This document shows positions 1 through 64,000 of a stretch of 64,000 bases of DNA, piece by piece (position 1 is the first letter of the stretch; each line of letters opens with the position of its first letter). The notes below the pieces were generated by a model. The model saw only the letters and a program-made list of their open reading frames with translations. It was not told where the DNA came from and made no database searches. Where the stretch lies: assembly GCA_963514005.1 (NCBI GenBank), contig OY740790.1, forward strand, positions 29,512,001 to 29,576,000. Reading direction: 5' to 3'. This DNA comes from Raja brachyura. Lineage: Eukaryota. A program made the translations under genes and the position numbers.

Positions 1-2583
1 GGTGCATCCGCAGAGCAGCAGGATGCTCTAGCCCTCCTGTGTAGCCCACTTCGGGAAACTGTTTTAGTCAGAGCTCCATCCGGCCCGACATTAACCCTGA
101 ATTCGCTGGGTTGGGTCCTACCTCCACCACACCACCAAGACAGCTGTTTGGGGAGGACCTGCCCAAGCAGGTCAACGACGAGGCCATCAAGAACACATTT
201 GCACCAGCTCCCCAACAGCAGAAGCCTTGTTAGGGCAGAGCCAGCATAGACTACCTCACCACACACCAGCTGCAGGAACAAGGATTTACCGAGGCGATTG
301 AGCAGCACCCAGCAAAGACGGAATACTAGAAACCAGTACGTCAGGCCCGCCGGTAACCATGGAGGTAAGGGGGCCTGGTTCTCTTGGAAGTGCTGCATGC
401 ATAACCTCACAAGTAGGGGGGAGGTACATACATTCTGGGGCTCTGTTTGTCACTATCCAGGGAACAGAGCTATAGACATAATAGATGCATGTAACAGCCT
501 TGCTTGCGCCAGGGAACTGACTTTCGACATGCTGCTAAGCTATGGGTAAATTGGAGCTACATTCCAGCCACATAATTGGGTCGTTACGCTATCAAAGCTT
601 GGGTGAATAAGCAAAATCTCGGCAGGTATAGCGAATGCTGGACAATTACGAGCTTATGCAACTGCCAATCACAGCATAATTGAGGTACAATGGTGGATTA
701 GCAATGATTGTGATTGTTAAATCCCATCATTACATCAAACCTAGTAGTCGCGTTACAAACCGACGCAAGCACCAAGGGCTGGGGAACTACTGACACCATT
801 CCAGTTGGGGCAGCAAATGGGATTGCATGATTCTACTTTCTTCAATCACTAGGTATAAACTGTTAGATATGCTTGGAGCATGTCACCGGCTGCGCATTAA
901 TGCACTAATCTGCAGCATACGTATGTTCGTCTTCCAAAATAATACCACTGAGTTGGCATATTAAACCTTATGGGTGGTGTCAAGTTAATATCTTGGGATG
1001 AATTGGAAACATTAATTTGGCTCTGGTGGATTGAAAGAATTGGGTTCAGCTATGTACCTTCTGGATCAGCTCAATATAGTGGCGGACACCAGGTCACAAG
1101 TATTAATAACGACATCAAGTAGATTGAACCTCCAAATATCTGCTAAAATTATAGCCTAATATGGAATACCAGATTTCGACCTCTTTGCGTCCAGGTTCAG
1201 CCATTGGATACCAACATATGTCTTGAGAACTAGATCCTGGGGCAGTGGCGATGGACGCGTTTTCACTACATTGGGGAGAAATGCGGGGTTTCTATGCTTT
1301 CTCCATTCTGCTTCATCAGACAGGTGCTGCAGGATACGCAACCAGGCTCTGCAACATAAAGGACGATGGATGTCAAACAGCATCGTGCAGAGAGAGTCCA
1401 GTAGGAAGCAGTACCTCGCCTACATAAGGATATGGGAGGTTTCTGTAGTCGGACCTAGACCATCTACATATCTGCTATACTCTCCAAGCTGCTGGTATAC
1501 TCATGGGTCATCATTAGGATGTGTCCCTCAGTTACAGTGCCAGGAGTGCATTGTCGTCCTATCGCTAGATTGGACTGCGATGAGGTAGTGTTGACCTTCC
1601 TCAGGAGCTGGTCGCCCATGATGCAGATGGTCTTGCTCACCTTCAAAGTGGTTATGGTAATGGCACTGAACACAGCTCAACAGGTCATGACTTTACAGGA
1701 ATTAAACCTGGATAGAATGACCGGACCATAATAAGGTAACTTCTTTATAGAAGAATTACTTACACTACACAGACCTGGGACTACACGTCTGCAAATGGGC
1801 ATCAGATATATGGAGACGGGTCTGTTTCAGCCATGGAAACCCACGTCACAGGGTGATTGTGCAGACTATCTCCAGATGACACGAGGTGGTATTCGGTGCA
1901 GCAGGTAAGACACTAATATTTTAAATGTCATTCTATCAGGGCTGCATCCACATCAGTGGCAAGGACCATGGCGGTGTTCATGGATTTTGGCCTCGCAATA
2001 GCGAGCTGGGCCAGTGAATCTACACTTCAGCGGTTTTATAACTGATTTATAACCGCTCCCGCAACGTTGGCGGATTCAGTTTTAAGTGCTGTTCTCTAAA
2101 CGTTTGTCCCCGAGTTCAGGGGGTTATTGTTGTATTAACAAATGTTATTATTTTTCAGCTTGTTCAAGTCTGAAATACGTTAACATACTTCCTCCATCAG
2201 AATTACGGCAGTGTGTGAGCATGGGCGTGGTCCAGGGCATGTAATCACAGAGCTTTGAAATCTTCACGAAGTCACTCACGTGACTCCGAAGTAAAATAGT
2301 AAGATTAAACAAGAACTTACCAGTTTGAAGTTTGATCTTTATTTTATGAGGAGTTGCGATGAGGGATTTCGTGCCCTCCGCTCCCAACCCTCTATTAAAT
2401 ATTCAACTGGTATGGTCAAGTTTTAATCTTACTATCTTCGGTTTGTGATCTGTGATTCCACACCGCTGCTTTGAAGAATGTCGCGCATGCGTGCCTGGCG
2501 GGGTCTTCACGAAATCCCTCATCGCAACTCCTCATAAAATAAAGATCAAACTTCAAACTGGTAAGTTCTTGTTTAATCTTACT
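1..2583 (+). mobile_element. DIRS1-like tyrosine-recombinase retrotransposon, copy 1 (5' end outside the window; coding region broken by many indels)
   Basis: Collinear with the full-length copy at 35689-41060: gag end, TAACCATGGAGGTAAGG pol start (354-370), RNase H TTACAAACCGACGCAAGC (~753), MT-region GACCTCTTTGCGTCCAGG (~1178), YR remnants, then ICR and 3' terminus. Confidence 0.92.
2261..2583 (+). repeat. DIRS internal complementary region (ICR) plus right terminus, copy 1
   Basis: 2298-2373 is an exact 76-bp reverse complement of 2508-2583; 2261-2297 is complementary to the family's 5' end. Confidence 0.95.
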
Positions 2584-2740
2584 AACAAACTCTATTGGAA
2601 GTGAAATCATGGTGAGATGTGCATTGTGAGGGGCAAGTTGCTTTCATCCTAAAAATCCAATGTGCTCTTAAAAAACAACCTTGCATTCGACAGTATCTCC
2701 ACTTTATTGCGTCCAGATTGTGAAAATCCTTTGTGAATAG

Positions 2741-2958
2741 GAAGGAACTACGGATGCTGGTTTAAATCAAAGATAGACACAAAGAGGGTAACTCAGCAGG
2801 TCAGGCAGCATCTCTGGAAATAAGGGCATTTCAGGTCACACCCGAGTTGACGACCCATCAGCCTGATGAATTATCTCGACCTGAAACATCACCTATTCCT
2901 CTTCTCCAGAGATGCTACCTGACTGCTGAGCCCCTCCAGCATTTTGTGTCCATCTTTC
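2741..2958. mobile_element. Palindromic Penelope pLTR-derived element with degenerate hammerhead core
   Basis: Inverted arms (CTCAGCAGGTCAGGCAGCATCTCTGGA / TCCAGAGATGCTACCTGACTGCTGAG) around CTGATGA...GAAAC (2863-2887). Confidence 0.7.
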
Positions 2959-3795
2959 TTATACAGACACTTTGTGAGAAGTCCTTCAACAACTAACAAA
3001 ACAATGTATCCTTTTACAACATTAATACCCAATGCACAGTTTTACCTCGGCATCCGAATATCAAAGATTTATTTATAATTATCCAACATCCCTTGCGGAC
3101 AAATTACTGTTTGGGTTGTACAATGATGTTAATTGTTTACTTTGTAAATTATTTGATTGTGAACTAAACTAAATGCATGTGGTGTTTGAATGTGACTTTG
3201 CACACTGTTCATAGCCACAATCAGGTGAAACCACTGCAATTAGCAACAGCATCACTGGGCTTTGGAAAATAAATTTGCTAGGCTTGCCTCTTCCAATTTT
3301 TATCTTGCTGGATCTATTGGAAATATAGTTACAGGGTCTTAGAGCACAGAAACAAGCCCTTTGGCCCACAAAGCCAGCAGCCACATATGTACACTAAACC
3401 TATTGCAAAGATTATTTAACTACATCCTCATTCCCATCAGTAACCACAGATTGCACTACCCTCTAACACACCAGGAGCAATTTACTGAGGCCAATCAACA
3501 TCCTTCGCTCCTTAGATGCTGCTGCACCCGCTGAGTTTCTCCAGCTTGTTGTGTAACCCTCGATTCTCCAGCATCTGCAGTTCCTTCTTTAACAACATGG
3601 AGGATTAGTTATTGGCAATGATATTTCCTGTAGGAGTGAAATATTGGTAATGCTGTGCTCTGTAGGGAGCAGAATTGGGAGTGATGTGTTATATGGAGGA
3701 GGGGCATTACAGTGCTGTGTTTTATTAAAGTTTCCATAGCTTCAGGAACACGACAGTTATCGACGTGGATCACCAGATCGAAAGCAATTAAAATC

Positions 3796-4112
3796 GGTGG
3801 CACAACATTGCAGCTGGTGGAGTTGCTGCTCACAGCGCCAGGGACCCAGGTTCAATCCTGACCTCAGGTGCTGTCTGCATGGAGTTTGCACATGCTTCCT
3901 GTGACCACGTGGGGTTCCTCCGGGTGCTCTGGTTTCCTCACACATTCCAAAGATGTGCGGATTTGTCGGTAAATTGACTTCTATAAATTGCCACTAATAT
4001 GCAAGGGAAATGAGATAATGTAAAATTAGTGTGACCGAGTAATCAATGGTTGTTATGGACTTGGTAGGCTGAGGGGTCTGTTTCCATGCTGCATCTTTAA
4101 AAACTGAAACTA
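3796..4112 (+). mobile_element. tRNA-derived V-type (HE1-like) SINE
   Basis: tRNA-like head with B-box GGTTCAATCC, core GGAGTTTGCACATG...CTGGTTTCCTC, CR1-like tail; many similar copies in the window. Confidence 0.8.
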
Positions 4113-4127
4113 ACATATAAATGAGCA

Positions 4128-5100
4128 AGGTAGACACAAAATGCTGGAGTAACTCAGCGCAACAGGCAGTATCACTGGAGAGAAGGAATGGGTGACGTTT
4201 TGTGTCGAGACCCTTTTTCAGACTGATTTTAGGGGAGATGGCGGGACAAAGATAGAATGTAGTTGGAGACAGTAAGACTGATGGGAGAACTGGGAAGGGG
4301 GGGGGGGATGGAGAGAGGGGAAAAGTAAGGGCTATTTGAAGTTAGAGAAGTCAATGTTCATTCCAATGGGTTGTAAACCACACAAGCGAAATATGAGGTG
4401 CTGTTCCTCCAATTTACACTGGGCCTCACTCTAGCAATAGAGGTTCTCAGGATAGAAAGGTCAGATTGGGAATGGGAGGGGGAGTTAAAGTGTTGAGCAA
4501 CCAGGAGATCAGATAGGTTAAGGCGGACTGAGCAGAGGTGTTCAGCGAAACGATCGCCGAGCATGCGCTTGGTCTCACTGATGTACAGAAATTGACACCT
4601 GGAACAGTGGATACATTAGATGAGGTTGAAGGAGGTGCAAGTGAACCTCTGCATCACCTGAAAAGAATGTCAGGGTCCTTGGATGGTGTTGAAGAGGGAG
4701 GTAAAGGGACAGGTGTTGCATTTCCTGCGTTTGCAGGAGAAAGTACCTGGTTTGGGTGGGAAGGGACGAGTTGACCAGGGAGTTGTGGAGGGAATGGTCT
4801 CTGCGGAAAGCAGAAAGGGGTGAAGATGGGAAGATGTGGCCAGTAGTGGGATCCCGTTGTAGGTGGCAAAGGCGTTGGAGGATTATATGCTGTATGCAAC
4901 AGCTGATGGGGTGCAAGGTTAGGACAAAGAAGACTTGTCATTGTGAATGGGGGGAGGGGGAGCAGGAGGGGAGCTGTGGGATATCGAGGAGAACCTAGTG
5001 AGAACCTCGTCTATAGTGGAAGATTGGAACCCCCATTTCCTAAAGAATGAGGACTTCTCCGATGATCTAGTATGGAAAACCTCATGGTGGCCGTAGATGC
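4128..5100 (-). mobile_element. Penelope-like element 3' fragment (GIY-YIG endonuclease region plus pLTR)
   Basis: Minus ORFs LGDRFAEHL..VAQHFNSPSHS and HLQRDPTTGHIFPSSPLSAFRRDHSL are typical of PLE C-termini, followed by the pLTR with a degenerate hammerhead at ~4190-4225. Confidence 0.85.
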
Positions 5101-6342
5101 AGCATCTAGAGTTCTCTCCTCACACAATTTAATTTATACATATGAATGAGCATGGCAATAATGTTAAACAATAAATAATAATAAATATTACTTCATCAGC
5201 AAAAGAAATACCATCAAAGCACCTATTCTCCATGTGTTATAGTTTATATATTGCTGAATTGTCGGTACTGCAGCCTTTATGACAACTGCAGCCTTTAAGC
5301 CTTTAAAGTCGGGAAATCTTCACAGATTGTTTTAATTTGGGTTATTCCTCAAGTGTGAGATAACACATATGACATAACATGTATTGATTTCAAAGACTTG
5401 GTTAAAGACAACAAGCAAAGGAAAGTAAACATCACAATAAAAGCTGGACATATAATTGAGTAATGGGAAGGAAATGAGGCTAAGAAAGTTGAAAAATGTC
5501 AGTGATATTTCAGATGATCTTTGTGGGACCATTGCTTATCAAGCAGAGCAGAAATGTGAATGGTAGTTCAGCTTTATGATGATTATAGTCAGAGGAGATT
5601 AAGCTAGAGTACTCAACAGAAGATGTACAAAATCTTGGAGAGGATGTTTACATGAGGGTAGTTGGTAAATTAAGCTTCATGTCAGTTTTGCGCATTGGAT
5701 TGTACAAGATAAATAACATGTGACAAGCCATTTGCCCAATCTTTGATCCATGCCAGTATTTATTCATCACTCAAACACCTTCCTATCTCTCCCCATCTTA
5801 ATTTATCACTGAACCCAAACCCATCCTTACTGCTCATCTCAACCGTTTCCACAGTAAGTGAGTTCCACGTTCTTAACAATCTTTCAAAAAAAAGTAATTT
5901 TGAAGATTAACAGAGATGCATGTGCTGATTGGGTAGTTCAGGACTCATCAAAAGTATAACATGAAGTTCAGGTGTTCAAAGCAATACAACATAAAGTAGC
6001 AAAATTAATTCTGATGCCAGGGAGCATGGCAATAAAGAACTGCCCGGTATGTAAGTAAATGGTACAATCTGGGTTGGTGAAAGAGGACTAGTTAATGCGA
6101 ATGTCAGGAGAATTTGGTTAATGGGGTAGGATTGCTTCATGAATCAACATAGATTTGATGTGCTGTATGTTTTTCTTCATTTGTCAAATATAGAAATGTT
6201 TCAATGTTACATACAATCATAAGCAGGATATAAAATAACTCTTAAGCAAACCTTCGGAAATGCTAAGATAGCTTGTAAAAGGTTAAGGGATCAGGAAGAA
6301 AACTTAAAACGTTGAAAAGGCGGCCAGGATTATACTCTTTAT

Positions 6343-6547
6343 TTTTAAGAAGGAACTGCAGATGCTGGAAAATCAAAGGTGGACAAAAATGCTGGAGAAA
6401 CTCAGCAGGTGAGGCAGCACCTATGGAGCGAAGAAAATAGGCAACATCTCAGGCCTGAAGAAGGGTTTCAGCCCGAAACGTTGCCTACTTACTTCGCTCC
6501 ATAGATGCTGCCTCACCCACTGAGTTTCTCCAGCATTTTTGTCCACC
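6343..6547. mobile_element. Short palindromic Penelope-derived insertion with 13-bp TSD
   Basis: Arms 6376-6445 and 6480-6549 are inverted; TTATACTCTTTAT at 6330-6342 and 6548-6560. Confidence 0.85.
6451..6486 (+). ncRNA. Minimal type I hammerhead ribozyme motif (PLE type)
   Basis: AGGC-CUGAAGA-A-GGGU(UUCA)GCCC-GAAAC-GUU^GCCU: core boxes, stem II, stem I AGGC/GCCU and a loop-less palindromic stem III; activity untested. Confidence 0.6.
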
Positions 6548-6809
6548 TTATACTCTTTATCGTTCTTTTATGGGTGTCATAAGCACGTCCAGTAAACATT
6601 ATCCAGTTGCCCTTAGAAGGAAGCATTGAGCTCCCTCCATTAATAATTTTCCGTAAAAGTCAGCATTTTGCTGGAATACGGTTAAAAGTCAATCAAGTTG
6701 CTTCAGGTCCAATAATAACTAGCAGCCACTGCTTCTTAAAAATGATTGGCAATGGGTTTTTGCAAAAAATTGTGGTTCTGCATCACTATTAACAATTTTG
6801 GCTTTTTAA

Positions 6810-7112
6810 TTGATACATTAGAAATGCAGCATGGAAACAGACCCTTCGTCCCAATGGGTCCACACTAACCAGCGATCACTCTGCATACTAGCACAATCCT
6901 AACACTAGGGACAGTTTCTGATTTTTACCGAAGCCAATTAACCTACAAACCTGTGCATCTTTGGAACATTGGAGAATACTGGGGCATGTGGAGAAAACCT
7001 ATATGGTCACAAGGAAAAGGTACAAACTCTGTACAGACAGCAGCCATTGTCGGGATCAAGCCCAGGTCTCTGGCAATATAACGTAGCAACTCTACCGTTG
7101 TGCCACTGTACC
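6810..7112 (-). mobile_element. HE1-like SINE
   Basis: Reverse complement of the SINE seen at 35025-35335. Confidence 0.8.
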
Positions 7113-7510
7113 ACTCATGGATTTCTGTCATAGATTTATTTAGTGGACAGTCAGAGAATCTATTCGCAGGGTGGAAATGTCTAATGCTGGAATGCACTGC
7201 TGGGGCAATGGTGGAGGCAGATAAAATAGTAGTGTTTAAGAGGCTTTTAGATGGGCCCTTAGATGTGCAGGGAATGGAGGGATATAGATCATGTGCGGGC
7301 AGGTGAGTTTAGCTTGCCGTTATGTTCAGCACAGATATTGTGTTCCTGTTCTGTACTTCTCTATGTTCTGCGATTAACCACATTTAAATTCCCCAGAAAT
7401 TTGAAATCATGAGACTTGATCAGTTTGGATCTGTGAGCTATTACTGCAGAGGCAACAACATCATATTCGTATAGCTCTGAACATTGTAGAGACTAGAAAA
7501 TGGAAAAGAC

Positions 7511-7757
7511 ATGGTGTCGCAGCAGGAGACAATCCCAGAGGCCCGGGTTCAATCCTGACTACGGGTGCCGTCTGTACCAAGTTTATACATCTTTCTCTCT
7601 CACATTCCAAAGGCATACAGATTTGTAGGTTTATTGGTTTTGGTTCATAAATTGTCCCTAGGGTGTAAGATAATGGTAGTGTATGGGGATCGCTGGTCGG
7701 TGCAGACTCGGTGGGCCAAAGAGGCTGTTGCTGTGCTGTATCTCTAAACTAAACTAA
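7511..7757 (+). mobile_element. HE1-like SINE, internally deleted
   Basis: GGGTTCAATCCTGACTACGGGTGCCGTCTGTAC ... TGTATCTCTAAACTAAACTAA tail. Confidence 0.8.
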
Positions 7758-8984
7758 TTGAGATAGTAATGGGTTTGTTTTCATGTTGATTGTAGAAATA
7801 TCTCCATCTAAGTATGTGTTCTGCAAATTCATCATGTGAACACCAATTTCCATGATGCTGAGTGCAGGACACAGTGTAGTGGTAGGGGATGAGTCAAATG
7901 GTCTATTTCTGTGCCATAAATTGCAATGATTCTAAATCACATATTGACACAGCTATTTACAACTAGAAAATTAAGGATAATTTAAGATATAAGGGTAGAG
8001 GAATCAAAAACTAAAGGGCATTGGCTTAAGATGAGATGTGAAAAAATTAATAAAACCTTAGGGGCAACCTTTTCACTCATAGAGCACTGGCAGATGGAAC
8101 AAGCTGCTAAGCAAGGTAGCTGTGGCAAGCCCAATAACAACACTTGAGACATTTGTACAGGTACATGCATAAAAAAAGATTGTAGGGATATGGGCCAAAT
8201 GCAAGCAAATTTCCTTGGTGGGGCATCTTGGTCGACATGGACAAATTTGGCTGAAAGGCCTGTTTCCATGTTATATGGCTATCATTAATGAATGGTAAGG
8301 CTGGAAATTCTGAATTATTTCACTGTTTTTGTTTGTAATGCCACTCTATTTCAATGAGACATTATTACCAGCATAAGTGTACCACATTTGTAATAGAGAA
8401 GAACAAATTGATTTCTACTAAGAATGAGCTGTGGAGAATTTTACTCTGCATATTGATGCAAAATACTGTAATTATAATTGGGCGTGGAGACTGTAATTGA
8501 GCCCGTTAAAATATTTGCATTTAATAACGAGTCAAACATTGAAAGACTTCTTAAGATAGGGCAGCAATTTCAAACGCAGCCCGGAAAGACAGGATTAAGA
8601 AAGAAGTGTCCTGAATATGTAATCAAGAAAGGATGCTGCGGGAGTGGTAGAATTCAGTCCAAGTAGGCTAGTGGTCCTAGTGCAAAAGTAGGGAATCAAA
8701 TGTTTTGATAAGGCCAAAGGGTAGGTCAAACCAGATAGATCTGATTAAATGTTTTTGAAGAAATGACTAAAATAGTGAATAGGGAATATCATATAAATAA
8801 GGTGCAAATATATTTGTTATTGTCCTTTTAAATGCCTGTTGTGAAAAGATGAAGCCCATGGGATTACGTGGTATTTATTGATCGGCACTGGAAATTATCT
8901 GAGTAGCAAGAGACTGCAGAGATAATGGACATGTGCTCCAATTTGTGGAATGATACTCGTGGCATACTGTAAAAAGACACCACG

Positions 8985-9440
8985 AGAGCATACTGTACAG
9001 TTGCATCACAGCTACATTCAGTAACAACTCTGCCCAAGACCGTAAGAAACTACAGAGTGGATGTAGCCCAGTCCATCACCAGACCTCCCACTATTGATTC
9101 CATCTATTCTTCATGCTAGCACAGAAAAGCAGCCAACATAATGAAAATCTTGTTCCAGTCCGGTCATTCGTTCTTCTACCTGCTCCCATCCACCTGAAGA
9201 TACAGAAGCTTGAAAGCACAGACTACCAGATTCATAAATAGCTTCTTCCACCCTTTATTCAACTTTATAGCGTCCTTCCATATGCTACTGTATTGTCTGA
9301 TTCACCTCTACGTTCTTGTGAGCATTAGACTTTGTATATGGAAACTGTTGCACTACAATGCTGAAAACTATATTATGCACTCTGTATCTTTCCCTTTCCT
9401 CTATTGATTGTACTTTGATTAGATTGCATTCATGCATATT
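8985..9440 (+). mobile_element. Rex1/Babar-type LINE 3' fragment
   Basis: Encodes LLPS..RYRSLKAQTTRFINSFF, the typical C-terminus of this clade, followed by the shared 3' UTR. Confidence 0.65.
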
Positions 9441-9444
9441 ATCT

Positions 9445-10207
9445 AAATGGTGGCCAATTAGGAAAAGGGGAGATGCAGTGCGACCTGGGTGTCATGGTAC
9501 ACCAGTCATTGAAAGTAGGCATGCAGGTGCAGCAGGCAGTGAAGAAAGCCAATGGTATGTTAGCTTTCATAGCAAAAGGATTTGAGTATAGGAGCAGTGA
9601 GGTTCTACTTCAGTTGTATAGGGTCTTGGTGAGACCACACCTGGAGTATTACGTACAGTTCTGGTCTCCAAATCTGAGGAAGGACATTATTGCCATAGAG
9701 GGAGTGCAAAGAAGATTCACCAGATTGATTCCTGGGATGTCAGGACTGTCTTATGAACAGAGACTGGATAGACTTGGTTTATACTCTCTAGAATTTAGGA
9801 GACTGAGAGGGGATCTTATAGAATCTTACAAAATTCTTAAGGGGTTGGACAGGCTAGATGCAGGAAGATTGTTCCCGATGTTGGGGAGGTCCAGGACAAG
9901 GGGTCACAGCTTGAGGATAAGGGGGAAATCCTTTAGGACCGAGATGAGAAGGTCTTTTTCCACACAGAGAGTGGTGGGTCTCTGGAACTCTCTGCCACAG
10001 AGGGTAGTTGAGGCCAGTTCATTGCCTATATTTAAGAGGGAGTTAGATGTGGCCCTTGTGGCTAAGGGGATCAGAGGGGATGGAGAGAAGGCAGGTACGG
10101 GATACTGAGTTGGATGATCAGCCATGATCATATTGAATGGCAGTGCAGGCTCGAAGGGCTGAATGGCATACTCCTGCACCTAATTTCTATTTTTCTATGT
10201 TTCTATG
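9445..10207 (+). mobile_element. CR1 LINE 3' fragment (young; open ORF 9473-10108)
   Basis: LVRPHLEYYVQFWSP, LYSLEFRRLRGDLIE, SRTRGHSL, FSTQRVVGLWNSLP; 3' UTR ends in (TTCTATGT)n. Confidence 0.95.
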
Positions 10208-10624
10208 TATATTCTGATCTGATTCGATAGCAGGCAAAACACATGACAATAATGAACCTAAACCTAAGAATCTGTGCTGAAGCCAAAATTAAGTGATGAG
10301 TTCATCATTTAGTATGGTGTAGAACGAGAAGCACCCAAATTCTTTGATGACTGTGAATGACCAAATTCCAGTGTTGAAGTATAAAGAGTTTGTGATGACA
10401 TGGTGATATCAACATGTTAAATCAACAGGCAAAATTAATCCAAACAGATTTTAGTTCAGGCAAACATGAGTTCATTGATCTTAGGACTACAAAGGATAGA
10501 ATCAGGGACTTTATTCATGGTGAAAAATCTGAAGAATCCAATGACCCTTGGAAGTCTATATATAGATCAATAAGATATCGCAGTTGGAGCAGGGAAGCTA
10601 TAAAACAAATATCAACTAATATCA

Positions 10625-10935
10625 ATGGGAGAGACCAGGACCAGAGGGCACAGCCTCAGAATCAAAGGATGTTCCTGTAGAATAGAGATGAGTGGGAATG
10701 TATTTAGCCAGAGGGCAATGAATCTGTGGAATTCATTGGCACATATAGCTATAGAGGCCATGTTATTGGGTATTTTTAAAGCAGAGATTATAGGTTTTTG
10801 ATTAGTAAGGGTATCAAAGGTTACAGGGAGAAGGCAGGAGAATGTGGTTGATAGGAAAAAATAGATTAGCCATGATCAAAGGCAGAGCAGACCCAATGGG
10901 CTGAAAGGCCTAATTCTGCTGTTATGTCTCTTAAG
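10625..10935 (+). mobile_element. CR1 LINE 3' fragment
   Basis: TRGHSLR- and NLWNSL-like coding remnant plus CR1 3' UTR. Confidence 0.75.
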
Positions 10936-11804
10936 GTCTAAAACTTAACTTTACATCTGGAGAATTGGAGATCAAATGCAATGAATCATACCACAAATAC
11001 ACTACGCCCTTGACCAGCCACGGTGACCACCCTGACAGCTTATCTGGTCCCAAAGTTCAGGACAGATGTTTGGCCTTTCAAGGTATACAGTGATGAATAA
11101 CACCAGAATTCTTAATGACTAAATTAAGAGCAGAGGTTAAAATAAATCTGGAAATTGGGTGGTTAGGAGGAGATATGTTTGTTTTTTTTATCAAAGATTT
11201 AAAAGGGATCAGATAGGGTAGCTGGATAGAAACTAATTCAGAAGTCTGAAGAAGGTTCTTGACCCAAAACATTAATTATCCATGTTCTCCAGAGATGCAG
11301 ACTTGCTGTTACTCCAGCACATTGTGTCCTTTTGTGAAGAAACTAATTCAACTCATTAAGCCCTGTGGACTAAGGGTTATGATTTAAAAAGTTGGAGTCA
11401 GGCCTTTCAGGAGTGAAGAGGCAATCAGTACCAGATTGATCATTAATTTTAAATCTGAGTTTGATAGATTTTTAATCATGAAAATGCACAAAGGAGTTTG
11501 GGGACATACAGATACAGGGGCTCCCCAGGCTACAGAAGACCTGACTTTACTCAAATTCTCCCATACATTTTCAAAGAATTTTGCAACAAAATAATGATAA
11601 CATGTTTGGTGGTATTCATTAACAACTGGATACTATACATGTTCCATTCGTTTAGTTATGTGCCATGTGAGAGAATATCCAATGAAATGAGAGAATTATA
11701 GGAATTACATGTTGTGTTGTTCGACTGTTAGGGTGAATATTATTTAATTTAATTGAATGTTCAATCTAACTGTCAAGCAATATGACTTGGAAGATAGAAC
11801 CATA

Positions 11805-13055
11805 TCACCTGTCTGCCTACAATGACTTGACATGCTTGCCACAGTCATGGCCAGCAACAGCAACAGTGAGCCGTTTCAAGTCAGATCAAGAGTGAAACAG
11901 GGATGCGTGATTTTCCCAAAATTGTTCACCATCTTCATTGCGACAACCATCCACATCATTCAAGATGACCTAGCCCCAGGAATTGAAATAGTCTACAGAA
12001 CAGATGGCAGGCTTTTCAATCTTGCCCGTCTCAAGTCCAAAACTAAGACATTTATGAGTTTCCTCATCGAGTTCCAATACGCAGACACCAACTGTGTTGC
12101 AGGTCTCTCAGAAAATCATCTGCAATAGATCCTGAATGCCTTCAACAGTGCATTCACGAAACTTGGACTTCCCATCAACTCCAAGAAGACTCAGGTTATC
12201 TACTAATCGTCACCAACTGAGTTCAACTTGGTGAAACAACCCTGGAAAATGTGGATCACTTTCCATACCTTGGACGTCACCTCTCCTCCAATGTCGACCT
12301 TGATGACAAGATCCAACATTGTCTTAAATGTGCTGGAACAGCTTTTGGACGTCTTCGAATGAGAGTCTTTCCAAATCGTGACATCCAAACAGACACCAAA
12401 ATGTTAGTGTACAAGGCAGTGGTGATTCCAATGCTCCTGTATGCATCGGAAACCTGGATACCATACCGACGCCATCTGAAAACACTTAAAAAGTTCTATC
12501 AACGATGTATTTGAAGCAGCTTAAATATCAGTTGGGAAGACAGGAGAACCAATGTCAGCGTGTTGAATGAAGCAAAAACATCTTGCCTCAAAGCCTTCAT
12601 CATCCAGAACCAACTAAGATGGGCCGGTCATGTTGTTCAGATATAAGACGTCTACCAAAGCAAACCTTCTACTCCCAGCTTAAAAAAGGCAAACGGAAAA
12701 GAGGCGGACAGAAGAAGGGATTCAAAGACACATTAAAAGCCAGCATGAAGAAATGTGCAATCAACATCAACAATTGGGAAACTAATGCCAAGGACAGGAA
12801 ACTCTGGCGAACCATCATCCATGAAGGAACAACGACCTTCGAAGCCAAGAGATGCACAGAATTAGAAGAAAAGAGAAGAAAAAGGAAAGAGAGACAGCAA
12901 CAACCAAAGCCCGATCTGCCATCTGGAATTACCTGTCCTGAATGTCAAATAACTTTCAAAGCTAGGATCGGATTCATAAGCCACCTGAGAGTCCATAAAA
13001 ACAAAAGAATGTGGACCATCATCCTCGACCTCGAGCGATAGCCACAACGACAACA
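11805..13055 (+). mobile_element. RTE-clade (BovB-like) LINE, 5'-truncated
   Basis: ORFs SEPFQV..VKQGCV, YRTDGRLFNL, QYAD, FPYLG, VYKAVVIPMLLYASETW, RLPKQTFY, and a C-terminal CPEC..FKARIG..SHLRVH knuckle; (ACA/ACG)n tail. Confidence 0.92.
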
Positions 13056-13294
13056 ATGTCTGTGCCGATCATGATGCCAAGATAAACTAATCCCATCTGC
13101 CTACATATGACCAATACCCCTCTAGTCGCTGCCCATCTAAAAGCTTCTTAAATGCCAATATTATACCTGCCTCCACCACTGCCCCGGAGGTGTACTCTGT
13201 GTAAAAAAAACTTGCCCAGCGCTTCTCATTGAAATGTTTCCCCTCTCATCTTAAAGCAAAGCCCAATGGTGTCATATCAGAGTGTATCTGACAT

Positions 13295-13640
13295 ACAGAT
13301 AATTCTTGGATAGTGGATGTGGACAGTAAGCTTCCACTCGTAGGAGAGTCTCGGACCAGAGATCACAGCCTCCGAATAAAAGCACATATCTTTAGAAAGG
13401 AGATAAGGAGGGATTCCTTGAATCAGAGGGTGGTGAATCTGTGGACAATAGACTGAGCAGACCAAGTCAATGACTATTTTTAAGGTGGAGATTGACAGAT
13501 TGTTGATTAGTAAGGGTGTCAGAGGTTATGGGAAAAAGATAGGAAAATGAGGTTGAAATGGAAAGATGGATTAGCCATAATTGAATGGCAGAATTGACTA
13601 GATGGGCCAAATGGCTTAATTCTGCTCCTATAACAAATGA
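13295..13640 (+). mobile_element. CR1 LINE 3' fragment
   Basis: LDSGC..LPLVGESRTRDHSL-like remnant, CAGAGGGTGGTGAATCTGTGGA and CR1 3' UTR. Confidence 0.75.
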
Positions 13641-13869
13641 ATTTATTCATTTATGAATTCTCAGGAGCAGAATCTTGCGTAACCTGGGGCTTCCTGTATA
13701 CGTTGGTGATCACTGATCTGCCATGATCTGACTAAATGGAATCTTGAAGGGTTAAATAGCCCATCGCTGCAGTTAGGTTATTAAATTTATTTAAAACTTT
13801 TAATTCATCAGCAATAACAGATGTAGAGCTATGTATTCTGTTGTGGGAATTATGCAAAACTATGACCCA

Positions 13870-14158
13870 GGTTCGCCCATCAGTCCACACTGACCATGGA
13901 TCACCTGTTCACACTCGCTCTTTGTTATCCCACTTCCTCATCTACTCCCAACATACTAGGCACAAAATTAACAGAGGCTAATTAAATCAAAACCTGAACA
14001 TCTTTGGAATGTGGCTGGAAACCAGAGTACCTGGTGGAAACCTACACGGTCACAGGGAGAATGTGCAAATCCCACACAGACACCGCCTGAGGTCAGGAGC
14101 GAACCTGGGTTTCTGGCGCTGTGAGGCAGCAGCTCCACCAGCTGCACCACTGTGCGGC
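13870..14158 (-). mobile_element. HE1-like SINE
   Basis: Reverse-complement match to the other SINE copies. Confidence 0.78.
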
Positions 14159-15438
14159 CCTTACTTATTTCTTCAAATTTCATCAACTGAAAGTTTTCTG
14201 TCAAGTTGTTGATGGGGCCTTTGCCCCTCATTTGTTCACAAAAGGCATTATGCAGCTGAACTCTCATATTCAAATAATAATGTACTTTAGAAAAAAAAAC
14301 CACAAAATACAATGGATATCGACAATCTGACTGAGCCAAGAAAATGTTGAAAGCATTGAGCAGGCCAGGTAAGATATGTGGCTGGAAGAAGTATTAGCAA
14401 TTCTTGCTAAGTGGTTTTTCATCAGAACTGGAAGATGCCAGAGATAAGACAAGTTTATGTTACAAGGCTAGTGCGGAGGGAAGGAGAGAATAAAGGACAT
14501 AATTTTAATGGAGTAGAATTCAAGGAGATTAAGAGGGATAGCGTGTGGTAATAGAAGAATCAAAAGCTGCAGGAGGGGGTGAAAATTGTTGTCCTCAAAT
14601 TCTTGTCTTAATGTGTTGCACTATGTTGTGTACAAAGGCTACAATGTGCTTGGTTGAATCATGTGCCATGCCTAAAATTTACATTGAGTCTCATAGGAAC
14701 AGTATAAATGATTGATGATTGGAGCTCAAAATGAGCGCACACATGTGGAATTAAGTGCGTCACAGGTAAACAGGATGTTGACAAAAGCTTTTGACGTGCT
14801 GGTCTTCAACATCCCAAAGACATGTTAGTTAGCTTGGAATCATAGAGTCATACAGCACAGAAAGAGACCTTTCTGCCCAACTTGTCCATGCCAACCAAAA
14901 TTTCCATCCAAGCTAGTCTCAAATTTATTTCTGCATGGAGGGATAATTGGGTGGAGCAGTGAGGCGGAGAGGTGGGGGTAGGATGAAGAGTGGTCGATAG
15001 GCACATAAGGGAGAACATTTGCAGATAAATAACAGGGATAATGGCAGTGATGGGAATCCTGCAAGAGCCAGTATAGATTAGACGGATTGAATTTCTTCCT
15101 ACTATGAATTTAGGTAATGTGGGAGTCATATCAATGTAACTCCTTCCGAGTCTTCCATCTGAATTAACCAATATGTTGCGTCAATAAAAGCAAAGGTACG
15201 AAAGGCATGTTGGATATAGTTTGATGCTTCACTGGAAATGTGAGGGCTGAGCCTAAATTCATGTTTAAATCGAGAATCAAGCATAAGCTCCATGAACTAC
15301 AGTCAGTGGCAATTCTTTGCCTGGTTTTAGTTTTTAGTTTTAGAGATACAGCAAGGAAACAATATGTTGAAAACTCTGGAGAAAACAGACAAGATTTTCT
15401 TTCAAAGCCAACTTTGATGAGTACACTGCATGACTGAC

Positions 15439-15588
15439 CTCTGGATTTATTTGTGAAACGCTTCCTCTGTCCACCAGAGGTGCTGCGTGGGAGAAGAGCT
15501 GTCTGTTGGTGGCTGATGTCCACAGGGCTGGTGGCGAGGAAGTTCTCTTTGTACTTATTCATGAGCGACAACTTTGTGGTATCACTTC
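15439..15588 (-). CDS. ASTN1: Internal coding exon of astrotactin-1 (cytoplasmic region; homologue of mammalian exon 4)
   Basis: Minus strand TTTTACCCCAACAG|GAAGT...TCCAGAG|GTCAGT; 150 nt, phase 1-1; (G)[49 protein letters not shown](G) matches recalled human ASTN1 [43 protein letters not shown]. Confidence 0.9.
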
Positions 15589-15984
15589 CTGTTGGGGTAA
15601 AAGAATAAAGTTATCACATTACATGTGTTACTTCTGAACATGTTTGGTTTAAAGTGAGAAGGAAATGATTTAATGGTAACCTGTGGAGCAACACTTTCAC
15701 ATAGAAGGTTGTGGTCGGTGGAATTAGCTGCCAGAGGAGGTAGTTGAACAGGTACTATAAGAGCATTTAAAATACATTTGGATAGGAAAGTTATTTAAAA
15801 TACATATATGGATAGGAAAAATTTAAATGCAGGCAGGTAGGACCAGCAGAGATGAGGCATCATTGTCGGCCTTGCCAAGTTGGAGCGAATAATCTGTTTC
15901 TGTGCTGTGTGACTAAGACTGTGTAGAAAGATTAAGTTTATTGGGCCAATGCTCATTGAAACTTGGATAATCAATGTGAAATAG

Positions 15985-16335
15985 ACATAGAAACATAGAA
16001 AATAGGGGCAGGAGTAGGCCATTCGGCCCTTCAAGCTAGCGCCACCGTTCTATATAATCATGGCTGATTATCCGGAATCAGTACCCCTTTCCTGTTTTCA
16101 CCCCATTTCCCTTGATTCCTTTAGCCCCAAGAGCTATATCTAACTCCCTCTGAAAAACATCCAGCGAATTGGCCCCCATTGCCTTCTGTGGCAGAAAATT
16201 CTACAGATTCACAACTGTCTGGCTGAAAATGGCCCACCCCTTAGTCTTAAGCTGTGACCGCTGGTTCTGGACTTCCTCAACATGGGGAGCATGTTTCTTG
16301 CATCTAGCCTGTCCAATCCCTTAAAAATGTTATAT
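15985..16335 (-). mobile_element. CR1 LINE 3' fragment
   Basis: ACATAGAAACATAGAAA tail, 3' UTR and GLDRLDA..MLPMLRKSRT remnant. Confidence 0.85.
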
Positions 16336-18179
16336 CACTGATTCTAGGAGAAATAATAGCAGAATGAAAGCCAAGAAGCAATTTCCTCCAGTTTAGGAAT
16401 CTGGGAGCAGGGAGAATGAACTCAGGATGAATGTTTAGTAATTTAGGACTAAGATGAATAGACATTTATTTGGCCAGAATCATTGGAAGGAAGGTTGTGA
16501 ATACTCAGTCACAGAGTATGTTCATGGCTGAGAATAATAGATTTTCATGAGATTAATTCATTGAAAGGGTACAAGGAGTTTCTGGGAAAGGATTGAGTCA
16601 GCCATGCCTCTCTGAACGTGTTCTTCCTATTGTACCAAAGGATCTAATCAAAAAAGATTTACCATTCCTGCCTTACTCTGCAATTACTCGACTAGCTTTT
16701 ATAATCTTATTCTCAGGCAGTTTACATGATGTGAAATCTATTTCACAGTATTTGACGCAAGAATCCGTAATGAAATTCCAATGCCTGGAATTAAAAAGTT
16801 AAAAAATGCAGTTGCTGCAAATATAAATAAAAACCAGTACATGCTGGAAACACTCAGCAGGTCAGGCAGCATATGTGGAGTGAGAAATAGAGTTAATATT
16901 TAATTTATCCCGAGACCATTTGTAATTTAGAGGGAACAACTTCTAAGCAGTGGGTATAAGCCCATTAGTGATTTAATTGTTCATCGTAAGACCACCCTGG
17001 GACATTTAGCTTATTGTAATTATGAGGGACTGCATGACCCATTCCTTCTCCAATTCAGAACATAGAACAGCACAGCACAGGATCGAACCCTTCGGCCCAT
17101 AATGTCTACACCAAACATGATGCAAGGTTAAAATGATATCTTCTAACTGCTCATGAGTCATATCTCTTTATTCCTTGCATTTCCATATGCTTATCTAACA
17201 GCCTCTTAATTACCATGATTGGATCTGCCTCCACCACCATCCCTGGCCATGCATTCCTGGCCACCACCACTCTCAGCGTAAAAAACGTGCCCAGCACATC
17301 TCCACTAAACTTTCAAAGGTAGACAAAAATGCTGGAGAAACTCAGCGGGTGCAGTAGCATCTAAGGAGCGAAGGAAATAGGCAATGTTTTGGGCCAAAAC
17401 CCTTCTTTCACTCTCTCACCTTAGAACTATGCCCTCCAGCATTGGACATTTTCACCCTCAGAAAAAGGGTGAAAATCCTATCTGTCTATCTATCCTATCT
17501 GTGCTTAACATAATTTTCCGATCTATCCAATCTATCCTATCTATGCTTAACATAATTTTATTTACTTCTATCAAGTCTCCCCTCAACCTTCGACATTCCA
17601 GATAAATCTGTTAAGTGTTATCGTACATTTACCTGTAGCTCATTGAAACTCACCCCAATCAATGTTATACCTTTGTTTACAAACTCAAGTAATATAATTT
17701 ATACTCTGAAACCTGAACTCGAGTGATATGTTGAGTGAACACAAACAGTTCTAGCATTGGCACACTAAAGGTTTGAAAACTTTCCAAAGATTCAAATGTC
17801 AAAGCTCAATAGTTTACCCAAGTCTAGCTCACAAGTGGGACCATTATCAAATCAGCAAAGCTGACCAAAATGATCCACGATTTAAAACTGGGAGTAAACA
17901 CAGCACAATTTTCACTAGTGTAATATCCACTGTAATATTAAAATGCAGAGTATACTGCATTAACTGCAAACCGAAAATGTCTCACATATACAAAACCATG
18001 ATGAGGAATATCATGGAATAAATCTGGATCCGTAATTTTGTACGTACCAGCAAGCTGTTCAAACATAATCAGACCATTTAATGCTCTTGCATGAATTCTC
18101 TCAAGCATACGACTGACCAATATACTGCTCACACTTTTAGCAACATTGGTTAAAAAGTGTAATAAAGAATCCTGGCTAC

Positions 18180-18425
18180 AGGTACTGGTTTGCACATTCT
18201 CCCCGTGACCTGCGAGGGTTTTCTCCGAGAACTTCGGTTTCCTCCCACGCTCTAAAGACATACAGGTTTATAGATTAATTGGCTTGGTATAAATGTAAAA
18301 TGAAAAAAATATTTATTTTTTTTAAATTAGCCCCGGTGTACGATCATCTTAATGTGCGGGGATCACTGCAGATTTAGTGGGCTGCAGGGCCCGTTTCCAT
18401 GCTGCATCTCTAAACTAAACTCAAA
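18180..18425 (+). mobile_element. HE1-like SINE, 5'-truncated
   Basis: TTCTCCCCGTGACCTGCG..GGTTTCCTCCCAC..CTAAACTAAAC. Confidence 0.75.
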
Positions 18426-18539
18426 CCCTACAAGCGTACATCTGTAAAGGTCTGTTAATCGAAGAGCTTGTTTTTAGTACTTTTCCTGAACAATATAAAT
18501 GTATCTCATACTATAAGCAGGAAGGTCTAGACTCACCCC

Positions 18540-18850
18540 AGACACTCCGTCTTCTCCCCTCTCAGGCAAGTGGTACAGAATTGTGAAAACACATACCTCC
18601 AGATTCAGGGAATCTTTACAGTTGTAATCTGGTAACTGAGCCATTCTATGAACAGCTAGGGAATGGTATACATATTTGGAGACCCTTGAACTAACTTTAA
18701 TCAGACTTTCATGGACTTTACATTGCACTAAACCAGATATATATACACACTGTGGATGGCTTGATTGTAATCATGTATGGTCTTTCCACTAACTGGATAG
18801 CAGACAACAAAAAAGCTTAATAAACTTGACAATAACATATTAAACTAAAT
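18540..18850 (+). mobile_element. Rex1/Babar-type LINE 3' end
   Basis: TCAGGCAAGTGGTACAGAATTGTGAAAACACATACCTCCAGATTCAGGG (SGK.YR..KTHTSRFR) plus 3' UTR. Confidence 0.55.
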
Positions 18851-19088
18851 TAACTTGTGAACTAGATTGGTGAAACTTCATTTGCACTGTTACTTCAGTT
18901 CGATCAGAACAGGCACGTGCCATGAGTAATTACTCAGGGAAGGCAGTCAGTGAGCTTTAAACAATCTTAAACCACGCATGCGCAGATTGTTCCCTCCGTA
19001 AGCTGTCAGTCGACTTTTATAAAGTCTTCAAAAGTCAAATTTCTTAAAGTACCGTATTTCCTGGCAATGAAAACACCCCTCCATTTTC

Positions 19089-20386
19089 CTATTTATTTAT
19101 TTATTTATTTAAATTGTTATTAAAAGCAGTGTACAAAAGTATAAACCATGGTATATGACATAATACATTTATTGTACCGCTCCCATTTTCATTTTAACAA
19201 AGAAGAAATAGAAAAAGAGAGAAAGATCAAGAAAGAAAGAAAGTGAAAAAAGTGAATGTGTAAGAATAGAACCCCTAAATTACCAAATGAGTGTAATCAA
19301 AGCGTAAGCAAAAACTTAAGAAAAATAAAAAGACAAAGATGGAAAAAAAGGAAAAAAAAACGTGTTGATATACCTGTTTCATTTCTCACCACACCCATCA
19401 TCCAGTCCGTAAATCGGTTTAATTCCAAAATTTAGTTGCACCACACTATCCTTGCAATGAATCAATGAAAGGAGACCATATCTTTGAAAATTTCTCTGAT
19501 TTTCCTGTTCATATCTCATATGAGACTTTTCAAGATATGAGATATCTCATATGATATCTCAGATATCTCATCTCATATGAGATATGAGACTTTTCGCCAT
19601 TGGATTAAATTGCATGAATTGGATTAAAATGTGTCTGCCATTAATCGAACAATTATGTATATATAAGAGATATTTTTCCCCATCTGTCTTTGGAGATTTT
19701 TGGGCAAAATTCCTCTTCCAATTCTCTTCTAATTACGTCTGACAAGGGAATTTCTATGTTTAGAAGGATGTTGTACAAGTATGATATTAGATTGTTTGTG
19801 TCAGCCGTTTCTATTCATATTCGTCTAATATGTCTGGCAGCAGAGTTTGATAATTGTGGGTACATGTTTTAAAATAATCTCGAATTTGAAGATATCTAAA
19901 ATATTGATTACCTTTCAGATTGTATTTCAACTGTAATTTCTGAAATGATAGGAGGATTCCCATCTCGTACAAATCTACAACCTTTTTAATTACTAGTCTT
20001 TCCCAATAAATAAATGTTTTATCGAAAACATCTGATTTATCTGAACGACGGGTTATAAGCTATTGGAGAAAGAAGAGATAGATTTTTTAGTTTAAAAGTA
20101 GATTTTACTCATCATCAAATTCGTAAAGTGCTGTGAATAATCGAATTTTTCTCATATATTGTATTCTTCAACTTTATTGGGGAGAGGAGGATCATGACTA
20201 TATTAAAAGGCGAGCAATCCTCTCTCTCCATTACTAACCAGTCTACCTGTTGGCATGCGTTATCCAACCAGTAAATTAGATTTTTAATATTCGCTGCCCA
20301 TTAGTAGTATAAGAAATTGGGGAGCGCCAATCCACCCATTTCTATGGGTTTACATAGATGTCGTTTATGAATTCTATGTGATTTAT
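19089..20386 (-). mobile_element. L1-clade LINE ORF2 3' fragment with internal deletion
   Basis: Minus strand YKSHRIHKRHLCKPIEMGGLALPNFLYY*WAANIK (~20386-20281) and C-terminal FSKIWSPFI (~19490); T-rich 3' UTR and (AAAT)n tail at ~19090. Confidence 0.85.
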
Positions 20387-23300
20387 AATAGTAAGATTAA
20401 ACAAGAACTTACCAGTTTGAAGTTTGATCTTTATTTTATGAGGAGTTGCGATGAGGGATTTCGTGAAGACCCCGCCAGCACGCATGCGCGACATTCTTCA
20501 AAGCAGCAGTGTGGAATCTCAGATCATAAGACTAAAGAAAGTAAGATTAAAACTTGACTACACCAGTTGAACTTATGATAGAGGGCTGGGAGCGAAGGGC
20601 ACAAAATCCCTCATCGCAACTCCTCATAAAATAAAGATCAAACTTCAAACTGGTAGGTTCTTGTTTAATCTTACTATTTTAGTTCGGAGTCATGTGAGTG
20701 ACTTCGTGAAGATTTCAAAGCTCTGTGATTTCACGCCCTGGACAACGTCCATGCTGTCACACTGCCACAATACTTATGGAGGAAATTTGTTAATACATTC
20801 CAGACTGGACAGGCTGAAAAGTAAATGAATATTTATTAACACAAATAATAAAAAAAAAACTAACTCGGGGACAAATGAAATTACAGAGCAGCTCTCAGCA
20901 CAGCTTCCGCAAACGTTGCGGGGGTGGCCACTGGCTTGTTGTAGACCGCTGAAAAGTGGTTTCACTGGCCCATCCCACGGTAGCGAGGACATGATCCATG
21001 GGCACCTCCATGGTCCTCGCCGCTGATGTGGACGCAGCCCTGGTAGAATGAGATTTTAAAATGTTAGCATCTATACCTGCTGCATCCAACACCTCCCTGA
21101 GCCACCTGGCGATAGTCTGCGCAGTCACCCGGTGATGTGGTTTATTATGGCTGATGAGTAGTCCCTGCTCCATCTTCCTAATGGTACGTGTATTCTTGAT
21201 ATAATATCGAAGATGGGTGACTATGCAGAGGGTGACGTCAGTGGGATACGCCAGGAGTTCCAGCTGCACCCCTGCAGATCCTGGCCTATGCTGCTTAAGG
21301 AACTCTTCGATAAGAAGATAAGAGGGGTAGAGACCACCCTGTCGAGACGCAGTTTTTGTAAGGTCTGCACCCACTGTGCCGTTGTTAGTGCCATCAACAT
21401 TACCACTTTGAGGGCGAGTCTAGTAAGCGGTAAACCTGTCATGGGAGACCAGCTTCTCAGTAGGGTCAACACTACCCCAACATCCCATGTGATGATATAT
21501 CTGGGTCGTGGAGGGTTGGTATTAAACACTCCCTTCATAAATTTAGACACCAGCTGGTTTGACCCCACACCTATGTTAAGGTATGAGGATAGTGCGCTCC
21601 TTGCGCTATTGATGGCACTGTAGCTGAGACCCTCATCATAATGAAGGCCCGCCAGTCATTCCAGGACATCAGGAATCATAGCAGTTGTATGTCGTGTTAG
21701 TCCGTGTGCAGTAGGATTCCCATTTCCTGACCTGGGTGAGATACTGCTTCCTTGTAGATACTCTGCACAATGCTGTGATTAGATCCATGGCCCTCGGTGA
21801 TATACCAGCCTCCAGAAGTGGTCTCCTTAGAACCTGCAAGCCAACAGGTTTAAGTGACCATGACATGGATGAATTTCCCCAGTAATGGGGTTAGTGACCA
21901 AATTAGGGCTTTTCAAAATTTGACCCCATGGAATTTTTACCATCTGGAGGACCATCGGGTACCATGGTTGAGTAGGCCAGTCGGGTATAATCAGTATACC
22001 TGAAGCAGCATCCAACTTGATTTTCTGCAATACCCGACTGATGAGGCAGAATGGGGGAAATTAGTAGCAGAACCATTTCTCCCAATGGAGAGAAAATGCA
22101 TCCATTGCTACTGCCCCAGGGTCTGGTTCCCAAGAAACATATGTTGATATCTGATAGTTCAACCTAGACGCAAAAAGGTCAATATCTGGTATACCGAACT
22201 TAGCTATTATTTCAGCAAATATTTGGGGATTCAACATCCACTCGATGTTATCATTAAATACTCGTGACCTGGTTCCGCCATTGTATTAAGCTTCCCTGGA
22301 AGATAGGTTGCTGATATCCAAATATTCCTTTCAATACACCAGAGCCAAATTGTGTTAACTAATTCATCACAAGATACCTGATACCACCGATATGATGTAT
22401 GTAGGCTACCACCGTGGTATTATCTATTTGAAGACGGACATGTATATGATGTAAGTTTGTGAAATATCCCCGTAGCCCATGGAAAACTCCTAGCATCTCC
22501 AAATAGTTTATCCCTTGTGACTGTAGAAGAGTAAACTCATGAGCATCCGATGTGCCACCACAACTGGACACGGTGTCAGTCACTCACTAACCTTGGGCAC
22601 TTGCGTCGGTTTGTAATACGACTGATGGGTTGGAGACAATGATGGGTTTATAACAGTCTCTAATATTGTTAGTCCACCATCTTAGCTCAATTTATGCCTT
22701 GATCGGCAGCTGCATAGGTCTGTCAAAATGTCAGCGTTAAAATCGAATGCTGGACATTTTTGCTCTTTGTAAATTTTGATAATGTAATGGTCCAAATTGT
22801 GCAGCTGGAAATGTAGCTACAAGTTTCCAAATTACCTTAGCAGCATGTCTAATAGTCAGCACCCTAGCGCAAGCAAGGCTGTTGCATGAATCTTGAATAT
22901 AAGCTAATTTACCAGCTGGGATAGTGACAATCATCTGATTGGTGTTAATAGTGAAACCCAGATAATCCATGACCTGCTACGGATTGAATTTAGATTTGTC
23001 TGGATGGATGACAAACCCTAACTTCTCAAATAATGATATGGTAGCTGCAACTGCCAGCTGAGCCAATTCTAAAGTTTTCCCCACTATTAATATATCGTCC
23101 AAATATGCCATGACGATATGAATTTGCACTCGCTGATATGCGAGGCACATTAGCTTGTACCTTTTTCCCACCAGCCCTGACTTTGGGTGATGGTGGGATG
23201 AAGTCAGGGTCTACACGGCCCTGCTCCTGTGCGGAGTCCCATCCAGCTTGAAGTGGAGGCGAGTCGGTCCCTACCGACTCCATAGGGCTCACCGACTTCC

Positions 23301-23537
23301 GCATCTTTTTCCCCGGCCGTAACACGGGTGCTGCCGGTGTTTCGGGCAGCTCCGAGGACGTTGGCCGCTGTCTGCGACTTTTGGAAAGTTTACCTTTCCC
23401 CTCCATCATCCTGTAATATCAAAATATCACAGAGAACCAGCTCAAGGTTAGTTAACTTACCTTCATCCGTCTTTTTGAAGGAGCTGTTGTGGAAGTGCAC
23501 TCGCCCCCCAGCATGCCGTTAGCAAATGCAAGCGACA
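20387..23537 (-). mobile_element. DIRS1-like retrotransposon, copy 2 (about 2.15 kb internal deletion; left ITR lost)
   Basis: Minus ORFs: gag start MMEGKGK, YLDD, IDNTTVVAYI, MT region and YR HSTRAAS; ICR and 3' terminus at 20390-20720, ending CTTACT|ATT inside the L1. Confidence 0.95.
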
Positions 23538-23574
23538 ATCTGAACCATTAAATTATAACCCAAATTCATGTTAT

Positions 23575-24143
23575 GGGAGTAGAATTAGGCTATTCAGCCC
23601 CATTGAGCACTCCACCATTCAATCATGGCTGATCTTTGCCTCCAAATCCCATTTTCCTGCCTTCTCCCCATAACCCTTGACACCTGTTCTAATCAAAAAT
23701 TTGTCTATCTCTGCCTTAAAAATATCCACTGACTTGGCCTCCACAGCACTGAGTTCAACAAATGAACCACCCTCTGACTAAAGAAGTTCCTCCTCACCTC
23801 TTTTGTCAAAGAGCGCCCTTTCAATCTGAGGCAATAACCTCTGGTCCTGGAGTCTCCCACCAGGGGAAACATCGTTCCCACATCCACCCTATCTATGCCT
23901 TTCATTATTCTGTAAGTTTCAATGAGGTCCCCCCCCTCAACCTTGTAAAGTCCAGCGAGTAGAGGCCCAGTGCTGTCAAACGCTCATCATATGCTAACCC
24001 ACTCATTCCTGGAATCACTCTTGTAAACCTCCTCTGGACCCTTTCCAGAGGCAGCACATCCTTCCTCAGATATGGGGCCCAAATTCGCTCACAGTCCTCC
24101 AAATGCAGCCTGACTGGCACCTTACAGAACCTCGGCATTACAT
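23575..24143 (-). mobile_element. CR1 LINE 3' fragment
   Basis: ORFs 23905-24138 (LERVQRRFTR, LGLYSL) and 23705-23905 (SRTRG, FFSQRVV). Confidence 0.9.
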
Positions 24144-24469
24144 CTCTTTAACCCTTTCAGCAAATTTTGCAAACACAGCAATCGGCACACAACACAATCT
24201 ATAATCGACACTTATCAGCAGACATCGCCAGTATTTGGCAATATTTAATCATTATCATGGGTGATAATTCAAGGTGATTCATAAACACTAATAACGCGTG
24301 GATTAAGTTGCTCGATAGCCAACTCAGATTTCGCACTCCCACAATCTTCATTAATTGATATCCACCCCACCCCCCAAATTTGTAACAGAAATTAGCTCAA
24401 ACCGTATTATCATTTGGTTAAACATGAAGGTTCCCGGAAAGAAAGGGGTGGCAAACAAGTCATTAATAT

Positions 24470-24600
24470 CTCGGCTACCAACTCTCACGTATTGAGCGTG
24501 AGACTCACGCATTTCGCACAATTCTCATGCTGATCACAGAATTTCCCACGCTCAAAAACAAAATTAAAAAATAAAATTTAAAAAAGTCACGAACAATTCA
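24470..24600 (+). mobile_element. Probable left end of a hAT-type MITE
   Basis: GGCTACCAACTCTCACGTATTGAGCGTGAGACTCACGC resembles CAGGGCTGCCAAC-type hAT termini. Confidence 0.45.
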
Positions 24601-25471
24601 ATTCGCCTAGGCTTCCAGATCTCCTCCACACTCACCAATGAGAATAGTTTTATGTTGGTGGGTTCTCCATGAAGAACAAGCAATTTGATTGTCTTAAGCC
24701 CATCTCACACTATTAATATGCATAAGCTTGACCTTCCACAGGAGCGTGATGAGGATGCTGCTTTACAGCTTGCAACTTAAACAGTTTTGCTTCCATCCCA
24801 CGAGTAAAGTAGGATGCAAATATATTCCTGATATCACCGGCCACATTACGTGTTGCGATACATAAGGACAATGCTATGTTTTGCATGCAGTGGAAATGTA
24901 ATTCATAACCTGGTCTGGGCTCAACTTGGCCGAGTCACTCCAGAATCTGTGTCCTTTTGTGTATTACTCAGTTCCTTGTTTCTACAGTTTGACTTCTCTA
25001 TTTTTGCAGCAATAACTTATGCAAACTTCTGGGGGAATTCAGTGGTAGTTTGCTCAGATTGAGAGGGACATTAACCTTGACACATTCAGCGATCAGCTCC
25101 AGTGCATCAAAATAAACTTGGTCATTAGTCCAGTGATTACATTTTTCAAGATTTACTTCTTACAGTACTGGAAGATGTGACATACCATGAGTAAATATTG
25201 AGCCAAAGTGTAGCCAGTATTTTCTCTGCGAGGTTGTGGACCAGATGGAATGAATCTTTTTTTCATTTTATTAATTCCCAAAAGAAGTGAAGCAGCAGCA
25301 GAACTTATTTAGTGGTGTAAAAGCTGCCTTAAATGATGTAGCTTCAGTAATTGCCGCATTAATACCAGAGTCTATGTGTGTTGCATTTAGTATTTGCTGT
25401 TGTCATGATGGAACATAGAACACAAATAAATACTCTCCCTCTCTCCTGAAAAGAAAAAAAAGAAAAACAAC

Positions 25472-25693
25472 GGGGCGCCACTGCGGTGCAGTGGCAGAGT
25501 GGCTGCCTTACAGCACCAGAGACCCGGGTTCGATCCGGACTATGGATGATGTCTGTACAGAGTATGTACATGTTTTCTCCGGGCACTCCGGTTTTCTCCC
25601 ACACTCAAAAGACGTGCAGGTTTGTAGGTTAATTGGCTTCGGTAAAAATTGTACATTGTCCCCAGTGTGTAGTATAGTGCTAGTGTACGGGGT
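25472..25693 (+). mobile_element. HE1-like SINE
   Basis: GCCTTACAGCACCAGAGACCCGGGTTCGATCC head and conserved core. Confidence 0.8.
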
Positions 25694-25771
25694 GTTTCTC
25701 TCCCATCTTCAACACCCAGCCTCTCACGTTGTTCTTTTCACTCTGCTCTGACCAAAAATCTTATCTTAAAG

Positions 25772-25948
25772 CACACAAGGCTCTGGAGTAACTCAGTGGG
25801 TCAGACAGCATCCCTGGAGAACATGGATATGTCATGTCTCAGGTCAGGACCCTTCATCAGTCTGAAGGGCCCACACCTGAAATGGCACCTATCCATATTC
25901 TCCAGGGATACTGCATGACCCACTGTGTTACTCCAGAGCTTTGTGTGC
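25772..25948. mobile_element. Palindromic Penelope pLTR-derived element
   Basis: Inverted arms centred on CTTCATCAGTCTGAAG; degenerate hammerhead boxes on both strands. Confidence 0.75.
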
Positions 25949-25979
25949 TTCCTTGCAAACTAGCATCTGGTTTCTAGTC

Positions 25980-26715
25980 ATCAAGTCAAGTCAAGAGAGT
26001 TTATTGTTGTGTATCCCAGATAATGAAATTCTTGCTTGCTGCAGCACAACAGAGTATTGTAAGCTTAAATACAGAACAGTTCAGTGTGTTGATATAGCAT
26101 GGACCATATATATACACATAAATAAACAGATAAAGTGCAACAGGCTATTATTGTTCAGAGTTTGTTTGATGGCGAGTTTAATAGCCTGATGGCTGTGGGG
26201 GAAGAAGCTGTTCCTGATCCTGGATGTACCAGATTTCAGGCTCCTATACCTTCTACCTGATGGCAGCGGAGAGATGAGTGTGTGGCCAGGATGATATGGG
26301 TCCTTGATAATGTTAGCAATGACTGAGATAGATCCCTTCGATGGTGGGGGGGGGGGGGGGGGGGTCAGAGCCGATGATGGACTGCGCAGTGGTCACAACT
26401 TACTGCATTATTTTCCACACCTGGACGCTCAAGTTGCCGAACTAAGCCACGATCCAACCAGTCAGCAAAGCTCTCTACTGTGCACCTGTAGAAGTTTGAG
26501 AGAGTCCTCTTTGACATACCGACTCTCCGTAATCTTCTCAGGAAGTAGAGGCGCTAATGTGCTTTCTTTATAATTGCATCAGTGTCCTGGGACCAGGAAA
26601 GATCTTCAGAAATATGTACGCCCAGGAATTTGAATTTGTTGACCCTTTCCACCATCGGCCTGTTGATATAAACGGGATTGTGGGTCCCTATCCTACCCCT
26701 TCCAAAGTCCACAAT
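25980..26715 (-). mobile_element. Rex1/Babar-type LINE 3' fragment
   Basis: Minus strand LPSGRRYRSLKSGTSRIRNSFFP and upstream FKFLG- and LRKITE-like motifs; (CTTGA)n tail. Confidence 0.65.
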
Positions 26716-27039
26716 CTACATGCTGTACATCTTTTGTTCCTGTCTTCACTCCAACGTAAAGTCACCAGTGCAGTCAGACAGGGTGCTGCCTGAACCGTTA
26801 AGTTACTCCAGAAATTTGAATCCTTTTGTGGAAACCTTCTCTTTCTTCTTCTCTTTCTTTTTGTCAGCAAGTTTGTATGTCACAGAATCAGAGTTTTGCA
26901 GCGGAAACAAACCCTTCCGCTCAACTTGCCCACACTAGCCGACATATCCCATCTACATTAGTTCCACCTGCCTGCATTTGGCCCATATTCCTCTCAACCT
27001 GTACCTATCTCACTGTTTCTCATGTGGTACACCTGTTGA

Positions 27040-27342
27040 TCAAAGCGTGGCTCTACTGTGGAATGTAATTAGGAACGTAATTTAGCCTAACCTTATTCAT
27101 ACTTAATCCAAATGTAAGCATAAATGTTGCATTCAAGTGTAAGTTAAAAGACTCGCTACAGTATGCACCAAATTGCACAATTTCAAGCTGAAAAATGCAA
27201 AACTCCCTACCGTAGGAGGGGGAGCACTCTCTAGCATAGGAAGGGGAGCACTCCCCTCCAACACCCTCCTCCCCCCACCCCTTCGGTCGCTGCACTCTCT
27301 CGCAATTTCTCACTCAACTGTCACCCAAAGTTGGCAGCCCTG
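27040..27342 (+). mobile_element. Right end of a hAT-type MITE
   Basis: Ends AGTTGGCAGCCCTG, the reverse complement of a CAGGGCTGCCAACT TIR. Confidence 0.5.
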
Positions 27343-27592
27343 TTAATACGAACTTTCATATCGCAAATATCGCAATGCCATTGAATATCTCATATCTTAC
27401 CCATTTTAAACTTTATGATGGTTAAGCCAGTTCTCAGAAACCCTAATATCTGAAGGGAGCTGCCTACTAATCCAGCAAATAAGAAGATCTAAAGAGGTGT
27501 CCCCACCCAAAATGTCACCTATCCATATCCTCCGGAGATGCTGCTTGAGCTTGCTCCAGCATTTTGTGAGTTTTTTTTTTTTATACACCAGC

Positions 27593-27882
27593 AGGGCAGT
27601 ACAGTGGCACAGCAGTAAACCAGCTGCCTTACAGTGCCAGAGACCTGGATTCGATCCCGACTACAGAGGCTGACTGTGTGGAGTTTATACATTCTCCCTC
27701 TGACCGGATGGGTCTTCTCCGGGTGCTCCAGCTCCCTCCCACATTCTAAAGATGTGCAGATTTGTAGGTTAATTGGAGTTTGTACATTTTCCCTAGTGTA
27801 CAGGGTAGAACTAGTGTACGGGTGACTGTGGTTGGCGCAGACTCTGTGGGCCGGAGGCCTTGTTTCCACGCTGTATCTCCAA
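27593..27882 (+). mobile_element. HE1-like SINE nested in a PLE pLTR fragment
   Basis: Full head, core and tail; pLTR sequence resumes at ~27883 (CAGCATCTGCAGT). Confidence 0.8.
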
Positions 27883-30107
27883 ACAGCATCTGCAGTCCTT
27901 GTGCCAGGAAATATGTTTATTTCCAAAAAAGATGTTGGGAATACCAATGGTTTTGCTGCTGTTGAAATGTTAGCAGTTTCTCCCTCCACAAATGCTACCT
28001 ATTTGGTTGAGTATCTCCATATTCTCCATTTGTTTTTTTATTTTCATATTTCCAACATCCACAGCATTTTATTTCCAATTCTGAGCTCATGGTTGCTTGT
28101 GGGCAATGAGATGAATATATTCTCTTCTCTAAATATTTAAAATGATTTATAAGACTGCAGGAAAAGAGATCAGATTTATTGGTTTGTTCTTCAAACAGAT
28201 ATCACAGACCGTGTACTTTTTCACTCATTGAATATGCATAAGATGAAAACACTTTACAAATCTAAGGTTACATTTTTCTCTCAGCCAAATGGCAACATGC
28301 AATGAATTAGAAGTTATGTCACTGTGTTACTTGGGTGCAGTAGACTTCACACATGCATATAAATATTATTTAAGAATTACTTATAAATAATAATTATATT
28401 TCACCACCTTCAATAAATCTCATTCATTTAGAATGAACCCATTTTATATTTGAAATAATAGGGCCATTTACTAGAGGAGGTGCAAATATGGCAAACTGCT
28501 GGTATACTTGCACACCAAGATGATTAGCCAACTAGGAATGATTGAGTCTCACTATTACCAATTGTAAATTGAAATCAGCCATCAAAACTGATAGAAAAGA
28601 CTTATACCGCAGTTACAGTGAACAAAGTTTCACAGGAGTTTGTAAGAAAGTCAGTATTGGGCTCAATGAATTTATTCCTCGGAGAACACACGAGGATTAA
28701 TTTCTCGTCACTGGGGAGTGGACTCCTTTATTTCATGGGTAATTTTATTCCGTTCAAATTATCTTACCATCACAATTTAAAAATCCAAATTCATTCCCAG
28801 TTGTTTATTTAAAAGTATTATTAATTCAGGAGATCAGGATTAAGTGATAAAAAAAATTCAAAATCATAAGAATAAAAGAGGGGAGGAATAGGACACCTTG
28901 CATATTCTGCTACAATGCCTGTTTCCTTAACTTGAATTGGATATTACATGAATAATTAATTAAGGAACATTCTTTGTTTTACACAGGGCAAATTGCCAGC
29001 CACACGACTTTAACCAGAAACTCAAAAACTACTTAGAAGTTACTTAATAAATTGATCAGCAGGAAAGAAAAGTCTTGGGGAAAAAAAACATCTTGCTAGA
29101 AAAAAAAATCCTGTAATCTCCTGTAGTTATCAAATGCCATTGTTTCTTTAGATCTCGATGTGTCATTTTACTGCAGGGGGCTGTTGAAATTAATAAACAA
29201 TTGCTTCCATTAACACGTGCATTGATACTCTATTAAGTCTCTAGTCTTAGTGAATTTTAAAGTCTTACAACTTCAGTTCAGGTCTAATTCAGAGAATTTG
29301 CATCATAGAGTTAGAAAGCATGGAAACACCCTTTGGCTAACTTGCCCATGTTGACTAAGATGCACCATCTTCACTAGTCCCATCTGCTTGTGTTTGGTCC
29401 ATATCCTTCTGAACCTTTCCTATCCCTGTACCTGTCCAAATGTCTGTTAAATGTTATGATAGTGCTTCCCTCCACCACCTCCTATGGCAGCTTGTTCCAT
29501 ATACCCATCATGCTATGTGTGGAAAAAAGTTCATATTCATTCTTTCCCTTCTCATCTTAAACCAACATCGTCCAGTTCTTGATTCCCCATATTCTGGGTA
29601 AAAGACTGTGCATTTATCCTATCTATTCCCCTCATTCCCCTATTCACCTCTACAAGATCTATCCTCATTCTCCTGCGTTGCAAGGAATAAAGTCCAAGCC
29701 TACTCAACCTTGTTGTGCCTTCGAATTTCACTGTAGAAATACAGGTGAAAATTATCCTGTGAGGAAGACTGAAAACGTTTCAGGCTGTTGAAAAATGACA
29801 TCACTACTTATCACGAACGTGATAAAAAAATCATTAACCTGAAATATTTATTTTACTTCTATTCCCAAAGATGTTGCCTGTTTGTTGAGTATTTCCCTTT
29901 CCATTGCAGCCACTGGGTGCTTAATCAGGTTAATAAAAGAATGTTAATGCAAAAAAGAAATCGCCATTCATTCTGTTCCCTTCCAGTTATTACTGAAGAG
30001 AACGTCAAGGTCATCTTCAAACTTCAGAGTGAACAAAGCAGCAAATTAGAGCGACTATTGAACAGTCTATCAGTGCAAGGCAAATTCAATCAAACAAAGG
30101 TAACTAA

Positions 30108-30283
30108 TGCCCCTGTCCCACTTAGGAAACCTGAACGGAAACCTCTGGAGACTTTGCGTCCCACCCAAGGTTTCCGTGTAGGTTTCAGAGGTTCCCGGAG
30201 GTTTTTGTCAGTCTCCCTCATGGTCGAAAGTGGTTTCTGCCTCTTCGCTGGAAAATAGAAGCGGAAACCACTTTCGACCATTA
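30108..30283 (+). mobile_element. Truncated MITE-like element (GCCCCTGTCCCACTT terminus, PIF/Harbinger-like) ending in a hairpin
   Basis: Follows TAA; related terminus GGCCTGTCCCACTTA at ~52617; inverted repeat ATGGTCGAAAGTGGTTTC / GAAACCACTTTCGACCAT at ~30219-30281. Confidence 0.5.
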
Positions 30284-31527
30284 ACCCTCGAGTGTTAGAC
30301 TGTTCCATCTTAGGAGAAAGGTTCTGACTGTCTACCCGATCAATGCCTCATAATTGTATATGCTTCTATCAAGTCTACCCTCTACCCCGATGTTCCAGAT
30401 AAATCAACCCAAGTCTATCCAACCTCTCCCTGTCGCTAAAATTCTCCAATCCAGGCAGCATTCCGGTAAATCTCATCTACACCCTCCAAAGCTTCCACTT
30501 CCTTCCTGTAATGAGACTTAAATAGGGAATAATTTTGAGGCAAGACGAGTCTGAGCTTTTGAGGAAGAGTCATAGATTTACGGAGTTATAAAGCAAAGGA
30601 ATAAACCTTGTGGCCCACATGCCAATGCCAACCTAGTTACCTACCTGGGCTAGTCCCATTTGACTGCGTTTGACCACATCCCTCCAAACCACTCATTTCC
30701 ATGTGCTAGTCTAAATATCTTGTACATGTTGTAATTACATCCGTCTCTACTACTTCCTCTGGCAGATTGATCCTCAGTATTTAAAAAAAATGCCCCGCAG
30801 GTTCCCATTAAATCTTTCCACACTCACTTCAAACCTATGCCCTCAAGTTTCTGACTCCCCTAGCCTGGAAAAAAGACTGGCCATTCAACTTACCTGTGTA
30901 CCTCATGATATTATAAATCTATACCCCTCAGCCTCCTGCATTCCAGAGAATAAGCACCAACATTTCCAGCCTCTCTTTATAACTCAAGTTCTCCTATCCC
31001 AGTAACATATTTGCGAAACTTTTCTGCACCCTTTCTTATTTAATGACATCTTTCTCATTGTATATACATCAGGCTTCAGAATGGTACTTCTATATGCTAG
31101 GGCATTATCCGATTCATGTCTAACACAGTGCGATCATTGGACTTTGTCTATGGAATTGATGAGCTGCAATGCTGAGAAGTATATTCTGCACTCTGTATCT
31201 TCTCCTTTGCTCTATCTATTGTACTTCAGTTTGTCTTGCTTGTATTCATTAATAGTCTTATCTGATGTGATTGGATGGCATGCAAAACATAGCTGATCAC
31301 TGTACCCAACATACATGACAATAATACACATAAACTAAAAGCCATCTGACCATAATTTTCATATCAAAGCTTACACCACTTAATAATAATAATAATTAAA
31401 AAAACCTCAACCTAAACATAAACAACCAGAATGTAAACCTAAGTTAGATACGAAAAGCTGGAGTAACTCAGCAGGACAGGCAGCATCTCTGGAAAGAAGG
31501 AATGGGTGACATTTCAGGTAGAGACCC

Positions 31528-31792
31528 TTCCTTACAGCACCAGAGACCCAAGTTCGATTCTGACTATGAGCCATGTCTGTATAGAGTTTATACGTTCTCC
31601 CTGTGGGTGGGATTTCTCTGGGTTCTCTGGTTTTCTCCCACATTCTAAAGACGTGCAAGTTTGTAGATTAATCAACTTCTATAAATTGTCCCTAGGGTGT
31701 AGCGTGGGTAGTGTAAAAGCGATCAATGGTCGGCATGGACTCGATGGGCTGAAGGGCATGTTTCCACGCTGTATCTCTAAAACTAAACTAGA
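31528..31792 (+). mobile_element. HE1-like SINE adjoining a PLE pLTR fragment (31445-31530)
   Basis: SINE core and TCTCTAAAACTAAACTA tail. Confidence 0.78.
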
Positions 31793-32164
31793 ATAATTCT
31801 AACTGCACACAACACTCCAGGAGTGGTCTCACTAATATCTTATGCAGTTGTAACATGATGTTTCAACTTACTGCCTAATTGATAAGATCAAGCCGACTAT
31901 ATATAATACCGGTCTGAAACCGACCCGAAATGTCACCTATCCTTTTTCTCCTGAGATTCCGCTTGACCTGCTGAATTACTCTTGCACTTCGTGTCTATCT
32001 TCGGTATATACTAGCATTTGCTATTCCTTTCTACATAGCCTGCCACATATCGTTTTCACCCTCCTGTCTACCTGCGTCGCCATACACACAGAAATTGATG
32101 TCAACTCATTGACCTATGCTGGAACGGCTCACAATCAAGAATGTCCACATTTGGTGAAATGGTT

Positions 32165-32443
32165 TCTGCCTTACAGCGCCAGAGACTGGGGTTCAATCCT
32201 GACTACAGGTGCTGTCTGCACCTTTTGCGCCTTCTCCCCTTGACCTGCGTGGGTTTTCACCGGGCTGCTCCGGTTTCCTCCCACACTCCAAAGACATGCA
32301 GGTTTGTGCGCTAATTGGCTTAGTAAAATTGTAAATTGTCTCCAGTGTGCGCAGATGGTGTTAGTGTGCGGTGAATCACAGTTCTGCACGGACTTGTTGG
32401 GCCGAAAGGTCTGTTTCCACACTGTATCTCGAAACTAAACTAT
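32165..32443 (+). mobile_element. HE1-like SINE
   Basis: GCCTTACAGCGCCAGAGACTGGGGTTCAATCC head, core and tail. Confidence 0.8.
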
Positions 32444-33094
32444 AAAAATCTCCCCACATCTCCCTTTTCGCAATGTTAATTCACTGCTCCTCACTTAACC
32501 AACCTTTGGCAGGTGAGAAAACTAAGAAACGTTTCCAGTGCTGCCCACACACATCAGCTGAATGCTAACTGAGACAGACTGTGTGAATTTGGTGGTGGTG
32601 GGGGGGGGGGGGGGGGGGGCGGGTTATTCTGCTAGGTTTGAATTAAATATATGCCACATATTGCTTTCAAATTTATCTGCAATTAGTTCTGATCCAGTAG
32701 CTAATCATCACTGGAATGAGTACGAATTTCATTTAGATTCACAAATCTGTCTCCGAAATGAATAACTAATTGACTGTTGGATTTTGTTTTAAAGGTAGTA
32801 GTTGAATTTTAGCTGTTGCAATTTGTGATTAACAGCCCTTGGGAAATAAAGATAATGGTTCCCAGCATTATTGTCAGGGATTTTGGCCACAATTAGAATG
32901 CGCTGAGATGGTCTGAGACTACTCATTAACCACCAGAGCCGGAGATGCACTCCGAGGTGTCTTTCACAAGGACAGATTAAGATGTATCCCTGAAAATATC
33001 ATTGTTTCTATAGTGTCGTATAGAAAACAGAAAATCCAAGGGTTCAAATTAACATCAAAGCAAAGTAATTTGACAAGTTTTGCAATTAGCCCTC

Positions 33095-34000
33095 TCTTCT
33101 ACAGATGCACCACAGAAAGCATACGGTTAGGTTATATCACAGCTTGGTTTCGGAACAGCTCCCCCAAGACCACAAGTAATTGCAGAGAATTGTGGCCGTG
33201 GCTCAGTCCATCACACAGACCAGATTCCCCAGCGTTGACTCCATTTACACCGCATACTGCCTCGGAAAAGCAGCCAACCTAATTTAAATTAACCTCAGAC
33301 AGGACTACCACGAGTCACATCTTCCCATTTCCACTCCTTTCCACCCTTTGGACCATTGCCGGCTCCACCTTTCTTTAATCATCAGTGCTTTTTACATTCA
33401 TTTGCTCTGCACCTCTCGATATCACCATCTATATCTCTCATTTCCCTTTCCCCTGACTCTCAGTCTGAAGACAGGTCTCAAACCAAAACATCACCTATTC
33501 CTTTTCTCCAGAGATGCTGCCTGACCAGTTAAGTTCTCCAGCTTTGTGTCTATCTTCAAATAAAGTTTTGTTTTCCAGAGATGCTGTCTGACCCACTGAG
33601 TTATTCCAATATTTTGTCCCTAACAACCTAATCAAAGACTTGTCTCACCTCAGCCAATCTTCCTTCTCACTGCTCCCATCAGGCATAAGCAGCAGCAGAT
33701 TGAAAGCATGCACCACCAGACCCAGGAACAGCTTATTCCCCTCTTATCAAGCTTCTGAACAGTCCTTCCACAAGCTAGGCTACTGAGCAATTCACATCTA
33801 CTCCCACCGCGGACGTTGGACAGTCTCTGGAATGATGCGGCACAATGTTGAGAACTATACTCTGTACCTTTCTTTGTGCTCAACCTATAGTAATTGAGTT
33901 GCGCTTGGTCATATGTATGTGTTGTATTACCTGTTTTGATTGGATAGCATGTAAAACAAAGCTTTTCATTTACCTCAGAATACATGACAATAATAAACCT
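33095..34000 (+). mobile_element. Rex1/Babar-type LINE 3' fragment interrupted by a Penelope fragment (~33290-33620)
   Basis: FYRCTTESI...ITAWF resumes after the insert as LLPSG..TTRPRNS; AACCTAAT repeated on both sides of the insert. Confidence 0.65.
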
Positions 34001-34785
34001 TATTGCACTTGATTCTGTGCTACTTTGGGAATTTACTCTATTCTCAAATTTCCGTATAAACACTACCAATCTTAATGGGCAGCAACTATTATCAAATGAT
34101 TGCTCAGCAAATGGTGAAAACAATTGCATTGATAAAATTCAACCAACATCCTTGAGAGGTCTCGAAGCATGTAATGGTCGATGAATTCTCTTTGATCTCC
34201 AGTAATTAGTCAATTTATGAAATGGATGCATTCCTGGCAAATGTTGCATTAGCAGGCATTTCACAAATCATGGTTGATCAAAATGCATTATGGACACATC
34301 AGTACAACACTTACTAAAAGGCTGGGGTGGGGTGCTATTGTTGGAGCGAGAAATTGCCACATAAATTGAAATCACTTACCACAGATACAATAGCATTGGA
34401 GCGAAAATTCATAAATCAAACATCCATGCATCGAGGCATTGCTGTAATGTTATTCCCATTATTGAGGTAAATGGAGCAGAGACTTGCATGCGCAAGTTTC
34501 AACACGGCACATTTGGAAAACAATTTGGCTGCTTTGGTCCAGAGATTAATATCCAGAACACAGGAAAAACTTGTCTGTTCGAACATTGCCCTGGGATGTT
34601 TTAAGTTCACCTGCACAAGCAGCTGGTGTTTAACGTTTCTCTGGGAGGTGGTATGGAGGTCATGCAGTGCCACACTGTACCAATTCTAAATGCCTCTTTA
34701 TTTTGGGATGATGGACACACACGGGGGTGACACACATGGACACAAACACACGGGGATGGACACGCACACAGGGATGGACACAGAA

Positions 34786-35360
34786 TGGCACTGCAGGAGA
34801 GCCGCTGCCTTTACAATGCCAGAGACCTGGGATTGATCCCAACATCAGGTTCTGTCTGTGTGGAGATTGTACGTTCTTACTGTGAACACGTGGGTTTACT
34901 CTGGGTGCTTTAGTTCCAAAGGCATGCAGGTTTGTAGGTTAGTTGGCTTCTATAAATTGCTCCTAGTTTCAAGGATGTAAAAGTGGGATAACATAGAACC
35001 CACCTTTGCATCCTACATTGCATAACGGTGGCACAGCGGTAGAGTTGCTGTCTTTCAGCGAATGCAGCGCCGGAGACCCTGGTTTGATCCCGACTACGGG
35101 TGCTGTCTGTATGGTGTTTGTACGTTCTCTCTGTGACCTGCGTGGGTTTTCTCAGAGATCTTCGGTTTCCTCCCACACTCCAAAGACTTACAGGTTTGTA
35201 GGTTAATTGGCTTGGTAAATGTAAAAATTATCCCTAGTGGGTGTAGGGTAGTGTTAATACGTGGGGATCGCTGGTTGGCGCGGACCGGGTGGGCCGAAGG
35301 GCCTGTTTCCACGCTGTATCTCAAAACTAAAACTAGTGCACGGGTGATCGAAAACTAAAC
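34786..35360 (+). mobile_element. Two nested HE1-like SINEs (younger copy 35025-35335)
   Basis: Two heads and two cores; the older tail resumes at ~35333. Confidence 0.8.
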
Positions 35361-35763
35361 AAGACACCCACACTGCCACTGAACATTGGGGGTTGCTTGA
35401 GTGTGAGCTGGAAAAGTGGGCTCAGCATTCATAGTTGAACCATTTGTTGCCCATTATTAATGTTCCAAGTAAAAAGAAAGCTTAAAAAAGGACAGTGGAA
35501 AATTTATATTTATATATCTTTTCTCATAGAGTGAATACAGCATGAACCAAGCCCTTCGTTTTACCAAATTCATGCTGACCCATTTACACTACTTCCATTT
35601 TATATTCTTGCCACATTCCCATCCACCCCAGCCAGATTCTATCATGTAACAAGTAAGAAGTTCATTGTTTAATAGACAGTATATAACAATTTTACTTTGG
35701 AGTCAAGACCCCGCCAGCACGCATGCGCGACATATCATCGCTCGCATTTGCTAACGGCATGCT

Positions 35764-35796
<33 letters not shown>

Positions 35797-35888
35797 ATGC
35801 GCTTCCCCAACAGCTCCTTCAAAAAGACGGCTGAAGATAAGTTAACTAACCTTGAGTTGGTTCTCTGTGATATTTTTGATATTACAGA

Positions 35889-37691
35889 ATGATGGAGGGG
35901 AAAGGTAAACTTTCCAAAGGTTGCGGACAGCGGCCAACTTCCTCATAGCTGCCCGAAACACCGGCAGCACCCATGTTACGGCTGGGGAAAAAGATGCGGA
36001 TGTCGGTGAGCCCTATGGAGTCGGTAGGGCCAGACTCGCCTCCACTTCAAGCTGGTTGGGACTCCGCACAGGAGCAGGGCCGTGTAGACCCCGACTTCAT
36101 CCCACCATCGCCCAAAGTCAGGGCTGGTGGGAAAAAGATACAAGCTAATATGCCTCGCATATCGGCGAGTGCCTCTTCCGTTTTACAGGTCTCTAGAGGG
36201 CAGACCTGGGGAAGAGCTGCGCTGAAGTTGAGCTCCGCAGCTGCGGTGGGCATCGACAAGCCGCAGGGGAAACCTGCTAGATTGCAGGCCGGCAGCAGTA
36301 CTGCTGGAGAGTCGGGAAGCCCTGCAGGAGCAGGAGGTACCGGCATTCCACCGGGACAGGCTGCTGGAGCGCAGACCGGTGGGAGCAGTTTTCGGTCAGG
36401 CACCCCCGTTGCGACGGGTATAGCCGACCATGCGCCGTCACGGACCCGTGTGGTCAAGGGTGACGGCAAGACTGCATGGACAATGGGGAGCCAGCTATGG
36501 GAGCCGGCACAGACTCATTCCCTCTGCCTTCCCACCAGGCAGAGGGGCTGCTAATGTCCAAACGACGGCAGACTAGCAGTATGTCTGTGCGGAAGTCGTA
36601 CAGCCCCGCAGGAGCAGTTGCTGACGATGACCTATCAGCGCACATCAATGAGGTCCGACCTACTGGTAGAAGTCCCAGTGTCTCAGGAGAGCCTGGGGAT
36701 GTCGGCTTGTTGTCTGCGTGTAGCGGCGGCGGTCGCATGGCCAGAATGGAGCAGATGGTGGAGGTGTTGTATCAACGGGATCTGGAATGGCAAGAGCGTG
36801 AGTTTCTGAGGTCTGGGAGCCAGATCAGGCCGCCGCTTTCGATTTCACCTTCGTCTGTTGCCAGTAGACAGAGTCAACATATGGTTGATTTTGAACACAT
36901 AGCGGCAGGAGATGAGCCCACTGCTCCAGATTCAGAAGAAATGCTGGACGCAGTATCAAAGTTTGGGAAGCCAACAAGTGCAGGGGACCCCTGCATCCCA
37001 AACTTGCGGCAAGTATCAACTTTTTAACGACTCACCAGCTCCAATATCAGGTGGTTGCTGAGACCATGGAGAAGTACAATGTTCCAGCAAATTGTATTTC
37101 CCTCAACGTGCCGAAAGTTAATTCACCGATCTGGGGGAACATCAGCAACAACACCAGAACACAGGAGGGCAAGCTTCAGAGGATTCTGAAGCTGCTAACA
37201 TCAGGTATCACGGCGTTCGCCAGGACCCTTGATGGAGCGGATGTATCTGAGGAGCAACAGGATGCACTAGCCCTCCTGTGCAATACTCAATTTGAAATCA
37301 ATTGTTTCCGTAAAAGCTCCATTCGGCCCAACCTCAACCCAAAGTTTGCTGGGTTGTGTCGCACCTCCACCACACCACCACCAAGACAGATGTTTGGGGA
37401 GGACCTGCTGAAGCAGGTCAACGAATTAGACGAAGAAGCAAAAACATTGGGGCTCATGAAGCCACCTTAGTCTTCGAAAGGCCAGGCTTACCGAAGACAG
37501 CAGCCTTATCCCCCCTCTAAGCCTAGGGGGCAGCCGGATAGATACCAGAGAACCTATCCACCACGAACATATCCACCACCAGCTCCCCAATAGCAACAGT
37601 CTTTTTTAGGGCAGGGCCCTCTGAAACCCACATGGATGATCCGGCAACACAAAGACCACAAAAGTCACAACACCCCAGACCCCGGCGTTAA
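35889..37691 (+). pseudogene. DIRS gag-like ORF1 (premature stops and frameshifts)
   Basis: Begins MMEGKGK as in copy 2; continues through ORFs 35973, 36476 and 37051 (PANC..LNVPKVNSPIW, RKSSIRPNLN, MFGEDL); inferred stop TAA at 37689. Confidence 0.75.
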
Positions 37692-37693
37692 CC

Positions 37694-39619
37694 ATGGAGG
37701 TAAGGGGGGTTTGGTTCTTTCCAGAGAGTAGCAGTTGTAACTTCACAAGTTGGAGGATGGTTGCAGGAGTTTAGGGGTGCATGGGGAGCGGTAACCTCAG
37801 ACCCCTTTATTCTACAAAGTATTCATGGTTATGTAATAGAGTTTATTAATGATAAAATTCCCCCTACGCAGCATGTACCTCATCGCAAGTTTGCGCTCTC
37901 TCAAAAAGAGATAGAGGTAGGACATGCGGAAATTTTAAGATTAGAAGCTAAAGGGGTGATAGAGAAAACGACACATGTACCATTAGAGTTTGTGTCCAAC
38001 ATCTTTACAAGAGCTAAAAAAGATAGTGGATGTCGGATTATCATTGACCTAACCCATTTGAATACTTTTGTACAATACACCCATTTCAAAATGGAGACGT
38101 TTGAGACGGCTAAGCAATTGGTTAGCCAAGGGTGCTTTATGGCCTGCATTGATTTAAAAGATGCATACTATACAGTCCCTATCATAGAACATCACAGGAA
38201 ATTCTTGAAATTTGTCTGGAAGGATCAATTGTGGCAGTACAAAGCTTTACCCAATGGAATCACAACAGCACCTAGGCTATTTACAAAAATTATTAAACCT
38301 ATTCTGGCATGACTCAGAAAACAAAATCATATCGTCATGGCATATTTGGATGATATGTTGATAATGGGGAAAACTTTAGAATTGGCTCAGCTGGCAGTTG
38401 CAGCTACCATATCATTATTTGAGAAGTTAGGGTTTGTCATCCATCCAGACAAATCTAAATTCAATCCATCGCAGGTCATGGATTATCTGGGATTCACTAT
38501 TAACACCAATCAGATGATTGTCACTATCCCAGCTGGTAAAGTAGCTGATATTCAAGAGACATGCAACAGCCTTGGTTGCGCTAGGGTGCTGACTATTAGA
38601 TATGCTGCTAAGGTAATTGGGAAACTTGTAGCTACATTTCCAGCTGCACAATTTGGAACATTACATTATCAAAATTTACAAAGAGCAAAAATTTCAGCGT
38701 TAAAATCAAATGCTGGACATTTTGACAGACCTATGCAGCTGACGATCAAGGCAAAAATTTGACTAAGATGGTGGACTAACAATATTGGTGACTGTTATAA
38801 ACCCATCATTGTCTCCAACCCATCAGTCGTATTACAAACCGACGCAAGCGGCGGGGGAGCGACTGACACCGTGTCCAGTTGTGGTGGCAGATGGGATGCT
38901 CATGAGATCACTCTTCCACAGTCACAAGGGATAAACTATTTGGAGATGCTAGGAGTTTTCCATGGGCTACGGACATATTGCACAAACTTACATCATATAC
39001 ATGTCCGTCTTCAAATAGATAATACCACGGTGGTAGCCTACATAAATCATATGGGTGGTATCAGGTCGGTATCTTGTGATGAATTGGTTACACAATTTGG
39101 CTCTGGTGTATTGAAAGGAATGTTTGGTTATCAGCAACCTATCTTCCAGGGAAGCTTAATACAGTGGCGGACACCAGGTCATGAGTATTAAATGATAACA
39201 TAGAGTGGATGTTGAATCCGCAAATATTTACTGAAATAAAAGCCAAGTTCGGTACACCAGATATTGACCTTTTTGCGTCTAGGTTGAACCATCAGATACC
39301 AACATATGTGTCTTGGGAACCAGACCCTGGGGCAGTAGCAATGGACGCATTTTCTCTCCATTGGGGGAAATGGTTCTGCTACGCATTTCCCCCATTCTGC
39401 CTCATCAGTCAGGTATTGCAGAAAATCAAGTTGGATGCTGCTTCAGGTATACTGATTATACCAGACTGGCCTACTCAACCATGGTGCCCGGTGGTCCTCC
39501 AGATGGTAACAATTCCATGGGGTCAAATTTCGAAAAGCCCTAATTTGGTCACTAACCCTATTACTGTGGAAATTCATCTGTGTCATGGTCACTTAAACCT
39601 GTTGGCTTGCAGGTTCTAA
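37694..39619 (+). pseudogene. DIRS pol: reverse transcriptase, RNase H and DNA N6-adenine methyltransferase-like domain
   Basis: IDLKDAYY, LPNG..TAPRLFTK, YLDD, LQTDAS, INYLEM, IDNTTVVAYINHMGG, PDIDLFASRLN, DAFS..W..YAFPPF; several stops and frameshifts. Confidence 0.95.
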
Positions 39620-40562
39620 GGAGACCACTTCTGGAGGCTGGTATATCACCGAGGGCCATGGATCTAATCACAGCATCGTGCAGAGTATCTACAAGGAAGC
39701 AGTATCTCACCCAGGTCAGGAAATGGGAATCCTACTGCACACGGACTAACATGACGTACAACTCTGCTACGATTCCTGATGTCCTGGAATTCCTGGCGGG
39801 CCTGCATTACGATGAGGGTCTCAGCTACAGTGCCATCAATAGCGCAAGGAGTGCCTTAACATAGGTGTGGGGTCAAACCAGCTGCTGTCTAAATTTATGA
39901 AGGGAGTGTTTAATACCAACCCTCCACGACCCAGATATAACATCACATGGGATGTTGGGGTAGTGATGACCCTACTGAGAAGCTGGTCTCCCATGACAGG
40001 GTTACCGCTTACTAGACTCACCCTCAAAGTGATAATGTTGATGGCACTGACAACGGCACAGCCGGTGCAAACCTTACAAAAACTGCGTCTCGACAGGATG
40101 GTCTCTACCCCTCAAAAAGTAACCTTCTTTATCGAAGAGTTACTTAAGCAGCATAGACCAGGATCTACAGTGCTGCTGCTGGAATTCCGGGCGTACCCCA
40201 CTGATGCCACCCTCTGGATAGTCACCCATCTTCGATATTATATCAAGAATACACGCACCATTAGGAAGATGGAGCAGGGACTACTCATCAGCCATAAGAA
40301 ACCACATCACCGGGTGACTGTGAAGACTACCGCCAGGTGGCTCAGGGAGGTGTTGGATGCAGCAGGTATAGATACTAACATTTTTAAATCTCAGTCTACC
40401 AGGGCTGCATCCACATCAGTGGCGAGGACCATGGAGGTGCCCATGGATCATGTCCTCGCTACCGTGGGATGGACCAGTGAAACCACTTTTCAGCGGTTCT
40501 ACAACAAGCCGGTGACCACCCCCGCAACGTTTGCGGAAGCTGTGCTGAGAGCTGCTCCGTAA
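39580..40562 (+). pseudogene. DIRS tyrosine recombinase ORF
   Basis: SAINSARSAL, PPRPRY..TWDV, (H>Q)STRAAS, GW.SETTFQRFY; 13-nt deletion at ~39855 relative to copy 2. Confidence 0.93.
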
Positions 40563-41097
40563 TTTGATTTGTCCCAGAGTTCGGGTTTTGTTTATTATTT
40601 GTGTTAATAAATATTCATTTACTTTTCAGCCTGTCCAGTCTGGAATGTATTATCAAACTTCCTCCATCAGTATTGCGGCAGTGTGACAGCATGGACGTTG
40701 TCCAGGGCGTGAAATCACAGAGCTTTGAAATCTTCACGAAGTCACTCACGTTACTCCAAAGTAAAATAGTAAGATTAAACTAGAACTTACCAGTTTGAAG
40801 TTTGATCTTTATTTTATGAGGAGTTGCGATGAGGGAGTTCGTGCCCTCTGCTCCCAGCCCTCTATCATAAGTTCAACTGTTATAGTCAAGTCTTAATCTT
40901 GCTATCTTTAGTCAATCTTGTGATCTACGATTCTACACCGTTGCTTTGAAGAATGTCGCGCATGCGTGTTGGTGGGGTCTTCACGAAATCCCTCATCGCA
41001 ACTCCTCATAAAATAAAGATCAAACTTCAAACCGGTAAGTTCTTGTTTAATCTTACTATTAAACACTCCTGACTTGACACACAACTGTTTAATTTAA

Positions 41098-41385
41098 TTT
41101 AATTTAAAGATAGAGCATGGACACAAGCCCGTCGGCCCACAAAGTCCACACCAGCCCTCGATCAGCCATTCACACAAGTTCTATGTGATCCCACTTTCTC
41201 ATCCACTCCCTATGGACTGGGGGCAATTTACAGTGGCCAATTAACCTGGAAACCCACACATCTCAGATGTCGGAGGATACCGGAGCACCCAGAAGAAACC
41301 CACAGAAACACAGGGAGATCATGCAAACTCCACACAGACAGTATGGGGTGAGGAGGCAGCAGCTCTACCAGCTGCACCACTGTGA
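41098..41385 (-). mobile_element. HE1-like SINE
   Basis: Reverse-complement SINE tail, core and head. Confidence 0.75.
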
Positions 41386-41684
41386 GGTATAGTAAAGCAC
41401 ACTTGCAGCAGCATCAGGTGTACCTTATAACAATATTAGATCCATTGCAGTCCGACAAGTATAATAAATCATGGAGCAGCATACTATGAACAGAGATAAG
41501 CTATCCCACAACCAACTGATACATCAAGGATCTGTAATTCAACCAAGTCTAGATATAAATGGTGGTGGAAAGCTAAACTGTGAACTGGAGAAGGAAGCTT
41601 TGCATGCATTATTTACAATGTTGACGTTGGAAGAGGAGGGTTGAGGATCCACAAACCTGTCTTCATCAATGGGACGGAAGTACT

Positions 41685-42090
41685 GCCCAGTCCATCACAG
41701 GTACTGACCTCCCCACCACTGAAGAGATCCATAAGAGGTGCCACTTAAAAATGGCGGCCAGTATCATCTAAGATCCACAAAATGTTGGCCATGCTCTTAT
41801 TTCACTCCTACCATCAGGAAGAAGGTACAGGAGTCTGAGCATTGTGACCACCAGGTTCAAGAATAGCTTCTTCCCAACTATCACGGGGCTCTTAAACACT
41901 GCACAACACCAATCTTAACTATAAAGTATGGACAGTCTTTGGTTGCACTAAGAACTTCAGGATTTTTTCTGCACTAGCAGTGGCGTTATAAAGTTAGTGA
42001 TTGTTTTGTTTATTATATGTTACAAATATGTATTGTGTTTACAGGCCTGTTATATTGCTGAAAGTATGAAGTAAATTGTTCCATTGACAA
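41685..42090 (+). mobile_element. Rex1/Babar-type LINE 3' fragment
   Basis: AQSITGTDLP...LLPSGRRYRSL..VTTRFKNSFFP. Confidence 0.7.
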
Positions 42091-42144
42091 TTAAACAGTG
42101 TTGGCTTGACTCTTCACTATTCCATCACCAGAAGTTCCTAATGT

Positions 42145-42360
42145 GTAGGAAGGAAATTCAGATGCTGGTTTACACAGAAGATAGACACAAATTGCTGGAG
42201 TAACTCCGTGGGTCTGGTCTGGGAAAAAAATAATAGGTGGTGTTGAGTCAAGACCATTCTTCAGTCTGACTTGAAACATCACCTATGTATGTTTTCCGGA
42301 GATGCTACCTGACCTTCTGCGTTACCCCAGCATTTTGTGTCTATCTACCAGAAGTTCCTA
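42145..42360. mobile_element. Palindromic Penelope pLTR-derived element
   Basis: Inverted arms around CTTCAGTCTGA; ACCAGAAGTTCCTA repeated at both flanks (~42127 and ~42347). Confidence 0.7.
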
Positions 42361-43365
42361 CCTTTTATTACTATGGGAGAGACTTTGCCACATAAACTGT
42401 AATGATGCAAGAAGGCTGCTCACAACAATAATCTCAAGTCTGTAGCATTGATATCCTGATCATTAATGTCCAAGTGCCTGCAAGGAATACTGCCGTGCAC
42501 ATGGAATGTTTCAAAGCTAACTGCAGGCAGAATTAAACCACCACATAACACAAAGCTAACAGAATTATTTATTTCTATTGATTCTTTTCTTCTGCTAATC
42601 TCTTTTCCTGTCTTCATCTTTTTATACCTCTTTCCTCATGCGACCGCTCTTTTATTTTTGTTTGTCCGAGTTGTTTATGGGTATTTCCCTGACGATGAAT
42701 CCCCTGTCCTCACACCCTTCACACATGCATAGCTTTTCCTTCCATTTAATCAGCTACACTGAGTTGCAAATGATATCCAGGACACTGATGTTTCTCTCCC
42801 CCCCCCCTTTCCACTGGCAAGTCTGCTTGCCGGTCGGAAGAGCAATGATCCACCGAGCTGCTCACGGCACATGGGATTTGAATTCACAACACCAGCCAAA
42901 TGCTTCAGGATTTCCTCTCTGCCAACTCATGTGGAAGAGAGTAAATCCCAAGGCATGTAACTAGCTTCTCTGGTTATGGCTGGCATTTCAGTCCAAATTA
43001 TTATTCCCACATACTGAATTAAGCAAAATAAAAATCTCTTCCTTTCCAAAGCAGGCAGAGAGAAGTGTCTTTTCAATCCAGTAGCGTTATAATTCTGCTG
43101 GCAATTTACTTCCAGGTGTGGGAGATAATGGAAATCTGAGCAAGAACTTTATTCAGGGATAAACACAGAATTATAGATACTGGTAAATTAAAAAAACCCA
43201 CAAAGTGCTGGATTAACTCAGCGAGTCAGGCATCATCTGTGGAGGACTTCGGGTCAGGGCACTTCTTCAGACCCTTCTTCAGAACCTTATGTGGCTTAGT
43301 CCGTCAGTGGAGGTACCCAGGACAGAAATGTCAGTCTGGGAATGGGAAGGAGAGTTAAATGTTTA

Positions 43366-43486
43366 AGAAGGAACTGCAGATGCTGGAAAATTGAAGGTAG
43401 ACAGAAATGCTGGAGAAACTCAGCGGGTGAGCCAGCATCTATGGAGCGAAGGAAATAGGCAACGTTTCGGGCCAAAATACTTCTTC
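43366..43486 (-). mobile_element. Solo Penelope pLTR insertion with 13-bp TSD, nested in an older PLE fragment (~43185-43545)
   Basis: AGTTAAATGTTTA at 43353-43365 and 43487-43499; minus strand starts CTGAAGAAG..CCCGAAACGTTGCCT. Confidence 0.85.
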
Positions 43487-43789
43487 AGTTAAATGTTTAG
43501 AAACCAGGAGATTCAGTAGCCTTGATGTCTGGGCACCTCAAACTCCATGCACACATCATATACTGAAACAAGAAATGCATATGTAAACATCCTATAGAAA
43601 GATGCACATGTCCACACACCCATCGTATGTCATTGAACGTCAGTGTCCAAACGAAAATCATGTGCGCTCTTTGACATGTCCAAAACTTTAACAGTTTTGG
43701 GCATGTGTGTGAAGCTGTGATGTAGCTTCCATAGGAAGCTTTGGAAGTCAGATTCAGCCTGGTATTCATCCGTGATGATGCATCCAGAC

Positions 43790-44090
43790 AGAGTCATACA
43801 GTACAGAAATAATCACTTCCACCCAACTCTGAGACCACATCAGCAAACGATCACCCATGCACTAGTTCTATCCTAAACTGTAGGGACAATTTAGAGAAGC
43901 CAAGTAACCTACAAACCTGCACGGCTTTGGAGTGTGGGAGGAAACCGGAGAACCCGTAGGAAATCCACATACAAAAATCCACATACAGGGAACGTACAAA
44001 CTCCATGCAAACAGCTCCCCTAGTCACGATTGAATCCAGGTCTCTGGCGCTAAAAGGCAGCAAATCTATCGCTGCGCCACTGTGCCACCC
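43790..44090 (-). mobile_element. HE1-like SINE
   Basis: Reverse-complement SINE. Confidence 0.78.
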
Positions 44091-44508
44091 TTTGGCTCCT
44101 ATCCCTCTAAATCTGAATCTTTCCTAATCATGTATCTATCGAAGTGTCTTTTAAATCCTGTTATCGTAACTGGCTCGTATCGTTCCTGTAGCAGCTCCTT
44201 CCATCTACCCACCACCCTCTTCACCACAATGACCAAGTTTGGTATTCCAAAAAACGCAAGCAATCATGGGATTTGCCAAAGGTCATTCACCTTTTTTTTT
44301 TAAAAGGAACAAAGCGCAGGCTGAAGAAATCGTGCATAAATTCTTATCTTTATTCATAATTTATGTGTAAAAATATATTTAATCTGAGGAACGGGAGTAC
44401 CCTGTGGTCACATTGTAGGAAAATTAATGTATTCCAGACTAGAACACAACGATGATAGTTTGAGTCAAACTATTCTGCTAATTTCAAGGCAATGAATGGC
44501 ATTCTCGA

Positions 44509-44526
44509 TTAGGGTTAGGGTTAGGG
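44509..44526 (+). repeat. Short interstitial telomeric sequence (TTAGGG)3
   Basis: Three exact units, flanked by the direct repeat ATTCTCGATT (44501-44510, 44527-44536). Confidence 0.9.
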
Positions 44527-45682
44527 ATTCTCGATTCCAGTGAGACGCCCATAAATGGTCAACACCTCATCCCCCCCCCCCCCCCCCCCCCAAAAGGAGC
44601 AGGTAGCAGGAGAGCAGGGTGTAACAACGAGAGAGAGGGGGCAGATGCGAGTGGAAGACAGGGGAGGGTGCGCACACAGACACACGCCTGAGCAGCGGGA
44701 TCGAGCCCGGGTCCCCAGCACCGTGGGTGCTGCCGAGCCGCTGCTGGGATGCCCCACCCCACCCCACTCCACTCCGGGTGTCCCGTCCTGGCCAGCGGCC
44801 CCAGCCCACAGCCAGCGAGAAGAAGCACCTACTCCAAATCCGCCTGTCCCGCCACACCAACCGACAGCCCCTGACCGATGACAGCAGCGGCCCCAGGCCC
44901 GCAACCAGTGCGGAGAAGAAGCATCAATTCCAGCTCAACTTCGCTCCATCTCTCGAGGAACCCGCTCCCCAACGGGCCGGGGACTGCCAGCGGCCGCCGG
45001 CCAGCCCCCAACGTGCCTGCGAAAGCCGAGCGCCTGCCATCAACAGGGATACACACAAAGCACTGCAGCAACTCAGCTGCCTCCTCCCCGCACTGGCTGC
45101 AAACCCAGCCCGACACCTCCGGCTGCCCCCGGACAGGGACGGGACACCCGGGAGGGGACAGGGTCGGCCCAGCAGCAACTAAACAGCACTCGCAGCACTG
45201 GAGACCTGGATCCGGATCCGACCCCGACCCGACCACGGACGAGCACGATCTCACTCACTCACCAAAGCATAAAGCAATAAGAATGCCAAAATAATCTTGC
45301 TTTTAACAAAGGAACAATAAATACTACTAATTCATAGTTTGAAAACAGTATTTTCTTCCCTAGAAGAATCAAACCTGAAAAACCCCCAGAAAAAGTGAAG
45401 GAGCATACACAGCTCCACTGCTTTCCAGCAATGTCTATGCATAGTGACCTTTGACCTGGGCATGTGCGGTCAGGATACCAAACTCGCTTTTATTTATGTG
45501 TCGGGTCATGTGTCAGCTTGTGTGGTAGGAACTTAATTGAAGATTTGGTGAGTTGTTGCAATTTTACTGTGAGTAAAATATTCTAATTGATTGAAGTATA
45601 CAGCATGGAAACAAGCCCTTTGGTCCATCGAGTTCATGCAGACCATCAGTCTCCCATTCACAACAGTTCTATGTTATACCAT

Positions 45683-45811
45683 GTTTAAGAAGGAACAGCA
45701 GATGCTGTAAAAATCAAAGGTCAACAAAAATGCTGTAGAAATTCAGCGGGTGAGGCAGTATCTACAGAGCGAAGGAATAGGTGACTTTTCGGTTCGAGAA
45801 CCTTCTTCAGA
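45683..45811 (-). mobile_element. Solo Penelope pLTR insertion with 12-bp TSD
   Basis: ATGTTATACCAT at 45671-45682 and 45812-45823; minus strand starts TCTGAAGAAGGTTCTCGAACCGAAA. Confidence 0.85.
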
Positions 45812-45854
45812 ATGTTATACCATTTTCACATCCTGATAATGAGCAATGTACAGT

Positions 45855-46170
45855 GTAGCATAGTGGCGCAGCAGTAGATTTGCGGCTTTACAGCAACAGA
45901 GTCCCAGGTTCGATCCAGACTACAGGTGCTTGCTGGAAACGGAGTTTGCACATTCTCCCTGGGACCACGTTGCCTTTCCCAGGGAGCTCTGGTTTCTTCC
46001 CACACTCCAAAAATGTACAGATTTGTAGGTTAATTGACTAGGTAAAATTGTAAATTGTCCCTAGTGTGTGTAGGATAGTATTAGCATGTGGGGATCGCTG
46101 ATCGGCGCAGACTCAGTGGGCTGAAGAGCCCGTTTCCACGCTGTATCTCTAAACTAAAAAAACTAAACTA
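45855..46170 (+). mobile_element. HE1-like SINE
   Basis: Full head, core and tail. Confidence 0.8.
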
Positions 46171-46244
46171 CAGAGAACAATTATCCTACAAGCCTGCATG
46201 TCTTTGGAATGTGGGAGGAAATGAGAGTACCTGGAGAAACTGGA

Positions 46245-46688
46245 GGAAAGATTGGATAGACTCGGCTTGTACTCGCTGGAATTTAGAAAATTGAGGGGGG
46301 ATCTTATAGAAACTTACAAAATTCTTAAGGGGTTGGACAAGCTAGATGCTGGAAGATTGTTCCCGATGTTGGGGGAGTCCAGAACAAGGGGTCACAGTCT
46401 AAGGATAAGGGGGAATTCCTTTAGGACCGAAATGAGGAAAACATTCTTTACACAGAGAGTGGTGAGTCTCTGGAATTCTCTGCCACAGAAGGTAGTTGAG
46501 GCCAGTTCATTGGCTATATTTAAGAGGGCGTTAGATGTGGCACTTGTGGCTAAAGGGATCAGGGGGTATGGAGAGAAGGCAGGTACGGGATACTGAGTTG
46601 GATGATCAGCCATGATCACATTGAATGGCGGTGCAGGCTCGAGGGGCCGAATGGCCTACTCCTGCACCTATTTTCTATGTTTCTATGA
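46245..46688 (+). mobile_element. CR1 LINE 3' fragment inserted into a minus-strand SINE
   Basis: ORF 46252-46596 nearly identical to the end of ORF 9473-10108; TTCTATGT tail. Confidence 0.95.
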
Positions 46689-46991
46689 AACCCATTCATT
46701 CACAGGAAGAACGTGCAAACTCCACACACACACACAGCACCCGAGGTCAGGATTGAACCTACATCTCTGGCGTTGGAGGCAGCAGTTCTACCAGTAGTGT
46801 CATTGAGCTACCTATCAAAACACATGTGATATAATTTGTAGTGCTTAACGAAAGTAATAGAAAACTATTTTTTTGTGAGGGGAACAGAACGAAAAAAGCA
46901 ATATCTCATTATCATTAAGGAAAATGTCACCTGCCAGTGTGGGACTGGGACATTTTGAATTTACAAAATGGGTGGCAATAAAGTTCACCCA

Positions 46992-47605
46992 AACATAGAA
47001 AATAGGTGCAGGAGGCGGCGATTCGGCCCTTCGAGCGAGCACCGCCATTCATTGTGATCATGGCTGATCGTTCCCTATCAATAACCTGTGCCTGCTTTCT
47101 CCCCCTTAACTCTCCTAGCCCCTAGAGCTCTATCTAACTCTCTCTTAAATCCATCCAGTGACTTGGCCCTCTGTGGCAGGGAATTCCATAAATTCACAAC
47201 TCTCTGGGTGAAAAGGTTTTTTCTCACCTCAGTCTTAAATGACCTCCCATTTATTCTAAGACTGTGGCCCCTGGTTCTGGACTCGCCCAAAATTGGGAAC
47301 ATTTTTCCTGCATCTAGCTTGTCCAGTCCTTTTGTAATTTTATATGTTTCTATAATATTCACCCTCATCCTTCTAAACGCCAATGAATATAAGCCTAGTC
47401 TTTTCAATCTTCCCTCATATGACAGTCCCGTCATCCCAGGAATCAATCTTGTGAACCTACGCTGCATTGCCTCAATCACAAGGATGTCCTTCCTCAAATT
47501 ACGAGACCAAAACTGTACACAATACTCCAGATGTGGTCTTACCAGAGCCCTATACAACTGCAGAAGCACCTCTTTACTCCTATACTGAAATCCTCTTGTT
47601 ATGAA
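46992..47605 (-). mobile_element. CR1 LINE 3' fragment
   Basis: ORF 47078-47569 LVRPHLEYCVQFWS...NLWNSLP. Confidence 0.95.
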
Positions 47606-49439
47606 ACATAGTACTTTTTTTATCCTGAAGGTGATAACCTTTCACGCTTGCTTTGTAAAGCCTACATTGTTCTCCGAAGATCGTAAAGGATATCTTTATA
47701 ATTTGAACCCTATGGGAAATGACAGATATTGAACATGGAACAGAGTTCCCAAGACATTTAAATGTTCAATCTCAATAAACAAGACTTCCCTGTGGGAGAC
47801 ATGCATGTTCCACAGAGACTTCAGAGGAAAATATCCTAACAAATGCTTCAGATTTTTAATCAGATTTCTATAAATTTCCGGAAATAGATTACCAGAAACA
47901 TCAAAGTCAAACTTGGAAATTATTTAAATTTATGTTAATTTACTTTATGTTATATTCTAATCCCAATTTTCACTCAGTTTCAATGCCCTCGGAGTTTAAA
48001 TACTGACTGGATAATCTTGCATGACTTTGGGGCAATATTCAATTGTGTGAATAGCTCAGTCATTCAATACAACTTTGTCAAGTAATTTTCAGTCATTTTA
48101 ACTTGGGTTCGTCACAACTGGAGGTCTGGACCCTAATTAAAAATGTTCATTCTTATCAAAGAAATTTTATCTGCCATGGAGTGCTCCCTCAATGCTTCTT
48201 TGAAGTGCCAAGATTGTCTACTTTTGAACTGATCTCTACGGTTTCCGACTTAGAGGCATGCTTGTTATTAACTCCCTCATCCAGGTCCAAAGAAAGAGGG
48301 GGGGGGGGGGGGGGGTTGTCATTGATGAAAGAGCACAGTTTTAAGGTAAAAGGGGAAGAGTTTGAAGGAGATGTGTGACGTGGGTGGTGGGTTCCTGGAA
48401 TGTGCTGCCAGTGGGTAATGGTGGAGGCAGATGCAATAGCAGTGATTAACGGGCATCGATAGGCACTTGGATATGCAAGGAATGATGGGGAATGGATCAT
48501 GTGTCAGCAGATGAGTTTGGTTTAGGCACAAGGAACTGCAGATGCTGGAATCTTGCAAAGTACTGGAGTCGGTGAGCATTCTGAGGAACATGGATAGGCA
48601 ATATAATTCAGGTCAAGACCCTTCTTGAGAATGAGTTTAGTTGCGGAGAGAAATGAACCCCCCCATCACTTATACCCACCTAACACTTGCCAGGCTTTCT
48701 CACCTATTTTGTAGCTTTCTCTCCTTCACTACAATCAGTGGGAAGAAGTGTCCTGACCCTGGACATCGCCTATCCATGTCCTCCAGAGATGCTGACTGGT
48801 CCGCTGCGTTATTCCAGTCCTTTGAGTTTAGTCCATCTTGGCATCATGTGTGGTACAGATGTTAAGGGCAGAAAGGCCTGTTCCTGTGCTATACTTTTCT
48901 ATGTTGTTGGTTCCAATTCAGTGTCTCATTCAGCTGCTGAAGATAATCTTAATCAGAAGACACAATTGTCTTCCATTCTTAAAGCAAATATTATATCGGA
49001 GGTGCAGATTGCTTTCTTTATTGGACAGTTGATCAAACAAACAGCATTAATTAGTATGTTTCAAAGATACACATGGACCAGAATATGATGATGGAAAAAT
49101 GAAGGACCAATTTTTATACTGCTATCCAATCTTCAGTGCCACTGCTTATATAACATAAAGCCTATTATGAGAGCTAATCCTTTATAATGATTAAATCAGT
49201 GAAATTGGATTATAATTACAGGCCATAATGGAAGTGTAATCTTTGGGTTGACTCTCATAATTGCCAGCATAATTGCAATTAATGGAGAAGACATTGTGTT
49301 TGTTTATGTTAGTGGTACCAGCACTTCCCTGACATTACTAACAGAAATTAGAGAACATTAAGTGTGTGCAACAAACAATTCTACCCATGTCTGAAATCAC
49401 TATCATCTATTATTCTGGTCTGTGATTCAATCCCATGTT

Positions 49440-49855
49440 GAAAGAATCGATCGACTGGGCTTATATTCAATACAATTTAGAAGGATGAGAGGGATCTTAC
49501 AGAGACATCAAAGGGATTGGACATGCTAGATGTAGGAAAAATGTTCCCGATGTTAGGGGAGTCCAAAACCAGGGGTCACAGTTTAAGAATAAGGAGTAGG
49601 CCATTTAGGACTGAGACGGGGAAAAAGTTCTTCACCCAGAGAATTGTGAATTTGTAGAATTCTCTGCCACGGAAGGCAGCGGAGGCCAATTCACTGGACA
49701 TATTCAAGAGAGTATCAGATATAACTCTTTGGGATAATTGAATTAAGGGATAAGGGGAGAAAGCAGAAACAGTGGATGATCAGCCATGATCATATTGAAT
49801 GGTGGTGCTGGCTCGAAGAGTTGTATGGCCTTCCTTATTTTCCATGTTTCTATCA
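49440..49855 (+). mobile_element. CR1 LINE 3' fragment
   Basis: LGLYS..FRRMR, GKMFPMLGES, FFTQRIV and 3' UTR. Confidence 0.85.
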
Positions 49856-50479
49856 CCTGGATTAGGACTTGTTCACAAAAATGAGTCGGGTTTGAAATGT
49901 TTTCCCCTGCATTTGCTTGCTTACAAAGGTTCTTCAAATTGCATTGTTTGCTTGTATTATATACATTTTCTAACAAATTAGAAGCAACCTGTCCATTGAG
50001 TCTCTGCTGGCTTTCAGTGCAACACAAACAATCCCATTTCCCTACTTATTTTTTACATAAACTATTACCTCTCTGATGCTCATCACCAGGGCGATTAGAG
50101 AAGGCATGTCAGACCTTAAGACCATGAACCACACAAGTAGAATGTGGCCATTCAAGTCTACTCCACCATTTGATCATGGCTAATTTATTTTCCCCATCAA
50201 CCCCATTCTCTTGCCGTCTCCATGTAACCTGTGATGCCCTTTGAGGTAGCCTAACTACAAGCATGTCTGTAGGATGGGAAGAAAACCATACACTCAGGTT
50301 CAACACATGTGGTCACAGACAGAGCACCCCATGTCAAGATCTGAATTGGTGAAGCAGTGCAACAGCAGCCTGCCATGCCAATATCCTATATATTGTGTAA
50401 GCACGTATCAATATTGGGCACATTTGCAAATCATTTTAACAACTAAAATATCAAATGAACTAATGTACACCAATGAATC

Positions 50480-51345
50480 TGTTGAATAGGTCAATTCCTG
50501 ACCAACAGTGAGGATAGGTGAGAAATCGTCCTCTGTATTAATCCTCAACACTGATGCCCGGCAACAATATATTCTCAGTCCCTTTCTACACTCCTTATAC
50601 ACTCATGACTGTGCAGCCACATACCAATCCAAATCAATTAGCAAGATCTCTGCTAACACCACCGCACAAGGGTTACGATGTTCAACATGTCCTCACCAAC
50701 CCTCACTAACTTCTACAGATGCACATAGAAACATAGAAAATAGGTGCAGGAGGAGGCCATTCAGCCCTTCAAGCCAGCAGCGCCATTCATTGCGATCATG
50801 GCTGATCGTCCCCTATCAAAAACCCGTGCCTGCCTTCTCCCACAAAAGAAAGCATTTTATTAGGATGCATCACAACATGGTTTGGGGACAGCTCCATCCA
50901 AGACTACAAGAAATTGTGGATGTAGCCTAGATTATCATGCAAACCAATCTCCCTTCAACCTGCTACCCTCAGGGAGGCGCTATAGGTGCATCAGCACAAG
51001 GACAAATAGACTCAAGAACAGTTTCTTTCCAAAATCCATTATCACCCTGAACTCATACATGCACTGACTTCACAGCCTAACCCCCGGACTTTCATCTATC
51101 CACCTACTGCAATTTGTACTGTAACTTCCAATATGTGCAACATCCCATACTGGATATAGGAATCCTATTTATCCATTCTATTTACCCATTGTCTTTTTAT
51201 AGATATGTGTCTAGCGCCGCAGAAACTGTGCACCTTATTCCCCCCCCCCCCACCTTTTTTGTTTTGTTTTTGCACTGAGTAGGAGCAGCTTTTAATCTCA
51301 TTGTACACGTGTATAGTGACAATAAAAGGCATTCTGATTCTGATT
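50480..51345 (+). mobile_element. Composite Rex1/Babar-type fragments with a nested minus-strand CR1 tail (50723-50842)
   Basis: LSPFL.SLYTHDC (RT), LLPSGRRYRCISTRTNRLKNSFFP, and an AATAAA..(ATTCTG)n tail. Confidence 0.7.
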
Positions 51346-51732
51346 CTTCTACTGACTTCATTTACACATCGGCAAAGCCACAAGCAGAATCAAGGACCAA
51401 TCTCACCCTGGTCTCCACTCTTCTCCCATCAGGCAAGAGGCACAGATGTTTGAAAACACATCTCTCCAGATTCAGGGACAGTTTCTTCCCAGCTGTAATC
51501 AGGCAACTGAACCATACAATCACCACCTCGAGTGCAGAGCGTTTCCTCCTACACTCGGTAGAGGTCGGTGGGGGCGCTGCGAGCCGGCAGCCCTGCTAGC
51601 AGTGTGTTCGTTTTTTTCTACTTTTTGTGTTTTTTTAGTGTGTCTCAATTTGTGTTTTTAATGTTTCTTGGTGCGTTTTGTGTGGGGGGTGGTGTGCTTA
51701 TTTTTAAATTAGGGATAAAAATATTACATTGA

Positions 51733-53640
51733 AACATGGAAAAATAGGTGCAGATGTAGGCCATTTGGCCTTTCAAGCCAGCACCACCATTCAATATGAT
51801 TATGGCTGATCTAAAATCAGTACCCCGTTCCTGTTTTTGCCCCATATCCCTTAATCCCTTAACACCAAACTAAATCTACCTCTCTTGAAAACATTCAGTG
51901 AATTGGCCACCACTGTCTTCTGTGACAGAGAATTCCACAGATTCACAACTCTCTGGGTGAAGAAGTTTTTCCTCATCTCAGTTCTAAATGGCCTACACCT
52001 TATTCTTAATCTCACATTTATCCACATTATACTGCATCTACCAAGCATCTGCTCACTCACCCAACCTATCCAAGTCACCCTGCAGCCTTATAGCATCCTC
52101 ATCGCAGCTCACACTGCCACACAGCTTTGTGTCATTCGCAAACTTGGACATTTAATTCCCTCGTCTAAATCGTTATTATATACATTGTAAATAATTGAGG
52201 TCCCAGCACCCCACTAGTCACTGCCTGCCATTCTGAAAATGATCAGTTAATTCCTACTCTTTGCTTCCTGGCTGCCAACCAGTTCTGTGTCCATGTCAAT
52301 ACCCTACCCCTAATACCATGTGCTCTAATTTTGCACACAAATCCCTTGTGTGGGACCTTGTCAAAGGCCTTTTGAAAGTCCAGATACACCACATCCACTG
52401 GCTCTCCCATGTCCATTCTACTTGTTACATCCTCAAAAAATTCCAAAAGATCAGTCAAGCATGATTTTCACTTTATGGTGACTCAACATATAAAATTCTT
52501 AAAATATTGGACAGACTCATGTTGACTTTGACTGATCCTGTCACTGCTTTCTAAATGTGCTGCTATAACATCTTTAACAATAGACTCAAGCATCTTCCCC
52601 ACTATCAATGTGATAGGCCTGTCCCACTTAAGCAAGTTTTTCAGTGACTGCTGGCACTAGTCATAGTCAGATAATACTATACATGAAAACTTTCAACATG
52701 TGGAAAATCCAGAGGCGACCAGAAAGACGCTATGACTATTTGGGCGATTGAGTAGAGTATGGTGATATGTCATGGGGTGAAGCCTGTATGGTCGTGAGTA
52801 GTCGCCCAGAGTCGTATCTTATTCCGGTCGCCGCTGGATTTTCAACATGTTGAACATTTTCAGCGAGATACAGAATCAAACTACTCATTTAACTCTTCTG
52901 CCCTTTCCTTGTTTCTCATTATAAATTAATCTGTCTCTGATTGTAATGCACCTACATTTGTCTTCAATAATCTTTTCCTTTTCACATATCTAAAGAAGCT
53001 TTGAGTGAGTTTTTATATACCCCACAAGCTTTCTTTCATGCTTTTTTTCCACCCTCTTAATTAATCCTTTTGTCCTCCTCTGTTGAGTTCTAAATTTCTC
53101 CCAGTCCTCTGGTTTGCTGCTTCCTCTGAACAATTCATATGACTTTTCCACTAACCTTCCACTATCCTTGATTTCCCTTGTTAGCCACGATTGAGCCACC
53201 TTCCCTGTTTAATTTTTTTGCCAGACGGATGAAGAATTTTTGGAGTTCCATGCAGTCTTTAAATCTTTGCCATTTCATCTTTGCCGTCAACCCTTTAAGT
53301 ATAATTTGCCAGTCCTTCCTGGACAATTCCCGTCTCATACCTTCAAAGTCTTACTTCTTTAAATTCATGACCCTAATCTCCGAATTAACCATGTCACTTT
53401 CCATCCTGCAGAATTCCATCATATAATGGTCACTGTTGCCCAAGGGGCTTTGCACAATAAGATCACTAACTAATCCTTGCTCATTATACAACACCCAGTC
53501 TAGGATAGCCTGACCTCTGGTAGGCTCTTCTACTGTACACATTGGTTTAAAAAACCATCCCGTATACATTCCAGGAAATCCACCTCCTCAGCGCTGCCAC
53601 CAATTTGGTTAGCCCAATCTATATGTAGATTAAAGTCACC
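51733..53640 (-). mobile_element. CR1 LINE fragment with internal deletions and a MITE-like insertion (~52615-52870)
   Basis: EN-end EPTRGQAILDWVL..LGNSDH, RT LLEFFEDVT..DVVYLDFQKAFDKVPH, and 3' end FFTQRVVNLWNSL. Confidence 0.9.
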
Positions 53641-54230
53641 GTATAGATTTAGTATTGTCACATGTACTGAGGTACAGTGAAAACGTTTGTTTGCTATCCA
53701 ATCAAATAAGATAATACTATACATGAATACAATAAAGCCAAGCTCAAGTACAATAGGTAGAGTGAAGAGTAAGATACAGAGTGCATCTTTCTACATCAAA
53801 TATATTTCTCAGCAACATAGCCCAACAGTTCCTGAGAAAAATTCCTATGTCTGTAATGAGGTAAGTTGGAGAATCGGGACAGTACCCTAGCTACGCTAGT
53901 ACCCTAGAAATTGTTCCTGAGTCTGGTAGTGTGTACTTCCAAGCTTCTGTATCTTCTGCCACATGGGAGCGGAAAGAAGAAGGAATGACCTGGATGGGAA
54001 AGGTTCTTGACAATGTTTACTGCTTTTTCCAAGGCAGCGTGAAGTGCAGATAGAGTTGATAATGGGGAGTAGAGTCTGTGTAATGGTCTGGGTAACATCC
54101 CAAACACTTTTCAATTTCTTGTGATCTTGGCAACCCAATGTTATGCTTCCTACAATGCATCTGCAGACGTTTGTAAGAGTCATTGGAGAAATACCTAATT
54201 TCCTCGGGGTCCAGAGGAAATAGATTCTGA
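53640..54230 (-). mobile_element. Rex1/Babar-type LINE 3' fragment
   Basis: HPGHSFFFPLPCGRRYRSLEVHTTRLRNNF plus shared 3' UTR. Confidence 0.7.
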
Positions 54231-54454
54231 AATGTATAACTAACACTAACTGGACCTATGATTGTATTCCAACACAGAATTAGAGGACAACACCTGTAGA
54301 ATTGGCAAATAAAAACAAAATGCAGATGCTAGAAATCTGAAATAAAAACTGATAATGCTGCAAAAAGCTCAGCATGTTAAAGTGCACCCGCAGAAAGAGA
54401 AAGAGTCAATGTTTCAGGTCTGCGATCATTCATCAGAACATCATTAGAACTGGA

Positions 54455-54650
54455 CATCAAGTGCTGGAGTGACTCAGCGGGTCAGGTAGCATCTCTGGAG
54501 AACATGGATAGTGGACTTTTCAGGGCTTCTGAAGATATGTCGTGACCCGAAACATCACTCATTCATGTTCTCCAGAAATACTGCCTGACGCGCTGAGTTA
54601 CTCCTACACAGTGCTTTTATTTACAAACCAGCATGTGCAGTTCTCTATGT
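54455..54650. mobile_element. Palindromic Penelope pLTR-derived element
   Basis: Inverted arms around CTGAAGA...GACCCGAAACATC. Confidence 0.7.
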
Positions 54651-54859
54651 TTTCATTAGAACTGGCAGGTTTCAGGCCGATTTTCAAATAAGAAATGGCT
54701 GCTCTAAAAGGAGAATTGGATGGGTAAGACGTAGACCCTTTAAAACCATCCAACCTTATTTTGTTAATGAAGAAAATGATTGCCATTTTGAAACATAATT
54801 GAAGCTTTACGGATATTTTGCAATAATGGACCTTTGTCAAACAAAAGCCATACTGCTAG

Positions 54860-55410
54860 CTGCTATTGTGTTCAGTTCTGGGCACCATGTTATAGGAAAG
54901 ATATTGTCAAGCTTGAAATGGTTCAGTAAAGATTTATGGTGATGTAGTCAGGACTAGAGGGTGCGAGCTATAGGGAGAAGTTGTGTAGGCTGGGTCTCTA
55001 TTCCATGAAGCACAGGAGGATGGGGGGGGGGGGGGGGGGGGGTTCTTATAGAGGTGTACAAAATCATGAGAGGAATAGATTGAGTAGATGCACAGTCTCT
55101 TGCCCAGAGTTGGGAAATCAAGGACCAGAGCACATAGGTTCAAGGTGAAGGGGAAAGATTTAATAGGAATCAGAGGGGTAACTTTTTCACACAAAGGCCG
55201 GTGGGTGTATGGAACAAGCTGCCAGAGGAGGTAGTTGAGGCTGGGACTATCCCATTGTTTAAGAGACAGTTAGACAGGTACATGGATAGGACAGGTTTGA
55301 AGGGATATGAACCAAGCGCAGACAAGTGGAACTAGTGTAGCTGGGACATTGTTGACCGGTGTGGGCAAGTTGGGCCAAAGGGCCGGTTTCCACCCTGTAT
55401 CACTCTGTCT
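54860..55410 (+). mobile_element. CR1 LINE 3' fragment (second subfamily)
   Basis: YCVQFWAPCYRKDIVKLE, LIEVYKIMRGID, SRTRAHRFKV. Confidence 0.85.
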
Positions 55411-55939
55411 ATGACTATCTCTGGCTAGCTGAGTGAAATTCATTGAGAAGGATTTTTAAATGCAAAAGCATGCTATTTCTTTTTAAAAATCTTATTTTGA
55501 GGTTTCTGTTGACATGGAACATACTGAAAAGTAATTTAACACCTGATGAGTTTTACGGGATGGTTTTGCATTTCAGTGAAGTAGGATATTACGATTGACA
55601 ATCTTTTCCAACCATATTCCAGAGACAGTTTGTGGTTATGACTAGATATATACAGTATTAAAATGCTTCCTTCCATATCCATCTACAGCTGATCTGGTTA
55701 AACTCAACTTCACAAAACTGTGCTTACAAAGGATCAATGATTACTTCAGCTTTTAAGGGTATCAAGGCATGATCTGTGGAATTTAAATTGTTAGAACAAG
55801 ATAGCATGCAATTAACAAGTTTTATCAAGTATTTATTTTGTAAAAAGGGAGAAAGATATTTCAGATGCTTGAAATATTCTCAGAAGATCAGATGGATCAT
55901 AAAGTTGTGTGCGGACTTATAGTTTTGTGATATTGATTT

Positions 55940-56272
55940 CAAGTAACTCTTTCATTCCCTCTCTCTGCCCATCCCTCCCCCAGCCCAGTCATCCTGCTCG
56001 TTTTATTGTTCGTATCCCCTCGTTATCACCTCCTCCACAGCCAGCAATATACCATTGTGGCCTCTTTGGTCATCGATGCTGACTCTGATCGGTTCTGTAC
56101 TTTTCATATCTCAGGTTTTCTTCTCCCCCAGCTCTCAGTCTGAAGAAGGGTCTCAACCTGAAACATCACTTATTTATTTTCTCCAGAGATGCTGCTTGAC
56201 CCGCTGAGTTACTCCAGAATTTTGTGTCTATCGTCGGTGTAAACCAACATCTGCAGTTCCTTCCTATACATT
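55940..56272 (+). mobile_element. Penelope 3' end/pLTR fragment
   Basis: Counterpart of 4128-4360; AGTCTGAAGAAGGGTCTCAACCTGAAACATCACT at ~56137. Confidence 0.75.
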
Positions 56273-57534
56273 TTGTCTATCCAAGGTGTTTCACTCTCAG
56301 CTTTTCATATATTCATTTTAATTTTGTTCAGTAATAACTAAAGGAACTACCTTTGCAGTGATTCTAATGAAAGAAACTCCTTTGGTTTCCAAGACAGTCC
56401 TCCCATTCTTTAAAACTTGTCATTTTTATGGGGACTTCAGTGTATCTGGTCAATGGAATCAAAATCACTTGCATCACAGATTCGAGTCTTCTGTTGAATC
56501 CCTTGTCATGAGCTGTGATTTCACAACATTCAGTTGGGAGGCATTGCCCGAGGAAAGATATAATGTGGCAAAGGCATATGAAGAAATTAATGACTTAAGT
56601 AGCATGCTAATATGTAATATGGTAATTACATCATGTAATATAGATGAAATATAAATACGCAGCCTCTGCCAAATGTTTTCACATAATTACAGAAGGAAAG
56701 ATATCCCACAGCATCTTAGATTTCTTTTTGGTTGTTATATTGCAGTAGCGTACAACAATGCTTAATTAAAAATATCCTCAAGAGATGGACAGTTACAGGC
56801 ACATCAACAAAACGGATGGTGAGATTGCAAACTGCAAGTAATGGACAAGTGATTCAGTTGCCGTGAAGGGCGAGTGAATATCACTGAACATATAGGCTAT
56901 GCTCCACATGTCTGACTGTTATTTTAGTTTTATATTTGGAGTGATTCCGGGCAATAAAGTATTACAACCCCAATGATTTCATGGAAGTGTCAAGGCAACC
57001 TTGATGTTAATTCTTAGCAAGTTAAATGATTTATGTGCTCAGAAATCACAACTCACTTTAAAAAGAAAACCCTGCCATAACAAATCATTTGGGAATGGCA
57101 AAGCTGCTTTAAAGGACACCATCGTGTGAAGCCTGTACAGGTTGTCACCCCAACACCTGTGAGCAAATCTCAGTTGCGATAACAATTCCAAGGGGGCCAC
57201 CTTCTTGGCACACACGCTGCAGAGAGGAGCAGGCATTGTATAGACTTGCAGCCAAGTATTGCAACAGCAAAAACGGAGCAAATACATTATTCAGGAGGCC
57301 CTCAGACATTTTATAAAATGAGGATTTAAAAATAAATGTCAGTAATATTGCATTGAGCTCTGTTATCAATGGGATAGTGGAGATCGACACAAAATGCTGG
57401 AGTAACTCAGCTAGTCAGGCAGGATCTCTGGAAAAAAGGAATAGGTGATGTTTTGGTCAAGACCCTTCTTCAGACAGCATCGAACCAGCATCTGCAGTTC
57501 CTTCCCCCACACGCGCAAGTGGAGATATAGATAC

Positions 57535-57806
57535 GTTTATTTTAGAGATACAATGTGGAATCAGGCTCTCAGCCCACCAATACCGCACAGATCAACGATC
57601 ACCCATACGCAACTTCAAACCGAGACACCGAGGACAATTTATAAAAGACTATTAACCTACAAATCTGCACATCTTTGGAATGTGGGTGGAACCCAGAGGG
57701 AACCTCACAGGGAAAACGTATGAACTCCGTATAGACAGCACCCCTAGTTAGGATCAAACTCACTTCTTTGACGCTGTAAGGCAGCAATTTTACCACTACG
57801 CCACCC
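57535..57806 (-). mobile_element. HE1-like SINE
   Basis: Reverse-complement SINE; further fragments at ~58010-58325. Confidence 0.75.
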
Positions 57807-59394
57807 ACGAAAGACTAAAAATTATAACAGGAGTATCTAGATGCAAATAGGGAAAGAGAAGGTGGTGACATTTTTGCCTTGGTTATGGTTGAATGGAACG
57901 GTCTTACCACCTGTACAGACCACCATATCATTTACTGGGACCTCCTTTCCCAAATTCCTCTCTACATTGTAAATGTTCCCGGTTAAGCAAGTTAAACAGT
58001 TTCCTGTTTAAGCAAGCCCATCCACGCTCACCATTGATCACCTGTTCACACTAGTTTTTTGCTATCCCACTTTCTCATTCACTCCCCGCACACAAACAGC
58101 AATTGCCCATTAACTTACAAACCTTCACGTCTTGGGGATGTGGGAGGAAACCAAACTGCCCAGAAGCCGACAAGTGATCCCCGTAGACTAACACTATCTT
58201 ACACACTAGGGACAATTTACCAAACACAATTAACCAACAAACTTGCAAGTCTTTGGAATGTGGGAAGAAACCGGAGCACCAGGTCTCTGGCACTGTAAGG
58301 CAGCAACTCTACCGCTGCTCCACCCAAAATTTTTAACATGCTGTAAGGCGAAGTAAGTTATTCACATCTCTATTTGAGGAATAGTATTTACCAGCATCTG
58401 CAGTTCATTTCCACACATCTCTTACTTTTGCTGTTCTGATGATGGGTCGGTGAACTGAAACATTGACTCTGTCCCTCTCTCCACTTACTGAGCGCCCCAA
58501 ACATTTAATTTTTGGGTTATGAATCTCCAACCAGTGAATGATCCCTTAACTGAATCACTGTGTAAATGTTTATGTTAAAATGTATTTTGTGTGTTTTGTT
58601 ACTTTTTATTTGTATGACTGACTTGGCAAATGAAATTCCTCGTACGTTGCAAAACATACTTGGCTAATAAAGTATGATTGTGATTAAGTGGTTCCAGGAA
58701 GTTCCTTTTCTGTTGCTGATGGGTTAAAAGAGCTGAGAGACGAAGCTACATGGCAGTCCAGCCATCAGCTCTGTGTTGCATGTTGATTAACACCACATAC
58801 TGCTTACTCTCCTGTTTCAGGCCACTGCTGACAGAACCACTTCAAGGTCTCAGCAACATTTCTGCTGGTGTGCCTTGTACGCGCATGTCCAGGACACCAT
58901 TCTGGAACTAATTTTGAAGCCCCAAACACCAACAGACAATCATTATGGAGCTAAATACTTCAGTCCATTGTAGAAACAAGCAGCATGCAGCCTCTATAGA
59001 CCACCTGATTAACAATGAAACAGCTTTTACTTCGATTACTCCTAGAAATCCACAATCCATTCCATTGACGCAATCCATTCCCTGGAACATCTTCAAATAA
59101 CCTTTATGTGTCAAACTAGCCAAGCTGTCAAACGTAATAAGCAGATCGCAAAGCTGCAGTACTTGATTCACGGCACTAGAGGACAATAAAGCAGTTGTAT
59201 TGTTTTGCTAGCAGGCTTTAGATTAAGTACTGCAATAGCACAGTATTGAATGGTGCACGGGGGCTCTGTAAAGTGAACATTTAAATAATATTTTAAAGTA
59301 ATAGAGAGATCAAATCTGAAGTACAAACCCAGTAAACACAGCAAATACAAGTCAGGATGCAAAGAACAATGTCGAACAATTATAGAGCATAGGT

Positions 59395-60150
59395 AGAGAA
59401 ACATAGAAACATAGAAAATAGGTGCAGGAGTAGGCCATTCGGCCCTTCGAGCCTGCACCGCCATTCAATACGATCATGGCTGATCATCCAACTCAGTATC
59501 CCGTACCTGCTTTCTCTCCATACCCCTGATCCCTCCAGCCACAAGGGCCACATAACTCCCTCTTAAATATAGCCAAAGAACTGGCCTCAACTACCTTCTG
59601 TGGTAGAGAATTCCAGAGACTCACCACTCTCTGTGTGAAAAATGTTTTTCCCATCTCGGTCCTAAAAGATTTCCCCCTTATCCTTAAACTGTGACCCCTT
59701 GTTCTGGACTTCCCCAACATTGGGAACAATCTTCCTGCATCTAGCCTGTCCAACCCCTTAAGAATTTTGTACGTTTCTATAAGATCCCCCCTCAATCTTC
59801 TAAATTCTAGCGACTCCAAGCCGAGTCTATCCAGTCTTTCTTCATATGAAAGTCCTGACATCCCAGGAATCAGTCTGGTGAACCTTCTCTGTACTCCCTC
59901 TATGACAAGAATGTCTTTCCTCAGATTTGGAGACCAAAACTATATGCAATACTCCAGGTGTGGCCTCACCAAAACCCTGTACACCTGCAGTAGAAGCTCC
60001 CTGCTCCTATACTCAAATCCTTTTGCTATGAATGCTAACATACCATTCGCTTTCTTCACATGCCTGCTGCACCTGCATGCCTACTTTCAATGACTGGTGT
60101 ACCATGACACCCAGGTCTCGTTGCATCTCACCTTTTCCTAATCGTCCACC
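59395..60150 (-). mobile_element. CR1 LINE 3' fragment (same subfamily as 9445-10207)
   Basis: ORF 59493-59861, ACATAGAA tail, similarity over ~750 bp. Confidence 0.95.
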
Positions 60151-61554
60151 AGTATATGGAGTACCGACCCAAAACATCATCTCTCCATGCTCTCCAAAGA
60201 TGCTGCCTGGCGCCCAGTCACTCCAGCACTTTGTGTCATTATTTGCATCTAAGGCATGTCGGGACTGATGCAGAGATTTGAAACATTACACTACATTGGC
60301 CTGTTGCAACGCTGTCTAACCTTTCAGTCCAACCAGTCCATGGGGACATTTATTAACACTTGAACATCCTTCCATTTTGTCTCAAATAGAGGACAGGTCT
60401 CAGGTGAGAAGGGCAAGATTTAATAGGAACCCGAGGGGCAATTTTTTCACTCAGAGGTTGGTGAGTATATGGATGAGCTGCTAGAAGAGGTTGTTGAGGC
60501 AGATACAATGACAGCATGTAAAAGACACTTGGACAGATACATAGATTGGAAAGGTTTAAAAGGAAATGGGCTAAATGTGGATGAATGGGACTAGCTTAGT
60601 TGTGGCATCTTGGTTGGCATGGACGAGTTGGGCTGAAGGACCTGATTCCATGTTGTAGGATGTGTTGACTCCATGACTCTGTAACTAAATCTAGCAGGAA
60701 TACACTCCATCATGTCACATAGAAAATAGGTGCAGGAGGAGGCCATTTGGCCCTTCGAGCCAGCACCGCCATTCATTGTGATCATGGCTGATCGTCCCCT
60801 AGCAAAAACCCGTGCCTGCAAGTGTATGTTCCCCCTCATACACTTGCTATTCAGTCCCTTAGCTACATCTGTGCCATCAGCTTTAACCACTCAATTTGCT
60901 TTCAAGTTTCACATTCTCCCCACCCCGAGGGAGAGATAAAGGTCAGTGGGGATGTGTCAGACTGAGAGGAGGATCGTCTTCCATTCCCCCACCAACCTGA
61001 TGTAGCTCCTTTTCCATTGCTACTGAGAGGCTAAATGCAAATTGGAAAAAAAAAAAAAATCTAATTTTTCTCTTGGGTAGCTTGCAACTCAATCGTATGG
61101 ACATTCAATTTTCCAGTTTCAGGTAACCCAATGCACAAATTCACTTGCCAGCCAAGGTTTCTTCTCCCCTTGTTCATTCTTTATTATTATTATTAGATTC
61201 TTTATTAGATTCTTTATTTGTCATTCAGACCTTTCGGTCCGAACGAAACTCTGTTTCCCTGCAGTCCTACATATAATTAAAAATAAAAAAATAAAAAAAT
61301 GACAGAACACACAATAAACACAAATTTAACATCCACCACAGTTTCACCAAACACCTCCTCACTGTGGTGGAAGGCAAAGTCTTAAAGTCTGTGTCTCTTC
61401 CCTCTTTGTTTCCCTCTGCACCGAGGTGATCCAGGCCTCAGATGCCGCGACCGCACTGGGCGATGGCAAGTCAGTCCCGCGGTTCAACCGAGCTCCACGA
61501 ATGGGTCGGTTCAACTCCGCGGCCTGGGGGGTCCATCGGGCCCGTGGTCGGGCC

Positions 61555-61980
61555 GCTGCAACCGCTCCGGGACCAAGTCGGGTCGCCGCCCCGGGACCGA
61601 GTTGGGTTTCCGCCGCCGCTGTCGCCGCCGCCGCTGCTGGAACCGCTCCGGTAGTCGGGCCGCCGCTGCTGCTGCCGCCGCCGCTGCTGGAACCGCTCCG
61701 GTAGTCGGGCCGCTGCTGCCGCCGCCGCTGCTGGAACCGCTCCAGTAGTCACTGGAACCGTTCCAAGAGTCGGGCCGCTGCTGCCGCCGCCGCTGCTGGA
61801 ACCGCTCCGGTAGTCACTGGAACCGCTCCGGGAGTCGGGCCGCCGCCGCCTGCCGCTGCTGGAACCGCACCGGTAGTCGGGCCGCCGCCGGAACCGCTCC
61901 GGGAGTCGGGTCGCCGCCGCCACCACCGCCGGAACCGCTCCGGGAGTCGGGCCGCCGCCGCTGCTGGAACCGCTCCGGGC
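61555..61980. repeat. GC-rich minisatellite inside an unclassified ~0.87-kb element (~61190-62060)
   Basis: About ten variable units of GGAACCGCTCCGG(T/G)AGTCGGGCC(GCC/GCT)n. Confidence 0.85.
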
Positions 61981-62974
61981 CCGAGGCCGCCAGCTCCACC
62001 ATTAGGCCTCGGCGCAGACAGAGACTGGGAATACGACAGAAAGTTGCACCTCCCCCCCCCTCAGAAGGAAGATTCTTCCTATCACCTGCCTCCTTCCTGT
62101 TACTACTGGACTCCACCTATCACCTACCAGACTCTGTCTCACCTCGCTCGCTCACCTTTGTTCATAATCCCCTCCTCATCTGGTTCCCACCACCATCTAC
62201 CAGCCTCTATTCCACCTCTCCTGAAACATTAACTTGCATCTTTTGTTTCCACAAATGCTGTGGATCCATTGAGTTCCCACAGCATTCCAGCTTTGGTTCT
62301 AGATTCCAGCATCCACAGTCTCTTTTGTCTGCTCACTCTTGTTTTTGACAGGAATCTTGGAAGAGTGCACACATTTTAAAACTAATATGAAAATTGTGTT
62401 GCAAGATGGGATCAGAAAGTACTTTGCCACCTCCTCAGGCTCCCTCACTCCACAACATTAATATTGCAGGAAAGTGAACTGATTCACCTTAGCCTGGGAA
62501 GGCTTAGCTGTGGCAATGTGGACTGATTAGAAGGTAGAATAAGCCCAGTTAGCTGCACTTCTTACAGCAAGCGAGGAAGAAGTGTAGGAGGCACTTGTCA
62601 CTTGGATGGACAAGGCTAAGCTTCGAGGTAAATACATAATATTGCCAATGTCGATGAAATTCTCTCTGTACTGCCAATCATACAAGAACAGTCACTTTGA
62701 GAAATAGAAATTGACCACAAGAAGGCAGAGGTGATGAGATGAATGACCATATAAACCAGTGCTGTGAAAAAAATCCCAATTATGTTTAAAGCAGTAGAGT
62801 CACAGAAATATACAACATGGAAACAGACCCTTTGGCCCACCAACTAAATGACAACCATCAACCCCCCCCCCCCCCCCCCCCATTTACATTAATACTACAC
62901 TCGCACCAAGTTTTATTCTATCAACATTTACATTATCTTCCCTCAGATTCCACCATCTAACTCTACCATATAAC

Positions 62975-64000
62975 ACACAACATATAACAATTACAGCACA
63001 GAAACAGGCCCTCTCGGCCCTTCCAGTCCGTGCCGACCATTTATTTTCTCCTAGTCCCATCTACCTGTTCTCAGACCATACCCCTCCATTCCCTTCCCAT
63101 CCATATACCTATCCACTTTACTTTTAAATGTTAAAATCGATCCCGCCTCCACCACTTCTGCTGGAAGATCATTCCACACAGCCACCACTTTCTGAGTAAA
63201 GAGGTTCCCCCTCGTGTTACCCCTAAACTTCTGCCCCTTAATTCTCATGTCATGCCCTCTTGTTTGAATCTTCCCTACCCTCAATGGGAAAAGCTTATCC
63301 ACGTCAACTCCGTCTATCCCTTTCATCATTTTAAAGACCTCAATCAAGTCCCCCCTTAACCTTCTGCGCTCCAAAGAATAAAGACCTAACTTGTTCAACC
63401 TTTCTCTGTAACTTAGTTGCTGGAACCCAGGCAACATTCTAGTAAATCTCCTCTGTACTCTCTCTACTTTCTTGACATCCTTCCTATAATTAAGTGACCA
63501 AAATTGTACACCATACTCCAGAATTGGTCTTACCAATGCCTTGCACAATTTTAACATGACTTCCCTACTCCTATATTCAATGCTCTGATTTATAAAGGCC
63601 AGTACACCAAAAGCTTTCTTTACCACCCTACCTACATGCGATTCCACCTTCAGGGAACTATGCACAGTTATTCCTAGATCCCTCTGTTCCACAGAATTCC
63701 TCAATTCCCTACCATTTATCATGTATGTCCTATTTTGATTTGTCCTGGCAAGATGTAGCACTTCACACTTATCAGCATTAAACTCCATCTGCCATCTTTC
63801 AGCCCACTTTTCCAAATGGCCCAAATCTCTCTGTAGACTTTGAAAATCTACTTCATTATCCACAACACAACCTATCTTAGTATCAACTGCATACTTACTT
63901 ATCCAATTTTCCACCCCATCATCCAGATCATTGATGTACATGACAAACAACAGTGGTCCCAACACAGATCCCTGAGGCACCCCACTGGTCACCGGCTTCC
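62975..64000 (-). mobile_element. CR1 LINE ORF2 3' part running off the window (open 63051-63992)
   Basis: GVPQGSVLGP, YAVD (mutated YADD), WQMEFNADKC, LVRPILEY, RRRLRGDLIEVFK. Confidence 0.95.

Follow-up and report, generated by a model that had tools for sequence, protein, structure and literature searches.

A gag −1 slippery site and a pol-skipping splice may together supply the tyrosine recombinase of DIRS1-like retrotransposons

In retroviruses and Ty3/gypsy elements, env is made from a spliced RNA that skips pol, and the −1 frameshift from gag to pol of HIV-1 takes place at the heptamer TTTTTTA (UUUUUUA). The DIRS1-like element described here is like HIV-1 and other retroviruses in that a predicted spliced subgenomic RNA would skip pol, and the same heptamer is present with the same F-L-G and F-F-R readings in the two frames. 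However, the donor is located 3' of the gag stop as well as of the frameshift site, and a single slip would thus serve two alternative enzymes. Retroviral and Ty3/gypsy env also has its own start or that of gag, unlike the tyrosine recombinase (YR) here.

Alternative splicing in plant Ty1/Copia elements (short-GAG) yields Gag only, according to the available part of PMC5580714. Protein output would be controlled by alternative splicing near the end of gag in both cases, but here splicing would lead in frame into another enzyme. In Ngaro elements, YR has been proposed to be made by frameshifting from RT/RH (Poulter and Butler 2015, as quoted in a passage of PMC13003380), and YR occupies the −1 frame over the end of pol, as it does here. 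In 28 of 44 families scored in this study, including that of the element in question, the open pol/YR overlap nevertheless holds no slippery heptamer, and the splice would take its place. The available passages of PMC3266345 and PMC9210276 describe DIRS1-like YR retrotransposons with the same gag, RT/RH/MT and YR ORFs, ITRs, ICR and short pol/YR overlap; they give no splicing or translation mechanism for DIRS1 ("splic" and "intron" occur 0 times in both) and mention no pol-less copies with exact intron loss such as those found here. Literature searches, together with word searches of the accessible text of PMC7192593, PMC9210276, PMC13003380, PMC3266345, PMC3783388, PMC4495291 and PMC6681497 turned up no paper on DIRS splicing or a Gag-YR protein, although Goodwin and Poulter 2001, Poulter and Goodwin 2005 and the Repbase notes may mention splicing. 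The recombinase ORF of DIRS elements often has no start codon, and in the literature searched the question of its translation is unanswered.

The DNA analyzed, referred to as the window, is a 64,000-nucleotide stretch of the genome of the skate Raja brachyura. The element at about 35688-41060 is a dead, decayed DIRS1-like copy (Table 1), and its family, designated family A, is an ordinary DIRS1-like member. One related locus (L031) has open frames of 544 aa for gag and 643 aa for pol. In a family copy, Pfam searches matched pol to RVT_1 (E 9e-17), with RT structures matched too, and YR to PF13495 and PF00589. Because RVT_1 was the only Pfam match of the 643-aa pol, the protein has no protease and no DDE integrase by this measure; RNase H and methyltransferase likewise gave no Pfam match in it, and the motifs TDAS, DLFAS, FPPF and DWPTQPW that follow the RT are those we take to be RNase H-like and methylase-like. 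Residues R155, K183, H265, R268, W291 and Y301 of YR are invariant in 30 alignment rows. The ICR and right end pair within the window (40765-40843 with 40982-41060), and in other copies the ICR pairs with the left end.

Table 1. Features of the DIRS1-like element, in window coordinates.
Feature	Position	Strand	Remark
Left terminus / left ITR, shortened in window copy	35688..35733	+	35702-35733 inverse to 40953-40984
Candidate leader intron before gag ATG	35837..35887	+	donor AT here, GT in most copies
gag (ORF1), stops and frameshifts in window copy	35889..37691	+	ends TAA 37689-37691
Predicted −1 slippery heptamer T TTT TTA	37602..37608	+	gag S-F-L-G, pol F-F-R
pol-frame ATG, 2 bases past gag stop	37694..37696	+	39/39 other family-A copies
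Predicted splice donor GAG|GTAAGG, phase 0 in pol frame	37697..37705	+	conservation and junction copies
Putative intron holding nearly all of pol	37700..39612	+	pol frame ends 39619
Predicted splice acceptor ...TTGGCTTGCAG|GTT, phase 0 in YR frame	39593..39615	+	TG[C/T]AG| in families A-E
Tyrosine recombinase (YR) ORF	39613..40562	+	frameshifted near 39855 in window copy
Internal ATG, YR codon 16, GCCATGG, rival start	39658..39660	+	absent in family D
Internal complementary region (ICR)	40731..40843	+	inverse to both termini
Right ITR and extension	40953..41060	+	inverse-repeat matches

A sequence-only reading of the window had proposed that a donor two codons past the pol ATG is spliced to an acceptor in the pol/YR overlap. 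Both sites are where it placed them: ATG (37694-37696) and GAG (37697-37699) are followed by GTAAGG (37700-37705), and in the acceptor, TTGCAG|GTT at 39612/39613, position 39613 is a YR codon start. The polypyrimidine tract, which it had called weak, belongs to an acceptor of moderate score (7.9 bits, rank 4 of 181 AG sites) by weight matrices built from vertebrate frequencies. The predicted intron thus defined has GT..AG ends, compatible phases and conserved sites, as U2-type introns do. Joining the two sites does keep both ends in phase, but the in-frame recombinase that the reading envisaged is broken in this copy, where the YR frame stops after 83 residues, gag has early stops and pol is damaged as well. 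The acceptor recurs as claimed in copy 2 (window 20386-23509, minus strand). The donor of copy 1 does lie in an exact 20-nt run (at 354), but this run is unexceptional beside other coding runs of 24, 19, 18, 18 and 18, and copy 1, which also lacks the acceptor region, was discarded as support. Copy 2 lacks the donor region, as gag is largely absent from it and its pol has lost the 5' portion (36172-38322 in window equivalents); its internal deletion was rejected as a splice product because the ends are not at splice sites. These two other window copies therefore support the splice weakly.

Alignment of further copies and related families showed donor, acceptor and phase to be kept. Among the 39 of the 40 best family-A matches that are not the window copy, the donor GT is intact in 37, and CAG|GTT is intact in all 35 that cover the acceptor. 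Protein searches yielded four more families in the same genome (B-E) and 80 metagenome loci, which clustered at 80% into 45 families (A-D and 41 others, with E added later). By weight matrices of the same kind, a phase-0 donor of at least 7.5 bits sits at the homologous place in 27 of the 33 families with the 5' region of pol, as against 12 of 361 control windows in pol, these being, like the other family counts, counts over families that share ancestry. The donors of the 33 families divide into 27 in phase 0, 6 in phase 1 and 0 in phase 2 (controls 12, 16 and 3 of 361), and in 26 no more than one GT site elsewhere in the element outscores the best local donor. A clear phase-0 donor was not seen in 5 of the 33.

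On the acceptor side the families fall into two classes, separated by roughly a single switch on the YR tree. In 12 families (near class) the YR frame is open for less than 80 nt upstream: YAG falls precisely at YR codon 1 in 10 of them, another carries its phase-0 acceptor at −42, and the last is frameshifted. In 33 of 44 scored families (one locus being too short), the frame is open for at least 200 nt upstream (far class), and an open upstream stretch of 210 is reached by 3.3% of 1465 control points. The best phase-0 acceptor of the far class lies at −200 to −222 in 32 of 33 families, within a pyrimidine-rich F-P-P-F-S motif in which protein-level constraint also makes the AGY serine difficult to replace, and in 10 families the frame opens exactly at the acceptor, the stop being the acceptor's own TAG. 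In both classes, then, the YR frame is kept open upstream only to the phase-0 acceptor. Within families A-E, YR codons 3-15, which precede the internal ATG of family A, vary mainly at third positions (changes 87/43/131), indicating that they are under constraint at the protein level. No spliced gene models were found among the N-termini of 120 YR homologues.

In copies of the sister family E the splice appears to have been recorded in DNA. A degenerate junction probe gave five matches, two of which are DIRS copies in which gag runs straight into YR at the exact donor and acceptor bases; the other three lie outside DIRS coding regions and were rejected as chance. With one junction copy as query, all 40 matches listed span the junction. 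In each of the 30 loci fetched and examined, pol is missing exactly from donor to acceptor and gag meets YR at the predicted bases, and genome-wide the exact junction probe found 92 sites (90 AAG|, 2 GAG|) against 0 for the control. Unspliced family-E copies hold an intron of 1885-1918 nt between the same bases. The right flanks of three junction copies differ from each other. In flank trees of 13 of the 30 junction copies and 21 unspliced rows, a single clade of junction copies was rejected (p-AU 0.0007 with both flanks, 0.002 with the upstream flank), from which it follows that the exact junction arose in at least two lineages, with the proviso that recombination between copies can fake two origins. 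The examined family-E junction copies carry a copy-1-like 5' part and are recombinants in that sense, and one of them has a nested insertion inside YR (L190 1959-2251).

These junction copies are new evidence, and they are likely to be retroposed, that is reverse-transcribed, spliced RNAs; the DIRS-1 RT can act in trans (available part of PMC7192593), which would make such copies possible. From the sites, their phases and the junction copies together, we consider it very probable that the splice from this donor to this acceptor occurs in this DIRS clade. Junction probes detected no such copies of family A in the genome, also with 2 mismatches allowed, nor any of families B-D. No donor-acceptor joint was present among 15 of the 53 joints obtained when four of six runs of unrecorded kind were set against the window copy. 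The GT..AG joint of the junction copies is found in one contig of run X3, whose shorter side spans just 26 letters.

How the recombinase would be entered from a spliced RNA is suggested by the sequence upstream of the donor. In family A the gag frame reads S-F-L-G at the TTTTTTA heptamer and stops at a TAA just 5' of the ATG, and the pol frame opens 114 nt before the donor in most copies (98 nt in the window copy). A search expression failed to match 11 of the 39 family-A copies; among the 28 thus scorable, 24 have a pol frame free of stops over the 114 nt from TTT TTT AGG to the donor. An X XXY YYZ heptamer lies in the right frame inside the open overlap. Across families, 24 of 33 carry a T6/A6 heptamer placed so that a −1 slip would lead into pol, versus 24 of 164 control windows. 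No clear conserved 3' stimulatory structure was seen (mean z −0.79 downstream versus −0.05 upstream over 27 sites; family A −0.97). With a slippery heptamer ahead of the donor and an open pol frame, RNA left unspliced would seem to yield Gag-Pol, and the spliced form Gag-YR.

The T-run itself differs in the larger lineage of junction copies. It is 2 nt shorter in 26 of 28 of these copies (2 were unmatched), while the T6 run is intact in 22 of 22 scorable unspliced copies. The shortening places gag in frame with the linker and YR, giving nearly the product of a −1 slip. In four copies of the lineage the frame crossing the junction extends 252-407 codons upstream of it, one copy has an open frame totaling 730 codons, and the upstream part of a read-through copy is 54% identical to family-A Gag. 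In most of the lineage the YR frame ends at codon 230. The shortened T-run is a single founder event, and as evidence for a gag-YR fusion it is only suggestive. Selection on YR in this lineage was set aside as support: pN/pS is 0.020/0.027 within the large junction clade, and between-group values are confounded by recombination.

Combining these observations, unspliced RNA would be translated into Gag and, by a −1 slip, Gag-Pol, while RNA spliced from just past the gag stop to the YR acceptor would give Gag and Gag-linker-YR, a fusion that would carry YR into the particle. Family A would splice as family E appears to. The −1 slip is probably the main entry into YR, and the scheme as a whole, in which ribosomes on a pol-skipping spliced RNA slip by −1 late in gag to make YR, is in our judgment likely. 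More broadly, we lean towards the proposal that in a widespread animal DIRS1 clade a single gag −1 slip and alternative splicing together switch the output between Gag-RT and Gag-recombinase, and that retroposition of spliced RNA took place at least twice, founding pol-less families in one of which the frameshift became locked as a Gag-recombinase fusion gene.

The sequence-only reading had a different purpose for the splice, namely to give YR the pol ATG. The splice has gained strong support, but its role as a supply of this ATG has not, since the ATG stands two codons before the donor in just 3 (A, C and D) of the 28 families with a clear phase-0 donor, and 17 of those 28 have no pol-frame ATG within 60 codons of the donor. 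Supply of the ATG does not generalize as the purpose of the splice; in family A it may be an extra start or route. A version of that reading in which the splice is real and ribosomes re-initiate past the gag stop (TAA-CC-ATG), so that pol and YR alike begin at this ATG, is in our view unlikely. The ATG is indeed in good context two bases past the stop, is intact in all 39 other family-A copies, and is kept in four of the five families of the skate genome (A, C, D and E). Yet two family-E copies have ACG, the youngest family of the genome, B, has ACA in its place (4/4 copies), the ATG is absent from all 24 metagenome families scored, and the pol frame is kept open for another 114 nt, as far as the slippery site. 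The slippery site upstream is the likelier entry into YR.

Alternatively, the T-run and the AG at 37609 might form an acceptor joined to the leader donor; the resulting 114-nt exon would carry an ATG, and pol and YR would each have an mRNA that lacks gag. The occurrence of TTTTTTAG in all five families of the genome, a strong leader donor, and an ATG in the exon of families A, C and E are in keeping with this, but family B has no exon ATG, and several families have TTTTTTG, TTTTTTC, TTTTTTAT or AAAAAAC, of which TTTTTTG, TTTTTTC and AAAAAAC, being without AG, cannot be acceptors. Junction copies also retain gag, and a probe for leader-to-T-run junction copies of family E found none, a weak negative. 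Such an arrangement is quite improbable.

Still less probable is that no functional splice exists, the signals being by-products of pol codons, the junctions DNA or template-switch deletions at microhomology, and YR being translated from the ATG at 39658 or by a pol-to-YR frameshift. The junction does have 4 nt of microhomology (AG|GT), the internal GCCATGG is intact in 33 of 35 covering family-A copies, and such a frameshift has the Ngaro proposal quoted in PMC13003380 as a parallel. However, 49,391 pairs of places share a 4-mer, and against these roughly 49,000 choices the identical junction arose in at least two lineages; GT..AG ends were found in 0 of 13 other gaps of more than 60 nt in family-A copies. 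Furthermore, a YR-frame ATG is missing up to +60 in 14 of 44 families (up to +312 in family D), and the overlap heptamer that a pol-to-YR slip would use is missing from the 28 families mentioned above.

That the donor mainly makes a gag-only RNA, with the YR-side acceptor just a means to drop pol, is equally hard to credit. In its favor, no more than about 10 nt separate the donor from the gag stop, the donor and a 3' TTTTCAG persist in the non-autonomous copy-1 family, which has lost the YR acceptor, and plant Ty1/Copia offers a precedent (available part of PMC5580714), but phase 0 at both ends (with 27, 6 and 0 donors in the three phases) and a YR frame held open to the acceptor would go unexplained. 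A gag-only role and a YR role of the donor can hold together.

The exact-junction copies probably constitute a DNA record of a splice in the germ line and of spliced RNA mobilized in trans, and they make the question of YR translation directly testable. They show one way in which non-autonomous DIRS families arise, and they suggest that DIRS ORF annotations would miss a Gag-linker N-terminus.

Several further features of these elements were observed. Families A, C, D and E and the copy-1 family share signals for a candidate leader intron (GTAAGT donor, CTAAC, and an acceptor just 5' of the gag ATG); the intron is only about 51 nt long in family A and is still present in 2 of 2 junction copies checked. 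The leader of the window copy contains a run of about 33 G (35764-35796) that is far shorter in other copies. In the 3' UTR, at window 40606-40629, AATAAA is followed by a strong acceptor-like TTTACTTTTCAG, also seen in family D and the copy-1 family.

The genome harbors at least five DIRS families, with about 60,000 YR candidates at first look. In family B, 127 YR copies were scored; they are 99-100% identical, and almost all have open frames. Seven equal or near-equal family-D YR matches lie on one strand at about 70-100 kb spacing (G000:C14:44.58-45.05 Mb), which suggests a segmental tandem array. The DIRS family to which copy 1 (window 1-2590; L080-L085) belongs is non-autonomous and very young (1761 candidates; the 40 matches scored are all about 100% identical); its pol and YR are degenerate, but it has a long gag-like region. 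Elsewhere in the window, fragments at 9419-10204, 46225-47641, 59397-60151 and 12571-13041 are presumably related to CR1/L2-type LINE 3' ends, and the regions 61330-62350 and 44500-45300 are GC-rich and repetitive, with several long open frames on both strands.
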